Assembly: GCA_963718565.1 (NCBI GenBank)
Contig: OY970364.1
Location: 384,001-448,000 of the forward strand
Source: an uncultured Verrucomicrobiae bacterium
Lineage (GTDB): Bacteria; Chlamydiota; Chlamydiia; Chlamydiales; Rhabdochlamydiaceae
DNA: 64,000 bases
Direction of reading: 5' to 3'
Within the stretch, counting starts at the first letter, position 1; every line of letters begins with the position of its first letter. Positions 1 to 64,000 of the stretch are shown one piece after another. The notes beneath the pieces were generated by a model. It saw nothing but the letters and a program-made list of their open reading frames with translations, did not search any database and had not been told where the DNA came from. A program made the translations under genes and the position numbers.

Positions 1-309
1 TCGAGTCGTCGAGCATCTGCCAAAGATTTTGCTAAATGGACCCGACAGCACTGGAGCATAGAAAACAAATGCCATTGGGTAGCTGATGTGATTTTTGAAG
101 AGGATTATGCATTGACGGATAGAGGGAATAGTGCGGAGAACATGGGGTTGTTTCGACGTTTGGCTATGAACATGGCTGCAGTTGTAGATCCAGAAAGGGG
201 GCTCGCCTCCGTAAGGCGCGCAGCAACTTTCGGTGGTGGGTACTTAAAGGGAATTTTGGCAACATTTTTCTGTTCGAAAATGTCAAAACATTTTAGTTAA
301 ATGGCCCTG
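1..309 (+). mobile_element. ISAs1-family IS, right part (transposase C-terminus and right TIR), cut by the window edge
   Basis: Reads as identical to 38055-38363; ends in TTTTAGTTAAATGGCCCTG; HWSIEN motif. Confidence 0.93.
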
Positions 310-574
310 AATCACCATCTTGTGAGAATACATGTCCTAATATTTTTGCTCGAAATGTGGCCTTCTCCTCCGGGATTAAGTTATCGTGATCCTTGCAATG
401 AAATTTGTTGCTTATATTCTTGCTGTAACCATAATTAAAATTCCATGATAGCCAATTAAAGAATTCTTTAAAAAATTCTTTAAAAAATTGAAAGACATCA
501 TCAAGAAAGTCTTTATATTCTAGTTGTTCAGGATGATAGTGATAAGTAGTGCCTGTGGGGATTATAGTTATCAT
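293..574 (-). pseudogene. AT-rich hypothetical gene truncated by the ISAs1 insertion
   Basis: The ORF runs into the IS right TIR, which supplies the last residues and the stop. Confidence 0.5.
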
Positions 575-873
575 AGTATGCTTATTTTATATTGCTTTAT
601 AGATGAATTATATAATAATTCTTAATTGTTATAAACATTTTTTATTTGAGGGTATAGAAATGAATAAATGACTGATTATCAACATCTTATTGCTTCTAAG
701 AGGCGCTTGCTTTCTTTATAATAAGTCTCTTATTCTCATAAACTAAGGTTGTTTCTGAAACATAATTAAAATAAATAAAAAATTCTTAAATTTATATTTG
801 TTTTTTTCATATAATCACAGATATATTTAAAAAACTGATTTATAAAATAATATATTTTTAGTAATAAAATTTT

Positions 874-1635
874 ATGATTTCTTTAAATAATACCCAAGAT
901 TTCGAAAAGTATTATGGATGGAATGTTGTCTCTCAAACACCTATTCAGCAAAATGGAAATACTTATTATGAAATCGAGTTTCAGAGCCCTTGGGGATATG
1001 GGAATTGTGTCATGGAAAGCCAGCAAAGTGTAGAAGAGTATCTCATTTCTCTTATAGAAAAGAGTAAGCCAATCGAAGAGCTCTATCAATTAGCAGTTGT
1101 AATAAATAATAAAGTTACAAAAAATAATATTCAGATAAAATTGGATCGTAATATAACATTTGTAGCCTATACTCTTTTGGAAAATGGGTCAATTTCTCTT
1201 AAGTTTGGCTACTCCTTGCATGTTCTTTTTATTTATTTAGTGTTTGAGCTTACAAATGTCACATCCATTGATGCTCTAAGAGAGTTGAATAATCCGAAAG
1301 TCGTGAACAATCTGGAAAAAGAAGAGTATGTTAAAACCCTTGAATCTCTAGAGTTTGATGGCATGCAAAAATGCATGACACTTTTTCGCCAGGCGATAGA
1401 AAACAGTGGATGGAGTCCTCAACTTTGTAATGGCATAAAAGTACTGTGCGATGCAGAGGTAAAGTATGGGCCTCATGCTCGTTTTAATTGGGAAGAGATA
1501 AAAAATAGTGCACATGCAAATTTTTACCGACGACAGTACGAGTTATTAAAGAAGCTTTCACATCAAGTCTTGGGAAGAGAATCTTCGCAGCTTCACCCAA
1601 GTTCTGTTGAAAAAGAGGCGCCGTCCCTAACTTGA
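874..1635 (+). CDS. hypothetical protein (AT-rich, possible effector)
   Basis: 253-aa ORF after a long AT-rich intergenic region; no family recognised. Confidence 0.7.
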   Translation: MISLNNTQDFEKYYGWNVVSQTPIQQNGNTYYEIEFQSPWGYGNCVMESQQSVEEYLISLIEKSKPIEELYQLAVVINNKVTKNNIQIKLDRNITFVAYTLLENGSISLKFGYSLHVLFIYLVFELTNVTSIDALRELNNPKVVNNLEKEEYVKTLESLEFDGMQKCMTLFRQAIENSGWSPQLCNGIKVLCDAEVKYGPHARFNWEEIKNSAHANFYRRQYELLKKLSHQVLGRESSQLHPSSVEKEAPSLT

Positions 1636-1647
1636 TCAAGTGTCTGA

Positions 1648-1974
1648 TCAAAAACAGCTCAAAAAAAGGTCCACTTCATGGGAGGTGTCTTTGAGTGCGA
1701 TCAAAAAAGAGATGCGCTGCATTTGAGGAGCCATGACAGGAACCTCCGTTAAGTCAACGACCGCAGCTTTCAAATAGGAATCATGCGGGGTGATCTTGAA
1801 GTGATTTTTGCTGATATAATCAATCATGTCTTCTGCAATCTCTTCTAGCTGTTCTCGTGTGGGAGTGAATTGTTCATCTTTTTGCATTTTAGTGACTAAT
1901 GCATCGACGCGGCTTTTAAGCTTAAACGCCTCTTTAGTGTGTGGGGTCGGTTTTGGAGTTGGAAGGGCACCCAT
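1648..1974 (-). CDS. hypothetical protein
   Basis: 108-aa ORF with a GGAGA RBS-like sequence upstream. Confidence 0.6.
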   Translation of the reverse strand: MGALPTPKPTPHTKEAFKLKSRVDALVTKMQKDEQFTPTREQLEEIAEDMIDYISKNHFKITPHDSYLKAAVVDLTEVPVMAPQMQRISFLIALKDTSHEVDLFLSCF

Positions 1975-2087
1975 AGTTCTCTCCCTAGTTTGTTTTCCTA
2001 TTTTTATTATTTTATTTTTTGATAATTAAATTCAAACAAAATTGGGATTCTACGTTTTAATTTTACTTATATTCAAGAAGATGAGAA

Positions 2088-2804
2088 TTATAGATATTGC
2101 TGAATTATGCTCAATGCGGAAAGGGAGGCTGTCTCAGCGCGGAGGGTGTTAGAATGAAGCCTCATTCCTTTGGCTTTGAGACAGTTCTGCAAAAATTCGC
2201 ATTCTTTGCTATGGAACCCGCTTTCGGGACCAATAAACAGAACAACGGGAGCGGGAAGGGGCAAAGCCAAATGCAGTTCCCAAAGGTATGGGGCATCCTC
2301 CTGGGCATCTCCAAACAGCGGGGTTCCGGAGATTGGGGCCCATTTCAAAAGAGGCGGTTTACATGCAATCTTAGGGAGATCCAGCCTTCCGCATTGCTTC
2401 ATTGCGGCGATGGAAAGGTGCGTAAGTCGTGCTGATTGCGCCTCAGATAATTGCTCTTTTTCGCTCAACATGCCAGGAAATAGCCAGAAAGCTGAGACCC
2501 CGAGTTCTGTCCCTTTTTCAATGATCCATTCGAGAAGGTTCATGCGGGGCAAAGCTTGAGCGAGGATGAGTGGAGTTTTTTGAGGGCTCCCTTCGCTGAT
2601 TTGAACCAGATGCAGTTTAGCCTCATCTTTTTTCAGTGCGATGAGATCGGCTTTAGCGAGCTGCCCTCGTCCATTGACCATCTCGACGCGATCCCCAGTT
2701 CTTGCGCGTGCAACACGCGACAGATGATGAAGTTCATCCCCTGCAAGGACAACGGTTGCATTTTCCTGGAACGGCTCATCGAGAAAATAGCGGTTATGAG
2801 GCAT
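2088..2804 (-). CDS. rsmE: 16S rRNA m3U1498 methyltransferase RsmE
   Basis: HHLSRVAR, IIEKGTELGV, AAMKQCGR, FIGPESGF and LRAETA motifs. Confidence 0.93.
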   Translation of the reverse strand: MPHNRYFLDEPFQENATVVLAGDELHHLSRVARARTGDRVEMVNGRGQLAKADLIALKKDEAKLHLVQISEGSPQKTPLILAQALPRMNLLEWIIEKGTELGVSAFWLFPGMLSEKEQLSEAQSARLTHLSIAAMKQCGRLDLPKIACKPPLLKWAPISGTPLFGDAQEDAPYLWELHLALPLPAPVVLFIGPESGFHSKECEFLQNCLKAKGMRLHSNTLRAETASLSALSIIQQYL

Positions 2805-4059
2805 GGCGCAAGACCGCTTTCTTTAAAACTTCAGCAAAAAGGGTTCCCTTGGCTACATTAGCTTCCCTGTATAACTCCTCTAAAGAGATCACTTGAAAAG
2901 CGGCAAGTTTTTTGAAATGGGGTCCCACTTTTTTCGAGGAAGAAAGATTGAATACAAGCTTAAACCGATAATCCCTTTTTAACAGCTCGCTCTCCTGCGA
3001 ATAGGGGGTAATGTCTGCGTCTTCCAGATGGACGTCTTTCACAAAATCCTGGGGTGCATAAACGGTGATAAATTCGAGAGGATAGATTTCACGGAAAGTA
3101 GAAAGGGCGCAAAGAAGCGGCTGAATCATTTGCTCTTCGGAAGGTAGAATGACGAGGATTGCCTCATAACGAAATTTCTCTTTAAGTTTTTCCGGAGTTT
3201 GCTGCTTCCAGCGATTATGCGACCAGAGCCATTGTCCAGGCTCTTCTTTAATGCTCGCTTCAAGATAAGCAAGAGCGGCTTTCATCAAACGATCGATCTC
3301 TTGATCCAGGGGTGCTTCCTGATTAGGCCAGATGGGGTCGGAGTAATGCGTATAGTATTTGCCATCCCTTCTTCGAGTAGTGGCCACCATGATCGGCGAC
3401 CCTGTTCGATGCGAAAGAATAGCGGGGATAGGAGACGTCCAAGCTTTTCTCCCAAAAAAAGGACTGGAATACCCGCTGTTCGGCATTCCTTGATCGCCGA
3501 CAATGCCCAAAAATGCTCCCTTTTTTAGGCCTCTCAACCCTTCGCGGATTGCATTGTGCGGAGCGATGATTTTCCCCCCATATTTCTGACGGATGGAGAG
3601 CACCCAGTTGTAGAGATTGATATTTTTGATAGGGCGGCCAATAGCAACTCCTGGCATTCGGCGTGTTCCTTCGAGAAATAAGACTTCCCAGTTAGATTGA
3701 TGGCCGCAGAAAAAGATCACCGGTTTATTGTCTTTCATGAATTGATCCGCAGGCTTAGGGTTGATGCAAGTGGCAACCCGGTGAATCTCCTTTTCCGAAG
3801 AAAGTTTAGCGTACTCAAGACAGGTGATCACCAAATTATGAAGAGAAGCTTTTGCGAATTTCTGAATCTGTTCTTCAGTCAATTGCAGGGAAGAAGCGAG
3901 TGCAAGATTGCTCAAAGCTCGTTTGCGGAATTTAGGAATGCAATAATAGGCGCAAGTCCCCAAAAGCATCCCTAAGCGATGAATTGCCGAGTAGGGGAGA
4001 TAGCGGAGAGGCCAGGTCAAAACAAGGACGGAAATGAAAAAAAATTTATGCAGCATCAT
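2794..4059 (-). CDS. htrB: lipid A late acyltransferase (HtrB/LpxL family) with chlamydial C-terminal extension
   Basis: GHQSNWE, VGDQ, PFFG and QWLWSHNRWK motifs. Confidence 0.88.
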   Translation of the reverse strand: MMLHKFFFISVLVLTWPLRYLPYSAIHRLGMLLGTCAYYCIPKFRKRALSNLALASSLQLTEEQIQKFAKASLHNLVITCLEYAKLSSEKEIHRVATCINPKPADQFMKDNKPVIFFCGHQSNWEVLFLEGTRRMPGVAIGRPIKNINLYNWVLSIRQKYGGKIIAPHNAIREGLRGLKKGAFLGIVGDQGMPNSGYSSPFFGRKAWTSPIPAILSHRTGSPIMVATTRRRDGKYYTHYSDPIWPNQEAPLDQEIDRLMKAALAYLEASIKEEPGQWLWSHNRWKQQTPEKLKEKFRYEAILVILPSEEQMIQPLLCALSTFREIYPLEFITVYAPQDFVKDVHLEDADITPYSQESELLKRDYRFKLVFNLSSSKKVGPHFKKLAAFQVISLEELYREANVAKGTLFAEVLKKAVLRHAS

Positions 4060-4111
4060 GCAATCATGATACCAGGAATCACGATTGTTTTCGAAGCTGC
4101 TGAAATTTTCT

Positions 4112-4300
4112 TTAAGCTTCTGGAGTCCCTATTTTTAACAATTCAGCGATCTCTTGAAAAAAAATGTCCGAGGCAGCTAAGCCTGATAAAATTTCAAAGA
4201 ATACATCTAGGGATACATTTGAGGTGGTTAGAGGATAGACCTGTAGTACAGCAACGACAGGATTTGAATCGATTGTTTTAAGACTTAGACTGGTGGTCAT
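4112..4300 (-). pseudogene. truncated paralogue of the F-box/WD40 gene (N-terminus and start of F-box)
   Basis: SNPVVAVxQVYPLTTSNVxLDVFF nearly identical to 4518-5726; upstream region also duplicated. Confidence 0.75.
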
Positions 4301-4517
4301 AATTTAAACATAATACTTAAAGTTTTTATTTTTATAAATGATTGTTTTTAAAAAAGCAAACTGTTTAAAGATAATTGTATTTTAATTAAGAAATAAATTC
4401 AACATTAAAATGTTGTAATCTCTCAAAATAACACAATATAATAAAAATTATTTTAAAAATGTGAAAGTCATAAAATTGTATCAATTCCCTCTAAGGTCCA
4501 GTCATACTGGATTCGTA

Positions 4518-5726
4518 CTAGGATTTTATTATAAAGTCCCGGACTTCGATGGTGCCATCATAAAGACCAGCAAGCAATTTCCCGCCAGCAAAGGCAAGGG
4601 AGAAGGCAGGACTAAAACCTGATTTTCCATCTCGATCTCGAGGAAGAGTTACGCATTTACCTGTTTGTATATCCCAGATCTTGATCGTGCCGTCCCAAGA
4701 GCTTGAAAAGAGTTTCTCGGCGCCGGCAAAAGCAAAGGAGAGAAAAGCAAGGGAGAGAATGGATCCTGCATGCCCTTCAAGAGTGGCTTTGCACTGACCT
4801 GTTTGTGTATCCCAGACCTTGATTGTTTTGTCCTTAGAGCCTGAACAGAGTGTGCTGTCAACAACGGTAAGGCAGCACACGTGGTCTGTATGTCCTCGAA
4901 GAGTGGCTATGCACTGACCTGTTTGTATATCCCAGGCTTTGATTGTTTTGTCCTGAGAGCCTGAGTAGAGTGTTTTGCCAACGAGGGCAAGACAAAGAAC
5001 TGGCTCTAAATGCCCTTCAAGAGTGGTTATGCACTGACCCGTTGGTATATCCCAGACCTTGATTGTGTTGTCCCAAGAACTTGAATAGAGCTTGTCAGCA
5101 ATAACGACGAGGCGGGAAACGGAGCCTTTATGCCCTTCAAGAATGGCTATGCATTGACCTGTTTGTATATCCCAGACCTTGATTGCGTGGTCCCGAGAGC
5201 CTGAATAGAGTGTCTTGTCACCAGCGAGGGCGAGGCAAACGACTGGCTCTATATTTTGAAGAGTGCCTCTGCACTCACCTGTTTTTACATCCCAGATGTT
5301 GATTGTTTTGTCCCAAGAGCCTGAACAGAGTGTATTACCAGTAGTAGTAATGGCGAGGGAGGAAACTCCGCTCTCATGTTTACGGAAAGTCTTCAAAACA
5401 TACTTCCCTTCTCTAAGATTTAAATAAAAAGTTTCGTAGGTGCTCCTAAACTCTTTATCTTTAATAGTTCTGGGATCCACAGTTGAAAAATCCTTTTCAA
5501 ACAATGTGCGCCAAAGATAAGTGAGCCGAAAACAATCCTCATTATTTAGCATCAAGTTCCAGGATTTACAGACAAATCCACATTTGACAATGCCCGAGGC
5601 AGCTAAGTATGATAAAATTTTAAAGAATACATCTAGGGGTACATTTGAGGTGGTTAGAGGATAGACCTGTGGTACAGCAACGACAGGATTTGAATGATTT
5701 TTTTCAGAACTTGTAGTGATGGCCAT
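4518..5726 (-). CDS. F-box/WD40-repeat protein (eukaryote-like, candidate effector)
   Basis: F-box PLDVFFKILSYL...VCKSW followed by about 7 GH...SGSxDxTIKVWD repeats. Confidence 0.9.
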   Translation of the reverse strand: MAITTSSEKNHSNPVVAVPQVYPLTTSNVPLDVFFKILSYLAASGIVKCGFVCKSWNLMLNNEDCFRLTYLWRTLFEKDFSTVDPRTIKDKEFRSTYETFYLNLREGKYVLKTFRKHESGVSSLAITTTGNTLCSGSWDKTINIWDVKTGECRGTLQNIEPVVCLALAGDKTLYSGSRDHAIKVWDIQTGQCIAILEGHKGSVSRLVVIADKLYSSSWDNTIKVWDIPTGQCITTLEGHLEPVLCLALVGKTLYSGSQDKTIKAWDIQTGQCIATLRGHTDHVCCLTVVDSTLCSGSKDKTIKVWDTQTGQCKATLEGHAGSILSLAFLSFAFAGAEKLFSSSWDGTIKIWDIQTGKCVTLPRDRDGKSGFSPAFSLAFAGGKLLAGLYDGTIEVRDFIIKS

Positions 5727-6067
5727 AATTTAAACCTAATATTTAAAGTCTTTTATTTTGTAGATGATTGTTTTTAAAAAGAAAATCGTTTAAAGATAAT
5801 TATATTTTAAATAAAAAATAAATTCAACATTAAACGCATTAAAATGCCGTATTCCCTCTAATGGCAGAGTTAATCGTGGATAAGGATCATAATGTAAACC
5901 TAATATTGAAAGTTTTTATTGCAATTTTATAAATGTTTGTTTTTTAAAAAACAAATCGTTTAAATATGATTATATTTTAAATAAAAAATAAATTCAACAT
6001 TAAAGTCGTATTCCCCTCCAAATAACACAATATAATAAAAATTATTTGAAAAATGGGGTTATTTGAT

Positions 6068-6158
6068 GAGGGAATTGCAAAACTCCTCGCCAGCAGAAAA
6101 TCGATTTGGCAAAGTCGCAGCTTGTCAAAATTCGCCAAACCTAACCGCGCGCCGTATA
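6068..6158. mobile_element. hybrid MITE (family A end fused to family C end)
   Basis: GAGGGAATTGCAAAACTCCTCGCCAGCAGAAAATCGAT joined to ...CCAAACCTAACCGCGCGCCGTATA. Confidence 0.8.
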
Positions 6159-7303
6159 ATCGTGGATGCGGTGATGGATCTTATCTGATTGGAAAAATCG
6201 AGGTGTTTAACGGTTTGTCGTATCAAACTGGCACTCTTTGCTGTTTTGCGAAAGTTGAGCGCTGCTCTTAACACCTGAGAAAAAGAAACGGGATCGTCTA
6301 AAGATTCAATCACCGCCCCATTCTCCTGATTAAGGATTTCATGGCCCCCATTCGATGTTGAGGAAATCGTAAACAACCCCATCGCTAGAGCTTCTACTGT
6401 GACATTGGCAAAAGGATCATAGAGAGAAGGGATAATGAGGCAGTCGGCCATTTGATAAAAGCGCGCTGTCTGTTTTTGTGGACCGAAGAAAAAGACTTTT
6501 TGCGCAAGTCCTAATCGCTGAGAGAGCGCTTCAAAATAGGGGATGTTTTTATCTTTGCCGATCACACTGAGTTGGAAACGTTCATTTTTGATGGGGGCGA
6601 GTGCAAAAAGAAGTTTTTCCAGCCCTTTACGAAGAAAATTATGACCGACAAAGATCCATTGAAAAGCATTAGGATCTAACTTGAGCTCTTGAAGCGTTTT
6701 TTCTTTTTGAGATTCCCAGTGATCAAAAGCTTCTTGCATGGCATGCCATTCGACCCCGTTATGGACGACTTGAATTTTGTTTGGATCTGTACGATAGAAC
6801 CTTAGAATTTCCTGTTTGACCATGAAAGAATTGGTGAAAAGAACTTTTAAATTGGGATGTTCAAATCCTTTTTTTTCCAAAGAGAGGAGGGTTCGATGTA
6901 GGGGATTAATGGCAAAACTTAAACTTTTGGCAAAACCCTCTTCTTTCGAGCGGCGTGATAGATAGGCTGCGTGGGCGCCGTTGCCAGCGCGAATATGTGT
7001 TTGGAAGCGGTTGCGATCGAGTCCGAAAATGATTGGCGAGGGGTTCTTTGCCAGATATTCTGCGCAGGCTTTGTCAAAATGAACGACGTTCAAAACACTA
7101 AACAGATGATCGATAGGAAATGCGACCATCTTTAACTGGGGATGGGAAAAGGGCGTCTGCACAGATCCGCTGGTCAGTAGTGTGACATCACAGCCTTGGG
7201 CACAGAAATCGCGAGCGATTTCCCACGTGTATTTCTCTAACCCGCCTTGCTTAAAGAGTTCTGCTTTAATGAGTGTGACTGCAGGTTTATTTTTGCTGTT
7301 CAT
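6125..7303 (-). CDS. glycosyltransferase family 4 (WaaG/RfaG-like)
   Basis: GGLEKY, RKGL and PSLYDPFANVTVEALAMG motifs. Confidence 0.88.
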   Translation of the reverse strand: MNSKNKPAVTLIKAELFKQGGLEKYTWEIARDFCAQGCDVTLLTSGSVQTPFSHPQLKMVAFPIDHLFSVLNVVHFDKACAEYLAKNPSPIIFGLDRNRFQTHIRAGNGAHAAYLSRRSKEEGFAKSLSFAINPLHRTLLSLEKKGFEHPNLKVLFTNSFMVKQEILRFYRTDPNKIQVVHNGVEWHAMQEAFDHWESQKEKTLQELKLDPNAFQWIFVGHNFLRKGLEKLLFALAPIKNERFQLSVIGKDKNIPYFEALSQRLGLAQKVFFFGPQKQTARFYQMADCLIIPSLYDPFANVTVEALAMGLFTISSTSNGGHEILNQENGAVIESLDDPVSFSQVLRAALNFRKTAKSASLIRQTVKHLDFSNQIRSITASTIIRRAVRFGEF

Positions 7304-8579
7304 TTCTGCTAGATGGACTTTCTGTCAATGGAGCAGCTTCTTCGACTAAGATGTGATGATCTTTAATATGGATCGCCAATTCAAACTTGCTGTCATCAGA
7401 ACGAAACAGTTGAAAGCGGTTCATATAACTTCTGAATCGGTTGCGAAGATATTCCTCTCGCAAAGTTGGCTGAAGGACGCGTATATCGCGGTCAGAAACG
7501 TCGGACATTAATCTCGCAACGTATTTGTCTTCGAGCTGCCTTGGGTTGATAAATTGTACGCTCCAATCGAGGGTCTGACGGTCAGTTTTTTGTTCAGCGA
7601 TGACGACGATTTCGATCATATCTCTAACGGTGTGCAAAAAGAGATTGTCTACCCCATTGGCATAAAGGGGGAATGTGATGAGCGGCGCTCCCTGATTGAA
7701 ATGGACGAGATTATTCGGAGCGATCGAGACGTTTTGAGGGTTGAGGTTTTTTAAATTGTCAGGAGGAAAAAAGAGGGAAAGCTGGATAGGTGCCTCGACG
7801 GGGAGGAGATTGCAGCGAATAAAGTCGATCCGCAAGGCTTTGGCTTTAGGATCATCAATTTCTATTGGAGAATCGGAAAGGATGGGAATATTGATTTGTT
7901 TCCATGGATCAGGAACGAAGAAACTGACAACTTCAGAATTTTCGGACTTAGCCGAAAGTTCGTCCATTTGTGCTTTAGAGATGTCGTTCAAATTGAAAGT
8001 GATTCTTTGTTCTTTCGCTTTAAGCCGCTTGATGACCTCTTCTGGACCGCTTGCCGTCAGAGTCAAACGGTACGGCCATACATCGAGAAATTGATAGCCG
8101 CGGGGTGCCTCGCCGATAGGCTGTGTAATGACAATGGAGATTTGATCCGTCACGAGTTTGGTCATGCGGACGACGAAATTCGAGTGATAGACACGCGAAA
8201 TCCCATTGCTGATATCAATTTCAGGGTTGACCGAGAGCAAATTTTTCTTGCTCACAGTGACGATCCACTCATCAGGTTTGTCAGAGGCGTCGACGACGAT
8301 CTCCAAATCAGAAGGTGTTAATTCATCGATCAACGCCTTATTGCCGACAACTGTCAGCGTCAGTTTCTTTGCAAGCCGCCCATTTGCTTGCATCCCTTCC
8401 ACTGTTTTCCCAGGTGGCAAATGGACAATGCGTACAGGGACATTACTAATATTTCTTGTCGCGGTTAGAGTGTGATTGACGACCAGCCAAATAATCACGG
8501 CCAAAATGATAGAAACTAATTTACGGGGCCAGTGCTCAATGAATAGTTTATAGAGTAAAGTTTTCATGTCTTCAGCCAC
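7287..8579 (-). CDS. ybbR: YbbR/CdaR-like diadenylate cyclase regulator
   Basis: N-terminal TM KLVSIILAVIIW; directly downstream of dacA as in Chlamydia. Confidence 0.8.
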   Translation of the reverse strand: MAEDMKTLLYKLFIEHWPRKLVSIILAVIIWLVVNHTLTATRNISNVPVRIVHLPPGKTVEGMQANGRLAKKLTLTVVGNKALIDELTPSDLEIVVDASDKPDEWIVTVSKKNLLSVNPEIDISNGISRVYHSNFVVRMTKLVTDQISIVITQPIGEAPRGYQFLDVWPYRLTLTASGPEEVIKRLKAKEQRITFNLNDISKAQMDELSAKSENSEVVSFFVPDPWKQINIPILSDSPIEIDDPKAKALRIDFIRCNLLPVEAPIQLSLFFPPDNLKNLNPQNVSIAPNNLVHFNQGAPLITFPLYANGVDNLFLHTVRDMIEIVVIAEQKTDRQTLDWSVQFINPRQLEDKYVARLMSDVSDRDIRVLQPTLREEYLRNRFRSYMNRFQLFRSDDSKFELAIHIKDHHILVEEAAPLTESPSSRNEQQK

Positions 8580-9364
8580 TCACGCAAATTAAATTGACTT
8601 TTGAAATCGGTTTTTTGAGGTGAGGTAAAGATGCTGCGGATAATGCCTTTGAACCGATCGATTTTGACACCTGGGGTCATGACTCCATCTCGTGCAAGAG
8701 AGACTTTTCCCATTTCTTCGGAGATCACAATGATCATGGCATCCGTCATTTGGCTAGCTCCGAGGCCTGCGCGGTGGCGCGTCCCCATCGAACGCGTCAA
8801 TTGGGAGCCATCTTCGGCAAGAGGCAAGATGACCGCCGCTGCCACGATCGTCATATCACGGATGATCACAGCCCCATCGTGTAAAGGCGTGGTCGTCGCA
8901 AAAATCGATTCGAGGAGCTCCGAGGAAAAATTAGCGTTGAGAATGACTGCCTTGTTGGCAAATTCATCCAAAGAATCTTCATGTTGCAGCACGATTAAAG
9001 CGCCAATGCGTTTTTCAGCGAGGCGGTATGTGGAATTTGCAAGTTGATCTAAAAATTTATCGAACTCGGTGAGTTCTTTATAACGGCGGCCTTTAAGGCT
9101 AAGCTTAGACAGGGCAACCCGAAGCTCTGGCTGAAAGATAATCAGGATCGCAATGACCGCAACGTTTCCGATCAATACCATGATCTTGTGGAGGATGGGC
9201 AAATTTAGCCATGAAGAAATGGCAAAGATCAAAAGAAAAGCGAGCAACCCCAGAACAAGGTCCATCGAGCGGGTATTCCAGAAGAAGGAAAGCAAATAAT
9301 TGAGCAGCACCGAAATGATGATGATTTCAATAAAAGGAGTAAAGCCATGGAATAGCGGACTCAT
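8564..9364 (-). CDS. dacA: diadenylate cyclase CdaA/DacA
   Basis: Three TM helices; PLHDGA and GTRHRA motifs. Confidence 0.95.
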   Translation of the reverse strand: MSPLFHGFTPFIEIIIISVLLNYLLSFFWNTRSMDLVLGLLAFLLIFAISSWLNLPILHKIMVLIGNVAVIAILIIFQPELRVALSKLSLKGRRYKELTEFDKFLDQLANSTYRLAEKRIGALIVLQHEDSLDEFANKAVILNANFSSELLESIFATTTPLHDGAVIIRDMTIVAAAVILPLAEDGSQLTRSMGTRHRAGLGASQMTDAMIIVISEEMGKVSLARDGVMTPGVKIDRFKGIIRSIFTSPQKTDFKSQFNLREWLKT

Positions 9365-9630
9365 TTCTTCATTAACCCTTAAGGAGTGTGTTTGGAGGGA
9401 ATTGCAAGGCTGTTCTGCAAATCTTTAAGTTCATAATGTACCAAATTTCTCTATGAATCACAATTTGAAAATCAAGCCTTCTGACAAACGGGACTTTAGC
9501 TAGACATCAAAAAATAAATTTGAAAGATAAAGTGTACATCATGCCTCAAAAGAAATTTACCGAAGGAGAATTTTTTTCTCTGTGGTCTTCGTGTTCCCGA
9601 GCTTGCGAAGCGGGTGGTTAAATATCTTCA

Positions 9631-11697
9631 CCCAAGTTCGCCCGAGAGAGCTGACCTAAGTCCCTCATAATCAACAACATTAAAATCAACCTTTGCTTTC
9701 GTAAGTCCCTTATTTTTAGTGCTTTGCTGTTTTTGCGAATTTGTAGTGACTGAAAATCTGTAAAATAATTATTTCATGTTTAAATAAATTCGATCCATCG
9801 GTAAGATCTGAGGGCATGTATATAAGAAAAACCCTCAAGACAGACCGTAAGAGCGGAAAAACCTACTCTGCTTTTCACTTGGTTGAATCCGTGAGGACTG
9901 ATAGAGGCCCGCGCCAACGCGCGCTTCTATACATGGGAGCCGAAATCAACCTCCCAGAAGAACAGCATGCACTTCTCGCTCAATGCATTGAAGATATTCT
10001 TACAAGTGCGCAATCGTTATTCGCTTATCCAGAAGAGATTCAAAAGCTAGCCCAATCTTACACCTCGCAGATTGTGCGTCGTTTGTCCGACCCAGGAGAC
10101 AACGCGGAACAACTAAAACAAGATCTACTACCTGAATTTGTCAATATCGACGTTCATTCAATTGAACAGACTGAACCACGGTCTGTTGGTGCGGAACATC
10201 TCTTACTTCAGATGGGAAATCAACTCAAACTGCCGGAACAGCTGCAAAAACTAGGCCTTTCAAAAACAGATGCCGCAATTGCCTTGGGATCGATCGTTGC
10301 CAGGGCTGTACACCCAAGCAGCGAAAGGGAAGCTTATCGGTGGCTATGCACTAGCAGTGGTCTTGGCGAATTGCTTGATTTCGACTTTACAAAAACTACT
10401 TTGCACAAGCTCTATAAAATCAGCGATACGTTGCTGTCTCATAAAGACGGGTTGGAAACAGCTTTAGAAACCATCGAACAGCAATTTCATGGATACAAAA
10501 GTACAATAGCTCTCTACGATTTAACCAATACCTATACAGAAGGGCGGGCTGAGGCAAATCCAAAAGCTGCCTATGGTCTTTCGAAAGAAAAACGAAATGA
10601 TTGCCCTCTCATTACTATAGGGCTAGTCATGAATGAGCACGGATTTCTCATCAAAACCTCATTACTTGCAGGAAATGCTTCAGAGCCCCAAACCCTACAA
10701 ACAATGATCGCGAGCCTAAGTATTCACTCGTCTCTAATCAAGCCAACTATTGTATTGGATGCAGGGATTGCTACCGAAGAGAATCTGACCTGGTTACGCA
10801 AGAATAGATATACGTATGTTGTCTCAGCAAGACAAGATCCTCCCGTTGTTGAATTTGAAGGACAATTAGTCTCAGTAGGTGATCAGCATGACCTAGTAAA
10901 AGCTGCCTTGATCAGTCAGGATGGTAATGAGGAAAATTGGCTCTATTGCGAATCTGAAGCAAAAGCAGCGGTCGCCTCAGGGATGAAGAAAAAATTTAGA
11001 AAACGATTTGAAGATGATCTACAAAAACTTGCGAATGGTCTTTCCAAACCTAAAGGGCGCAAGAAGCATAACAAAGTGCTTGAACGGGTAGGTCGGCTCA
11101 AGGAAAAGCATAAGAGAATTTCAGGATGCTATGAAGTCAATGCAATTCCTTCAGAAGATGGGCTCACCACAATTGCTGTGGAATGGAAGGTGATCGAAGA
11201 AAAAATGCAAGAAAAGCTCACTGGCTCCTATTTTCTGAGAACAAATCGAACCGATTTGGAAGCAAAAGAGTTATGGCAATTGTATAATGTTCTCAGAAGC
11301 GTTGAGGATGCGTTTCGATTTATGAAATCCTCATTAGGATTGCGTCCAGTCTATCACCAGAAGGAACATCGAGTGGACGGGCATTTATGGATCACCATAC
11401 TTGCCTACCATCTAATCCAACACTGCAGGCACCAATTAATTCGAAAAGGGATAAACTATTTGTGGCAGACAATACGTAATATCATGATTACTCGAGTCCG
11501 AGTAACTGTGCGGGCCAAGACAACAGAAGGCAGGGTGCTCTACCACCGCAGCACTACAAAGGCAGAAGGCGAGCAAATAGAGATTTACAGGGCGCTGGGA
11601 TTATCGTCTTCAATTCTCAGAGGTCATAAAACACTCGTTTAATTCAAGATGTAGTGACGAATTTGCATAGCTCCTCTGGGAAAGCCGCGAACTTGGG
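9631..11697 (+). mobile_element. IS1634-family insertion sequence
   Basis: TIR CCCAAGTTCGC/GCGAACTTGGG; TTCA on both flanks (9627-9630, 11698-11701). Confidence 0.88.
9816..11642 (+). CDS. IS1634-family DDE transposase
   Basis: MYIRKT..., LYDLTNTY, VLDAGI and VEDAFRFMKSSLGLRPVYHQ motifs. Confidence 0.93.
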   Translation: MYIRKTLKTDRKSGKTYSAFHLVESVRTDRGPRQRALLYMGAEINLPEEQHALLAQCIEDILTSAQSLFAYPEEIQKLAQSYTSQIVRRLSDPGDNAEQLKQDLLPEFVNIDVHSIEQTEPRSVGAEHLLLQMGNQLKLPEQLQKLGLSKTDAAIALGSIVARAVHPSSEREAYRWLCTSSGLGELLDFDFTKTTLHKLYKISDTLLSHKDGLETALETIEQQFHGYKSTIALYDLTNTYTEGRAEANPKAAYGLSKEKRNDCPLITIGLVMNEHGFLIKTSLLAGNASEPQTLQTMIASLSIHSSLIKPTIVLDAGIATEENLTWLRKNRYTYVVSARQDPPVVEFEGQLVSVGDQHDLVKAALISQDGNEENWLYCESEAKAAVASGMKKKFRKRFEDDLQKLANGLSKPKGRKKHNKVLERVGRLKEKHKRISGCYEVNAIPSEDGLTTIAVEWKVIEEKMQEKLTGSYFLRTNRTDLEAKELWQLYNVLRSVEDAFRFMKSSLGLRPVYHQKEHRVDGHLWITILAYHLIQHCRHQLIRKGINYLWQTIRNIMITRVRVTVRAKTTEGRVLYHRSTTKAEGEQIEIYRALGLSSSILRGHKTLV

Positions 11698-11810
11698 TTC
11701 AGACGGCAAGCCAAGATTTGAACTGATTTCGCGAGCGAAGCGAGTGAAATTAGTCCAAACACCAGAAGCTTTTGTAGCAATTTTGCGGGAACTTAGGTTA
11801 TATTGAGAGG

Positions 11811-13118
11811 ATGAAACCATTGCTTTCCTTACACTTCCAAAAGCGAGTTCCTTCGGCGATTCGTTTATCGCAAATTGAGTTCATGAAGCGAACCGATGGA
11901 GTCATTGCCGTGAATACTGCTATCGGAAATGTCTCTTTGCCGATGCATCCTGCTATGATCAAGCGGATGTTTTCTCTTGGCGCCCCGGATAGTCCTTTTC
12001 GGAAAGGAGTAGTCAAGTATTCGGCAACAGTGGGTGAAAAAGAAGCAAACCAAACGATCTTGTATCTCATTGAGAGTAGTGATTTTTCTTCACAAGGGTT
12101 GTTCAGTCAAATTACTGATGGGGGCAGCCATGCCATGGAACTGGCAATTCTTGGGGTATGCGGTCCGGCAGGTTCAGGAAAACATCCTCTTTTGCTCATC
12201 GATCCGACTTACACCAATTACACCTCGATGGCCGAGCGCACTGGGCGCACAACCGTTGCAGTGACCCGGCGCTTAGAAGAAAATGGGAAATTTACTCTGC
12301 CACAATTGTCCGAGATAGAAAAGGTCATCCAGAAAACAGATCCGTCAGCTTTGTTGGTCATTCCTTATGACAATCCCACAGGTCAATTTTTCCCTCAGGA
12401 AATTCTCAACGATCTAGGCAAGCTCTGCGTCAAACACAATCTGTGGATGGTCGGCGATGAAGCCTACCGTGAAGTGTTTTATGTTCCAGGCCGCGCTAGC
12501 AGCATTTGGGGCATCAGGGAAGAAGATGCGCCTGGAATTACAGGACGGCGTATCAGCATCGAATCTTCCTCAAAAATCTGGGACGCGTGCGGCCTTAGGA
12601 TCGGCGCTCTTGTGACAGACAACAAGGAATTTCATCAAAAGGCTGTTGCGGAAAATACTGCGAACCTATGCGCCAATGTGATCGGCCAATATATTTTTGG
12701 CGCTCTTCTTCATGAAACAAAGCCTCAGCTTCGGGCATGGTTCCAGCAGCAAAGAGACTATTATCAAAAAATTGCAACAGCTCTGACATCCGAGCTCAAG
12801 AAACAAGTGCCAAAGCTCATTGTCGCTCTGCCTGACTCTGCCTTATATACTGTTGTCGATGTGCGGAATATTTTCGGTGAGCATTTTGATGCAACAGATT
12901 TTGTCATGTACTGCGCTCAGAAAGGGCAGGTGGATATCCACGGCGTCAAAAAGACATTGTTAGTATCGCCGATGGAGGGTTTTTACTCCTCGCGCCCCGG
13001 TGAACCCAGCCCCGGAAAGACCCAGATGCGCATCGCTTATGTCGAACCGCCTGAGACCATGGCGGAGGTCCCTAGATTATTTTCTCAGTTGCTGCAAGAT
13101 TTTTCTCGTCTGAACTGA
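11811..13118 (+). CDS. PLP-dependent aminotransferase class I/II
   Basis: DNPTG, DEAY and SSSKIWDACGLRIG motifs. Confidence 0.88.
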   Translation: MKPLLSLHFQKRVPSAIRLSQIEFMKRTDGVIAVNTAIGNVSLPMHPAMIKRMFSLGAPDSPFRKGVVKYSATVGEKEANQTILYLIESSDFSSQGLFSQITDGGSHAMELAILGVCGPAGSGKHPLLLIDPTYTNYTSMAERTGRTTVAVTRRLEENGKFTLPQLSEIEKVIQKTDPSALLVIPYDNPTGQFFPQEILNDLGKLCVKHNLWMVGDEAYREVFYVPGRASSIWGIREEDAPGITGRRISIESSSKIWDACGLRIGALVTDNKEFHQKAVAENTANLCANVIGQYIFGALLHETKPQLRAWFQQQRDYYQKIATALTSELKKQVPKLIVALPDSALYTVVDVRNIFGEHFDATDFVMYCAQKGQVDIHGVKKTLLVSPMEGFYSSRPGEPSPGKTQMRIAYVEPPETMAEVPRLFSQLLQDFSRLN

Positions 13119-13183
13119 AAGAATCAATTCCCTCTTTTAACAAATGTTTTTAATCGTGTAGGATAAATATACTGTGTCCAGTC

Positions 13184-13276
13184 TATACCGCGCGCAGGAA
13201 AGTTTTGTGAATTTGGACTCAGCGAGGCAAAGCCGCAGCCAGTCCAAATTCACAAAACCTGACGGAGCGCGGTATA
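13184..13276. mobile_element. palindromic MITE (family D, TATAC...GTATA ends) upstream of cydA
   Basis: TATACCGCGC...GCGCGGTATA with inner IR GTTTTGTGAATTTGGACT/AGTCCAAATTCACAAAAC; a lone end also at 31741-31754. Confidence 0.7.
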
Positions 13277-13302
13277 GTTAATTTCTTGAAAGATCAGGAG
13301 CA

Positions 13303-14673
13303 ATGTCAATGGATGTCGTTACTCTGTCCCGGATCCAATTTGCCCTCACCAGCGGATTCCACTATATCTATCCTCCGCTGAGCATTGGCCTTGGACTCAT
13401 GCTCGTGATGTTTGAAGGAATGTATCTCAAAACGAAGAAAAAGCTCTACAAGGATATCACCAAGTTCTGGGTAAAAATTTTTGCTTTGACTTTTGCTTTA
13501 GGGGTAGCTACCGGGCTTGTTCAGCTCTTTGGATTCGGGACAAATTGGGCGCGATATTCTCGATTCGTTGGCGATGTTTTCGGGAGTGCTCTAGGCGCTG
13601 AAGGGGTTTTTGCCTTCTTTTTAGAAGCGGGGTTTTTAGGCGTGATGCTCTTCGGCTGGGATAGAGTCGGGCCAAAGATGCATTATTTTTCGACAATTTG
13701 TGTCGCTGCCGGAGCGCATTTTAGCGCCATTTGGATCGTCGTTGCCAATTCCTGGATGCAAACGCCTGCCGGATTTAAAATCGTCGGAGAAGGGTTGAAG
13801 ACTAAAGCCATCGTGACTGATTTTTGGGCGATGGTGTTTAATCCTTCGTCTGTAGATCGTTTGACGCATGTCATTTTGGGGTGCTGGCTCACGGGCATTT
13901 TTCTTGTGCTCAGCATCACAGCTTATTATTACTTAAAAAAACAGCATATGGCATTTGCTAAAGAAACGATGAAGATGGGACTTTGGTCTGCCGCCGTTGT
14001 GTTGATTTTGCAATTCATTTCTGCGGATATTACAGCTCGAGGAGTTGCGTTCAATCAGCCCTCTAAACTTGCAGCGATGGAAGGCATCTATCAAACGCAA
14101 AAAGCAACTCCTCTGACCCTTCTAGGATGGGTGGACACAACGAATCAGACAGTCAAAGGAGTGCAAATTCCAGGCCTGCTCAGCTTTTTGGTCTATCGCG
14201 ATTTTGAGACGCCTATTACTGGATTTGATCAGATTCCTCCCGATGAACGCCCCCCCATCGGCGTTGTTTTTCAAACGTACCACATCATGATTATGATGTG
14301 GGGACTCATGGCCCTTGTGACAATCGCAGGGCTTTATTTATGGAAGAAAAAGAAACTGGAGAAAGCGAAGTGGGCCTTGTGGTCGCTGATCATCTCGGTC
14401 ATTTTTCCTCAGGTTGCCAATCAAACAGGATGGATGACAGCGGAAATTGGGAGACAGCCTTGGGTCGTGTGGAAGTTATTGAGAACCGAACACGGTGTTT
14501 CTGCAAACATCAATGCCCATCAAGTGTTCATGTCGATCCTGATGTTCATCGTGATCTACTCTCTTCTTTTCGTATTGTTTCTCTTTTTGCTCGACCGCAA
14601 AATTAAGCATGGGCCTGTCGAAGAAGAAGAGCTAGTCTATCGCGATATTCTTCATCAAAAAGGAGGCCCATGA
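13303..14673 (+). CDS. cydA: cytochrome bd ubiquinol oxidase subunit I
   Basis: [32 protein letters not shown] and EIGRQPW motifs. Confidence 0.97.
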
Positions 14674-15698
14674 GCGAAATAGCACTCGCCTATCTTTGGT
14701 ATTTGATCATCGGAGTCTGTGTGGTTTTTTACGTCGCCCTGGATGGTTTTGACCTCGGTGTTGGAATCATGCATTTCTTTACAAAAAAAGATGACGAGAG
14801 AAGAGTTTTTCTCAATGCGATAGGTCCGGTTTGGGACGGTAATGAAGTGTGGCTTGTCGTCTTTGGAGGAGCTCTATTTGCCGGGTTTCCTGATGTCTAT
14901 GCCACTCTCTTTTCAGGCTTCTACGATTTTTGTATGATCCTCCTTGCAGCGCTCATTTTTCGGGCAGCAGCCATCGAATTCCGCAGCAAAAAGGACTCAA
15001 AGCGCTGGCGCTTTACTTGGGATGCGATCTTCTCTATTGCAAGTCTTGCCATTGCCTTTGGCCTTGGTCTTTCCATTGGAAATTTGATGGAAGGAATTCC
15101 ACTGAACAAAAATGAGGACTTTGTAGGAAGCTTTGAGCTCTTTTTCCGTCCCTATCCCATTCTCATAGGCTTTTTTACCCTTAGCTTGCTCATGATGCAC
15201 GGATCGATCTTTCTCACGCTCAAAACAGAAGGTCAATTGCATCGCCGTTTACGCACATGGTCTGTGCGTTGCATCCTCGTCTTTATCGGGTTTTTTATTC
15301 TGACGACCATCGTAACATGGGTTCATGCACCGCAGATGATCCATAAATTTCTAGAAACGCCTTGGCTTTTGGTTGTCCCCTTGGCAGCGCTGTGTGCAAT
15401 TCTCAACGTGCCTCGCATGTATACCCGCAATGAGGACGGCTTGGCCTTTATGTCTTCTTGTTTTTGCATTCTCTTTTTATTCTGCATTTACGGAATCGGG
15501 ACGTACCCTAATCTTGTACGATCCACCATCAACCCAGAAGAGAACAGTCTGACATTTTTTAACTCGTCCGCTTCGGCCCTTACGCTAAAAGTACTTCTCA
15601 TCATCGTTCTTATTGGCATTCCCATGGTTTTGGCTTATGGAACGATGATTTACCGTATCTTCCGCGGCAAGGTTAAAATTGGTTCTTCGAGCTATTGA
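14670..15698 (+). CDS. cydB: cytochrome bd ubiquinol oxidase subunit II
   Basis: LDGFDLGVG and IGPVWDGNEVWL motifs; ATGA overlap with cydA. Confidence 0.97.
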   Translation: MSEIALAYLWYLIIGVCVVFYVALDGFDLGVGIMHFFTKKDDERRVFLNAIGPVWDGNEVWLVVFGGALFAGFPDVYATLFSGFYDFCMILLAALIFRAAAIEFRSKKDSKRWRFTWDAIFSIASLAIAFGLGLSIGNLMEGIPLNKNEDFVGSFELFFRPYPILIGFFTLSLLMMHGSIFLTLKTEGQLHRRLRTWSVRCILVFIGFFILTTIVTWVHAPQMIHKFLETPWLLVVPLAALCAILNVPRMYTRNEDGLAFMSSCFCILFLFCIYGIGTYPNLVRSTINPEENSLTFFNSSASALTLKVLLIIVLIGIPMVLAYGTMIYRIFRGKVKIGSSSY

Positions 15699-16600
15699 AC
15701 CTTCCGAATTGCAGAGACATTGCTTTGGGCAATCCACTTTGCAAGATGCTTGATGTCGTGATACCCAAATCCGCAACATCCGCCCACAAATTTTAGACTG
15801 TATTGTTCTCCTGTCTCGACGATCTTCTTTAAAGAGTCGATTTTGCGCGGTTCTAGCAATTCTTCCTCTGTTTCATAAAAGGCGGGATTTGCATCCCAAG
15901 AATTGGGATAAAAACCGATCAAGCGCTTGAGAAGATTCCTGTCTTCAAAGCAAACGGCCATGCGATCAAACGCATGTGGCGAGCAGCAATTCAGTGAAAA
16001 TCCTTCCACAAATGACTCGCGGTCGATGCGTGCAATCGTAGACTCAATTGTCGCTCCGTTTAAAAGATGTCCTTCTCGATCGACGATAAAGCTAAGGATC
16101 AACGGGATATTAAGCGACTGGGCTGCTTGGCTAATGCCTATCGCCTCCCGATCTGTGCCAATGGTTTCGTGCAAAATCACCAGATCGGAGGTCGACAATC
16201 CAAAGCTGCCAAGAACCTCCAGGCAAAGCTCATATTGTTGTTTGGCAAACAGACATGCTTGCGCAACATCGGGAGCAAACGCCGGCTGGTAGCAATCGCC
16301 GGCAGGGCCTAGGCAGATAGCGATTCGTTCAAAGCTCTTTTCTCCCAAAGCTGCCAAAAGGGCCTCAAGGTTTAGGCTCAACATTTCCTTGTAGAGCTCA
16401 ATAAACCCCTCTTTGAGCAGAGAGCGCAGAAAGAAGGTGTTGACGGTGGGCAGTGTCGCCCCAGCATCGACATATCCTCTTGCAATGAGTTCTACCGCAG
16501 AGCGGTATAGATGTTTGCCTTGCCGTTTGATTGTTAACGCGTTAGAGGATATCCCAAGGCTGGACAGCACGCACCCATACGGGCCAAATAAAATTTTCAT
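15692..16600 (-). CDS. homocysteine S-methyltransferase family protein
   Basis: LGPAGDCY, ETI, LNCC, YPNS and Zn-binding GGCCG motifs. Confidence 0.85.
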   Translation of the reverse strand: MKILFGPYGCVLSSLGISSNALTIKRQGKHLYRSAVELIARGYVDAGATLPTVNTFFLRSLLKEGFIELYKEMLSLNLEALLAALGEKSFERIAICLGPAGDCYQPAFAPDVAQACLFAKQQYELCLEVLGSFGLSTSDLVILHETIGTDREAIGISQAAQSLNIPLILSFIVDREGHLLNGATIESTIARIDRESFVEGFSLNCCSPHAFDRMAVCFEDRNLLKRLIGFYPNSWDANPAFYETEEELLEPRKIDSLKKIVETGEQYSLKFVGGCCGFGYHDIKHLAKWIAQSNVSAIRKVQ

Positions 16601-16657
16601 AAAAAGTTCTCCTAAGAAGCTGTCTTAAAATCTAGTTTTTACTGGATGGATTGTTGG

Positions 16658-16704
16658 AAAAAGCACTTAGGAGCAAAAACAGAACATGCCGCGCACCTAA
16701 GTGC
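16658..16704 (-). terminator. intrinsic terminator in the leader of the homocysteine methyltransferase gene
   Basis: Minus strand GCACTTAGG-N24-CCTAAGTGC-TTTTT, about 58 nt before the start codon. Confidence 0.65.
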
Positions 16705-16753
16705 ATCGCATGGGCATAGAAAATTTAAAAACACCTTGTAGAAAAAGCATCAT
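16697..16753 (-). promoter_or_regulatory. candidate leader peptide MMLFLQGVFKFSMPMRCT*
   Basis: 18 codons, 4 Met and 1 Cys; the stop codon lies inside the 5' arm of the terminator. Confidence 0.5.
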
Positions 16754-16845
16754 ATTACACTTAGCTAAGTGGCACCATTTACCCACATTTTGAATTTTTT
16801 TACAAGATCGGATTTTGATGAGAGCAGGGTATAGGAAATTAAGAA

Positions 16846-16971
16846 GAATTTTTTAAACTTAGTAAAGGTTTTTAAAGTGTCTCTTTTTCACATGTCGGGG
16901 ACACGCAGTGCTGTGTCCCCGACATGTGAGAAAGTGGCAGTTTAAAAATGTTTCTCTAATTTAAAAAATTC
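16846..16971. repeat. long imperfect palindrome with perfect core TCACATGTCGGGGACAC/GTGTCCCCGACATGTGA
   Basis: Inverted repeat extends out to AGAATTTTTTAAA/TTTAAAAAATTCT. Confidence 0.7.
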
Positions 16972-16973
16972 TC

Positions 16974-17585
16974 TTAATTTACTGTGCCCTGTTGATTCAT
17001 AATTCCGGGGAACCCGACGATTGTTTTGTAACAGAGCAGAAGGTGTTTGACTCCATTCATCGCACAGTGGGGCTGTTCTTCTTTAGGGAGTTGGTAGGCA
17101 ACGGCGATTTTGTCTTTGGAGACACCTGTTTCCCAGGGGTATTTTCCAGTTCCCGACATTCCCTTTTTCATCGCTTCATTCCAATACATCGAAGCTAGGT
17201 CCAGCCAGTGATACGGCCAGCGCAGTTTTTCTTGGAGATCTGGATCGACAAGCTGTGAAAAGTAAATACGGTCAAAGGAAGGATTTTGACAAATGAAAAC
17301 GGCATCCCCGCGCTTCACCCGATTTTTTGCAAAAGACTCTTGAATTTTACTGCCGACAACAGACAGAGGTGATCCTTGGGCGATCTTATCCCAATTGAAA
17401 CCGTTGACTTGCAAACTTTCCGGGTCGCTCTTCTGCCAATCTTCAGGGGATATGGAAACAACGGCGTGAAATGTGTCTTTCAAGTCCCCGCTAAAAATAT
17501 CAAGAATTTGAAAGGCGATTTCAATGACCTTATGTTTATAGGGATTTAGGCCGTTAGTCTCGGTGTCAAGGAATATTCCCAACAC
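16974..17585 (-). CDS. DEDDh 3'-5' exonuclease
   Basis: FLDTETNG, QNPSFD and HCAMNG motifs (final Asp not canonical). Confidence 0.8.
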   Translation of the reverse strand: MLGIFLDTETNGLNPYKHKVIEIAFQILDIFSGDLKDTFHAVVSISPEDWQKSDPESLQVNGFNWDKIAQGSPLSVVGSKIQESFAKNRVKRGDAVFICQNPSFDRIYFSQLVDPDLQEKLRWPYHWLDLASMYWNEAMKKGMSGTGKYPWETGVSKDKIAVAYQLPKEEQPHCAMNGVKHLLLCYKTIVGFPGIMNQQGTVN

Positions 17586-17621
17586 GGTTTTTATCCAATG
17601 CTCATTTATCCAAACTTTTTA

Positions 17622-17641
17622 GAGGGAATCGCAATTCCCTC
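17622..17641. mobile_element. 20-bp collapsed family A element
   Basis: GAGGGAATCGCAATTCCCTC flanked by TTTA/TTTA. Confidence 0.75.
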
Positions 17642-17744
17642 TTTAGACAGATTGTATCAAGGAAGTTGTTCAGACTTCAATAAATATTTGGCGGCATGAG
17701 CATCTTCTGATATAACAAGTTTTTGAGTTTGAAGGAGGTCGAAA

Positions 17745-18209
17745 ATGGAACCTAACATAGGTCTTAATGAGCAGAATAGAAGCGCGATAAGTACTGGGTT
17801 GGGGCGATTACTTGCAGAAGTTTATACGCTCTATTTAAAAACGCAAAATTTTCATTGGAATGTGCGAGGGACTGAATTTTATTCCTTACATCTTCTTTTT
17901 GAGAAGCAATATGAAGAAATGGCTGAGGAAATCGACGAGGTCGCTGAGAGGATCCGCGCTTTAGGGTTCTTTGTTGAGGCATCTTTTTCATCCTTTTCTG
18001 AGCTTTCCTCAATTAAAGGCGAAGAAAAGGTCTTAAATGCCAAGGAGATGCTGACCAGTTTAGTCCAGGGGCACGAAGCGTATATTCGAGAAGCCAGGAG
18101 AGTTGCGGAAATCGCTGATCGAGAGCTTGATTTTGCCACTGTAGACATGTTGGGCCGGCGCATGGGGGCACATGAAAAAATGGCCTGGTTCTTACGCAGC
18201 CAAGTTTAA
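17745..18209 (+). CDS. dps: DNA protection during starvation protein Dps
   Basis: KTQNFHWNV, LHLLFEKQY, DEVAERI and HEKMAW motifs. Confidence 0.95.
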   Translation: MEPNIGLNEQNRSAISTGLGRLLAEVYTLYLKTQNFHWNVRGTEFYSLHLLFEKQYEEMAEEIDEVAERIRALGFFVEASFSSFSELSSIKGEEKVLNAKEMLTSLVQGHEAYIREARRVAEIADRELDFATVDMLGRRMGAHEKMAWFLRSQV

Positions 18210-18322
18210 AATAATGTTTACATTCACAAAAAAGCAATAGCAGTAGAGAGGAGCTTATGCTATATTTGGCCCTTTTTGAGGATTTTTGAGGACATATACT
18301 GCCTCAAAACAGTGGACGCCCT

Positions 18323-18769
18323 ATGCCTATTTCACCGCAAAAATTTCGAGAAATCATTTTTCAGCTGCTTTATAGCGATGATTTTGGGGGCAGCGTAGAG
18401 GTCGCAGAAATGTTAATGGCGCAACTTTGCGTGACGAAGAAAACTGTTCGCGAAGCCTGTGAGGTCAAGGAAAAAATTCTTGAAAAGAAAAAGCAGATCG
18501 ATGAGCTTATCTGTAAACACTCGGAATCCTATGATTTTGAAAGAATTCCTCGTGTCGAGCGCAATGTGATCCGGTTGGGGACATATGAACTCCTTTTCTC
18601 TTCCGATGTTCCGCCAAAAGTAGCCATTGCCGAGGCTATTCGACTTACCCGAAAATTCGCAACGCCCGAAGCTGCGACGTTTGTTAACGCCGTTTTAGAT
18701 TCCATCTATAAACAACTTCCCATCGGATCTTATCTGTATGACGCAACCGTTTCGGGCCAGCCAGTTTGA
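18323..18769 (+). CDS. nusB: transcription antitermination factor NusB
   Basis: VERNVIRLG, PPKVAIAEAIRL and FVNAVLD motifs. Confidence 0.93.
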   Translation: MPISPQKFREIIFQLLYSDDFGGSVEVAEMLMAQLCVTKKTVREACEVKEKILEKKKQIDELICKHSESYDFERIPRVERNVIRLGTYELLFSSDVPPKVAIAEAIRLTRKFATPEAATFVNAVLDSIYKQLPIGSYLYDATVSGQPV

Positions 18770-19610
18770 GGTCGATAAATGCTTAAGTCAATTATCTACT
18801 TTGGGAATCGGCGGACCCGCACGGTTTTTTATCGAAGTGCAAAAGTCAGAGGAATTGCCAGATCTTTTAAAATATTGTCATGCACAAAAACTCCCTTTTT
18901 TTGTTCTCGGCAAAGGATCAAATTGTCTTTTTGACGATCGTGGATTTAATGGACTTGTCATCCTCAACAAGATTGCTTTCTGTCAATGTGAATGGCCGAT
19001 TGTCAACGTCGGAGCGGGTTATTCTTTTTCCCTCTTGGGGACCCAAACGGCACGCAAAGGCTGGGCGGGACTTGAATTTGCTTCCGGAATTCCCGGGTCT
19101 GTCGGTGGAGCCATTTATATGAATGCAGGTGCGAGTGGAGCTGAGACATGTGAATCGCTGCTCGAAGTCACTTTCGTAAATGAGCACGGAGAATTTGAGA
19201 TTTTGAAACAAGACCAGATTGCATTTTCCTATCGCTTTTCGACGTTTCAAGAGCGCAAAGGAGTGATTGCCAGCGCTAAATTTTTGCTCCATCCTTCTGA
19301 GGAAGCGCGCAAAAAACAGCTTGGCATCATCGGATACCGTACTCGAACCCAGCCTTATAGCGACAAATCCGCAGGCTGTGTCTTCCGCAATCTTGACTCT
19401 CATTCCGCTGGGGCGCTGATCCAACAATGCGGTCTCAAAGGCAAGCGCATCGGCGGCGCCGAAGTGTCTGCGATGCATGCAAATTTTATCGTCAATAAAG
19501 GTAACGCCACTTCTAAAGACATTCTCGAACTTGCTGAAGAGGTGAAAAGAGTGGTTAAAGAAAAGACCGGGATCGAACTCGAGAAGGAGATCCGCTATGT
19601 TCCGCGCTGA
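18738..19610 (+). CDS. murB: UDP-N-acetylenolpyruvoylglucosamine reductase
   Basis: GIGGPA, GKGSN, GIPGSVGGAIYMNAGA, SAGCVFRN and HANFIVN motifs. Confidence 0.96.
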   Translation: MTQPFRASQFEVDKCLSQLSTLGIGGPARFFIEVQKSEELPDLLKYCHAQKLPFFVLGKGSNCLFDDRGFNGLVILNKIAFCQCEWPIVNVGAGYSFSLLGTQTARKGWAGLEFASGIPGSVGGAIYMNAGASGAETCESLLEVTFVNEHGEFEILKQDQIAFSYRFSTFQERKGVIASAKFLLHPSEEARKKQLGIIGYRTRTQPYSDKSAGCVFRNLDSHSAGALIQQCGLKGKRIGGAEVSAMHANFIVNKGNATSKDILELAEEVKRVVKEKTGIELEKEIRYVPR

Positions 19611-20409
19611 TTTGCATTGTCATACGACCTTTAGCGATGGAACAATGACCCTCGAACAACTTCTCTATCTTGCCAAGGAAATGGGCCTTTCGGGGATTTC
19701 GATTACGGATCATGACACTATCGAGGCCTATTCTGCAGCACCCGCGATTGCTAAACAGCTCGGCATTCTGCTTGGAACCGGTGTCGAGTTTTCCTGTATG
19801 TTTCAGAAGATGAGCGTTCACGTTCTCAGTTATGATTTTGACCTCGATAGCCCTGCAATTGCAAAATTCTGCGCTCGGCACCAGCAGCGCAGAATGTTTC
19901 GAAACAGAGCGATTTTGGATAATTTGAGCCGTTTGGGGATGGCGATTTCCGAAGAAGAACTCCTTGCCATTGGCGAGAGGACGCTCGGGCGGCCACATAT
20001 TGCAAAGCTGATGGTTGAAAAAGGCTATGTGAGTTCGATTAAAGAAGCTTTTAACCATTATATTGGAGACGGAAAACCTTGCTATTCTTCAGGAGAAGGA
20101 ATTGCTGTACAGGAAACTATTGAGGTCATTCATCAGGCCAGAGGCAAAGCGTTTATCGCACATCCTCATCTTTTAGAACATTCACGCAAAATCAAAGAGC
20201 TACTCAAGCTCCCCTTTGATGGAATAGAATGCTATTATGCGAAATTTTCTTCTGAACAAGAAAATCAATGGGTCCAAATAGCAAAAGAAAGAGGATGGCT
20301 GATTAGCGGAGGCTCGGATTTTCACGGCTCTTCAAAAGATTACATTCAGCTCGGATGCTCTTGGGTCGATGAAGACAACTTCCACAAGATTTTTCAGCAT
20401 TTGATTTGA
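19597..20409 (+). CDS. PHP-domain phosphoesterase (TrpH/YciV-like)
   Basis: DLHCHTTFSDG, ITDHDT, AHP and GGSDFHG motifs. Confidence 0.92.
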   Translation: MFRADLHCHTTFSDGTMTLEQLLYLAKEMGLSGISITDHDTIEAYSAAPAIAKQLGILLGTGVEFSCMFQKMSVHVLSYDFDLDSPAIAKFCARHQQRRMFRNRAILDNLSRLGMAISEEELLAIGERTLGRPHIAKLMVEKGYVSSIKEAFNHYIGDGKPCYSSGEGIAVQETIEVIHQARGKAFIAHPHLLEHSRKIKELLKLPFDGIECYYAKFSSEQENQWVQIAKERGWLISGGSDFHGSSKDYIQLGCSWVDEDNFHKIFQHLI

Positions 20410-20423
20410 GAGGGTATCTTCAC

Positions 20424-21662
20424 ATGTCAAACTACGCACACATCATCGACCGTTTATATCAGGCTACCTGTTCACCGGGCGCTCATTCGGGACTTGAAAA
20501 TGCTAAAGCTCTTCATCAAGCGCTTGCATTTCCAGCACAATCCTATGCGACGATACACATCGCCGGCAGCAATGGAAAAGGGTCAGTTGCCACAAAAATC
20601 GCCAAAGGACTTGAACTCTCAGGCTATCGTGTCGGCCTCTACACGTCGCCCCATCTTTTTTCCTTCCGCGAGAGGATTGCTGTCGACAGCCAGCCGATTT
20701 CTGAAGAGGAGGTGATCGAAGGAATGCAGAGGATTTTTTTCTGGAATGAGAAAGGGAATCTCGGCGCTACTTTTTTCGAAATGACGACCTTTCTTGCCTT
20801 TGATTATTTTCGCAAAAAACAAGTCGATGTCGCTGTGATTGAAACAGGGCTTGGGGGAAGGCTTGATGCCACCAATATCATTTCCCCAGTCTTGACGGCG
20901 ATCACCTCCATCAGCCGCGAGCACGCGTACATCTTAGGGAATAACCTCGAGCAAATCGCTTCCGAGAAAGCGGGAGTTATTAAAGAAAACATCCCTGTCA
21001 TCTTAGGACCCAAGGCGCGCTTTCAGTCTATTTATGATCGCGCTAAAGAATTGAATTGCCCACTTTTTGTCTCTAGAAAAATCGGCTATTTTTACGATGA
21101 AGAGAACAATGCGATTGCAGAGCTGATCTTGTCCCGCCTCCCTCCGCCGTTCTCATTAAAGTCAGAGGCAGTGAAGCAAGCAGTTACCATCCGCCCTCCC
21201 TGCCGTTTCGAAAAGATGGGAGAAGCGATCTTCGATGTTGCGCACAATCCCAATGCTATTTTTTATTTGCTGCAGGCTTTGCACACTTTTTACCCTCAAT
21301 CGCGCTTCCGCTTTCTTGCAGGCTTTTCTAAAGATAAAGAATATGACCAGTGCTTGGATTTGATCGCGCCTGTGGCCACTCATATTCATCTTGTCCAAGC
21401 GCCGACCTCTCGCGCAGCAACAACAGAAGAGCTGAAGTCTGTTTTAAAAAATCAGGATCCTGCTTTCTCGACCGTCCATCCTTCTATTAAAGAAGGAGCG
21501 GAGGAAGCTTACACTCAAGCTCTGGCCCAAGACGAAATCCTCGTCGTTTGTGGAAGTTTTTACATCATGGCAGATGCAAAGGAGGCGATAGGGATTCAAC
21601 TTCCTAAAGACTCTTTAAACGAAAAGATTTTCCCTTCTGTTTTTTCTTCTTCAGTGACTTGA
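20424..21662 (+). CDS. folC: folylpolyglutamate synthase/dihydrofolate synthase
   Basis: HIAGSNGKGS, YTSPHL, ETGLGGRLDATN and DVAHN motifs; ATG at 20424 preferred over TTG at 20406. Confidence 0.93.
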   Translation: MSNYAHIIDRLYQATCSPGAHSGLENAKALHQALAFPAQSYATIHIAGSNGKGSVATKIAKGLELSGYRVGLYTSPHLFSFRERIAVDSQPISEEEVIEGMQRIFFWNEKGNLGATFFEMTTFLAFDYFRKKQVDVAVIETGLGGRLDATNIISPVLTAITSISREHAYILGNNLEQIASEKAGVIKENIPVILGPKARFQSIYDRAKELNCPLFVSRKIGYFYDEENNAIAELILSRLPPPFSLKSEAVKQAVTIRPPCRFEKMGEAIFDVAHNPNAIFYLLQALHTFYPQSRFRFLAGFSKDKEYDQCLDLIAPVATHIHLVQAPTSRAATTEELKSVLKNQDPAFSTVHPSIKEGAEEAYTQALAQDEILVVCGSFYIMADAKEAIGIQLPKDSLNEKIFPSVFSSSVT

Positions 21663-22441
21663 GACAATCCCAAGAAGAGTTGATCGATCTGATGGCTTGT
21701 GGGATAAGATTCTCCATTCTCTACAAGCTCATTGACAGTAGCGATTAACGCTTGCATTGTCTCTAAAGGATCATCAAAAGGTGTTGCTGTGAGATGTTGC
21801 ATATGCTTTTCAAAACATCGTTTATGACTTTCCGATAACGTAAGATAATGCATCTTTGCTTGTCTAAAGTCGCGATTATATACGGCTCTAGCGATATCAA
21901 AGAGTTCTTCGAGTTCTCCTGGCAATAGTTCGACTTCCTCTTCGACAAAGCGCACAGGATTTTGTTTAGCAAGCCAATCAAAGTGACGGGTGATCGGTTG
22001 GCCGTCCAGTTTGGCCTTAGCCTCAAGGAGCGCGTGTTTTGCATCTGCAATAATGCGGCGATGTGGGATCGATGGCTTATGGTGTCCCTCTAAATCCTGG
22101 ATGTGAACTTCCAGCATTTTGATCGCTTTCAGTGTAATTTTTCCTTTCTTAAGGGAAGTGGATTCATGCTGGATTTGTGTAACTTCGCCTTCGACAAGGC
22201 GTTCGACCAAGTCGCGGGAAAGGCTGACAACCTTTTCCTTAAGGTACTCCGTTTGCGCTTTGGCAAAAACATCAGAGGTTTTTTCCAAGTCTTGCAGTTT
22301 TTGCGAGGCGAAATTGAGCCTCTTGCACAAAGATTGATATTTTCTTTGGGAAATGCAATCGCTGATTTTCCCTTCAATGGTCTGCACTTCCGTTTGCAGC
22401 CATCGAGATCCGCTGAGCTTATTAACTTCGTTAGATCTCAT
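21596..22441 (-). CDS. hypothetical coiled-coil protein
   Basis: 281-aa ORF; no family recognised. Confidence 0.7.
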   Translation of the reverse strand: MRSNEVNKLSGSRWLQTEVQTIEGKISDCISQRKYQSLCKRLNFASQKLQDLEKTSDVFAKAQTEYLKEKVVSLSRDLVERLVEGEVTQIQHESTSLKKGKITLKAIKMLEVHIQDLEGHHKPSIPHRRIIADAKHALLEAKAKLDGQPITRHFDWLAKQNPVRFVEEEVELLPGELEELFDIARAVYNRDFRQAKMHYLTLSESHKRCFEKHMQHLTATPFDDPLETMQALIATVNELVENGESYPTSHQIDQLFLGLSQVTEEEKTEGKIFSFKESLGS

Positions 22442-22617
22442 AAGATTATCTTCTTATTATATGTATTAGATTATTAAGACACATAATATGCCTTAGTTTC
22501 ATTCTAATCCTTATACATATAATGTTCAATTACCATACTTAATTATAAAAACAGTTCTTAACATTTAAAATAAAAGCTATGCCGACGACAAAGCTGCCCT
22601 CTCAAGAGGGAAATAAA

Positions 22618-22653
22618 AAAAAGCTATGTCCTTTTCACAAGACATAGCTTTTT
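22618..22653. terminator. intrinsic terminator downstream of the 685-aa gene (bidirectional geometry)
   Basis: AAAAAGCTATGTC-N10-GACATAGCTTTTT. Confidence 0.7.
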
Positions 22654-22682
22654 GCTAGAAATGTTGTAAATTAAAATGTTTT

Positions 22683-24740
22683 TTACAGCTTCCAGGCGGC
22701 TTTTAAGGCATTACGCACTTGATGGATCGCGGCGATCTTAATGGCAGCGTCAACGCCTTCCATGGATGCGCGAAAAGCTTTACGGCCAAAATCTCCCTGG
22801 AATTTAGAATAATCATTTGGGTCAACCAAAGAGGAATTGCTAGTGCGGGCTGCGGCATGCAGGTGATAGAAGGCGCCATACAAGTTGTGGGTGGCATTTT
22901 GCTCTCCTTGAGCACGATCTTTTGGACCGAGTTTAGTAGCTTCGAGACTGTCCAGCAATGCGATCACTGTTGCGCCATCTTCAAAATTGATTGCATCTTC
23001 AAGACATTCCAAAGCCAATTCTACGATTGTACGTTGCACAGAACGCGAACGCTCTTCGTTAGTCGCTGGGTAAGTCCCGGCAAAGGCCTTGTTGCCATAT
23101 TGCCCGTCGCCTCGAAGTTTCTCTGGAGCTTCATTTTTATGAATAAAGTAGAGGTGAAAGAAGGGACGATCGGCAATCGCGCGTGGATTCACATCTGTCA
23201 TCTTAAATACGCTCTGGAGTTGTCTAGAGTCCATCGTTTGAAGAGCTGCGTATGCTTCTTGCAATTGAGCATCATCTGCATCAGGCCCTAGAAGGATGAG
23301 TAGAGCTTGCAGGGTGTGAATGGTTTCAATGCTAGGATGAGTACTGACAACAGGAACTTCTTCTTGTGCTGGAGCCACATCTTCGAAATCCAATGTACTG
23401 ATATCAATGTCATCTGGCAAATATAATTCCGGTGGAAGGTCTGAAGGAGCCGAAGGAGATGGATCACGTCTCCTTGTTGGGTCAGATCGTGTAGGTGAAG
23501 GCGATGACACAACAGCCTGCATCTTTTTCGCTTCTTTCAATCGGCGCTTCATCTCCTCTGCTTGTTTTACAACGGTAACAACAGGAGGGATTGGGTCATT
23601 GGAACTGCTTAGGATTTTTTCCAAAGCTTCTTTTTTATGTCCCCAGCCTGCTGGCCAGGAAGAGAAGAGTTGATCAACAGTACGTCGCCCCATAACAGTT
23701 TGCCCCATGTCGCGATTGCTTTTTGTTTTTTGGATTTCGTTGAGAGCCTCAAAGAGCTTTTGTTTTTCGTTAAGAGAAAGGCGCGAGAAAATACCATCGA
23801 TGTTTGAAAGTTGTGCTGGAATATTGGATGAGCCGATGGCTTCTCCAATAACATGTATCAGTTCCTTTAAAACTTCCACCTGCGTAGCTTGACCTTGAAC
23901 TTGCTGCGTTTGTTCACTTTCTTTCTCTGTTTGTGCTTCGATGCATCTATTCAATATATTTTCTAGTGCCTCAAGATGAGTTGCAATTGCAGGTCCAGCT
24001 GTTTCGGGTGTATAGGGGGCATGTCTTTTGACTTCGTTATAATGGGCGAGAACAAGTTCAAAGTTTGTTCTAGGATCCTCTGTACATTTCTCTCTAATAT
24101 CCTTCAATTGATCTTCGAAGAGAGAAAGCAGGTAGTCTTCATCGGTCGCTCGCTGGATCTCTCGATCTTCTGAAATGGTAGTCAGAGGAGATTGTCGAGG
24201 GGAAGAGGTTTGGATACTTGGAGTTTGAGTTGTTTGCAAGGTGGATGACTGAGTCAGCATAGACTCCAAATTTTGGTTTGCAATGTCAAGAGCCTCTCGA
24301 TTTCCTCTGTTCATGTAGGAGTCGTCTGCAGACTTCAGTTCTTGGATGCGTCCTTGGAGTGATTTGATCGCAGAAGCATTTGGAGGAGTTGAAGATTGAT
24401 AAAGTTTGTCCACTGCCGATGCAATGTCGACATATTCCTCTGCAATCTGATTATTTTTATCAAGGGACTCTAGAATGTCAGCGCAAGCAGTAAGCTTTTC
24501 TGCAATCCCGAGAAGTTCTTCTTCGGTAATGTCAGGAATTGCATCTTGCTGTCTCCTATATGTCGCTTCGACTTTCTTCTGCAGTTCCGTTAGCAATTTA
24601 CTGTGTGGGATAAATTGGTTTGCGTTGCTGAGCTGTTCTGATGGGCTCAGACTATCGAAAACTGGTTTTTTTTGCTCAAGTTGTTCTTGAAGCCCAGTTG
24701 TCTGACCTAAAATTCGTTGTTTTACAGTTAGGGTGGTCAT
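22683..24740 (-). CDS. large hypothetical protein, candidate effector (paralogue 1)
   Basis: 685 aa; N-terminal region shared with two adjacent paralogues; Pro/Ser-rich linkers. Confidence 0.8.
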   Translation of the reverse strand: MTTLTVKQRILGQTTGLQEQLEQKKPVFDSLSPSEQLSNANQFIPHSKLLTELQKKVEATYRRQQDAIPDITEEELLGIAEKLTACADILESLDKNNQIAEEYVDIASAVDKLYQSSTPPNASAIKSLQGRIQELKSADDSYMNRGNREALDIANQNLESMLTQSSTLQTTQTPSIQTSSPRQSPLTTISEDREIQRATDEDYLLSLFEDQLKDIREKCTEDPRTNFELVLAHYNEVKRHAPYTPETAGPAIATHLEALENILNRCIEAQTEKESEQTQQVQGQATQVEVLKELIHVIGEAIGSSNIPAQLSNIDGIFSRLSLNEKQKLFEALNEIQKTKSNRDMGQTVMGRRTVDQLFSSWPAGWGHKKEALEKILSSSNDPIPPVVTVVKQAEEMKRRLKEAKKMQAVVSSPSPTRSDPTRRRDPSPSAPSDLPPELYLPDDIDISTLDFEDVAPAQEEVPVVSTHPSIETIHTLQALLILLGPDADDAQLQEAYAALQTMDSRQLQSVFKMTDVNPRAIADRPFFHLYFIHKNEAPEKLRGDGQYGNKAFAGTYPATNEERSRSVQRTIVELALECLEDAINFEDGATVIALLDSLEATKLGPKDRAQGEQNATHNLYGAFYHLHAAARTSNSSLVDPNDYSKFQGDFGRKAFRASMEGVDAAIKIAAIHQVRNALKAAWKL

Positions 24741-24781
24741 AAGATCACATTCTCCAGGTTTGTTTTGAGTTCATTTCTATC

Positions 24782-24802
24782 GAGGGGTTTTGCAATTCCC
24801 TC
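24782..24802. mobile_element. 21-bp collapsed family A element (second copy at 25781-25801)
   Basis: GAGGGGTTTTGCAATTCCCTC flanked by TATC/TATC. Confidence 0.75.
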
Positions 24803-24827
24803 TATCATTTTGAATTTGAGGATCGAT

Positions 24828-25739
24828 TTAAATGTCCACCCACGAATATTGTGGAGTGGAAGAATTGCGGACGCCTGAAGTTTCGGTGGTGCAGGGCGCT
24901 GATGACTGAATCAGCATAGACCGTAAACTTTGATTTGCAATTTCAAGAGCCTCTTTATTTCCTTTGTTCATGTAGGGGTATGCAGAAGTTAGTTCTTGGA
25001 TGCGTCCTTGGAGCGATTCGACTTCAGAAGCATTTGGGGGAGTTGAGGACTGATAAAGTTTGTCCACTGCCGATGCAATGTCGACACACCCCTGTGCAGT
25101 CTGACTACTTTCATCAAGGGACTTTAGAATGTCAGTGCAAGCAGTAAACTTTTTTGCAGTCGCGAGAAGTTCTTCTTCGCTAATTTGAGGAATTGCATCT
25201 TGTCCTATCTTATATATCGCTTTGGTTGTCTCCTGTAGTTTCGTGAGCGATTTACTGAGTTGGATAAATTGGGGTATTGCTATAAGCTGTTCTGATGGGC
25301 TCAGATTACCGATAGCTGACTTTGTTTCCTTAAGTTGTCGTTGAAATTCAATTGCCCGACCTAAAGTAGCTGACTTTGTTTCCTTAAGTTGTCGTTGAAA
25401 TTCAATTGCCCGACCTAAAGTAGCTGACTTTGTTTCCTTAATTTGTCGTTGAAATTCAATATAGGGCTTTAGACTGTCAGCGCAAGCAGTAAGCCTTTCT
25501 GCAATCCCGAGAAGTTCTTCTTCGGTAAAGTCAGGAATTGCATCTTGCCCTCTCTTATATGTCGCTTCGACTTTCTTCTGCAGTTCCGTTAGCAATTTAC
25601 TGTATGCGGTAAATTGGTTTGCGTTGCTGAGCTGTTCTGATGGGCTCAGACTATCGAAAACTGGTTTTGCTTCCTCAAGTTGCTCTAGAAGCCTAGTTGT
25701 CTGACCTAAAATTCGTTGTTTTACAGTTAGGGTGGTCAT
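24828..25739 (-). CDS. paralogue 2, with internal 54-bp (18-aa) tandem repeats, C-terminally truncated
   Basis: IEFQRQLKETKSATLGRA about 3 times; same MTTLTVKQRILGQTT start and upstream region as paralogue 1. Confidence 0.7.
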   Translation of the reverse strand: MTTLTVKQRILGQTTRLLEQLEEAKPVFDSLSPSEQLSNANQFTAYSKLLTELQKKVEATYKRGQDAIPDFTEEELLGIAERLTACADSLKPYIEFQRQIKETKSATLGRAIEFQRQLKETKSATLGRAIEFQRQLKETKSAIGNLSPSEQLIAIPQFIQLSKSLTKLQETTKAIYKIGQDAIPQISEEELLATAKKFTACTDILKSLDESSQTAQGCVDIASAVDKLYQSSTPPNASEVESLQGRIQELTSAYPYMNKGNKEALEIANQSLRSMLIQSSAPCTTETSGVRNSSTPQYSWVDI

Positions 25740-25803
25740 AAGATCACATTCTCCAGGTTTGTTTTGAGTTCATTTCTATCGAGGGGTTTTGCAATTCCCT
25801 CTA

Positions 25804-26706
25804 TCATTTTGAATTTGAGGATCGATTTAAAATTTCCACCTGCGTAGCTTGGTCTTGAACCTGCTGCGCTTGTTCGTTTTCTTTCATTGTGGTTGTGTAG
25901 ATTGCATTCATTAGCCCTTCTAATTCCTCAAGATGCCCTGCAATTTCGAGTTCAGTTATTTCGGACATACCAATAAGGCCCTTAGAAAGAGCATATTTTC
26001 TGACTTCTTCATAATGGTCAAAAAGAGCTGAAAATTCCTTTTTAGGATCATCTGTATATGTTTTTCTAATCTCTTGGAATTGATCTCGGAAGGAAGCAAT
26101 TTTCTGTTTCTCATCGGCCGGTTGTTGGATTTTTTGGTCTTCCGAGATCATAGTCCGAGGAGATTGTTGAGGGGAAGAATTGCGGACGCCTGAAGTTTGG
26201 GTGGTGCAGGGCGCTGATGACTGGGTCAGTATAGACAGTAAACTGTGATGTGTAATTCTAGGAGCCTCTTTATTTCCTTTGTTCATGTAGGAGTATGCAG
26301 AAGTTAGTTCTTGGATGCGTCCTTGGAGCGATGTGACTTCAGAAGCATTTGGAGGAGTTGAAGATTGATAAAGTTTGTCCACTGCCGATGCAATGTCGAC
26401 ATATTCCTCTGCAATCTGATTATTTTTATCAAGGGACTCTAGAATGTCAGCGCAAGCAGTAAGCTTTTCTGCAATCCCGAGAAGTTCTTCTTCGGTAATG
26501 TCAGGAATTGCATCTTGCTGTCTCCTATATGTCGCTTCGACCTTCTTCTGCAGTTCCGTTAGCAATTTACTGTGTGGGATAAATTGGTTTGCGTTGCTGA
26601 GCTGTTCTGATGGGCTCAGATTATCGACAACTGGTTTTGCTTTCTCAAGTTGTCGTTGAAGTTCAATTGCATGACTTAAAATTAGTTGCTTTATGGATAG
26701 AGTCAC
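25804..26706 (-). CDS. paralogue 3, C-terminally truncated
   Basis: Long stretch identical to paralogue 1; ends near QATQVE where paralogue 1 continues. Confidence 0.7.
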   Translation of the reverse strand: MTLSIKQLILSHAIELQRQLEKAKPVVDNLSPSEQLSNANQFIPHSKLLTELQKKVEATYRRQQDAIPDITEEELLGIAEKLTACADILESLDKNNQIAEEYVDIASAVDKLYQSSTPPNASEVTSLQGRIQELTSAYSYMNKGNKEAPRITHHSLLSILTQSSAPCTTQTSGVRNSSPQQSPRTMISEDQKIQQPADEKQKIASFRDQFQEIRKTYTDDPKKEFSALFDHYEEVRKYALSKGLIGMSEITELEIAGHLEELEGLMNAIYTTTMKENEQAQQVQDQATQVEILNRSSNSK

Positions 26707-26840
26707 AAGATCACGTTCTCCAAGTTTGTTTTTTGATAATCAATAAATTTATTAGCTGAGCATCTTAATTTTTTAGCTAATAAAAAAGAATAATTAAAAT
26801 AATTTTTTGATATTAATTATTATTAAATTAAATTTTATAA

Positions 26841-27437
26841 TTACTTGTATAAAACCTTTTGCAGTGTAAGAAGGGAAGGTGCCAGTGTTCGGTTGGGAAA
26901 TGTGTGGTAGCATACATTCCAAGTCATTGGACAGAGATGGGACAGTTCTCTCACAAGCGCTTCTTCTTCTCTTTTTCCCTCTTCATGGCCAGGATAGCAG
27001 GTGATACAGATGGCTCCGCTAGGGGAAATGAGGGCCATTGCCTTATTCACACTTGCTAAAGTGCTCCATGTCTGGGTTGTTATCTGTTTATTTCCTTTGG
27101 GAAGGTAGCCCAAATTATAGACGACGAGGCGCATAGGATTTTCCTCTACAATCGGAGGAAAGCATGCGTGGGATTGGCAATAGAGGTGGATGCGTGCTCG
27201 ATCTTTGGCAGGCAGCCGTGCTTGAAGGAGCATGTCTGTCTTTGTGATGGCTTCTTGCTGGAGATCGATGCCGATGACACCTCCCTGTTTTTCTCGCAGG
27301 ATTTCTGCGAGTTTGAGAGTATCATTGCCATTTCCACAGGTAGCGTCGATCGCCCAGCCCCCGTTGCGCAAAAGCTTTTCCCAATAGTGATGGGCAAGGT
27401 CGATGTGGGAATGAAATAAAGGGAAATTTCGGTTCAT
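26841..27437 (-). CDS. class I SAM-dependent methyltransferase (YtqB/MnmM-like)
   Basis: IDATCGNGNDT, YNLGYLPKG and YPGHEEG motifs. Confidence 0.87.
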   Translation of the reverse strand: MNRNFPLFHSHIDLAHHYWEKLLRNGGWAIDATCGNGNDTLKLAEILREKQGGVIGIDLQQEAITKTDMLLQARLPAKDRARIHLYCQSHACFPPIVEENPMRLVVYNLGYLPKGNKQITTQTWSTLASVNKAMALISPSGAICITCYPGHEEGKREEEALVRELSHLCPMTWNVCYHTFPNRTLAPSLLTLQKVLYK

Positions 27438-27514
27438 CTTTTTCTTTATCTAAGAAGCTATCTAGCTTAGACTGGGCGCAGTATATCATCTGTCGCTATT
27501 TTGTAGGTAAGTTC

Positions 27515-29059
27515 ATGCAAACAGAAGTGCTCATCATCGGATGCGGAATTGCGGGGTGCATTATTGCCCTTGAGCTTGCCGAAAAAGGGATTCAGGTGAT
27601 TTTGCTTGGTTCTAAGGGTGGTACTGAGTCCAATTCCCATTCTGCTCAAGGGGGGATTATCTTTCGCGGAAGCGGCGATTCTCAAGAGCTATTAAAGGAG
27701 GATATTCTTCAAGCAGGTTGTGGGTTGTGCAATCCAGAAGCTGTCGAGCTGCTCGTTCAGTGGGGCCCCAAACTTGTTCAAGAACTGCTGATTGATAAAT
27801 ACAAAGTTCCCTTTGACCGTGATGAAAACAGGGCTTTGAGTATGACTGCGGAAGGAGCGCATTCGATTCCTCGCATTATTTATCATCGTGATCAGACAGG
27901 AAAGGCGATCATGTCGGTTTTACTTGACGCTGTTAAAAATTCTCCCCATGTTCAATTCAAGCCCAATCATACGGCTGTCGATTTAATCACCCTTTCTCAT
28001 CATTCTAAAAAACGGACAGATATCTATGCTCTGTCGACTTGTGTCGGGGCCTATGTCATGGACAATTCTCGCTGTGCCATCGACATCTGCTTTGCTCAAG
28101 AGACGATCTTGGCGACAGGGGGGCTTGGCGAAATTTATCTTCATACGACAAATCCTAAAGAAGCTCGTGGAGATGGGGTTGCCATGGCCTATCGTGCTGG
28201 TGCCCGCATCATGAATATGGAGTATGTCCAGTTTCATCCTACCGCCTTGTATCTTCCTTTCGATCGCCGTTTTTTACTGAGCGAAGCGCTGCGCGGCGAA
28301 GGAGCTGAACTCTTGACGAACGGCTTTCAGTCCTTTATGCACCGATACCATGAAAAAGGTTCATTGGCTCCTCGAGACGTGACGGCTCGAGCGATCTATC
28401 AGGAGATGGTTCGCTGCGAGTCTCAGCACTTATGGTTGGATATGACAGGTACAGAGGCCCCTTATCTCAAACAGCGCTTTTCCAGCATTTACAACTATTG
28501 TCTAGAAAAAGGTTTCGATATGACGAAGGAACCGTTACCCGTCGTTCCAGCGGCTCATTATTCTTGTGGCGGAATTGCGGTGGATTCCAAAAGCCAGACG
28601 ACGATTCGACGACTGCGCGCCGTTGGCGAGGTCGCATGCACGGGATTGCATGGGGCAAATCGCCTGGCTTCGACATCCCTTTTAGAGGCACTAGTGTGGG
28701 GACAACTCTGTGTCGATGATCTCATTGCTGGAATGAGAGGACGCGATGATTATTTGCCGCCGATCGACCCTTGGGTCATGAGCGATGGAATCGCAGATAG
28801 TGCATTGATCCAACAAGATTGGATGACGATCAAGCAGACGATGTGGAACTATGTGGGTCTCGTGCGGGACAAGGCACGCCTTGACCGTGCCCATAGGATG
28901 CTGACCGAACTTAAGTGGGAGATCGAATCGTTTTACGACCGCTGCTGCCTGACGCCCGAGCTGCTTGGATTGCGCAATGGCGTCCAAACCGCTCTGCTTG
29001 TCACGCAAGGGGCGCTTCGCAATCGCGATTCCATCGGATGCCACTATCGCCTGAATTAG
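27515..29059 (+). CDS. nadB: L-aspartate oxidase
   Basis: GCGIAG, AQGGI, EGAHS, QFHPT, SEALRGEGA and GLHGANRLASTSLLE motifs. Confidence 0.95.
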   Translation: MQTEVLIIGCGIAGCIIALELAEKGIQVILLGSKGGTESNSHSAQGGIIFRGSGDSQELLKEDILQAGCGLCNPEAVELLVQWGPKLVQELLIDKYKVPFDRDENRALSMTAEGAHSIPRIIYHRDQTGKAIMSVLLDAVKNSPHVQFKPNHTAVDLITLSHHSKKRTDIYALSTCVGAYVMDNSRCAIDICFAQETILATGGLGEIYLHTTNPKEARGDGVAMAYRAGARIMNMEYVQFHPTALYLPFDRRFLLSEALRGEGAELLTNGFQSFMHRYHEKGSLAPRDVTARAIYQEMVRCESQHLWLDMTGTEAPYLKQRFSSIYNYCLEKGFDMTKEPLPVVPAAHYSCGGIAVDSKSQTTIRRLRAVGEVACTGLHGANRLASTSLLEALVWGQLCVDDLIAGMRGRDDYLPPIDPWVMSDGIADSALIQQDWMTIKQTMWNYVGLVRDKARLDRAHRMLTELKWEIESFYDRCCLTPELLGLRNGVQTALLVTQGALRNRDSIGCHYRLN

Positions 29060-29060
29060 A

Positions 29061-29242
29061 GAGGGAATTGCAAAACTCCTCGCCGCATAAAATCGCGCTT
29101 TTGACACCTGTCGCCTTGGCGGCGGCTCTCCTACTTATCCAAGTATGCTTTCGCCGCCGCTAACCGAACCCGCTGTGCGGGTTCTGGCAACAGGTGCCAA
29201 AATCATCGATTTTCTGCTGGCGAGGAGTTTTGCAATTCCCTC
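29061..29242. mobile_element. MITE family A, 182 bp
   Basis: TIR GAGGGAATTGCAAAACTCCTCGCC; TSD TAGA/TAGA, overlapping the nadB stop codon. Confidence 0.9.
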
Positions 29243-29311
29243 TAGAGTTTTTTGCTTGCTGGTAATTTCCTATTCCGGTTAAGATGCTCATCTTAAATTT
29301 GAAGTTTTGGT

Positions 29312-29385
29312 GGGGTATTAGCTCAGTTGGTTAGAGCGCCACGTTGACATCGTGGAGGTCAGCTGTTCGAGTCAGCTATATCCCA
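29312..29385 (+). tRNA. tRNA-Val(GAC)
   Basis: Cloverleaf; anticodon arm CCACG-TTGACAT-CGTGG; GTTCGA T-loop; CCA not encoded. Confidence 0.95.
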
Positions 29386-29393
29386 AAACGTTC

Positions 29394-30974
29394 ATGAAAA
29401 TTTCTTTTGAAAACCCCACACTTCCTCTTAATCACACTGCCGCAGCGCTTATGGCAACTGCGGTGGTTGAGCTTTTTCCTAAAACGCTTCTTGTCGATGG
29501 GCGAGGAACTTCTAAATATTTTTACTATGATTTTATTTTTCCCTTTGAGTTCACATCAGAGTTTTTGCCTCTCATCGAAGAGCGGATGCGTGTGATGATC
29601 AGGGAGAAAAGAACTGTCCGTCTTACGGAAATGATGCCGTCCAATGCTGCTATGCTCATGAAGCACCTCCATCAAGAAATTGTTGCGGATAGGCTGATGC
29701 AAGTCCAGCAAGCGACCGTCCACATCGTTCACATCAGTGGCTTTTCTGTTTTTTCCCCTGAGCCAACTCTAGAAGAGCTCTCTATTCCTTTTTTTAAAAT
29801 TCTCGAAGGGTTTTCCTGTGAAGCCTCTCAAAGAAAAGCGTTCCGAATTGTCGGTGCGGCTTCCTTGGATAAGGAACGGTTGAAAGAGATCGCTAAGCTG
29901 CCGCCTGTTTCCTTGCAATGCCATTGGAAATTGAGTTCAGAAATGGCCCTGTGCGAACCGATGGAAGAAACGGGGATGTGGTATTGGCGGCCAAATGGAG
30001 ACAAGCTCCGGCAAATCCTGATCAAGTTCTGGCAAGAAGAGCTGATGAAGCAAAAATTTGAGTTAATTTCCTCGCCAACCCCGTTTATCGAAGATGGAGG
30101 GGAGAAAAGCCTTCGTCACAGTCATCGCGAATATTTTTTTCGATTTGGCATCCTTAAGATTGCTGAAATGGCATGGATTTTGAATGAAGATTTTCGTGAT
30201 CCAAGCCTTGGCCTCTTCTCGCCAAAAGCCTTTTTTGGCGACCGTGCCCATCTCTTTTGTTCTACGGAGAAACTTTTAGAAGAATGTATTTCGTCCTTGC
30301 GTTTCATCCTTAAAATCCCTAAAATTCTGGGTTTTGAGTTCGAAATTGTCTTATCAGTTTCGAGCGTTAGTGCTCAAAAGGTGAAGGCAAAAGGAGTGGC
30401 TATTTTCCAGCAAGCGCTGGAAGAAGCCGGCCTTGACTATACTCTTGAAAAAGAGTATCGAGCAGGCACTGTAGCGAGCATTAATATTTGTTTTGCTGAT
30501 TCCTTGGGAAGAAAATGGGCGGGGCCTTTTTTGAGGTTGTCAGATGCCGCAATGCCCCTGGGAAAAGGCACAATGCTGACTGTTTCAGCATTTGGATCCT
30601 TAGAGAGGATCTGTGCATTGTTATTGGAGAACAAATGTGGATGGATTCCACTTTGGTTAGCACCGCAACAAGTACGGATCTTAGTTGCAACGCGTAAAGT
30701 AGACCGTTACGCAAAAGAAGTTCACGAGGCTTTGAGCGCTCAAGGCATTCGAGCAACACTGGAGAGCTGCGCAGAAAAGTTAAAAGCGCGCCTCTACCGT
30801 GCCATGCTTGAAAAAGTGCCTTATGTCCTTTTGCTCGGCGAGCGAGAGGAAAAAGCAGGGACGCTCACGGTGCGTGCTTATGGAGAGAATGAAGAGCAGG
30901 TTTTGTCCTTGGACGAATTCTGCGTGAGACTGAAAAGGGAAATTGAGAGTGGAATCTCTGAATTTAAGAATTAA
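29394..30974 (+). CDS. degenerate threonyl-tRNA synthetase-like protein
   Basis: ThrRS domain order (FYYDF editing domain, GSLER, WLAPQQV...VPY anticodon domain) but catalytic motifs eroded; start moved to ATG 29394 because 29352 lies inside the tRNA. Confidence 0.85.
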   Translation: MKISFENPTLPLNHTAAALMATAVVELFPKTLLVDGRGTSKYFYYDFIFPFEFTSEFLPLIEERMRVMIREKRTVRLTEMMPSNAAMLMKHLHQEIVADRLMQVQQATVHIVHISGFSVFSPEPTLEELSIPFFKILEGFSCEASQRKAFRIVGAASLDKERLKEIAKLPPVSLQCHWKLSSEMALCEPMEETGMWYWRPNGDKLRQILIKFWQEELMKQKFELISSPTPFIEDGGEKSLRHSHREYFFRFGILKIAEMAWILNEDFRDPSLGLFSPKAFFGDRAHLFCSTEKLLEECISSLRFILKIPKILGFEFEIVLSVSSVSAQKVKAKGVAIFQQALEEAGLDYTLEKEYRAGTVASINICFADSLGRKWAGPFLRLSDAAMPLGKGTMLTVSAFGSLERICALLLENKCGWIPLWLAPQQVRILVATRKVDRYAKEVHEALSAQGIRATLESCAEKLKARLYRAMLEKVPYVLLLGEREEKAGTLTVRAYGENEEQVLSLDEFCVRLKREIESGISEFKN

Positions 30975-31491
30975 TCGAGAAATCCGAGCTCCGAAAGTTC
31001 GCGTCATCGATAAAGATGGCGGCCAGGTCGGAGTGTTGACTTTAGCAGAAGCATTGGCCAAAGCAGAAGCAGCTGGTCTTGACCTGGTTGAGATTGCGCC
31101 ATCCGCGGATCCTCCTGTGTGCAAGATTATTGATTTCGGCAAATACCGTTATCAGTTAACAAAAAAAGAAAAAGAACAGAAGAAAACACAGCATCAAGTC
31201 AAAGTCAAAGAGATCAAAATCAAGCCGAATACGGATGAACATGATCTAGAGACGAAGATAAAGCATGCGAGAGAATTTATTGCCAAGGGAAACAAAGTCA
31301 GGTTGACTTGTGTTTTTCGCGGAAGGGAAATGCTCCATCCAGAATTTGGACAACGCCTCGTTCAACGCATATGCGATCACCTGTCTGATGTTGCTTCCCC
31401 AGAGGCGCCGCCAAAAATGTTCGGTCGCAATTTGTCGATTGTGTTAGCGCCTGGAGCAAAGAAAAAAACAGCAAATAGTGAAAGGATTTAA
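30943..31491 (+). CDS. infC: translation initiation factor IF-3
   Basis: INREIRAPKVRVI, LDLVEI, PPVCKIIDFGKY and FRGRE motifs; non-ATG start. Confidence 0.96.
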   Translation: MRVESLNLRINREIRAPKVRVIDKDGGQVGVLTLAEALAKAEAAGLDLVEIAPSADPPVCKIIDFGKYRYQLTKKEKEQKKTQHQVKVKEIKIKPNTDEHDLETKIKHAREFIAKGNKVRLTCVFRGREMLHPEFGQRLVQRICDHLSDVASPEAPPKMFGRNLSIVLAPGAKKKTANSERI

Positions 31492-31524
31492 GAAGTAGCT
31501 ATTGAAATTTACGGAGAAACTGTC

Positions 31525-31722
31525 GTGCCAAAAATGAAATCAAATAAAGCAGTGGCTGCGAGATTCAAAGTAACTGGGTCTGGCAAATTAGTCCGTCGTC
31601 ATCCCGGCCGCCGCCATATTTTGACCAAAAAAGCTGCGAAGCGCAAACGCCGTCTCAGAAAAGATGCTTTGGTCGATCAAGGACAAGTTAAAATGTATTC
31701 TCGTATGATGTTAGTAGGATAA
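31525..31722 (+). CDS. rpmI: 50S ribosomal protein L35
   Basis: MPKMKS...RFKVTGSGK...RHILTKK. Confidence 0.97.
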   Translation: MPKMKSNKAVAARFKVTGSGKLVRRHPGRRHILTKKAAKRKRRLRKDALVDQGQVKMYSRMMLVG

Positions 31723-31785
31723 TTAAAATTGAATGAAAAACGGAGCGCGGTATAGTATCGCCTCAGTAAAATTTGGAGAATTACA

Positions 31786-32142
31786 ATGGTAAGAGTCACC
31801 AACGCTGTGGCTGCCAATCGCAAACGCAAACGCCTTCTTAAACGAGCAAAAGGATTTGTCGGTGATCGAAAAAATCACCTGCGTTTGACATCAGATGCTG
31901 TGATGTCTGCTTTGGCATTTAATTATCGCCACCGCAAACAAAAGAAAAGAGATTTCAAACGCCTTTGGATCGTCCGCATTGGAGTCGGTGCAAAGATCAA
32001 CGGGATATCTTATAATAAACTCATCTCCGGTTTGAAGAAAACAGGTTGCGGGCTAAACCGCAAAATGTTGTCTGAGATGGCCTTAAGAGATCCAAGCAGT
32101 TTCGCAGCGATTGCCGGCACTGCTAAACAAGCCCTTGCTTAA
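31786..32142 (+). CDS. rplT: 50S ribosomal protein L20
   Basis: AKGF, RKQKKRDFKRLWIVRI and LNRKMLSEMA motifs. Confidence 0.97.
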   Translation: MVRVTNAVAANRKRKRLLKRAKGFVGDRKNHLRLTSDAVMSALAFNYRHRKQKKRDFKRLWIVRIGVGAKINGISYNKLISGLKKTGCGLNRKMLSEMALRDPSSFAAIAGTAKQALA

Positions 32143-32150
32143 GAAGTTCT

Positions 32151-32177
32151 ACCTGCACCTTAATCAAAGGTGCAGGT
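32151..32177 (+). terminator. hairpin between rplT and pheS
   Basis: ACCTGCACCTT-N5-AAGGTGCAGGT; weak U-tail. Confidence 0.5.
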
Positions 32178-32198
32178 CTCTCTACCCCAGGTCTTTTT

Positions 32199-33221
32199 GT
32201 GCAACAACAAGTATCGTCTCTTCGCAAGCAATTTCAAAGTGAACTTGGTCAAGTTCAGCACAGTAAGGAAGTGGAACAGCTCAAAGTCAAATACCTAGGT
32301 AAAAAAGGTCCCATTCAAGATCTGATGCAGCACTTGCGCAACGCGTCGCAAGAAATGCGCCCTCTCATCGGACAACAGATCAATGAGCTTAAAGAAGAAA
32401 TCTCGCAGCTATGCGAACAAGCCTTGCAAAGCTTTTCTCAGGTCGAGCTTGCTAGGCGTCTCAATGAAGAAAAGATCGATGTGACATTACCCGGACGACG
32501 ACGCTATCTCGGCAGAGAGCATCCCATCCATCAAGTTCTCAATGAAGTGATTCAGATCCTGATCGGCATGGGCTTTTCTGTCCAATATGGTCCCGATATT
32601 GATAGCGATTATTATAATTATGAGGGATTGAATTTTCCCTCCGATCACCCTGCTCGTGATATGCAGGACACTTTTTACATCACTAAAGACCTCCTGCTTC
32701 GCTCGCACACGTCCAATACGCAGCTGCGCGTGATGGAGAACCACAATCCGCCCATCCGCATTATCGCTCCCGGCACTGTTTACCGTAACGAGACAATCAG
32801 CAGCCGCTCCCACGTCTTCTTTCATCAAGTCGAAGGATTGTACATTGATAAGAATGTTTCCTTTGCCGATCTGTTTGCCACGATGGATGAATTCTTGAGC
32901 AAATTATTCCATACCAAAGTGACAACCCGTTTTCGCCCTAGCTACTTTCCTTTTGTCGAGCCTGGCCTTGAGGTCGATGTTGCCTGCACATCTTGCAACG
33001 GTAAAGGCTGCCGTCTCTGTAAGCAATCCGGATGGTTAGAAATTTGCGGCGCCGGGATGGTTCATCCCGAAGTCCTGAAAAATGGCGGGATCAACCCCGA
33101 AGAGTATAGCGGATATGCATGGGGCATGGGTATTGAGCGCATGGCAATGCTGCGCTATGGGATCAAAGATATCCGCATGTTTACAGAAAACGATCTCCGT
33201 TTTCTCGAACAGTTCGCTTGA
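32199..33221 (+). CDS. pheS: phenylalanine--tRNA ligase alpha subunit
   Basis: HPARDMQDTF, FHQVEG, RFRPSYFPFVEP and GMGIER motifs. Confidence 0.97.
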   Translation: MQQQVSSLRKQFQSELGQVQHSKEVEQLKVKYLGKKGPIQDLMQHLRNASQEMRPLIGQQINELKEEISQLCEQALQSFSQVELARRLNEEKIDVTLPGRRRYLGREHPIHQVLNEVIQILIGMGFSVQYGPDIDSDYYNYEGLNFPSDHPARDMQDTFYITKDLLLRSHTSNTQLRVMENHNPPIRIIAPGTVYRNETISSRSHVFFHQVEGLYIDKNVSFADLFATMDEFLSKLFHTKVTTRFRPSYFPFVEPGLEVDVACTSCNGKGCRLCKQSGWLEICGAGMVHPEVLKNGGINPEEYSGYAWGMGIERMAMLRYGIKDIRMFTENDLRFLEQFA

Positions 33222-33261
33222 AATTTATCTCAAGCCTGATATAATTTTTTCTTCTTTGATT

Positions 33262-33346
33262 GGAAGAGTGGCAGAGTGGCCGATTGCGTCTGTCTTGAAA
33301 ACAGAAGTCGGGAAACCGACCGTGGGTTCGAATCCTACCTCTTCCG
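33262..33346 (+). tRNA. tRNA-Ser(TGA)
   Basis: Anticodon arm TCTGT-CTTGAAA-ACAGA; long variable arm GTCGGGAAACCGAC; GGTTCGAATCC. Confidence 0.95.
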
Positions 33347-33379
33347 ACCTTTTTAACCTGAGTTTTTGGCTTGTTTTAT

Positions 33380-33398
33380 GAGGGAATTGCATTCCCTC
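33380..33398. mobile_element. 19-bp collapsed family A element
   Basis: GAGGGAATTGCATTCCCTC flanked by TTAT/TTAT. Confidence 0.75.
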
Positions 33399-33407
33399 TT
33401 ATAACAG

Positions 33408-35561
33408 TCATTTATTAAAAGGCGAAAGAATTTCCTCGTATGCTCGGAAATAAAGATCCGCCTGCAAGGAGGTGGTTTTATCCATATCTCCAAGAATTAA
33501 ATCATAATTGTTATCACCATTATCCAATAACAGTTGATTATATCGTTGATTGACAAGCTCTCTGATATTCGAACTATATTTTACATTCTCTTGATGAAGC
33601 AGATCAAAAAAATGTGATGTAGAAATAGTCAATTCAATCGAATCATAGATGTGATATGGGGAAATTGCCTTTTTATAAGATTGATAATAGAGGTCTGGTC
33701 TTACTATGCTCGTATCTTGATCTAGACCCAAGAGTTCTAAATTTTCCCCTCCAGGAATGCAATGGTCCGTCAACCCGTTCTGCCGGAGCAGGCGATTGTA
33801 TTCATCATTCACCATCCCTCGAATATTTGCCTTGAATTTGATGTTTTTTTCATGGAGCGACCAAAAACAGTGCATTGTTGAAAAATCTTTTTCTAAGGTG
33901 TCCGAGCTTATTGATGGAGGAAGAATGAAATGAGCAATTGTTTCAGTGATTTTTCCGTTGATAATTTTGTAATTGTCGCCTTCCTGCCATATAGAATCAT
34001 TGATAAGAAATTTGTATTCCATATCTTCGAGTGGAAAAGGCGATCCATAAAGCCAAGTGGAATCATCATATCGAGTAAGTGGACACCCCTTCTCCCAACT
34101 CAATCCATTCCCACTCCCGCGAATAAAAAGTCGATGCCGAGGGGAGATTTTGTATGTGATGGCTATGGAGGTTGGCCGTGTGTTGATGGATGACCTATGC
34201 ACTATCAAGGGTATCCTATTTTTGTATAAACCTTCCGCTACGGAATATTTTCCAAGATTAAGACAGTTCTTTAAAAAACTGTGGGCTTCTTCTCCCTTTA
34301 TATTTTTGGCTACGAGATGTAAAAAAGCGTCATTTTTTCGAAAAGCATAACCTAGAGCAAGTCCGTCTTTCCAAGGAATAATTCCTTTTGAAAGTAAAAA
34401 ATCGCAAAAACATTGAGCCGTCTGTTCACAAGCATCAAAGCGACCCAAGGCTTGGGTGAGTGCTGATGGATCATATCCTTCTCCATCTTCTACAATAATC
34501 TGCTTCAACAATGAAATTTGGCTTTCTTTGCGCCAAGCATTAAAAATGCTTTTGGCTTCTCCCTTAGCTTTTCTTGTTCTTGTACTACTTGTTGAGTCTT
34601 CAATCATCATTGCAAATAGAGCACCCATAATACCCGCTTCAAAACTTGTCATAGCGCAGGAGCCTGAGCGTTGTCCAGGCAATTCTAAATCGAAAGAATA
34701 TCTGGTTGTGCTTTCTGGATAATATATTGCTACAAACGCAGAAAAAGAATGAAATGGAGATTCCGGTTTAATAAACCTAGTTCCAGGAATAATACTTCCC
34801 ATGCCCCGATTACCCACAATAATCCAGGGGGAATCCATCAAAACAATATTGATCCAATGCCTGTGATCAAAGACAGAAGTGTCGGAAAGAAAAAGACTGC
34901 CTTTATTTTTTTCATATTGGTCTGCCTTAGATTGTTCCGTATGACAGGATGTGCAAGACGATGTCTCAAGCAATGAAATCAGCCTTTGCGTTTTTTCTGA
35001 GTTCCAATTTTCACTCTTGTATTCGGCAAGGAACTGTTTCAAAGAATCGATCATCCATTTCACTAGATATTGATGATGAACAAAATGATCTAGTCCATCA
35101 CTAAAAGCATGGCCTTCTAAATTAAAACCGCCTAATTCGAATTGTAATGTTAAGCGTTTGTTTTTAATATAATTTTCAGTGAAGTTTCCATCAGAGTCCT
35201 TTAACAGGGATGCGATCTCATGATAATTGCATTCTTGTGCATAAATATAAGGAGTGCAATTCACGGTTTCAGTCAGATGAGAACGATTCATGCGTAATTT
35301 TGCAGAAGCCCCTTGCTGGAGTAGTCTTTTCACAGCCTCTACTTGATTTGTTCTTATTGCGATAAGTAAAGGATGACATTTATCTGAAATTAATCGTTCT
35401 TTCCATGGTTTGCTCACTAAACAACAATTTCCCCAATCGGCAATGTTTAGATAAGAAAAAATTTCCAAAATCGGTTTTTCTTGAGCTGTAACTTCATAAT
35501 TGAAGAACTGATCTATTAAATAATAAATGGGGTCTCGTAACTTTCCTAAATTAATTGACAC
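33408..35561 (-). CDS. multidomain candidate effector: F-box-like + ankyrin + Cys/His core + CBM20-like domain
   Basis: IFSYLNIADWGNCCLVSKPW; HPLLIAIRTNQVEAVKRLLQQGA; QRSGSC; LFIRGSGNGLSWEKG...MEYKFLINDSIWQEGDN. Confidence 0.8.
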   Translation of the reverse strand: MSINLGKLRDPIYYLIDQFFNYEVTAQEKPILEIFSYLNIADWGNCCLVSKPWKERLISDKCHPLLIAIRTNQVEAVKRLLQQGASAKLRMNRSHLTETVNCTPYIYAQECNYHEIASLLKDSDGNFTENYIKNKRLTLQFELGGFNLEGHAFSDGLDHFVHHQYLVKWMIDSLKQFLAEYKSENWNSEKTQRLISLLETSSCTSCHTEQSKADQYEKNKGSLFLSDTSVFDHRHWINIVLMDSPWIIVGNRGMGSIIPGTRFIKPESPFHSFSAFVAIYYPESTTRYSFDLELPGQRSGSCAMTSFEAGIMGALFAMMIEDSTSSTRTRKAKGEAKSIFNAWRKESQISLLKQIIVEDGEGYDPSALTQALGRFDACEQTAQCFCDFLLSKGIIPWKDGLALGYAFRKNDAFLHLVAKNIKGEEAHSFLKNCLNLGKYSVAEGLYKNRIPLIVHRSSINTRPTSIAITYKISPRHRLFIRGSGNGLSWEKGCPLTRYDDSTWLYGSPFPLEDMEYKFLINDSIWQEGDNYKIINGKITETIAHFILPPSISSDTLEKDFSTMHCFWSLHEKNIKFKANIRGMVNDEYNRLLRQNGLTDHCIPGGENLELLGLDQDTSIVRPDLYYQSYKKAISPYHIYDSIELTISTSHFFDLLHQENVKYSSNIRELVNQRYNQLLLDNGDNNYDLILGDMDKTTSLQADLYFRAYEEILSPFNK

Positions 35562-35721
35562 AATTATACCTGTTTTTTTTGATTATTTAAGTTTTAATAT
35601 AATTATAGTTAATTTTACTATAAACTTCAATTATTTAATGTATTTAAATGTAGGGGCAAAGTGGAAATGTCGTGTTGACAAAAAATTATTTTAAGATGGA
35701 TGGGATAGAGGATCTAAATTT

Positions 35722-35883
35722 GTACGTCCTCAAAAACCTATGGCAAGCACTGAATGTCATTTGGATCCATGCCAGGCTTTGCATTTATCGATCTCAATCA
35801 GGCATGGATCCAATCGATAAGTGGTAAGTCTGGCATGGATCAAAATGGTCTTCAACTTTTGCCATGAGTTTTTAAGGACGTAC
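35722..35883. mobile_element. MITE family B, 162 bp
   Basis: TIR GTACGTCCT(C/T)AAAAAC; 8-bp TSD CTAAATTT on both sides. Confidence 0.9.
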
Positions 35884-37062
35884 CTAAATTTGGAGGAAGA
35901 ATGAAATGAGGACTTCTTCCATCGATTTTTCCATCGATGATTTTGTGATTGTCGCCTTCATGGCCTATCTTATCATTGATGAAAAATTTGTATTCCATAT
36001 CTTCGAGTGGAACAGGCGATACATAGATCCAAATGGAATCATTGCATCGAGTGAGTGGGCTCCCATTTTCCCAATTCAAGCCATTTCCGCTTCCGCGAAT
36101 GAAAAGTCGATTCCCAGAGGGGATTTTGCATGTGATGCTTATGAAGGTTGACTGTGTGCTGGGGAAGGATATCCCATTTTTGTAGAAAATTTCCGTTATG
36201 TAATGCTTCTTAAAAATAGGACAGTGGTTCCAAAGAATGTGAACTTCCTTTTCCCCCTTTATATTTTTGGCCATGAGACGTAAAAAAGTATCATTTTTTT
36301 GAAGAACATACTTTAAAGCAGCTCCCTCTTTCCAAGGAGTAATTCCTTTTGAAACTAGAAAATCCCAAAAACGTTGAGCCGTTTGTTCACAAGCATCAAA
36401 ACGACCCAAGGCTTTGGTGAGTGCTGATGGATCATAGCCTTCTCCATCTTCTACAATAATCTGCTTCAACAATGAAATTTGGCTTTCTTTGTGCCAAGCA
36501 TTAAAAATGCTTTGAGCTTCCTCTTTAGCTTTTGTGACATTATTTATTGGGTCTTCAATCATCATTGCAAATAGGGCACCCATAATACCCGCTTCAAAAC
36601 TCACCATAGAGCAAGAGCCTGAGTATTGTTCAGGTAATTCCAAATCAAAACAATAGCCAGGTGCTTTTCTTTTTGCATAATTTTTTGCGAACTCAAAAAA
36701 AGAATAAAATGGAGATTCTGATTTAAAAAACCTGGCTCCAGGAACGACACTTCTCGTGTTCCGATTACCCACAATAATCCAGGAATTTATCAAAACAACA
36801 CTGACCCAATGCTTATGTTTAAAGACAGAAGTATCGGAAAGAAAAAGACTGCCTTTGTTTTTTTCATATTGGTCTGCATGAGATTGTTTCGTATGACAGG
36901 ATGTGCAAGAGGATGTCTCAAGCAATGAAATCAGCCTTTGCGTTTTTTCTGGGTTCCAATTTTCACTCTTGTATTCGGCAAGGAACTGTTTCAAAGAATC
37001 GATCATCCATTTCACTAGATATTGATGATGAACAAAATGATCTAGTCCATCACTAAAAGCAT

Positions 37063-38363
37063 CAGGGCCATTTAACTAAAAATTTTTGATACCAGATCAG
37101 CTAAGATGGCATAATAAATTCCTCAAATTTGGAGGACCTATTATGTCACGCCGTAAGCCAATCGACGCCACAATCCTAGAAGCTAGTAAGAATTTTGATG
37201 CCCGTGTATTCGCGGAAACCGTCAAGGGAGAGTTTGCAGATTTCCCTGATTATCGACGTAATCAAAAACGTGTCTTATATCCAGTTTGGTATTTGACTCT
37301 TGTTATTCTCTGCGGATTCTTTTGTGGATGCAATACGATTGAGGAAATCGCTGAATATGTTTCTCTGCAGGAGGAGTGGTTTTCTTCTCTGCTAGGTGAG
37401 GAGCTCTCAGCACCTTCCCATGGAGCGCTCTGGTGGTTTTTAGTGAAAACACCCCCTGGTGCGCTCAAGCACTACTTGCAAAAATGGTTCAGCAAAATTC
37501 CTGCTTCATTGCGCGATCAGCTATTGGCGATCGATGGTAAACGGATGAAAGGCGCAAATTTCCTAGGCGGTGTCACACACGTAGTGGAGCTATTCGCAGC
37601 GGAGGATCGATTATGTCTTGCCGTGGAAAAGGTCCCAAATAAAACAGTCGAAAAGAGCACGTTACCAATCATTTTGGAGCAAGTGAATGTAGAGGGGGCG
37701 ATTATTTCAGGAGATGCACATTTCACCGTAGCCGAATCGGCAGAACAAATCGTTGATGCGAAGGCAGATTATCTGCTGGCTGTTAAGGACAACCAGCCAA
37801 CGCTGTGCGCTGAAATGGAGAATTTTTTTGATCAAGCTCACGCAGTCGAATGGGAGGAAGTCCCCCATTCGTTTCACCAGGAAGTAGATAAAGGCCATGG
37901 TCGAATCGACATTCGAGAAGTACGAGTCGTCGAGGACCTGGACTGGTTGCCAAATGCGGGCAAATGGAAAAACTTAGTCTGTCTCATCGAAGTAAGGTCC
38001 ACGAGGCAAAAACTTGGATCTACTGCCAATGAGGTATTTAGACGGCTATATATTTCGAGTCGTCGAGCATCTGCCAAAGATTTTGCTAAATGGACCCGAC
38101 AGCACTGGAGCATAGAAAACAAATGCCATTGGGTAGCTGATGTGATTTTTGAAGAGGATTATGCATTGACGGATAGAGGGAATAGTGCGGAGAACATGGG
38201 GTTGTTTCGACGTTTGGCTATGAACATGGCTGCAGTTGTAGATCCAGAAAGGGGGCTCGCCTCCGTAAGGCGCGCAGCAACTTTCGGTGGTGGGTACTTA
38301 AAGGGAATTTTGGCAACATTTTTCTGTTCGAAAATGTCAAAACATTTTAGTTAAATGGCCCTG
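37063..38363 (+). mobile_element. ISAs1-family IS, complete
   Basis: TIR CAGGGCCATTTAACTAAAA; 10-bp TSD CTAAAAGCAT (37053-37062, 38364-38373). Confidence 0.95.
37143..38354 (+). CDS. ISAs1-family transposase
   Basis: AIDGK, AVKDNQ, GHGRIDIR and HWSIEN motifs; start could be 37086 or ATG 37143. Confidence 0.93.
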   Translation: MSRRKPIDATILEASKNFDARVFAETVKGEFADFPDYRRNQKRVLYPVWYLTLVILCGFFCGCNTIEEIAEYVSLQEEWFSSLLGEELSAPSHGALWWFLVKTPPGALKHYLQKWFSKIPASLRDQLLAIDGKRMKGANFLGGVTHVVELFAAEDRLCLAVEKVPNKTVEKSTLPIILEQVNVEGAIISGDAHFTVAESAEQIVDAKADYLLAVKDNQPTLCAEMENFFDQAHAVEWEEVPHSFHQEVDKGHGRIDIREVRVVEDLDWLPNAGKWKNLVCLIEVRSTRQKLGSTANEVFRRLYISSRRASAKDFAKWTRQHWSIENKCHWVADVIFEEDYALTDRGNSAENMGLFRRLAMNMAAVVDPERGLASVRRAATFGGGYLKGILATFFCSKMSKHFS

Positions 38364-38974
38364 CTAAAAGCATGGCCTTCTAAATTAAAACCGCCCAATT
38401 CGAATTGTAATGTTAAGCGTTTGTTTTTAATATAATTTTCAGTGAAATTCCCATCAGAATCCTTTAATAGGGATGCGATCTCATGATAATTGTATTCTTG
38501 TGCATAAATATAAGGAGTGCAATTCACGATTTCAGTCAGATGAGAACTGTTCATGCATAACTTTGCAGAAGCCCCTTTGTGGAGTAATGTTTTCACGGAG
38601 TCTGCTTGATTTGTTCTTATTGCGATAAGGAGAGGATGATATTTATCTGAAATTAACCGTTCTTTCCATGATTCGCTCACCAAACAACAATTTCCCCAAT
38701 CGGAAATGTTTAGATAAGAAAAAATTTTAAAAATCGATTTTTCTCGAACTGAAACTTGATAACTGGAGCACGAATCTACTAGGGAAAAGGGATCCTGTAA
38801 CTCTTTTAAATTGGTTGGCTTTTCTAAATTAATTGACATGGCTATTATATTTTCTTAGTATAATTAAAATCAATTCTACTATAAATTTAAATTATTTAAT
38901 ACTTGTTTTTTTGGAATTTGTATTATAATATAAAGCTCTGAATGTAAGGAACTTGAAAAAAAAGAAAATTTTTA

Positions 38975-38994
38975 GAGGGTTTTGCAATTCCCTC
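38975..38994. mobile_element. 20-bp collapsed family A element
   Basis: GAGGGTTTTGCAATTCCCTC flanked by TTTA/TTTA. Confidence 0.75.
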
Positions 38995-39009
38995 TTTAGT
39001 GTTTTATTT

Positions 39010-39411
39010 TCAACATCCCATGCCTGACATGAGGACTGTTGGAACTAATTGATCTATTTTTAATGTGTAGGTTTTATTCGGGACGACATCGACCCAATTG
39101 GTGTGTAGATCAGGATCGCCTTCACCATTAGACCAAACAAGCACACGAAAGTATAACGATTGCTTCATAAGCGGTGTCTAAGGCTGTAATGTCGATCTCG
39201 CCATTGCTTTGCATCGCATGTGAGTCCCCAGTCCAGACAAGGGCTCCTTTTTGGAAGACGGGAAGAAATAAAACTGAACCTATTTGCAACTCGGGCTGAT
39301 CGAGATTAGCGTTACGGTTTCCGGTGTTGCTGGAACTCTATATGTTTCGCTAATGAGAGGAGATGCAGGTAATGTTGCCGCAAGCAATGAAAGAGTTGCA
39401 AATTTTTTCAC
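39010..39411 (-). pseudogene. deleted acetamidase/formamidase-family remnant joined to another gene tail
   Basis: Manual translation gives ANLDQPELQIGSVLFLPVFQKGALVWTGDSHAMQSNGEIDITALD, out of frame with a signal-peptide-like start. Confidence 0.65.
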
Positions 39412-39431
39412 TTTTTATTCTCCTGTTTACA

Positions 39432-39681
39432 GAGGGAATTGCAAAACTCCTCGCCGCCGCCAACCGAACCTGCTGTGCGGGTTTTGGCAACAGGTGCCAG
39501 AATCGTACGTCCTTAAAAACTCATGGCAAAAGTTGAAGACCATTTGGATCCATGCCTGATTGAGATCGATAAATGCAAAGCCTGGCATGGATCCAAATGA
39601 CATTCAGTGCTTGCCATAGGTTTTTGAGGACGTACCCAGAATCATCGATTTTCTGCTGGCGAGGAGTTTTGCAATTCCCTC
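39432..39681. mobile_element. MITE A (TSD TACA) containing nested MITE B (39505-39635, TSD CCAGAATC)
   Basis: Both TIR pairs and both TSDs are visible. Confidence 0.92.
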
Positions 39682-39745
39682 TACAAAAACTTATATGTAA
39701 ACATTATTACGAAGCAGGTCAAGTAAATATACCGAAACAATAGGG

Positions 39746-40930
39746 TTAATCGCGATAATAGGGATGATCTGCAACTTTTTTATAGTCCTGAAGTCCTTCA
39801 TCCCAGACCATCGTCGGGTCGAGATTTTCCCCATATTTGCTTTGCAGAAAGGCGATGACATTATTGGGCGCCCACATAGTTAGATGATCAAATTTTGCTT
39901 TCTTAAGCGGAAACATCTCTTCGTACTTCAGGGGTTTCATGCATTTTAATTCTGTTTTTTTCCAGCTATGGGGGAATGGACTATCGAGATAGGTGAAAAA
40001 GTATTGGACTTTGCGCTCTTTTTCATCGATCTCATAATGATAGATGTCGATGAAATTTTTAGTCTCTTTGACATAGAGCTTCAAAAAGGTTTTCGGTTTT
40101 GAGTAACTTGACCAATCCTGGATTTGATATTTTTCAGGGTCGAGATTGGAGAGAATTTTTTTCACATTATCATGGTCGGAAAGGAGGATCGAAATGTCGA
40201 TGTCCCAGTCCCAGGGGATGATGCCGCCATAACGATAGGCGCCCAGGCAGGTTCCGCAATCAATCCAATACACGATATTGTGTGCCTCTAAAAGCTCAAT
40301 GGTTTCTTTGAGGGCTTGAATTTCGACTTTTTGCTTTTTTGTTAATCCTGAGGGACGTTTATGGGCCTGACAAGGAATCCATTCTTCGCAGTGGAAATTT
40401 TTTATTCCCTTTAGGCGATAGTATTCCAGATTGCTCTTGATCGGAGACCTTTTCATGATCTTTTTAATCATTTCATGGCGCTTTTGCACTTCAGGTGACA
40501 GATAGGCGAGTCCTTTGAAAGCTGTTCCTAGCGCTTCACCGAAAGGCAGGGCGATAATACTGATCAGAGACTTTAACCAGTGGAAACTATCGTACTGGAA
40601 AGTTTGCACAACTTCAAATTCAGCATTTTCTATATCGTTGAAGGTGATCTGCTTGCCCGCAAATAAATAGCGCGAAGGAGTTAAAAAGAAATCCCCGATT
40701 TCCTCTAACACATGGGAATTTTGAACTTTGGTGTTAAGAAAAAAGCTTTCGCGAATGGTATGAAAAGAAGAAACCACTGGAATACCGATGGGCTGCATCA
40801 CATCGCGCACAAAGTCTGTGGGGACTTGCCGAGCCTCTTCTTCAGCAGAGCAGATCCCGCTATGTATTGCGAACAATGTGCAAGCGAATAGGAAGAAAGT
40901 CATTTGTTTTTTTAATAAAACTAAGCTCAT
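39746..40930 (-). CDS. LicD-family nucleotidyl/phosphocholine transferase
   Basis: YWIDCGTCLGAYRYGGIIPWDWDIDI; signal-like N-terminus; start moved to 40930 because the upstream extension is MITE C. Confidence 0.85.
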   Translation of the reverse strand: MSLVLLKKQMTFFLFACTLFAIHSGICSAEEEARQVPTDFVRDVMQPIGIPVVSSFHTIRESFFLNTKVQNSHVLEEIGDFFLTPSRYLFAGKQITFNDIENAEFEVVQTFQYDSFHWLKSLISIIALPFGEALGTAFKGLAYLSPEVQKRHEMIKKIMKRSPIKSNLEYYRLKGIKNFHCEEWIPCQAHKRPSGLTKKQKVEIQALKETIELLEAHNIVYWIDCGTCLGAYRYGGIIPWDWDIDISILLSDHDNVKKILSNLDPEKYQIQDWSSYSKPKTFLKLYVKETKNFIDIYHYEIDEKERKVQYFFTYLDSPFPHSWKKTELKCMKPLKYEEMFPLKKAKFDHLTMWAPNNVIAFLQSKYGENLDPTMVWDEGLQDYKKVADHPYYRD

Positions 40931-40942
40931 AAAAGGACCTCT

Positions 40943-41114
40943 TATACGGCGCGCGGTTAGGTTTGGTGAATTTTGACAGGCTGCGACTTTGCCAAATCGA
41001 TCCTTCTCGCTCGCCTTGCTATTCAGCAATGGTCCCGCTCGTTCGGCCGCTTCGCTTCGATTTTGCTTCGTCTCGCAGAGTCAAAATTCGCCAAACCTAA
41101 CCGCGCGCCGTATA
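40943..41114. mobile_element. MITE family C, 172 bp
   Basis: TIR TATACGGCGCGCGGTTAGGTTTGG; near-identical copies at 49453 and 50949. Confidence 0.9.
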
Positions 41115-41212
41115 CATTTAAACTGGACTTTAGCCATTGCTAAAATTCAGTTAAACGAAATGGTTATTTTCAATATAGCTCAAAACTAAGTGGTCATTTA
41201 GAATGACTCCCT

Positions 41213-41743
41213 TTGGGAATGAGAATGCTGACTCCGAACGGTATAAAACAAGAGATAAGCTTAATCTACCTCCATACCTTAGCGACTCGTTGGAGTTATT
41301 CTTTTGAGCTCACTAGAGTTGATATGGATAGTGTGGACGCAACAATCTGTGCTAAGGGAAAGATATCTGGTTCGAGAGGTATTCTTAGGTCACCAAGGAT
41401 CGAATTACAACTGAAGGCTACTGAACAAGAATGTCATCAAGAAATAATCTCTTTTAGTATATCAAAGAAAAACTATGACGATCTCCGTCAAACCACAATG
41501 GTTCCAAGGATTTTAGTGGTTCTTTTCCTTCCTGTTGGAATGGATTGGTTTGCATTTGACCAGGAGAAGATTGAAATTTATGGTAAGGCTTTTTGGAAAA
41601 GTTTAAGAGGGGAAGCTGAGAGTGAGAATAAAACAAGTGTTACAATTCACTTTTCCCAGGTCCAAAGACTTAATGAAGAAACGATTCAACAGCTGATGAT
41701 CGCAGCAGCTAATCGTGAGGAACTTGCTTATGTATCATGCTGA
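41213..41743 (+). CDS. DUF4365-like PD-(D/E)xK nuclease-fold protein
   Basis: DSVDATI...IELQLKAT...NYDDLR...PRILVVLFLP pattern. Confidence 0.75.
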   Translation: MGMRMLTPNGIKQEISLIYLHTLATRWSYSFELTRVDMDSVDATICAKGKISGSRGILRSPRIELQLKATEQECHQEIISFSISKKNYDDLRQTTMVPRILVVLFLPVGMDWFAFDQEKIEIYGKAFWKSLRGEAESENKTSVTIHFSQVQRLNEETIQQLMIAAANREELAYVSC

Positions 41744-42806
41744 AAATGAGATTTTCTCAGAACCTTTGATCGAATATCTGAAACATAAAGGCTGGGAATT
41801 GATGGAATCTGAGCCTGATATTGCAGTCTTGAGGAAACTCTTCGACAATCAAGAAGATGAGATTGTTTTACCAAGAGACAGATCCTATGTGGACTATCAT
41901 TTGAGAATCAAGGAAGCTATCCGTTTTTTAGCCGGTTATGAGCATACCACCGAGAAAGGGATTATTGAAGAGCTACTTCACGAAAAATGGGATACTTTGC
42001 GCATTAGGATTAGTGGAGATCAAATAGATAACGGTTCTATATCATTCTTCAATAAAAGGATCATTGAAGAAGGCATGCGCAAAATTTTACTGGCATCTGC
42101 TTGTTCAGTGCAGAATCCAAAGTTATATTTTAAGCGATTGTATTCTTCTACTGCCGAGCAATGGATAAAAAAATGTCGTTCTAGTGCGGATATGTCTGGA
42201 AGCTATATTTTAACTGTCCGATTCCCCTTGGAAGATGACTCGGAAGATTCGAAGATGCCTTTTTCAAGAAAAGTAGGTGAATATTTAATGACTTCATTGA
42301 GTAGCTTGGTCTATTTAAGTGAAAAACCGGATTTAGCTATTAATGTGCAGGATTTGAATGCTAATTTTTGTCTTGGTTTAGCTGAAATGAAACCGGATGA
42401 AGCATCTATTAATTTTGATTTCGAAATGAATTGGTCCTCTGAAGTCCCTTTAAATGAAACTATTCCATCTAAAGTGCTGATTGAAGATCGCTATTTTTCT
42501 TCAGTTGTTCGGATCGGACAAAAGTTAATACCACAAGCAGAAGTAAACCAAGATGTATTTGTGGGCAAGGTTCTATCTTTGCACGGTTTACCTGATGAGA
42601 CGGGCAATGTGCAAGGAGAAGTGGTTTTGATTTTGCTTGTGGATGAACAACAAACTAGGGCTAAAGCTTCCTTAAAATCTGAGTTCTATTCTCAAGCGTG
42701 TGATGCACATAAACGTAATGGTTACGTTCGGATCTCGGGAGCCCTTTCTGAAAAGCCGCGTTGTTCTGATCTCAAGGAAATTTCTCATTTTGCAATTCTC
42801 GAATAA
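41730..42806 (+). CDS. hypothetical partner of the DUF4365-like protein
   Basis: Overlaps the upstream gene; about 358 aa from ATG 41730. Confidence 0.75.
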   Translation: MYHAENEIFSEPLIEYLKHKGWELMESEPDIAVLRKLFDNQEDEIVLPRDRSYVDYHLRIKEAIRFLAGYEHTTEKGIIEELLHEKWDTLRIRISGDQIDNGSISFFNKRIIEEGMRKILLASACSVQNPKLYFKRLYSSTAEQWIKKCRSSADMSGSYILTVRFPLEDDSEDSKMPFSRKVGEYLMTSLSSLVYLSEKPDLAINVQDLNANFCLGLAEMKPDEASINFDFEMNWSSEVPLNETIPSKVLIEDRYFSSVVRIGQKLIPQAEVNQDVFVGKVLSLHGLPDETGNVQGEVVLILLVDEQQTRAKASLKSEFYSQACDAHKRNGYVRISGALSEKPRCSDLKEISHFAILE

Positions 42807-42905
42807 AACTGAAGAATTTTGAGGGAATTGCAAATAATAAAAATTTAGTTTTATTTATTTAAAGTTCTGCCATGGTATAATCTCCGTATTAAGTTTGGAT
42901 TTACC

Positions 42906-43805
42906 ATGTTTTGCTTTGAAATAAATTTTTGGTTTCGTGTTCTTGCCCGTTTTTGCGACTATTGCCTTTTCTTTTTGAGCTTAAGTGCTATTACTCTGTT
43001 TCTTCCATTCTTTTACGGGCCTTTTTTCTATTATTATCTTGCCATGGCCGTTCCGTTATTATGGGCCCCTATCGAGGCATTCCTCATCAGTAAATGGGGA
43101 GCCACGCCAGGAGAAGCCCTACAGGGACTGTCCGTCCGTGATGCCATGGGATTCAAACTTCCTTATTCTCTGGCTCTACGGCGCGCTTTTTTTCTTCCCG
43201 GAAGGCCAGGAACAGTCCTTCAAAAGAGGACTTCTTGGAAAAGAAAGCTTTTCGCCATTGCGATCAGCACAGCATTTATGCTTTCAGCTATCTACGGCAA
43301 TGTGTTGACTTTATGGACAGTCGGATTGAATAGAGGGATTTCTCCTGAAGAATGGGTCCAGTACACGTCAGATTATGCGGGATTCAAAATCTCATTTCCA
43401 ACAGATCCTGAAGAATCTTACAAACAGCTTATCATCCCTGGCAGTGGACGCATTCTTAACTATGAAGAACTTACCAGTGCTGAGAACGATAAAGTCCATT
43501 ATTCTGTCAGCCATATGGAGCTACCGCGTAAGTGGAGAATTGCAGGAAATACTACGTTGCTCAAGGGAGTGCTCGATGTCATGATCAAACATACAGAAGG
43601 CGCTGAGCTTCTAGAGAAAGACTTCAAGAAATTTGCAGGGTACCGCGTCCTTGACTATCGCATGAAGCAGGGAGCGGAAGAAGAGGTCAAGGGACGATTG
43701 ATCATCGTCGGTCCGATATTGTATAAACTTTCCATCATCTACCCCCCTTCTCATGCCGATAAAATACAAGAAAATCCATTCTTAGATTCTTTTGAGGTTC
43801 AATGA
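42906..43805 (+). CDS. RDD-family membrane protein with soluble C-terminal domain
   Basis: FRVLARFCDY and GATPGEALQGLSV motifs. Confidence 0.75.
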   Translation: MFCFEINFWFRVLARFCDYCLFFLSLSAITLFLPFFYGPFFYYYLAMAVPLLWAPIEAFLISKWGATPGEALQGLSVRDAMGFKLPYSLALRRAFFLPGRPGTVLQKRTSWKRKLFAIAISTAFMLSAIYGNVLTLWTVGLNRGISPEEWVQYTSDYAGFKISFPTDPEESYKQLIIPGSGRILNYEELTSAENDKVHYSVSHMELPRKWRIAGNTTLLKGVLDVMIKHTEGAELLEKDFKKFAGYRVLDYRMKQGAEEEVKGRLIIVGPILYKLSIIYPPSHADKIQENPFLDSFEVQ

Positions 43806-44404
43806 AGGTCTTTGACCCAATAGATCATGCATTTTTCAGTGGGACTCGCTTCTCCAATCACTTTCCAGGAGTGGGAACATTTCATTTCAGGATGTTGGAC
43901 GTATCCTCTTTTTCGCCAAAAGTTGTGCAAAGGGATGAAGTCTTTGGGCCTTTGAGGATTTGTTTCAAGATCATGGGGAACGCAAAAGCAGATATGTTTG
44001 AATTTTTTGTAATGAGCCACATGGATTTCCCGTGCATCAAAAAAATGATGTCCAATTCCGCGACCACGATAAGTTTTCAGAAGGGTTGAATCTCCGAAAA
44101 AGAAATAGGATTCAATGTTGAGCTGCCGTTCTTTAAATGGGCGATGAAGAGAGGGCTCTTCAACCGGTAGCGGATATCCAAGCGAAACCCCTACCAGAGT
44201 TGTGTTGTCAAAAATCAATACCCCTATCGACTCTTTGTTCGAAAATAGTTTCTTTAGAAACCGTATTTCTTGATCGAGGTCCGGCTCTTCGAAATAGGGA
44301 TATTCCCTGAAGACCTCCATCCGTAATTTAGCAACCGAATGCAAATAAGATTTAAGACCGGTTCCAGTGAATGAACGGACATGGATATCTGTCATTAACA
44401 GCAT
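43799..44404 (-). CDS. GNAT-family acetyltransferase
   Basis: LRMEVFREYPY, YRGRGIGHHFF and FWRKRGY motifs. Confidence 0.85.
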   Translation of the reverse strand: MLLMTDIHVRSFTGTGLKSYLHSVAKLRMEVFREYPYFEEPDLDQEIRFLKKLFSNKESIGVLIFDNTTLVGVSLGYPLPVEEPSLHRPFKERQLNIESYFFFGDSTLLKTYRGRGIGHHFFDAREIHVAHYKKFKHICFCVPHDLETNPQRPKDFIPLHNFWRKRGYVQHPEMKCSHSWKVIGEASPTEKCMIYWVKDLH

Positions 44405-44480
44405 GCGGTTTCCTCCAAAAAATTTTGAAGATAACCGTTCCTTATGTCGAAAATGGAAAAAAAGTTAAAGCAAAAAGATT

Positions 44481-44500
44481 GAGGGAATTGCAATTCCCTC
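44481..44500. mobile_element. 20-bp perfect-palindrome collapsed family A element
   Basis: GAGGGAATTGCAATTCCCTC flanked by GATT/GATT. Confidence 0.8.
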
Positions 44501-44506
44501 GATTGT

Positions 44507-45211
44507 CTAATTTAGAGGCGGGTTGTCTTTTTGAGGGCGTTGGGCGATCAAATCGTAGTCTCTTTTTAATCCTGAAACAATCAAGGCAATGCCATTTTCG
44601 TTACGTTGCCCTGTTGGGATAATTAAGTCAGCAAAACGTTTGCTCGGTTCGACAAAGGCATCGTGCATTGGCTTTACTGTGGTCACATATTGGTCGCGCA
44701 CACTCTTAAAATCGCGAGCTCTTTCGTTCAAATCTCTTTCAATGCGGCGGAGGAGTCGGATATCATCATCGGTCTCGACAAAAATTTTTAAATCGCAAAG
44801 TTCACGGATTTCTGGAACGGCGAAAAGAAGGATGCCTTCGAGAATAATGATTTCAGCAGGGTCGACGGTATGAGTAAGGGGCTCTCGAGAGTGGGTACAA
44901 AAATTATAGGCAGGAACTTCGACAGATTGATTGTCTTTCAAAGAGAGAAGATGTTTTTTAAGCAATTCGAAATCGATGGAATTAGGGTGGTCAAAGTTTT
45001 GTTTCGCCCGTTCCTCTCTGCTTAGGCAGCTGAGATCTTTATAATAATCGTCTTGATTGATCAAGGCTGCGCGATGGGAAAAAGTCGTCAGCAATTTTTC
45101 TGCTAATGTTGTTTTTCCCGAACCAGTTCCTCCTGCGATGCCGACGATCAGGGGAGGGGTGGCGATAAGTGGAGCGGCAAAACATAGGAAAAGAATCGTC
45201 AGAAAATGCAT
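44507..45211 (-). CDS. udk: uridine kinase
   Basis: GIAGGTGSGKTT, NFDHP, ILEGIL and VKPMHDAFVEPSK motifs. Confidence 0.95.
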   Translation of the reverse strand: MHFLTILFLCFAAPLIATPPLIVGIAGGTGSGKTTLAEKLLTTFSHRAALINQDDYYKDLSCLSREERAKQNFDHPNSIDFELLKKHLLSLKDNQSVEVPAYNFCTHSREPLTHTVDPAEIIILEGILLFAVPEIRELCDLKIFVETDDDIRLLRRIERDLNERARDFKSVRDQYVTTVKPMHDAFVEPSKRFADLIIPTGQRNENGIALIVSGLKRDYDLIAQRPQKDNPPLN

Positions 45212-45269
45212 AGGATTACCTTGGTCTAGTCAGCTGAGTTTTGGGTTTCTAGGATACCCAACAGAAGGA

Positions 45270-46457
45270 TTAAATCTCATCTCTTAAGATTTTTTGACGG
45301 TATTCTTGCATCCACTCGACCATAAAATGAAGGTTGTGAATTGTGGCGAGGGTCATGCATATCATTTCACGAGCCTTGAAGAGATGGTGTAGGTAGGCTA
45401 AAGAAAATTGCCGGCAAGTGGAACACAAACAATCCTCCTCAGGAGGGAAAAAGGCTTTGGCATGATCGCTTCTGGTGATTTTCAACGGGCCTTTTTTTGT
45501 CAGCAGAATCCCATGGCGGGCCGCGCGGGTAGGGTAAGAAGAATCAAATGTATCTATCCCCAAAGGAATACAGCGCTCGATCGATTCCAAATCTCCGATT
45601 CCAAGCAAATGATTTGGCTTTTCAATTGGGAGGAGGGGCAATGTGAATGTGAGCATGTCGATCATTTCTTGTTTGGTCTTTCCCATACTCCCGCCAATCG
45701 CAAAACCTTCAAAAGGAAGTCCGGTTAAAAATGTGCAGCTCATTTTTCTTAATTCATGGTGGACCCCGCCGTGAATAACGGCGTACATCGCCTGATGTTG
45801 CGGATTGGCCAAATGAGCTTTAAGCGAGCGCTCCTCCCATCGGTGGGTGCGGTCCAATGACTTTTTTAAATCGTTGTCAGTAATGTGATAAGGTGGCAAT
45901 TCATCGAAGGGGATGATGATGTCAGCGCCGAGATCTTTTTGTGCGGCAATGGATATTTCGGGAGTCAGCAAAACTTTTGCTCCGTCACGATAAGAGCGGA
46001 ATAGGACGCCGTCCTCGTTGATTTTTAGAACGAGTCCATTCTGTTTTTTTGTGCCTCGGCTTTTTAATTCATCGGCTACGGACCCATAAGCTAAACTGAA
46101 CACTTGAAATCCCCCTGAGTCAGTGATAATCGGCAGGGAACGATGAATATAGCGATGCAATCCTCCTGCTTGGCGGACGATGTCCGTTCCCGGTTGCAGC
46201 ATGAGATGGTAAGTATTGCAGAACATCAATTGCAGCCCAATCTCTTGGACAGTGGTGTTGTCTAGTGCTTTAAGTGTTCCATGAGTGCCAACGCCGACAA
46301 AATTGGGGGTATCGATTATTCCATGTGGAGTTCTGATTTTACCGACGCGTGCCCGCGATTTTTTAGAACAATGGAGAATCTCAAATTTAAAACTCAACTG
46401 TTCGGGGATTTCTGGAAAGCAAAGAGGCAGATAGGGGGAAGTGATTGTGGCTGTCAT
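45270..46457 (-). CDS. tgt: tRNA-guanine transglycosylase
   Basis: NTYHL, TDSGGFQ, DTFDSSYPTR and CLCSTC motifs. Confidence 0.95.
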   Translation of the reverse strand: MTATITSPYLPLCFPEIPEQLSFKFEILHCSKKSRARVGKIRTPHGIIDTPNFVGVGTHGTLKALDNTTVQEIGLQLMFCNTYHLMLQPGTDIVRQAGGLHRYIHRSLPIITDSGGFQVFSLAYGSVADELKSRGTKKQNGLVLKINEDGVLFRSYRDGAKVLLTPEISIAAQKDLGADIIIPFDELPPYHITDNDLKKSLDRTHRWEERSLKAHLANPQHQAMYAVIHGGVHHELRKMSCTFLTGLPFEGFAIGGSMGKTKQEMIDMLTFTLPLLPIEKPNHLLGIGDLESIERCIPLGIDTFDSSYPTRAARHGILLTKKGPLKITRSDHAKAFFPPEEDCLCSTCRQFSLAYLHHLFKAREMICMTLATIHNLHFMVEWMQEYRQKILRDEI

Positions 46458-47140
46458 CTCGATAGTCCGCTGTTAAATGCCTCATGGCGAACGAATCGTT
46501 TCGAAAAATGAATAAGCGGGCTCATGAGAACGATGACGAGAAGCTTGATCAGAAAACTCATGAGGATGATATCTGACAAATGCGCAACGAGGCCCCACAG
46601 TCCGAAAATGGAAAAGAGAAACGTATCGAGGAATTGGGTAATGCTTACAGAAAAAGCATTTCTTAAACTTAAGGGGAAAGTTTTGAACTTATCCTTAAGC
46701 AGCCCAAACAGCCGCAAATCGATCTGCTGTACGAAAACAAAGACGGCCAAAGAGGCTGCTAAAAGGCGAGGAGAAGCAGACAAGATCGACTCAAAAGCTC
46801 CTTGAGTCTTATCAAAAGGACTTGGAATGTAAAAAAGATGCATTTGTGCCATCGCGACAAAGAAGATCATCGCAAAAAAGCAGCTCCACAAAGCCTTTTT
46901 GGCTGCCTCCTGACCAAAGTATTCGCGCAGCAGATTAAGGCCAAAGATACTGCCAATAGCAAAGACATCGCTGCAGGTGACGTGGAAGCCAAAAAAACAG
47001 ATCTGTTTGATCACAAACAGATTTGCTAAAACTGCTTGCAGGGCGATCCAGGCGGTGAGCGTTACCTTTCCCATTTTTAGCGCACCAAAACCAAAACCCA
47101 TCACAATAATGACATGGATGAAAAAAAGTAATTCGTTCAT
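46454..47140 (-). CDS. yhhQ: queuosine precursor transporter (YhhQ/Vut_1)
   Basis: Multi-TM protein with ANLFVIKQI, SPRLLAAS and TQFLDT; overlaps tgt. Confidence 0.85.
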   Translation of the reverse strand: MNELLFFIHVIIVMGFGFGALKMGKVTLTAWIALQAVLANLFVIKQICFFGFHVTCSDVFAIGSIFGLNLLREYFGQEAAKKALWSCFFAMIFFVAMAQMHLFYIPSPFDKTQGAFESILSASPRLLAASLAVFVFVQQIDLRLFGLLKDKFKTFPLSLRNAFSVSITQFLDTFLFSIFGLWGLVAHLSDIILMSFLIKLLVIVLMSPLIHFSKRFVRHEAFNSGLSR

Positions 47141-47262
47141 CTAGAGAATTAAATTTAAACTAGACGGAAAGCATATCACGCTAGAGGATAATTCGAAAGA
47201 ACGTTTGAACGGCATGCTCGAGCGTACCGTTCAGAGAGTAGGTAAAAAACTAAAAGTTATTT

Positions 47263-48420
47263 TTAATCATTCGATGGTATTGTTTTAGCTTTCTTTGATG
47301 GATACTCAACCCCATCTCCTTGATTAGGGTTGTCCAAAAAAGGACTAAAATTCTTCTCATCAAGAGTATCGATTCTCTCATAGGTTCTTTTTTGTGGATT
47401 GGAGCGAGTTGTTTTTGTAATAAAGGGAGTATTGGTTTCTCCGTAAGCGTTCTCTTGTGGGTTTTTTGTTGCTATTCGTGCAACTGCTTCTTCAAAGTAT
47501 GTAAGTGCTTCGTCAACATTCCAAGGGGTGGTAGGTTTTTGGGGGTTTTGAATGATGGTAGGTACTTGACTGAAGGTGCGTTTTTGAGGGACAAAGGTGC
47601 GGCGTTTTTGAGGAACGATGGGCTCTTGACCCAAGGTGGAGTTTTGAGGGATGTGGGCGGGAGGAGGTCTTTGATCGAAGGTAGGTCTTGCATCGCCTAC
47701 ATTTGAATTTATTATGTTTTGTATACTATGCATTGGATTTACGGTGGGCCTTTGACCCAAGGTGGAGTTTTGAGGGATGTGGGCGGGAGGAGGTCTTTGA
47801 TCGAAGGTAGGTCTTGCATCGCCTACATTTGAATTTATTATGTTTTGTATACTATGCATTGGATTTACGGTGGGCCTTTGACCCAAGGTGGAGTTTTGAG
47901 GGATGTGGGCGGGAGGAGGTCTTTGATCGAAGGTAGGTCTTGCATCGCCTACATTTGAATTTATTATGTTTTGTATACTATGCATTGGATTTACGGTGGG
48001 TCTTTGACCCAAGGTGGAGTTTTGAGGGATGTGGGGGAGGGGTTTTTGCTCGAGAGGTTGTTCTTGCCCGAAGGTAAATGTTCTTGTTTGTTGGGTTTCT
48101 TCTCCTGTTTCAGGATTCCGAACAAAATAAAATGAGTAATCTGTTATAAGCGAGTAATATGTTATACGGTAATCTGCTATAATGGAGTTTTGAGGGATGT
48201 GGGGGAGGGGTTCTTGCTCGAGAGGTTGTTTTTGCCCGGAGGTATATGTTCTTGTTTGTTGGGTTTCTTCTCCTGTTTCAGGATTCCGAACAAAATAAAA
48301 TGAGTAATCTGTTATAAGTGAGCAATCTGTTATATGTTTGAGTACATCTGAATTTCTTGTGTTTTCTACACGCCTTGCACTTTCTATACGCCCTGAATTA
48401 TTTAAACTATTTATAGTCAT
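47263..48420 (-). CDS. 42-aa tandem-repeat protein (copy 1)
   Basis: 126-bp near-perfect repeats; unique C-terminus. Confidence 0.75.
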   Translation of the reverse strand: MTINSLNNSGRIESARRVENTRNSDVLKHITDCSLITDYSFYFVRNPETGEETQQTRTYTSGQKQPLEQEPLPHIPQNSIIADYRITYYSLITDYSFYFVRNPETGEETQQTRTFTFGQEQPLEQKPLPHIPQNSTLGQRPTVNPMHSIQNIINSNVGDARPTFDQRPPPAHIPQNSTLGQRPTVNPMHSIQNIINSNVGDARPTFDQRPPPAHIPQNSTLGQRPTVNPMHSIQNIINSNVGDARPTFDQRPPPAHIPQNSTLGQEPIVPQKRRTFVPQKRTFSQVPTIIQNPQKPTTPWNVDEALTYFEEAVARIATKNPQENAYGETNTPFITKTTRSNPQKRTYERIDTLDEKNFSPFLDNPNQGDGVEYPSKKAKTIPSND

Positions 48421-48753
48421 AATTACCTCTTAGTTATATAAAGTTTTACATGTTTTCACAATTTTAGCATTAACTGTTATTAATTTTCTATAAAATATAA
48501 GATAGCATATAACGGTCTTCTTAGAAAATACTCTCCATGCTTTGCAAGTAATTTATTGTCAATGAGATAGCAAATCTGAAGGGGACGATAACCTCTGTGC
48601 AATGTACAAAATAAAAGTTGCCTTTTTATTTATTGTGGAACACATTTAGCATTAAAGAGTCGTTCCTGAGGGGAATTCCTCAAAAAAGATTCCCTGCTTT
48701 ATCGGGAATGGCTCATCAATCACTGACTGCACCAAATATTCCATAGCGGATTT

Positions 48754-49392
48754 ATGAATTTTACAGATTTCGTTTATTACTTTATCTCACTCCTCGTCAT
48801 TTGCAGTCCTTTTTCTGCACTCCCAGCACTGCTTACGCTTACACAGGGTCTTTCCGATGAAGAAAAAAGGCAAACTGGCATCATCGCAGGAATGGGAGTT
48901 GGAATCATTTTGATTGCAATGACTTGGATTGGAGGCCCTCTCTTAGATTTTTTGGGGATCTCGGTCTCAGCTTTCCAAGTTGCGGGGGGCTTTGTTGTTT
49001 TTATGTTAGCGCTATCGATGCTTAATGCTGAGACGAGTCGCATGAAACAGACAACAGAAGACCAAAAAGAAACCAAACAAAGGCATTCGATTGCAATCGT
49101 TCCTTTAGCGATCCCGATTATGGCAGGCCCTGGAGCGATTAGTACCATGATCGTTGCTGTGAATGATAATCCTGGATTTTTGAATCAACTGTTATTGTCC
49201 CTGTGTGCTATTTTCGTTGCTTTTGTCTTAGGGGTGACGCTTTATTTTTCCACACACTTTGAAAAAATGCTTGGGCAAAGAGGAATTAATATTGTCAACC
49301 GTCTCGCCGGTCTTATTTTGGCTGGCATGGCAGTCCAGACGCTTGCTAAAGGGATCATAGGATTATTCCCCTTCATGGGGCAGCCCCACTGA
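48754..49392 (+). CDS. marC: MarC-family integral membrane protein
   Basis: AFQVAGG, VPLAIPIMAGPGAIST and RLAGLIL motifs. Confidence 0.9.
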   Translation: MNFTDFVYYFISLLVICSPFSALPALLTLTQGLSDEEKRQTGIIAGMGVGIILIAMTWIGGPLLDFLGISVSAFQVAGGFVVFMLALSMLNAETSRMKQTTEDQKETKQRHSIAIVPLAIPIMAGPGAISTMIVAVNDNPGFLNQLLLSLCAIFVAFVLGVTLYFSTHFEKMLGQRGINIVNRLAGLILAGMAVQTLAKGIIGLFPFMGQPH

Positions 49393-49452
49393 GAATAGAA
49401 TAATCAGTTCTATTCCTCTCTCGTTCTGTCATAAAAATCCCCTCCTTCATAC

Positions 49453-49624
49453 TATACGGCGCGCGGTTAGGTTTGGCGAATTTTGACAGGCTGCGACTTT
49501 GCCAAATTGATCCTTCTCGCTCGCCTTGCTATTCAGCAATGGTCTCGCTCGTTCGGCCGCTTCGCTTCGATTTTGCTTCGTCTCGCAGAGTCAAAACTCA
49601 CCAAACCTAACCGCGCGCCGTATA
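49453..49624. mobile_element. MITE family C
   Basis: Same TIR as 40943-41114. Confidence 0.9.
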
Positions 49625-49802
49625 ACCTCTTGGTTTTCTGGGGTTAGATCTGTCATATTTAAAATAGTTTTTTGTCAACACGCCATTTCTGCTTTGTTTT
49701 TGCATCATGTTATTTTTAATGTTATTTTTTTATAGAAATTAATAACAGTTAATGATAAACTTATGAAAGTATGTAAAACATTATATAATATAAGAGGTAA
49801 TT

Positions 49803-50663
49803 ATGACTATAAATAGTTTAAATAATTCAGGGCGTATAGAAAGTGCAAGGCGTGTAGAAAACACAAGAAATTCAGATGTACTCAAACATATAACAGATTG
49901 GTCATTTTTAACAGATTGCTCACTTATAACAGATTACTCATTTTATTTTGTTCGGAATCCTGAAACAGGAGAAGAAACCCAACAAACAAGAACATATACC
50001 TTCGGGCAAAAACAACCTCTCGAGCAAGAACCCCTCCCCCACATCCCTCAAAACTCCATTATAGCAGATTACCGTATAACATATTACTCGCTTATAACAG
50101 ATTACTCATTTTATTTTGTTCGGAATCCTGAAACAGGAGAAGAAACCCAACAAACAAGAACATTTATCTTCGGGCAAGAACAACCTCTCGAGCAAAAACC
50201 CCTCCCCCACATCCCTCAAAACTCCACCTTGGGTCAAAGGCCCACCGTAAATCCAATGCATAGTATACAAAACATAATAAATTCAAATGTAGGCGATGCA
50301 AGACCTACCTTCGATCAAAGACCTCCTCCCGCCCACATCCCTCAAAACTCCACCTTGGGTCAAAGGCCCACCGTAAATCCAATGCATAGTATACAAAACA
50401 TAATAAATTCAAATGTAGGCGATGCAAGACCTACCTTCGATCAAAGACCTCCTCCCGCCCACATCCCTCAAAACTCCACCTTGGGTCAAAGGCCCACCGT
50501 AAATCCAATGCATAGTATACAAAACATAATAAATTCAAATGTAGGCGATGCAAGACCTACCTTCGATCAAAGACCTCCTCCCGCCCACATCCCTCAAAAC
50601 TCCACCTTGGGTCAAAGGCCCACCGTAAATCCAATGCATAGTATACAAAACATAATAAATTAA
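49803..50663 (+). CDS. 42-aa tandem-repeat protein (copy 2, lacks a C-terminal domain)
   Basis: Stops inside the fourth repeat, just before the duplication junction. Confidence 0.65.
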   Translation: MTINSLNNSGRIESARRVENTRNSDVLKHITDWSFLTDCSLITDYSFYFVRNPETGEETQQTRTYTFGQKQPLEQEPLPHIPQNSIIADYRITYYSLITDYSFYFVRNPETGEETQQTRTFIFGQEQPLEQKPLPHIPQNSTLGQRPTVNPMHSIQNIINSNVGDARPTFDQRPPPAHIPQNSTLGQRPTVNPMHSIQNIINSNVGDARPTFDQRPPPAHIPQNSTLGQRPTVNPMHSIQNIINSNVGDARPTFDQRPPPAHIPQNSTLGQRPTVNPMHSIQNIIN

Positions 50664-50705
50664 AAAATTCAAATGTAGGCGGCGCAAGATCTACCTTCGA
50701 TCAAA

Positions 50706-50888
50706 ATTTTCGTTGCTTTTGTCTTAGGGGTGACGCTTTATTTTTCCACACACTTTGAAAAAATGCTTGGGCAAAGAGGAATTAATATTGTCAACCGTCT
50801 CGCCGGTCTTATTTTGGCTGGCATGGCAGTCCAGACGCTTGCTAAAGGGATCATAGGATTATTCCCCTTCATGGGGCAGCCCCACTGA
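50706..50888 (+). pseudogene. duplicated 3' fragment of marC
   Basis: Matches 49210-49392. Confidence 0.88.
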
Positions 50889-50948
50889 GAATAGAATAAT
50901 CAGTTCTATTCTTCTCTCGTTCTGTCATAAAAATCCCCTCCTTCATAC

Positions 50949-51120
50949 TATACGGCGCGCGGTTAGGTTTGGCGAATTTTGACAGGCTGCGACTTTGCCA
51001 AATTGATCCTTCTCGCTCGCCTTGCTATTCAGCAATGGTCTCGCTCGTTCGGCCGCTTCGCTTCGATTTTGCTTCGTCTCGCAGAGTCAAAACTCGCCAA
51101 ACCTAACCGCGCGCCGTATA
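50949..51120. mobile_element. MITE family C
   Basis: Copy inside the tandem duplication. Confidence 0.9.
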
Positions 51121-51298
51121 ACCTCTTGGTTTTCTGGGGTTAGATCTGTCATATTTAAAATAGTTTTTTGTCAACACGCCATTTCTGCTTTGTTTTTGCA
51201 TCATGTTATTTTTAATGTTATTTTTTTATAGAAATTAATAACAGTTAATGATAAACTTATGAAAGTATGTAAAACATTATATAATATAAGAGGTAATT

Positions 51299-52273
51299 AT
51301 GACTATAAATAGTTTAAATAATTCAGGGCGTATAGAAAGTGCAAGGCGTGTAGAAAACACAAGAAATTCAGATGTACTCAAACATATAACAGATTGGTCA
51401 TTTATAACAGATTACTCATTTTATTTTGTTCGGAATCCTGAAACAGGAGAAGAAACCCAACAAACAAGAACATTTATCTTCGGGCAAGAACAACCTCTCG
51501 AGCAAAAACCCCTCCCCCACATCCCTCAAAACTCCACCTTGGGTCAAAGACCCACCGTAAATCCAATGCATAGTATACAAAACATAATAAATTCAAATGT
51601 AGGCGATGCAAGACCTACCTTCGATCAAAGACCTCCTCCCGCCCACATCCCTCAAAACTCCACCTTGGGTCAAAGGCCCACCGTAAATCCAATGCATAGT
51701 ATACAAAACATAATAAATTCAAATGTAGGCGATGCAAGACCTACCTTCGATCAAAGACCTCCTCCCGCCCACACCCCTCAAAACTCCACCTTGGGTCAAA
51801 GGCCCACCGTAAATCCAATGCATAGTATACAAAACATAATAAATTCAAATGTAGGCGATGCAAGACCTACCTTCGATCAAAGACCTCCTCCCCTCCTCAT
51901 CACTCAAAACACCACCTTTGGGCCAAATTACTCGCATGTCTTTGAGATGACTTATGACAAAGGGTTTATAAACTGCTCGAATTCCTTTAGTTCAAGTTCT
52001 GACAAAAAAAGGAAAGCAGTTCGATTATGGACGCCCATCAATAAAGAAACGCCCCATACCAATAAAGAATCAGAAAAGGCCAATCTAGCTCCCCGCATCA
52101 TCACTCAAAAACCCACCTCAGGAGCTCCTCAAGTCATTGTCCTCGATTCAGAAGAGGAGACAGTCGACTATCCTGTAGAGAGAGCCGAGTCTGTATCAAA
52201 GAAATCCAAAACAAGTGCTACCGAGTTACCACCTGTGGCCTGTTTTGGGGTTCTTTTTGATAGGGTTTTGTAG
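51299..52273 (+). CDS. 42-aa tandem-repeat protein (copy 3)
   Basis: Same N-terminus and repeats; different C-terminus containing KKRK. Confidence 0.75.
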   Translation: MTINSLNNSGRIESARRVENTRNSDVLKHITDWSFITDYSFYFVRNPETGEETQQTRTFIFGQEQPLEQKPLPHIPQNSTLGQRPTVNPMHSIQNIINSNVGDARPTFDQRPPPAHIPQNSTLGQRPTVNPMHSIQNIINSNVGDARPTFDQRPPPAHTPQNSTLGQRPTVNPMHSIQNIINSNVGDARPTFDQRPPPLLITQNTTFGPNYSHVFEMTYDKGFINCSNSFSSSSDKKRKAVRLWTPINKETPHTNKESEKANLAPRIITQKPTSGAPQVIVLDSEEETVDYPVERAESVSKKSKTSATELPPVACFGVLFDRVL

Positions 52274-53291
52274 TATACCGAAACAAAGTGAAGAATCGGT
52301 TTTTGGCTACGTTGGAAATTTCAGATTTAATACCCATTCTCTGAACGGCGCGCTCAAGCGCGCCGTTTTCAAATGTTCTTTCGAACAAACTTGAATCACT
52401 TTCCGGTATAGAAGCAACATTAGAGATCTGTTTTAACAGGTATTCCAAGAGTTCGGGAGAGCGTTCTTGGATCCATTGCTGCAATGTAAAAGTCGTAAAG
52501 AAAAGTTCTCTGGCTGCCTTAATCGGTGAATTTAAGGAGGGATCGGAATAATAGGATCCTAAATCGAATTCGACCGCCTGTCCTTCAATAAATCCAAAAT
52601 TGATTCGCAGATTAGGATCGCGATCGCCAATTCCCTCTCCACAACGCCGTAGGATTAAAGAAACAAGAGAATCGATCGCTCGTTTTCCCTCTTCTATCCG
52701 TTCTTCTTTTAGCAATCCTTGTAAGTAAGGAAAAAGCAGGTCTGCTTTTTTTTGCAGGGCAAATCCGGTTTGGCTTAAATTGAGATGATGCGGAATTCCC
52801 CAGACATCGATCAATGTAATATCGCGATCAAAGTGCGCATTGGGTTGAAGGCAAAGGTAAATGAGGCCTGTCTCTTTTTTGAGCTTACTTGAAGCGAGAT
52901 CACAACTCCTAAAAAAAGCGGGATGCCTTTTATGCCACTGTTTTTTTTCGATAGATAATATTTTCCCCATTCGCCATGCATCGGCAATGCCAGGAAAGGA
53001 CAGGGAATAGAGGAAATGTTTATAAAAGAGCTGATGATATTTGAAGAGTTTGAGGATGGTCTTGCCGTCTTCTCCCAAGAAAACGTAAGAGGTTCCTCCC
53101 GCTCCAATCCAGCGAAAAGATTGATTGAGCATAACGTCCACATCGCAAGGAGGAGATTCTTCAATGCAAGGCTGGGGAGAAATGAGTTTTGAGAGTTTAA
53201 ATCCGCGATGTTGCAGATAATGGGTTCGCTCTAAGATGAGTGAAATCGTCAAGATCGCAAACATTGCCAATAGAAGGGATTTCTTTTTCAT
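52218..53291 (-). CDS. membrane-anchored protein-kinase-like protein
   Basis: IGAGGTSYVF, ILKLFK, GDRDPNLRINFG and EFDLG; C-terminus reads through an ERIC-like element. Confidence 0.7.
   Translation of the reverse strand: MKKKSLLLAMFAILTISLILERTHYLQHRGFKLSKLISPQPCIEESPPCDVDVMLNQSFRWIGAGGTSYVFLGEDGKTILKLFKYHQLFYKHFLYSLSFPGIADAWRMGKILSIEKKQWHKRHPAFFRSCDLASSKLKKETGLIYLCLQPNAHFDRDITLIDVWGIPHHLNLSQTGFALQKKADLLFPYLQGLLKEERIEEGKRAIDSLVSLILRRCGEGIGDRDPNLRINFGFIEGQAVEFDLGSYYSDPSLNSPIKAARELFFTTFTLQQWIQERSPELLEYLLKQISNVASIPESDSSLFERTFENGALERAVQRMGIKSEISNVAKNRFFTLFRYTTKPYQKEPQNRPQVVTR
52274..52410. mobile_element. ERIC-like MITE (family E)
   Basis: TATACCG...CCGGTATA ends; segments shared with 54919, 63318 and about 47191-47242. 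Confidence 0.7.
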
Positions 53292-54283
53292 CGACAGATT
53301 TCTTCAGACACTCTTTCTTCGAGATAACCAAAGAGTTCAGGATAATGTTTTTGTAGCCACTTTTTCAACTCTAAAGTGGCATAGAAAAGCTCCTGTTTAT
53401 AAACCCAAGGTTCTTGCATATGTCTGTCGACGCTAAAAGATCCTGTGTCAATTTCAACAGCTTGATTGCCAATGAACCCAAAGTTTTTATTGAAAACATC
53501 TCTATCAGCAAAGCCTTTTTTGCAACGCATTACAATCAAATGCAGGAGTGAATCGATGCTTTTTTTAGCCTCTTCATGCCTTTTGTTGTTGTGAAGCATG
53601 GTAAAATGATGCTCAAGAGGAACAGCGCTCTTTTGCAGAAAGAATCGCGCGGAGTCCACATTGATCTCATGTCGGATGGCATTCCCATCGTATAAGGTTA
53701 GAGTTTGGCAAAGATGATCGGTGGGATTGAGATGCAAATAAAGTAGCCCTGTTTCTTCTTTTAAATTGTCGTAGGCGAGCTTTATGCTGCTAAAGGTCCT
53801 CTGAATTCGGAATTCGCGAATCCCTAAAAAGCGCTGAAGCCAATGATGGAACGGAGTGGGTAGGTTAAGGCGCGTGAGAGGATGATCGGAAAGTGTCCCC
53901 GCATAAGCGCTATAGTCTTCCGCAAAAAGTCCTCTATTAAAGTAAACCGGACGAGCTTGGTCCAATTTAAAGAATTTGATCACAGCTTGACCGTCTTCGC
54001 TCATAAAAGCAAAACACTCACTACCCACTCCAATCAAGTAATAAGGTTGGGACAAAAGTCTCTTCATTTGATGTTCTTCTTCTCTGGAGAGAGAGGGAAC
54101 ATCCCATTGTTGCTGATAAGAAAGATCATCTGTTTGAATTTTTTGTAAACAAAACCCGAGAGTTTTGAGCTCGATCAGTTGCTGAAGGCCAACAAAGAGA
54201 GCAAATCCGCTGAAAATCTTCAAAAAAAGAGCTGAGATTCTCTTAAGACGGATCGTGAACGCTAATAAATTTATCTTTTCCAT
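53288..54283 (-). CDS. membrane-anchored protein-kinase-like protein (paralogue)
   Basis: IGVGSECFAF, VIKFFK, ADRDVFNKNFG and EIDTG; start uncertain. Confidence 0.7.
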   Translation of the reverse strand: MEKINLLAFTIRLKRISALFLKIFSGFALFVGLQQLIELKTLGFCLQKIQTDDLSYQQQWDVPSLSREEEHQMKRLLSQPYYLIGVGSECFAFMSEDGQAVIKFFKLDQARPVYFNRGLFAEDYSAYAGTLSDHPLTRLNLPTPFHHWLQRFLGIREFRIQRTFSSIKLAYDNLKEETGLLYLHLNPTDHLCQTLTLYDGNAIRHEINVDSARFFLQKSAVPLEHHFTMLHNNKRHEEAKKSIDSLLHLIVMRCKKGFADRDVFNKNFGFIGNQAVEIDTGSFSVDRHMQEPWVYKQELFYATLELKKWLQKHYPELFGYLEERVSEEICR

Positions 54284-54695
54284 ATTCTAATAGTTTTTCA
54301 TCACATGTAATTAATACCGCATTTTCCTCATGAGCGGTGGCGACTAAAATACGATCAGCTGGATCACCATGCATTGTACCCGGCAAACGAGTGCTTTGAA
54401 TTGCAATTCGAGGGGGGATTGCGACGATTCTAATCCCTGGAGTATCAAGTGCTTGGTCTATCCACTCTTGTGAATCCATATCGATTTGAATACGTCTTTT
54501 TTCCACAAGCATCCCAATTTCCCAGATGGAAATTGGAGAAATTAGGACGCCATTATTTTTCAAGGAGTGCTCGATGGCTTTGCGAAAATTTGGCTTTAAA
54601 ATCGTGTTCCCTGTCATTGCCCAAAGCCAAACATGCGTATCAAGGACTAATTTATGCTGCTTTAGATGTTCAACGATTGGCATCCCAAGCCTCAT
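54243..54695 (-). CDS. vapC: VapC PIN-domain toxin
   Basis: LDTHVWLW, SIWEIG, HGDPADRILVATA and LITCD motifs. Confidence 0.92.
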   Translation of the reverse strand: MRLGMPIVEHLKQHKLVLDTHVWLWAMTGNTILKPNFRKAIEHSLKNNGVLISPISIWEIGMLVEKRRIQIDMDSQEWIDQALDTPGIRIVAIPPRIAIQSTRLPGTMHGDPADRILVATAHEENAVLITCDEKLLEYGKDKFISVHDPS

Positions 54696-54900
54696 CGATT
54701 GGCATCATTAAATCTCCTTTAATATGAACTGTTCCTTTTAGTTTTCCAAAGGCTTGTATCTCTTTTTCTTCTATTGGAACAAGTTGAGCTACTGGGATGT
54801 TTCGCTTTGTAATAATCACTTTTCTACGCGTTCGTCTCACTCGATCCATGACTTTAAGGCACTTGGCTTTAAAATGGCCTGCTTTCATATACTCTGTCAT
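54670..54900 (-). CDS. Phd/YefM-family antitoxin
   Basis: AGHFKAKCLKVMD...IITKRNIPVAQLVP; overlaps the toxin gene. Confidence 0.9.
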   Translation of the reverse strand: MTEYMKAGHFKAKCLKVMDRVRRTRRKVIITKRNIPVAQLVPIEEKEIQAFGKLKGTVHIKGDLMMPIDEAWDANR

Positions 54901-54918
54901 TGGTTACCCCTTTTCATC

Positions 54919-55084
54919 TATACCGGAAGTGATTCAAAAGTTGGAATTTTGGCAAGGCGGTCGCGTAAATTTTTTGTCTGGAGCGAGCGACCATTGTGCA
55001 AGCTACATAAACGCGAGTAAGGACGAAAAATTTACTGTATAGCCAACGCAGCCAAAAACCAACTTTTGAATCACTTCCGATATA
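54919..55084. mobile_element. ERIC-like MITE (family E)
   Basis: TIR TATACCGGAAGTGATTCAAAAGTTGG / CCAACTTTTGAATCACTTCCGATATA. Confidence 0.8.
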
Positions 55085-55161
55085 TATGGTCATATTAACA
55101 TGGTCATGAATTGTATGTCATCGTTAAAATGCTCAATGTGAAATATATTGACTTATTTACA

Positions 55162-55583
55162 GGGGGAATTGCAGAACTAACAAAACGGGGTGATTTTCTG
55201 GGGGAAATTATATTGACAGCTACGTTATCACAGTATTGGAGCAAAATTCAAGAAACACTTTTTCCTCAGCTGGAAGAACAGCTTGATCCGTTGACGGAAA
55301 AGCAGTAGCAGCTTGTTACAACTTTAGGATTAGTGCGCATTGAACAATTCCTTATTGTGACCTCAGCAGATGAATTTGGCGCCTGCAAGGTGAGGGTTCG
55401 TGGTCACTGCAAAGTGGCTTGTCACCTGATGTTTGGAGTCCTAGTTCTCGCAGCGGATCAGCTGATGAACCTCGTTGTGTAGTTTTGTAGTGCCGAAAAC
55501 AGCGACTTGACACTCTACAGAAACCAACTCGAATTCTCTTAATACCTTCTCATAGGGATTGAAAGGAGTTTTGTAATTCCCTC
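55162..55583 (+). mobile_element. internally deleted DDE IS (IS5/IS1182-like, family uncertain); probable parent type of MITE A
   Basis: Family A-type TIRs; N-terminal LSQYWSKIQETLFPQLEEQLDPLTEKQ*QLV fused to C-terminal DEFG..VRVRGH.KV.CHLMFG. Confidence 0.8.
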
Positions 55584-55645
55584 TAAAGTTTTTATTTTCC
55601 TGCCTAGATTGATTAAAAATCCCGTTTGGGTATATCTATGCAGGC

Positions 55646-56520
55646 ATGAAAAGAATTACACCGATCATCGGCATTCTCGCAATCTTGGGCGCGTTGCTCG
55701 CCGCTTTCTTTGTCTTGAGAAGTGAAAACGCCTTGCTTACGCATCCTAAAGGGATCATTGCACAAAGCGAACTGGATCTTATCGTCATCAATTACTGTCT
55801 CATGTTGATCGTGATTGTCCCGACGTTTATTTTGCTGTTTGTGACCATTCGGAAATATCATGCTAAAAATTCAAAGGTGAAAAGTGATCCGGAACACGCT
55901 CTTAGCGTTTTTGGCGAACTGATCCTGTGGATGATTCCTTCTATTGTGATTGCAGTCATGGTCGTCATCACTTGGAAGGCTGCACATGAACTAGATCCTT
56001 ATAAGCCGATCAAAAGCGAAGTTAAACCGCTCACGATACAGGTCGTGGCCCTCGATTGGAAATGGCTGTTTATTTATCCAGAACAGGGAATTGCGACATT
56101 GAATTTTGTCCAATTTCCAGCCGGTACTCCGATTCACTTTGAGCTCGCGGCAGATGGCTCTCCGATGAACTCATTTTGGATTCCACAACTGAGCGGACAA
56201 ATCTATTCCATGACAGGGATGACAACGCAACTTCACATCATGGCCGATGAGCCTGGGAATTTATTCAGGTAGAGCTGCTGAGATCAATGGAGAAGGATAT
56301 GCGGATATGACGTTTGTTGTAAAATCGACCTCCTCAACAGATTTTGATGATTGGGTGGCGCAAGTCAAACAATCCCCCCTGCAACTTACCGAAAGCATTT
56401 ACAACGAACTTGCCAAACCTTCGCTGAATCAATCCTATTACACTCTATTCTTACGTGGAAAAAGATTTATTTAATAAAATCGTTATGAAATATATGCATC
56501 CAATGCACACCAGGCATTAT
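55646..56520 (+). pseudogene. cyoA: cytochrome bo3 oxidase subunit II, frameshifted
   Basis: IQVVALDWKWLFIYP and MNSFWIPQL; two +1 shifts; 3' end uncertain. Confidence 0.85.
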
Positions 56521-58495
56521 GAAAAACTTCTTTTTTGGAAAACTGACATTAGACGCACTGCCTCATCATTGGTACACGATAGGGGGGACTGTTTTTATTA
56601 TGATCATGGGCATAGCGATTGCATTGTATCTCACTAAAACCAAGCGCTGGGGTTGGCTTTGGAATGAATGGCTGACATCTACCGATCCCAAAAAGATTGG
56701 AACCATGTACATGATCTTTGCTTCGCTCATGTTCTTTCGCGGAATGGTCGATGCGGCAATGATTTGGCTGCAGCAATCAATTGCTGCAGATTCGCAAGGA
56801 TATCTCAGTCGCAGATCATTTTCAGCAGATTTTTACTTCGCATGGCGACATCATGGTTTTTTTCGTGACGATGGGTTTTTTCTTCGGGCTCATGAATTGG
56901 ATCGTGCCGCTGCAAATTGGCGCTCGCGATTTGGCTTTTCCCTTCTTGAATTCACTCGGTTTCTGGCTCACTGTTGCAGGGGGGCTGCTGATTAATTTAT
57001 TTTTTATCATCGGCGGAGATTTTGCCAATACGGGTTGGCTTGCGATTGCTCCGCTATCTGAGCTTAGAATTTAACCCGGGCGTAGGAGTCGATTATTTGA
57101 TTTGGAGCTTGCAGCTATCAGGGCTTGGCAGTCTGCTTGCAGGAATTAATTTTCTCGTGACGATCATAAAAAAACGCGCTCCTGGGATGACTTTGATGAA
57201 AATGCCTCTTTTCGTCTGGACTTCTTTATGCGCGATGATTCTGATTATTTCCGCATTTCCTGTGCTCACCGCAACGACGTTGCTTCTTTGGCTTGACCGT
57301 ATTTTTGGAGATGCATTTCTTTACTGTGGGATACGGCGGAAATCAAATGATGTACTTCAATCTCATTTGGATGTGGGGCCATCCTGAGGTTTATATTTTG
57401 GTGATACCGGCATTTGGGATGTTCTCAGAAATCGTGTCTACGTTTTCGCAAAAAAAGATTTCTGGATATGTCTCGATGGTATGTGGCGGCGATTGCAATC
57501 ACTCTTCTTTCCTATTTGGTCTGGCTGCATCACTTTTTTACCATGGGTGCGGGTGCAGATGTGAATTCTTTTTTTGGCATTGTGACCATGTTGATTGCGA
57601 TACCTTCAGGAGTTCAAGTATTCAACTGGATTCTCACGATGTATAAGGGGAAGGTGACCTTTGCCTCTCCGATGTATTGGTTTATCGGGTTTTTTAGTCA
57701 TATTTATGATCGGAGGGATGGCCGGGGTGTTGATGGCATCTCCGCCTGCTGATTTTCAGGTGCATAATAGTTTATTTTTGGTTGCCCATTTCCATACGAT
57801 GATCGTCGGGGTTGCGCTTTTTGGAATTTTTGCGGGCATCACTTATTGGTTTCCCAAGATTTTTGGATTTAAACTCAATGAACGACTAGGCAAACGGGCA
57901 TTTTGGTTTTGGCTTGTCGGATTTTTTGTCGCTTTTATTCCACTCTATCTTTTGGGATTCATGGGAGCGACCGCGACGGCTCGATCACTATGCTGCCTCA
58001 ACCGGTTGGCAGCCATTATATATCACCGCAGCGATAGGATTTGTCCATCATTATATGCGGGGTCATCACTCAAGTATATCAACTCATCATAAGCATCAAG
58101 GAAAGAAAACAAAATTTGGACACCACAGGAGATCCTTGGAATGGGAGGACGCTTGGAATGGGCGACCTCTTCCCCGCCTCCTTTTTATAATTTTGCAGTG
58201 ATTCCCACGGTCACAAGCCATGAAGAATTTTGGGACATGAAAAAAAGAGGTCAGGCAGCTCTCAAAGCAATATGAAGACATTGAAATGTCCAAAAACACA
58301 GGGATGGGAATTTATATTTCTGCTTTTGCTTTCTTATTAGGGTTTGCGATTGTCTGGCATATTATTTGGCTTGCCATTCTCGGCTTTATTGGCGTCATCG
58401 CATGCGTCATCATCCGCTCTTTCGATGACGACATAGAATATGTGCTGACTGCAGAGGAGATCGAGAGAATAGAGAAGGTAAAAAGTCGAGGATAG
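56519..58495 (+). pseudogene. cyoB: cytochrome bo3 oxidase subunit I, frameshifted
   Basis: [16 protein letters not shown] and VAHFH intact across 10 successive frames (nine +1 shifts). Confidence 0.9.
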
Positions 58496-58500
58496 GAATC

Positions 58501-59086
58501 ATGCACGAGACAAAAGCTCTTTCTTGGTTTGATGACGTAAAGATTTTTGGGTTCTGGGTATATTTGATGACCGATCTGGTGATTTTTGCTGTGCTTTTTG
58601 CGACATTCATTGTTTTGCGCAATAATACATTCGGAGGGCCTTCAGCCTCGCGAACTTTTAGATTTGCCATCTGCTTTTGCAGAAACACTCATCTTACTTA
58701 CAAGTAGTTTTACTTGTGCTCTGGGTACGCTTGCCGTTCAACGCGAGCAAAAGAAGCTGTCCATTTTCTGGTTTCTGTTCACTTTCATTCTGGGAGTATC
58801 CTTCCTGATCATTGAATTGTCAGAATTTGCTTCCTTTGTTCATGAAGGGGCCAGTTGGCAGCGAAGCGCATTTCTTTCTTCATTTTTTACATTCGTCGGT
58901 ACTCATGGATTTCATATCTCTATAGGATTATTGTGGATGGTCGTTGAGATGTTCCGCATCGGACTGCGTCCTTTTTCAGCCCTTGGCATTTCCAGGATTT
59001 TCCGAATGGCCTTTTTTTGGCATTTCCTGGACATTGTCTGGATCTTTATCTTTACTGTTGTTTATGGAATGAGCCATATCTTATAA
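58501..59086 (+). pseudogene. cyoC: cytochrome bo3 oxidase subunit III, one +1 shift
   Basis: FGFWVYLMTD, FLSSFFTFVGTHG and FWHFLDIVW motifs. Confidence 0.9.
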
Positions 59087-59106
59087 ATATTTAAGCGGAC
59101 CTACTT

Positions 59107-59400
59107 ATGACGTCGCGTCTTTTCGGATTTATAGTATCACTCCTATTGAGCGGAGCAGCGTTTTTCATTTTTTTTCATCCTGATTTTTTCCATCTTGAGG
59201 TAAAAATGAACATGGCGCTTATTTTTGTTTTGGCTGTCCTTCAGTGTAGTGTTCAGTCGATCTTCTTCCTGCATATCCTGAGTGAAAAAGGAGTGCGCTG
59301 GAACTTAGTTGTTTATGCTTCTACGATTTCCATCATTTTCGTCATCATTTTCTTCTCGATTTGGATCATGGACAATCTCAATTATCGTATGATGATGTGA
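59107..59400 (+). CDS. cyoD: cytochrome bo3 oxidase subunit IV
   Basis: LAVLQ...FFLHI...SIWIMDNLN. Confidence 0.85.
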   Translation: MTSRLFGFIVSLLLSGAAFFIFFHPDFFHLEVKMNMALIFVLAVLQCSVQSIFFLHILSEKGVRWNLVVYASTISIIFVIIFFSIWIMDNLNYRMMM

Positions 59401-59465
59401 AAAGACAACCTATGTTAAAAATTTATTTGAAAAAAAGGGGGAAAGTAACGATATAAATGCTTAAA

Positions 59466-59521
59466 GAGGGAATTGCAAAACTCCTCGCCAGCAGAAAATC
59501 GAGGAGTTTTGCAATTCCCTC
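59466..59521. mobile_element. 56-bp shortened MITE A
   Basis: Both TIRs joined at TCGA; flanks TAAA/TATA. Confidence 0.85.
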
Positions 59522-59551
59522 TATAAGGAAGATGATTGTTCAAGAGGTTGC

Positions 59552-59881
59552 TTGCGACGTTTTTTATTTCCAAGCTTACTGGTTATCCTTTTTTCGACCA
59601 CAAATTGTTCCAAAATCGATGATATGAACGACACTCTGAAAAATGCGAGTGTGGTGATCGAAAATAATACTCAAAGAATGGAACAATCAGGAGAGCTTAT
59701 TGAGGACAATACTCGGAAAATGAAAGAGACGGGGTTTCTTATAGCAGCAAACACTCGTGCGATCAAAGATTATACTAACCCAATGCGTCTCATATTCCCT
59801 GTTTTTTGGGCGAGCATCCTTCTTTTCAATTACTATTTTTTTCGCAAAATCATCCAATCTCTTAAAACCCCTACGCAATAG
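59552..59881 (+). CDS. small putative lipoprotein/membrane protein
   Basis: Signal-like N-terminus with Cys, ENNT/EDNT/AANT repeats and a C-terminal hydrophobic stretch. Confidence 0.55.
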   Translation: MRRFLFPSLLVILFSTTNCSKIDDMNDTLKNASVVIENNTQRMEQSGELIEDNTRKMKETGFLIAANTRAIKDYTNPMRLIFPVFWASILLFNYYFFRKIIQSLKTPTQ

Positions 59882-59963
59882 AGGGAATTGCAAAACTAAC
59901 GCGAAGCTGATTAGCTAAAAATTTGTTCATGAGCGTTATCAAACAGCCTCTCCGGCCACACCT

Positions 59964-60425
59964 CCCGAGTTTGACACCTGATTTTTATAACAGCTCTAAA
60001 ATCAACATGTTACAAAAAATAAAATCCCGTGTACCACTACATTTGTGTGCAATCGATGCGTTTTTCTTCAGGCATGCCTCTCTGCACACTTCAGCAATTT
60101 TGGAGGGATTGGAGCCCCAATTGCTTTAAACAGCTGCGCAGCATTTCCCTTGATATCGTTACGTACCCAGACGCGAGTATTTTTTACTGTCACCGGAATT
60201 GCCCGAACTTCCGCCAACTCTCTCATTGCCTCAACTACAGCTCTGTCCTTTTCTATTGGTAGTGGTTCTGATAAACATGACATATTGCATACCATGTACA
60301 TTTCATTTTTTGCAAATTTTCATTTGAAAATTTGCAACCATGTGTACACTACGTTTTTCGCTTTTTTGAGATGTCTCTCATAGACAAAATAGTCTCAAAA
60401 ATAGCCTTCAGGTGTCAAACTCGGG
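59964..60425 (-). mobile_element. internally deleted IS1634-like element
   Basis: TIR CCCGAGTTTGACACCTGA; minus strand MFIRTTT start joined to ...RELAEVRAIPV...LFKAIGAPIPPK tail. Confidence 0.75.
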
Positions 60426-60574
60426 AAATCAACACCAAACACGGATATTACACATCGGAGGCGATATCTGAAAGAAAAGCTGCTAGAGTGTTAATTAAAG
60501 CGATGAGATCAAATATTTGAGCCTCTGTTTCATTTAATTCACTCACAAATAGGCATTTGCGCTTATCAATTCGT

Positions 60575-60620
60575 TTTACTTATTTAAGTATTTGAGTAAA
60601 TAAGTAAACCATGATACAAT
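60575..60620 (+). promoter_or_regulatory. TA promoter with overlapping operator palindrome
   Basis: TTGAGT-17 bp-TACAAT; inverted repeat TTTACTTATTTA-N10-TAAATAAGTAAA. Confidence 0.65.
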
Positions 60621-60641
60621 CCATGTAAAAGGGGGTAAATT

Positions 60642-60899
60642 ATGACTGAAAAGAGCACAGCCAAAAGAACCACAAGGATGTCCATCGACGTTCCATTAAA
60701 AGATCATACACGAATTAAAGTTTTAGCTTCTGCTGAAGGCATTTCCGTAAAAGAATTCGTGATTGGGTGCATTAATGAAAGAATCCATCCAGAGAAAAAA
60801 CCAAATGCCAAAACACGCAAGGCCATGGAAGAGGCCAGAAAAGGTAAGACAATTAAAGCTAAGGACATCTCAGAACTTTACAAGCAACTTGGGATTTAG
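60642..60899 (+). CDS. antitoxin (RHH, RelB/DinJ-like tail)
   Basis: RMSIDVP N-terminus and PNAKTRKAMEEA tail; 1-nt overlap with the toxin gene. Confidence 0.8.
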   Translation: MTEKSTAKRTTRMSIDVPLKDHTRIKVLASAEGISVKEFVIGCINERIHPEKKPNAKTRKAMEEARKGKTIKAKDISELYKQLGI

Positions 60900-61165
60900 T
60901 GTTAAAGCTTGAATTCACCACTCAGTTTAAAAGAGACCTCAAGCTGGCGAAGAAAAGAAGAAAGGACACAAAGAAACTCGACGATATCGTGGAGACCCTT
61001 TTAAAGGAAAAGCCGCTTGAGCCAAAGCACAAAGACCATTCCCTTTCTGGTGACTATCAAGATCATAGAGACTGTCACATAGAGCCAGATTGGTTATTGA
61101 TCTACCTTAAAACGAAGACAACGATAATCCTCGTCCGCACAGGAACCCATTCAGACTTGTTCTAA
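60899..61165 (+). CDS. yafQ: YafQ-family mRNA interferase toxin
   Basis: FKRDLK, KDHSLSG, RDCHIEPDWLLIY and RTGTHSDLF motifs. Confidence 0.93.
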   Translation: MLKLEFTTQFKRDLKLAKKRRKDTKKLDDIVETLLKEKPLEPKHKDHSLSGDYQDHRDCHIEPDWLLIYLKTKTTIILVRTGTHSDLF

Positions 61166-61228
61166 AATGCGAAATCGATTCTAATGCCATTTAAATCGCT
61201 CAAGATCGATTTTTGACTCAAAGCTATG

Positions 61229-61715
61229 TTAATCCACACCAACCGAGTGGCGATCGTTGAAACTAGAGCCATCTAAAGCGTTAATTTCTTGTGTTGTGTC
61301 TTTGTCTTGAACAATCTCTTTGATTAAAGACATTGATTCTGCTTCTAGGCGTATAAAAATATTCGGAGCAAGACTTGGTTTTCTCTTTATACCCAAACAA
61401 CTTGAAAAATTGGTTTTTGACTGCGTCGGCAGCCATTGCCTTTGAGCCCGCGTCCATCGCACAACTTATTCAAGTTGTGCTGCTTCCGCGCCGGCTTCGC
61501 CTGCCTCAAATGCAGGGCGCCTTCTTGCCAAATTCCCAGTTTTTCAAGTTGTTTGGGTATAGTAGTTTTTTCAAATGTGAATTAATGGCGTCGACGGAAG
61601 TAGTATCGTCGTCTTTTTGTTTGCGGCGATCTTTTTCATCTAGTGGAAATACTTCCTGAACGAGCTTGATAATGTTTTCAGGTTGATCATCGTGGTGATT
61701 TTTGATGATCTCAAT
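61229..61715 (-). pseudogene. 3' gene fragment split by an ERIC-like element
   Basis: Removing 61388-61561 and keeping one TA restores the frame ...SHLKKLLKRKPSLAPNIFIRLE...VGVD*. Confidence 0.6.
61388..61561. mobile_element. ERIC-like MITE (family E)
   Basis: TIR TATACCCAAACAACTTGAAAAA / TTTTTCAAGTTGTTTGGGTATA. Confidence 0.85.
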
Positions 61716-61759
61716 TTTTTTCGCAAAATCATCCAATCTCTTAAAACCCCTACGCAATA

Positions 61760-62044
61760 GAGGGAATTGCAAAACTAACGCGAAGCTGATTAGCTAAAAA
61801 TTTGTTCATGAGCGTTATCAAACAGCCTCTCCGGCCACACCTTGACTGGTAGCACGTACATTAACTTCCTTGAAGACTCTGGCAAAAGTTGAAGACCATT
61901 TCGATCCGTGCCCAATCAAGATCGATAAGTGATAAGTTTGGCATGGATCAAAATGGTCTTCAACTTTTGCCATGAGTTTTTAAGGACGTACTAAATAATT
62001 TCCCCCAGAAAATCACCCCGTTTTGTTAGTTTTGCAATTCCCTC
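61760..62044. mobile_element. family A-type element containing a partial MITE B (about 61880-61991)
   Basis: TIR GAGGGAATTGCAAAACTAAC; TSD AATA/AATA; right part is the reverse complement of the 55162 IS left end. Confidence 0.8.
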
Positions 62045-62143
62045 AATAAACACATTTCTGTTTGATTAAATAAAAGACATTCTGCAAAATCAGCTGATGT
62101 GGATTTTCACTGCAAATTCCAAATGCATATACGAGGAAATATC

Positions 62144-63223
62144 ATGAAAAAGCAATTCTATCTTTTTGGTTCCCTATTTTTGATGTCTGCAAGTCTGTTG
62201 AGCGCTCAGCAACAGCCAAACCGAAATGCGCCTTCACAACCAGAAACAGTGACTACGCAACCTAAAGCGATGATCACTCCTGCTGTCGCTCCAAAAGTGC
62301 GCAATGGCGCAGGACTCATCTTTGCTGCCGATTTTATCTGGTGGAAGGCCAATATTAGCGGGATGGAGTATGCCACTAGCGGGGTTGTCGATTTGGGCAA
62401 CGTTTTCGTCCCTTTTGGAAAAAGCACTAAAAAAGGGCACGTCAATCAGCCGAACTTTGATTTCGAACCAGGATTCAAGGTCGGAGCGGGACTGGACTTT
62501 GCCTATGATGGGTGGGACCTTTATGCTAACTACACATGGTTAAATGGAGACACCGAGCGCAATTCGATATCTGCGCATCGTGGAAGAGGTGTAACAGGCC
62601 TCCTTCCAATTGTTGATGTTTTTGGAGTCATTTTGCCTTTTAATAGTTTGAATAAAGCGCAATCCCAATGGCGTCAACATTTCAATGTTGTCGATCTTGA
62701 ATTAGGTCGTAACTTTTTTATTAGCCGTCGCTTGACTTTAAGACCTCATTTTGGTTTGAAAAGCGCCTGGATTACTGAAAAATGGAAGCTTAAGTATGTA
62801 GACAGCGATGTAGTTCATGATAATTTGCGAAAAAAACAGACGTTGTGGGGAATGGGAACACGTGCAGGTTTGAATACAGTGTGGCACTTTTCCAGAAATT
62901 GGGGACTTTATGGAGATATTGCCGCCACAGCATTGTGGAGTGATTTTCACGTCAAAGCTAAAGATAAGGAAGTCGTTGAGGAGTTGGGAATCTCTCCAAT
63001 AACTTTACATACAAAAGAAGTTATCACCGAAGTGATTCCTGTATTCGAGACGGGGTTGGGATTAACCTACATGGCCTGGTTTGATCATGAGCAATATGTG
63101 TTGCAAATTTCTGCAGGTTGGGAAGAGCAAATTTGGCTCGATTTCAATCACTTTACTGATTTCAACAGAGCAGGCAATTTGTCCGTGCATGGCCTGACAG
63201 TAAAAGTCGGTTTTGCTTTTTAA
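62144..63223 (+). CDS. MOMP-like outer membrane beta-barrel porin (Lpg1974-like)
   Basis: Signal peptide; FEPGFKVGAG, LELGRNFF and AGWEEQIW; C-terminal Phe. Confidence 0.8.
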   Translation: MKKQFYLFGSLFLMSASLLSAQQQPNRNAPSQPETVTTQPKAMITPAVAPKVRNGAGLIFAADFIWWKANISGMEYATSGVVDLGNVFVPFGKSTKKGHVNQPNFDFEPGFKVGAGLDFAYDGWDLYANYTWLNGDTERNSISAHRGRGVTGLLPIVDVFGVILPFNSLNKAQSQWRQHFNVVDLELGRNFFISRRLTLRPHFGLKSAWITEKWKLKYVDSDVVHDNLRKKQTLWGMGTRAGLNTVWHFSRNWGLYGDIAATALWSDFHVKAKDKEVVEELGISPITLHTKEVITEVIPVFETGLGLTYMAWFDHEQYVLQISAGWEEQIWLDFNHFTDFNRAGNLSVHGLTVKVGFAF

Positions 63224-63317
63224 TCTGCTCTAAGGATAGATCATCGTTGACTATTGAAAAACTCTTCTTTGAAAAGAGTTTTCCAAATCTTTTTGCAAGA
63301 AAAGAGTGAACGGGATA

Positions 63318-63418
63318 TATACCGAAATGAACTCAAGATTTGGTTTTTGGCTACGTCGGGCAGCCGCTGTGTTTGATCCCGCCTGCATCGCACGACTTAT
63401 TCAAGTTGTTTGGGTATA
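63318..63418. mobile_element. ERIC-like MITE (family E, short)
   Basis: TATACCG...TTCAAGTTGTTTGGGTATA; internal match to the 61388 copy. Confidence 0.75.
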
Positions 63419-63466
63419 TATCTGTTCTTTCGGGTGTCGAAGACCTTTTCTTTTTTGCGAGATGCT

Positions 63467-64000
63467 ATGAGCCAAGAAAAACAGCCGCGTGGTCTTTATT
63501 TGCTGTTCCTCACTGAATTGTGGGAGCGCTTTGGCTTCTATACTTTGCAAACCATTATCATTCTTTACATGACCAAAGCCCTTCTGATGACGGATGATAA
63601 AGCCTATTTGCTGTACGGGACTTTCAGTTCGATGCTTTATTTGACTCCTGTCATAGGAGGGTATCTTGCGGACCGATATTTAGGATCGCAAAAGTCGATT
63701 ATCATTGGCGGAATTTTATTTACAATCGGATACCTACTAACAGCCTTTCCTTCAACTGACTGGTTTTTCGTCGGGCTCAGTGTGATCATCGTTGCCAATG
63801 GTTTATTTAAGCCTAATGTCTCCGCCATCGTTGGAGATCTCTACCGCCCAAGCGATCCTAGACGCGATGGGGGATTCACCTTGTTTTACATGGGAATCAA
63901 TATCGGCTCATTGATTCCACCTCTCATTACTGGTTATCTGATCAGCAAATATGGCTGGCACAGCGGATTCTTGCTCGCAGCTTTTGGCATGGCAATTGGA
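63467..64000 (+). CDS. POT/PTR-family peptide:H+ symporter (partial, runs off the window)
   Basis: MSQEKQPRGLYLLFLTELWERFGFY, GGYLADRYLG, GLFKPN and FYMGINIG motifs. Confidence 0.92.
   Translation, partial: MSQEKQPRGLYLLFLTELWERFGFYTLQTIIILYMTKALLMTDDKAYLLYGTFSSMLYLTPVIGGYLADRYLGSQKSIIIGGILFTIGYLLTAFPSTDWFFVGLSVIIVANGLFKPNVSAIVGDLYRPSDPRRDGGFTLFYMGINIGSLIPPLITGYLISKYGWHSGFLLAAFGMAIG

Follow-up and report, generated by a model that had tools for sequence, protein, structure and literature searches.

The gene between tRNA-Val and infC in this chlamydial genome encodes an intact but degenerate relative of threonyl-tRNA synthetase (ThrRS). Among the explanations considered, we favour one, with a probability of about 0.6, in which the slot is the ancestral thrS position of a tRNA-Val/thrS/infC-rpmI-rplT-pheS cluster, and the ORF now occupying it is a pseudo-enzyme, a ThrRS paralogue without predicted aminoacylation or editing chemistry, that would be kept for an accessory, non-catalytic role as a dimeric RNA-binding protein or scaffold.

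In the window, the stretch of 64,000 nucleotides that was analysed, the ORF (29394..30974, + strand) runs from an ATG at 29394 to a TAA at 30972-30974 and is open throughout, giving a protein of 526 aa (P0001, here called pseudo-ThrRS). ORF and tRNA calls agree with the initial annotation that an uninterrupted frame of about this length lies between tRNA-Val and infC. The tRNA-Val gene (anticodon GAC, CCA not encoded; 29311..29386, +; ARAGORN, and Rfam RF00005 at 29312-29385 with 66.8 bits) precedes the slot ORF in 32 of 32 loci examined, at a distance of 0-15 nt. Here the ATG lies 7 nt past the annotated end of the tRNA, and this 7-nt gap contains no Shine-Dalgarno sequence. A promoter-like site 5' of the tRNA (29256..29285, +), with TTGCTG at 29256-29261, an 18-nt spacer and TAAGAT at 29280-29285, was recognised by consensus match and conservation; of 17 same-family loci examined, 15 have TTGnnn-18-TAnnnT similarly spaced from the tRNA, and some promoter-like site of this type precedes the tRNA in 22 of 25 loci examined. 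Downstream on the same strand are infC, encoding IF3 (30943..31491), and the conserved cluster 31525..33349, consisting of rpmI (31525-31722), rplT (31786-32142), pheS (32199-33221) and, at its end, tRNA-Ser(UGA) (33261-33349). Searches of 29000-32300 against Rfam at E <=10 returned the tRNA and chance-level matches only, with no L20-leader and nothing in the conserved block described below. A search for RNA sequencing runs covering 29250-31550 listed none.

A ThrRS fold without the ThrRS active sites

Alignments and the fold match support the domain order originally proposed: an N2 editing-like domain (residues 1-170; 29394..29903), a class II core (residues 171-415; 29904..30638) and an anticodon-binding domain (residues 416-526; 30639..30971), all on the + strand. 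The AlphaFold2 model (pLDDT 89.7, pTM 0.88) has E. coli ThrRS as its best Foldseek match (1qf6_A, E 4.7e-41; TM 0.71 for 1nyq), so that the frame is not open by chance, and the modelled protein folds like ThrRS minus the TGS domain. The TGS domain had been reported missing, and indeed there is no PF02824 match and the alignment begins at canonical residue 58 or later; this absence is not decisive alone because some active ThrRS also lack TGS (P0100, 579 aa). Profile searches reflect the divergence. Pfam recognises only HGTP_anticodon (PF03129, residues 426-514, E 6.6e-16), the NCBIfam thrS equivalog TIGR00418 reaches 184.7 bits in two stretches, below its cut-off of 383.65, and the NCBIfam Ser-tRNA(Thr) hydrolase model matches the anticodon-binding domain only.

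Comparison with E. coli ThrRS (1qf6), with the canonical ThrRS of the same genome and within a 121-row alignment shows that the losses initially described are real. In the N2-like part both HxxxH and CxxxH are lost, the former reading HTAAA and the DLCRGPH segment being replaced by SVFSPEP. In the core, the KPMNCP Zn-ligand region falls inside a deletion that removes the C334 loop, motif 2 reads WILNEDFRDPSLGLFSPKAF with its Arg and Glu missing (LNED at the HRxE position), and the motif-3 His, at the position of E. coli H511, is Thr; YGPK and QxxxxQ are also gone. Retained are the motif-1 region, GSLER with the motif-3 Arg, and the anticodon-binding domain (PLWLAPQQV ... KVPYVLLLGEREE ... TVR). 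One point of the initial annotation needs correction: the His matching E. coli H385 (in DRAH) is still present as H286. We take C334, H385 and H511, placed by the alignment with 1qf6, to be the Zn ligands of the E. coli active site.

The same erosion is seen throughout the family. Among the 32 slot homologues tabulated, HxxxH is intact in none and CxxxH in two (G030, G032), the motif-2 Arg is kept in one (G019), and KPMNCP or a clearly aligned Zn-binding Cys occurs in none, with one ambiguously aligned Cys in G038. The catalytic set is missing in all 32, and also in the least diverged database members.

A canonical thrS was predicted to lie elsewhere in the genome, and it does: a 642-aa ORF, 1.36 Mb from the pseudo-ThrRS locus, scores 679.9 bits with TIGR00418 and keeps TGS, HTSAH, DLCRGPH, KPMNCP and HRHE. 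This enzyme would charge tRNA-Thr. The two genes coexist in 15 of the 15 genus-mates that have a full-length dead copy. Of 12 genus-mates, the 8 in which the start call fell on the homologous N-terminus of the canonical thrS share a promoter-like motif ending in TACAAT, some 25-35 nt ahead of the ATG (in G002, G009 and G014 no start was called and the stretch was mis-anchored); it is missing in the window's own genome (G000) and in G017. An E. coli-type operator 5' of the canonical thrS was considered and dropped after the sequences had been read by eye, since the TACAAT motif near the ATG, if it is the promoter, leaves no space for one.

Of the features expected of a threonine--tRNA ligase, pseudo-ThrRS thus has the fold and lacks the profile score, two of the three Zn ligands, the motif-2 Arg and Glu, the editing site and the TGS domain, while the features expected of a pseudo-enzyme are all found: an active paralogue, lost catalytic residues and an intact ORF under purifying selection.

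Distribution, erosion and selection

Of the 41 relatives' genomes searched, among them the window's own, 36 have a homologue of pseudo-ThrRS directly 5' of infC. This homologue is intact in 32, contains stops in two and was detected by profile only in two; of the other five genomes, three lack it and two were not assessable. Slot homologues range from 337 to 621 aa, in the order tRNA-Val/X/infC-rpmI-rplT-pheS. Within the genus, 17 of 19 genomes have an intact ORF, and the stops in the remaining two (G013, G016) were not taken as signs of pseudogenisation, given that their assemblies split IF3 and L35 as well. The single stops in G006, G018 and G001 terminate frames of 495-520 aa that are otherwise open and end slightly early.

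No dead copy was found between tRNA-Val and infC in G022, G028 and G026, i.e. in at least 3 of the 41 relatives, nor 5' of infC in any of the three genomes checked of family f20; in G022 the gene is wholly gone and tRNA-Val lies 64 nt from infC. The gene is therefore dispensable. Shortening also occurs. The anticodon-binding domain is missing in two genomes of the same genus (G007, G008), in G020, G029, several genomes of family f23 and others, its loss having happened independently in several lineages where the remainder of the gene persists. The N2-like part survives even in the shortest homologues, and HMM matches of the remnants cover mainly profile positions 9-227. The phylum thus offers a natural series from a near-complete shell of 621 aa through 337-aa remnants to full deletion which, with its fixed position and an active thrS as control in every genome, makes a good case for asking why dead enzymes persist.

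In a tree that included 13 of the 32 slot sequences (the others were omitted for speed or shortness), the slot homologues form one clade (SH-aLRT 100) apart from all active ThrRS. Both this clade and that of the canonical chlamydial enzymes are monophyletic (100/100), with a branch of 1.41 between them. The constraint that the two group together was not rejected (p-AU 0.40), so that duplication within chlamydiae and displacement of the ancestral gene by an acquired thrS are both compatible with the data. The family evidently arose once and spread over many chlamydial families, always in the infC slot. Database members with a source name are mostly called 'threonyl-tRNA synthetase', 'Threonine--tRNA ligase 2' or 'hypothetical'; such proteins should not be counted as ThrRS in annotation. 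The label 'Threonine--tRNA ligase 2' given to P0082 in NCBI/UniRef, presumably automatically, is misleading because the chlamydial copies lack the catalytic set.

The protein is under purifying selection. Omega was 0.14-0.24 in the 25 least diverged of 92 slot pairs with usable dS, and the per-domain analysis of six pairs, suggested at the outset, gave 0.11-0.31 over the three domains (N2-like 0.11-0.19, core 0.17-0.31, anticodon-binding 0.12-0.28). For canonical ThrRS the same six pairs gave 0.037-0.063, so purifying selection on the dead copy is about 4-5 times weaker than on the real enzyme. Values of 0.15-0.22 were obtained after two DNA-constrained blocks had been removed. The initial annotation had named two outcomes that would count against it, a sole thrS that charges tRNA-Thr, or a dN/dS near 1 together with frequent disruption, and neither was observed. 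Selection against misfolding of an obligatorily translated product could give the same signal of purifying selection. The most strikingly conserved peptide, ISSLQFI..K..KI, overlies a DNA-level constraint that explains it, which removes part of the apparent protein conservation and serves as a warning that a conserved motif in a protein may only reflect an element in the underlying DNA.

Predicted expression signals of infC within the coding sequence

Synonymous diversity drops sharply at codons 288-327. A block conserved at the nucleotide level (codons 292-324; 30267..30365, +), also visible in the codon alignment, has values of 0.18-0.27, against a gene mean of 0.67. Codons 299-311 contain a promoter-like sequence, TTGCAA-17-TAAAAT, which is conserved at the nucleotide level. 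TTGCAA is the -35 hexamer in most relatives; the site in the window (30288..30325, +) has TTGCGT at 30297-30302, a 17-nt spacer and TAAAAT at 30320-30325, matches 8 of 12 consensus positions and was missed by a simple promoter scan. Transcription is predicted to begin near 30332, at a distance of 618 nt from the infC match downstream. The motif is present at homologous codons in 28 of 32 loci, and across the phylum 144 of 401 genomes contain the pattern exactly once, compared with 0 of 401 for the reversed-pattern control.

Codon usage was screened at 28 loci, one of which (G023) gave no in-frame match. Leu302 is encoded by TTG in 27 of 27 cases (TTG makes up 0.20 of Leu codons in these ORFs), Ser301 by TCC in all 24 Ser codons (background 0.19) and Phe304 by TTC in all 25 Phe codons (background 0.31); the neighbouring Ser300 uses four codons. 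Residue 310 varies between K, T, R and N, and the -10 hexamer stays TAnnAT or TAnnnT, a comparison in which T, A and the final T were preset by the search pattern. The distance between -35 and -10 is always 17 nt. Hexamers at a sigma-70 spacing (17 +/- 1 nt), conserved beyond coding need, are thus present, and we conclude that codons 299-311 hold a conserved, predicted sigma-70-type promoter that would serve the infC operon. A hairpin at about 30338-30365 (z = -2.3) was rejected as a further element for want of covariation, 17 sequences being 89.8% paired as compared to 88.8% after shuffling (82 of 500 shuffles as high).

The end of the gene carries start signals for infC. The claim that the two genes overlap holds for every candidate start, the overlap being 32 nt for TTG (30943), 26 nt for GTG (30949), 17 nt for CTG (30958) and 5 nt for ATT (30970). 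The CTG is preceded, at 8 nt, by a GAGAG/GGAG motif. An in-frame ATG, GTG or TTG is missing from infC in 3 of 15 genus-mates, and the CTG is found in 15 and the ATT in 14 of the 15, so a non-canonical start, CUG or AUU, is probable. In many families the slot ORF ends 9-157 nt before infC, which has its own, independent TTG start, and translational coupling is therefore not general. With a predicted internal promoter and, in its last codons, the putative ribosome-binding site and start of infC, the gene doubles as a cis-regulatory platform, an aspect that the initial annotation had overlooked; the embedded promoter illustrates how a gene may become entrenched by the expression signals of its neighbour.

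Possible roles of the protein and related systems

As a pseudo-enzyme, the protein would dimerise with itself in the manner of ThrRS and use its N2-like domain and core either to bind RNA or to serve as a scaffold for a translation component. This role would be an accessory one, given that the gene has been shortened or deleted where genomes are reduced. A homodimer model of residues 171-526 gave an ipSAE of 0.83 (best of three controls 0.00); in the calibration of the method, 20 of 30 solved one-chain pairs and 1 of 23 solved single chains reached the pass mark. Three runs had at least 97% of contacts in common, with a partner pLDDT of at least 86, and the predicted interface (residues 188-281) takes in the motif-1 region, where W196 and W198 are near-invariant. 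Solved structures of ThrRS dimers already exist, and the pass may therefore reflect likeness only.

Where it is present, the anticodon-binding domain may add affinity for a tRNA-Thr-like anticodon arm. The interpretation originally offered stands as regards a thrS elsewhere and purifying selection, but its mechanism, binding of tRNA or an operator by the anticodon-binding domain, is weakened by the repeated loss of that domain; anticodon-arm binding cannot be the function of the whole family. Of the residues that contact the anticodon loop in E. coli, one Glu/Arg pair alone is kept, E485/R494, aligned with E. coli E600/R609, with E485 invariant and R494 at least 90% conserved in 62 family members. 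In E. coli this pair presumably reads G35 and U36. PMC4756836 supports that assignment in general terms only, and names N575, D549, R583 and R589 as anticodon-loop contacts. The first three are replaced in pseudo-ThrRS (A460, R434 and Y468, respectively) and R589 is conservatively changed to Lys. The protein has a neutral pI of 7.14 and no basic bias.

A different reading, which we consider unlikely, is that the gene is a translated relic and the protein has no function. The old thrS would not have been deletable after a second thrS took over: the promoter, ribosome-binding site and start of infC lie within it, and the strong promoter of tRNA-Val would drive its transcription. Its open frame would avoid polarity on infC and bring ribosomes to the overlapping infC start, its sequence would be constrained only so far that the unavoidable product folds harmlessly, and in-frame deletions would shrink the gene until infC signals were re-created beside the tRNA. 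The cis-elements within the ORF are as expected from this, as is the in-frame loss series (Zn loop, a 12-residue deletion, the anticodon-binding domain, remnants of 337-391 aa) with complete loss in G022, where only 64 nt separate tRNA-Val from infC. The protein evolves 4-5 times faster than the real enzyme, and the alignments, as read and untabulated, show mostly inherited ThrRS structural residues and no new conserved polar cluster. What a relic does not explain is an omega of 0.11-0.19 in the N2-like domain, where no cis-element was detected, and the fact that even the most eroded remnants, which are without the promoter motif, still match this domain at E 1e-24 to 1e-43. Coupling to infC, moreover, fails in the many families with a 9-157 nt gap and a separate TTG, and more than 1 kb of the gene is kept by streamlined genomes of 1.3-2.4 Mb. 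It is improbable that the dead copy is a regulatory pseudo-subunit which pairs with canonical ThrRS via the conserved class II interface and influences how active that enzyme is, how it edits or where it is located, much as inactive paralogues activate or regulate active partners elsewhere. Such partnerships have precedents among other enzymes (PMC5201418, PMC3663545), the motif-1 dimer region is among the best conserved (W196, W198, G202, L209 and W213 at least 90%), both genes occur together in the 15 genus-mates with a full-length copy, and a ThrRS-like interface is confidently predicted, if in the homodimer model; yet the interface residues are unlike those of the canonical enzyme (WYWRPNG vs PFIHPKG), which, as read from the tree, is equally conserved where the dead copy has been lost. 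Least of all do we expect an enzyme still, be it a much diverged ThrRS or, with a new substrate in a remodelled pocket, a ligase or hydrolase. Replacement or deletion of the motif-2 Arg/Glu, the Zn-binding Cys and His511, Y462/K465 and Q479/Q484 is family-wide, the TIGR00418 score is below half of the cut-off and residues lining the former pocket are not newly conserved, against which can be set the retained motif-3 Arg (GSLER), the Asp and His of DRAH, the D-x-x-G-R-x-W strand and the example of aaRS paralogues that are enzymes, such as YadB (PMC7373986).

We also give little credence to the idea that a dead synthetase gene has here been turned into a device that senses IF3. In such a device tRNA-Val and the ORF would be co-transcribed, and excision of the tRNA, a bacterial version of mitochondrial tRNA punctuation, would leave an mRNA with its AUG 0-15 nt from the 5' end. 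The genome has an RNase Z-like gene, 0.75 bits below its family cut-off. Three processes are inhibited by IF3 in E. coli: initiation on leaderless messages, initiation at non-canonical start codons, and re-initiation where a Shine-Dalgarno sequence is missing. The corresponding targets would be the near-leaderless ORF, the probable CUG/AUU start of infC and possible coupled re-initiation, which in this genus could use the overlapping infC start, here with a GGAG-like motif 8 nt 5' of it. A shortage of IF3 would let ribosomes enter at the leaderless ORF, and after translating all of it they would re-initiate at the overlapping infC start, so restoring IF3; the long ORF, with a harmlessly folding and perhaps RNA-binding product, would be kept as a conveyor.

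The literature searched, which included few subscription journals, yielded no chlamydial ThrRS-derived pseudo-enzyme, nor one among bacterial aaRS pseudo-enzymes, and the predicted promoter embedded in codons 299-311 is likewise new here. To our knowledge, non-catalytic aaRS paralogues are few, and each, HisZ for example, has revealed unexpected biology. HisZ, the HisRS-like regulatory subunit of ATP phosphoribosyltransferase, is not known to have an anticodon-binding domain. It parallels a pseudo-enzyme of the kind favoured here in being a non-aminoacylating class IIa synthetase paralogue kept for another role (PMC7373986); it differs in having a known partner and pathway, whereas pseudo-ThrRS has a ThrRS parent and sits in a translation operon. 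The relationship considered is that of the class II fold.

E. coli ThrS (1qf6) shares the fold and the domain order from N2 to the anticodon-binding domain, and its gene has the same place 5' of infC-rpmI-rplT-pheS in the thrS-infC-rpmI-rplT operon. There too infC signals are embedded in the preceding gene, transcription of infC starting from P0 and P0' inside thrS as well as from PthrS (PMC6511841). The chlamydial copy differs from E. coli ThrS in lacking TGS, the Zn site, the motif-2 Arg and the editing residues, and its gene is preceded by tRNA-Val at 0-15 nt instead of an operator leader. Homology of the embedded promoters was rejected, as no promoter-like site exists at the homologous E. 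coli codons; TTGnnn-17-TAnnnT occurs just once in E. coli thrS, at codon 573, compared with codon 302 in the chlamydial gene.

Split archaeal ThrRS such as Aeropyrum pernix ThrRS-1 (3a31; among the Foldseek matches at rank 50, E 1.5e-18) and free-standing editing proteins are also ThrRS-derived with a reduced domain set. As far as is known, each of these retains one activity, catalysis or editing; unlike them, pseudo-ThrRS has lost the signature residues of both. A second thrS-like gene per genome is also known from B. subtilis, where thrZ encodes a working synthetase (PMC3997798), in contrast to the chlamydial copy without the catalytic set.

A degenerate ThrRS in front of infC

The gene between tRNA-Val(GAC) (29311–29386) and infC encodes 526 aa in one unbroken forward-strand frame (P0001, 29394–30974). 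It starts 7 nt downstream of the tRNA and at its 3' end runs into infC, followed by rpmI, rplT, pheS and tRNA-Ser. The class IIa anticodon-binding domain is the only domain matched by Pfam, and with the NCBIfam thrS model the protein reaches 184.7 bits, where the cut-off is 383.65. The protein aligns colinearly, at 21–23% identity, with E. coli ThrRS (1qf6) and with the canonical ThrRS of its own genome, starting at the N2 editing domain and continuing to the C-terminus. AlphaFold2, given 62 family members, produced a confident model (pLDDT 89.7, pTM 0.88), whose best matches among known structures are bacterial ThrRS of full length (1qf6_A, E 4.7e-41; 1nyq, TM 0.71).

All residue-level statements of the initial annotation proved correct in a 121-row alignment and a motif table. 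The TGS domain is absent, the editing HxxxH reads HTAAA, the DLCRGPH segment, described as absent, is replaced, and the loop with the KPMNCP region is missing. Motif 2 lacks both its Arg and its Glu, and a Thr occupies the position of the missing motif-3 His, while GSLER and the anticodon-binding domain are present as claimed. In addition, YGPK and both Gln of QxxxxQ are replaced; the His of DRAH remains. A thrS had been postulated elsewhere in the genome, and a canonical one with all these motifs is indeed found (G000:C1:1772674-1774602, 679.9 bits), so that P0001 is not the cell's ThrRS. The interpretation as a pseudo-enzyme retained alongside a real thrS was right in this part.

Two further ORFs were seen upstream of tRNA-Val, one for a 514-aa FAD enzyme (27515–29059, forward strand), L-aspartate oxidase-like by eye, and one of 198 aa (26841–27437, reverse strand), methyltransferase-like by eye. 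Downstream, a 717-aa ORF (33408–35561, reverse strand) has the N-terminus ILEIFSYLNIADWGNCCLVSKPWKERL, which we take to be F-box-motif-like and to be followed by a repeat region.

Distribution, origin and erosion of the family

About 95 relatives of the pseudo-ThrRS type ranked ahead of the first ordinary ThrRS in a protein search. The DNA around infC was surveyed in 41 relatives' genomes, including that of the window (G000). An intact ORF of 337–621 aa (stop to stop) lies directly upstream of infC in 32 of them, with tRNA-Val upstream in every case (32/32). Two genomes have the gene with stops (G013, G016), two have remnants found by profile only (G025, E 5e-26; G037, E 4e-8), and in three tRNA-Val adjoins infC with nothing between (G022, G028, G026); the remaining two were left out, as G024 had no IF3 match and the gene in G036 is cut at contig ends. 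The “pseudogenes” of G013 and G016 are not to be trusted, since these loci (L021, L025), from the genus of the window, have frameshifts and stops also in IF3 and L35 and the assemblies look error-rich. G028, where the pseudo-ThrRS is deleted, also has the order oxidase-like ORF, tRNA-Val, infC. In the 1.3-Mb genome G121, a 240-aa ORF lies between tRNA-Val and infC (L083, reverse strand, 442–1161) and has no detectable similarity to the family. Neither slot ORF nor tRNA was found upstream of infC in the three genomes of family f20 that were checked, which have 1.0–1.4 Mb and are presumably Chlamydiaceae-like.

At least 43 of 161 phylum genomes have a strong second, shorter ThrRS-like ORF, with 239 weaker matches besides. 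A peptide pattern specific to the family, run against 185,579 species' genomes, gave 42 loci, all in metagenome-assembled genomes whose titles name chlamydiae or give the submitter labels Verrucomicrobia, Acidobacteria or 'bacterium'. Several such genomes with close homologues (55–60% identity; L089–L094, L096, L098) bear Verrucomicrobia or Acidobacteria titles chosen by the submitters, and these look like wrong labels. No description of the family was found in a literature search that covered few subscription journals.

The catalytic set is missing from all 32 slot proteins (motif table). It is missing, too, from the database members that have diverged least and in which Pfam still recognises the core domain, so that inactivation is older than the split between these families. 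In the tree, 13 slot sequences form one clade (SH-aLRT 100), joined by a long branch to a separate clade of 21 canonical chlamydial ThrRS (100). Forcing the two together was not rejected (p-AU 0.40), so that an ancestral operon gene and a duplicate both fit. The family is eroding: the anticodon-binding domain (residues 416–526) has been lost from G007 and G008, two genomes of 1.3–1.4 Mb in the genus of the window, as well as from G020, G029 and several f23 genomes, and in some lineages the N2-like domain and a vestigial core are all that remains.

Signals embedded in the gene

Synonymous-codon diversity, with a mean of 0.67 over the gene, drops to 0.18–0.27 at codons 288–327 and drops again at codons 500–526. 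The first dip marks a block of some 100 nt (30267–30365), near-identical among species with dS >1 elsewhere. Between families, conservation on the coding strand is limited to two hexamers and the distance separating them (ATTTCnTCC-TTGCAA-17 nt-TAAAAT, with TAAGAT, TACAAT or TAAACT as variants of the -10). From hexamers, spacing and codon conservation, we read the block as a putative sigma-70-type promoter on the forward strand (-35 at 30297–30302, -10 at 30320–30325), which would lie 291–727 nt upstream of infC, depending on the genome. Among 28 loci screened, 27 had an in-frame match; there, Leu302 is TTG in 27/27 (a codon that makes up 20% of the Leu codons of these ORFs). Wherever residue 301 is Ser, its codon is TCC (24/24; background 19%), and wherever residue 304 is Phe, it is TTC (25/25; background 31%), while neighbouring Ser300 uses four codons. 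Residue 310 varies between K, T, R and N while the -10 keeps the form TAnnAT or TAnnnT, of which the search pattern itself prescribed T, A and the last T. Of 401 phylum genomes, 144 have the pattern in a single copy (f22, 36/46; f1, 57/89; f20, 0/30), and none has its reversed control. E. coli thrS offers a direct precedent, as transcription of infC begins there at P0 and P0', both within thrS, and at PthrS (PMC6511841), but the promoter site is elsewhere in the gene than in the chlamydial one. Another promoter-like site (29256–29285, TTGCCG/TTGCTG-18-TATGAT/TAAGAT) precedes tRNA-Val, and most relatives have one about as far from the tRNA.

The second dip overlies infC signals. In other families infC starts TTG-AGA-ATT-AAT; this TTG is mutated in the genus of the window, and 3 of 15 genus genomes have no in-frame ATG, GTG or TTG for infC. 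Present instead are a CTG with GGAG or GAGAG 8 nt before it (15/15; CTG 30958 with GAGAG in the window) and an ATT overlapping the pseudo-ThrRS stop as ATTAA (14/15; ATT 30970). In this genus the start of infC is therefore probably a non-canonical codon within the last pseudo-ThrRS codons.

At the other end, 24 of 32 loci have the pseudo-ThrRS ATG 0–15 nt past the 3' end of tRNA-Val (0 nt in G009, 2 nt in G015), and the gap holds no Shine-Dalgarno sequence in these 24. The tRNA has no encoded CCA, and an RNase Z-like gene outside the window (G000:C1:1512362-1513234) matches its model over the full length with 292.2 bits, 0.75 under the cut-off of 292.95. Excision of the tRNA would yield an mRNA with no leader or almost none. 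In E. coli, translation of leaderless mRNAs, initiation at non-canonical codons and Shine-Dalgarno-less re-initiation are all inhibited by IF3 (PMC2268962), so that one might speculate about feedback by IF3. Three features are additions to the initial annotation, which suspected a link in trans only: the candidate promoter inside the gene, the probable infC start embedded in its last codons and its own start next to the tRNA. Together they indicate that the gene is tied to the infC operon in cis.

Selection on the protein and its possible role

Comparing 15 full-length orthologues from the genus pair by pair (NG86) gave 92 pairs with usable dS, and dN/dS values of 0.14–0.24 in the 25 least diverged. 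The per-domain analysis that had been proposed showed constraint in all three parts (0.11–0.31): in six pairs, the N2-like domain (residues 1–170) gave 0.11–0.19, the core (171–415) 0.17–0.31 and the anticodon-binding domain 0.12–0.28, compared with 0.037–0.063 for the canonical ThrRS of the same pairs. With the two DNA-constrained blocks masked, 0.15–0.22 was left. The protein is therefore constrained, about 4–5 times less than the enzyme.

The main rival to a function of the product is that it is a harmless passenger of DNA obliged to stay transcribed, translated and in place, which we consider rather unlikely. We favour a non-catalytic role, which the protein may have, because purifying selection acts in a domain without a detected cis-element and the gene has been kept over the divergence of whole families. 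Conservation of the motif-1 region and of the Glu/Arg pair that aligns with E. coli E600/R609 points the same way, as does a confident model of a ThrRS-like homodimer. The dimer model of residues 171–526 reached an ipSAE of 0.83, compared with 0.00 for the best of three controls, with at least 97% of contacts common between runs and a partner pLDDT of at least 86. In calibration this mark was reached by 20 of 30 proteins solved as same-chain pairs and by 1 of 23 solved as single chains, and the pass may reflect likeness only, ThrRS dimers being solved.

Recognition of tRNA or of a tRNA-like operator is disfavoured as the common function because the anticodon-binding domain was lost repeatedly, the residues corresponding to the E. 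coli anticodon-loop contacts N575, D549 and R583 are replaced, and the pI is neutral. The RNA-regulator role proposed in the initial annotation appears partly weakened by these features. At the canonical thrS, a motif ending in TACAAT about 25–35 nt upstream of the ATG is common to the genus-mates in which the start could be placed, 8 of 12 (it is missing in G000 and G017, and three genomes have no called start); if it is a promoter, it would leave no room for an operator.
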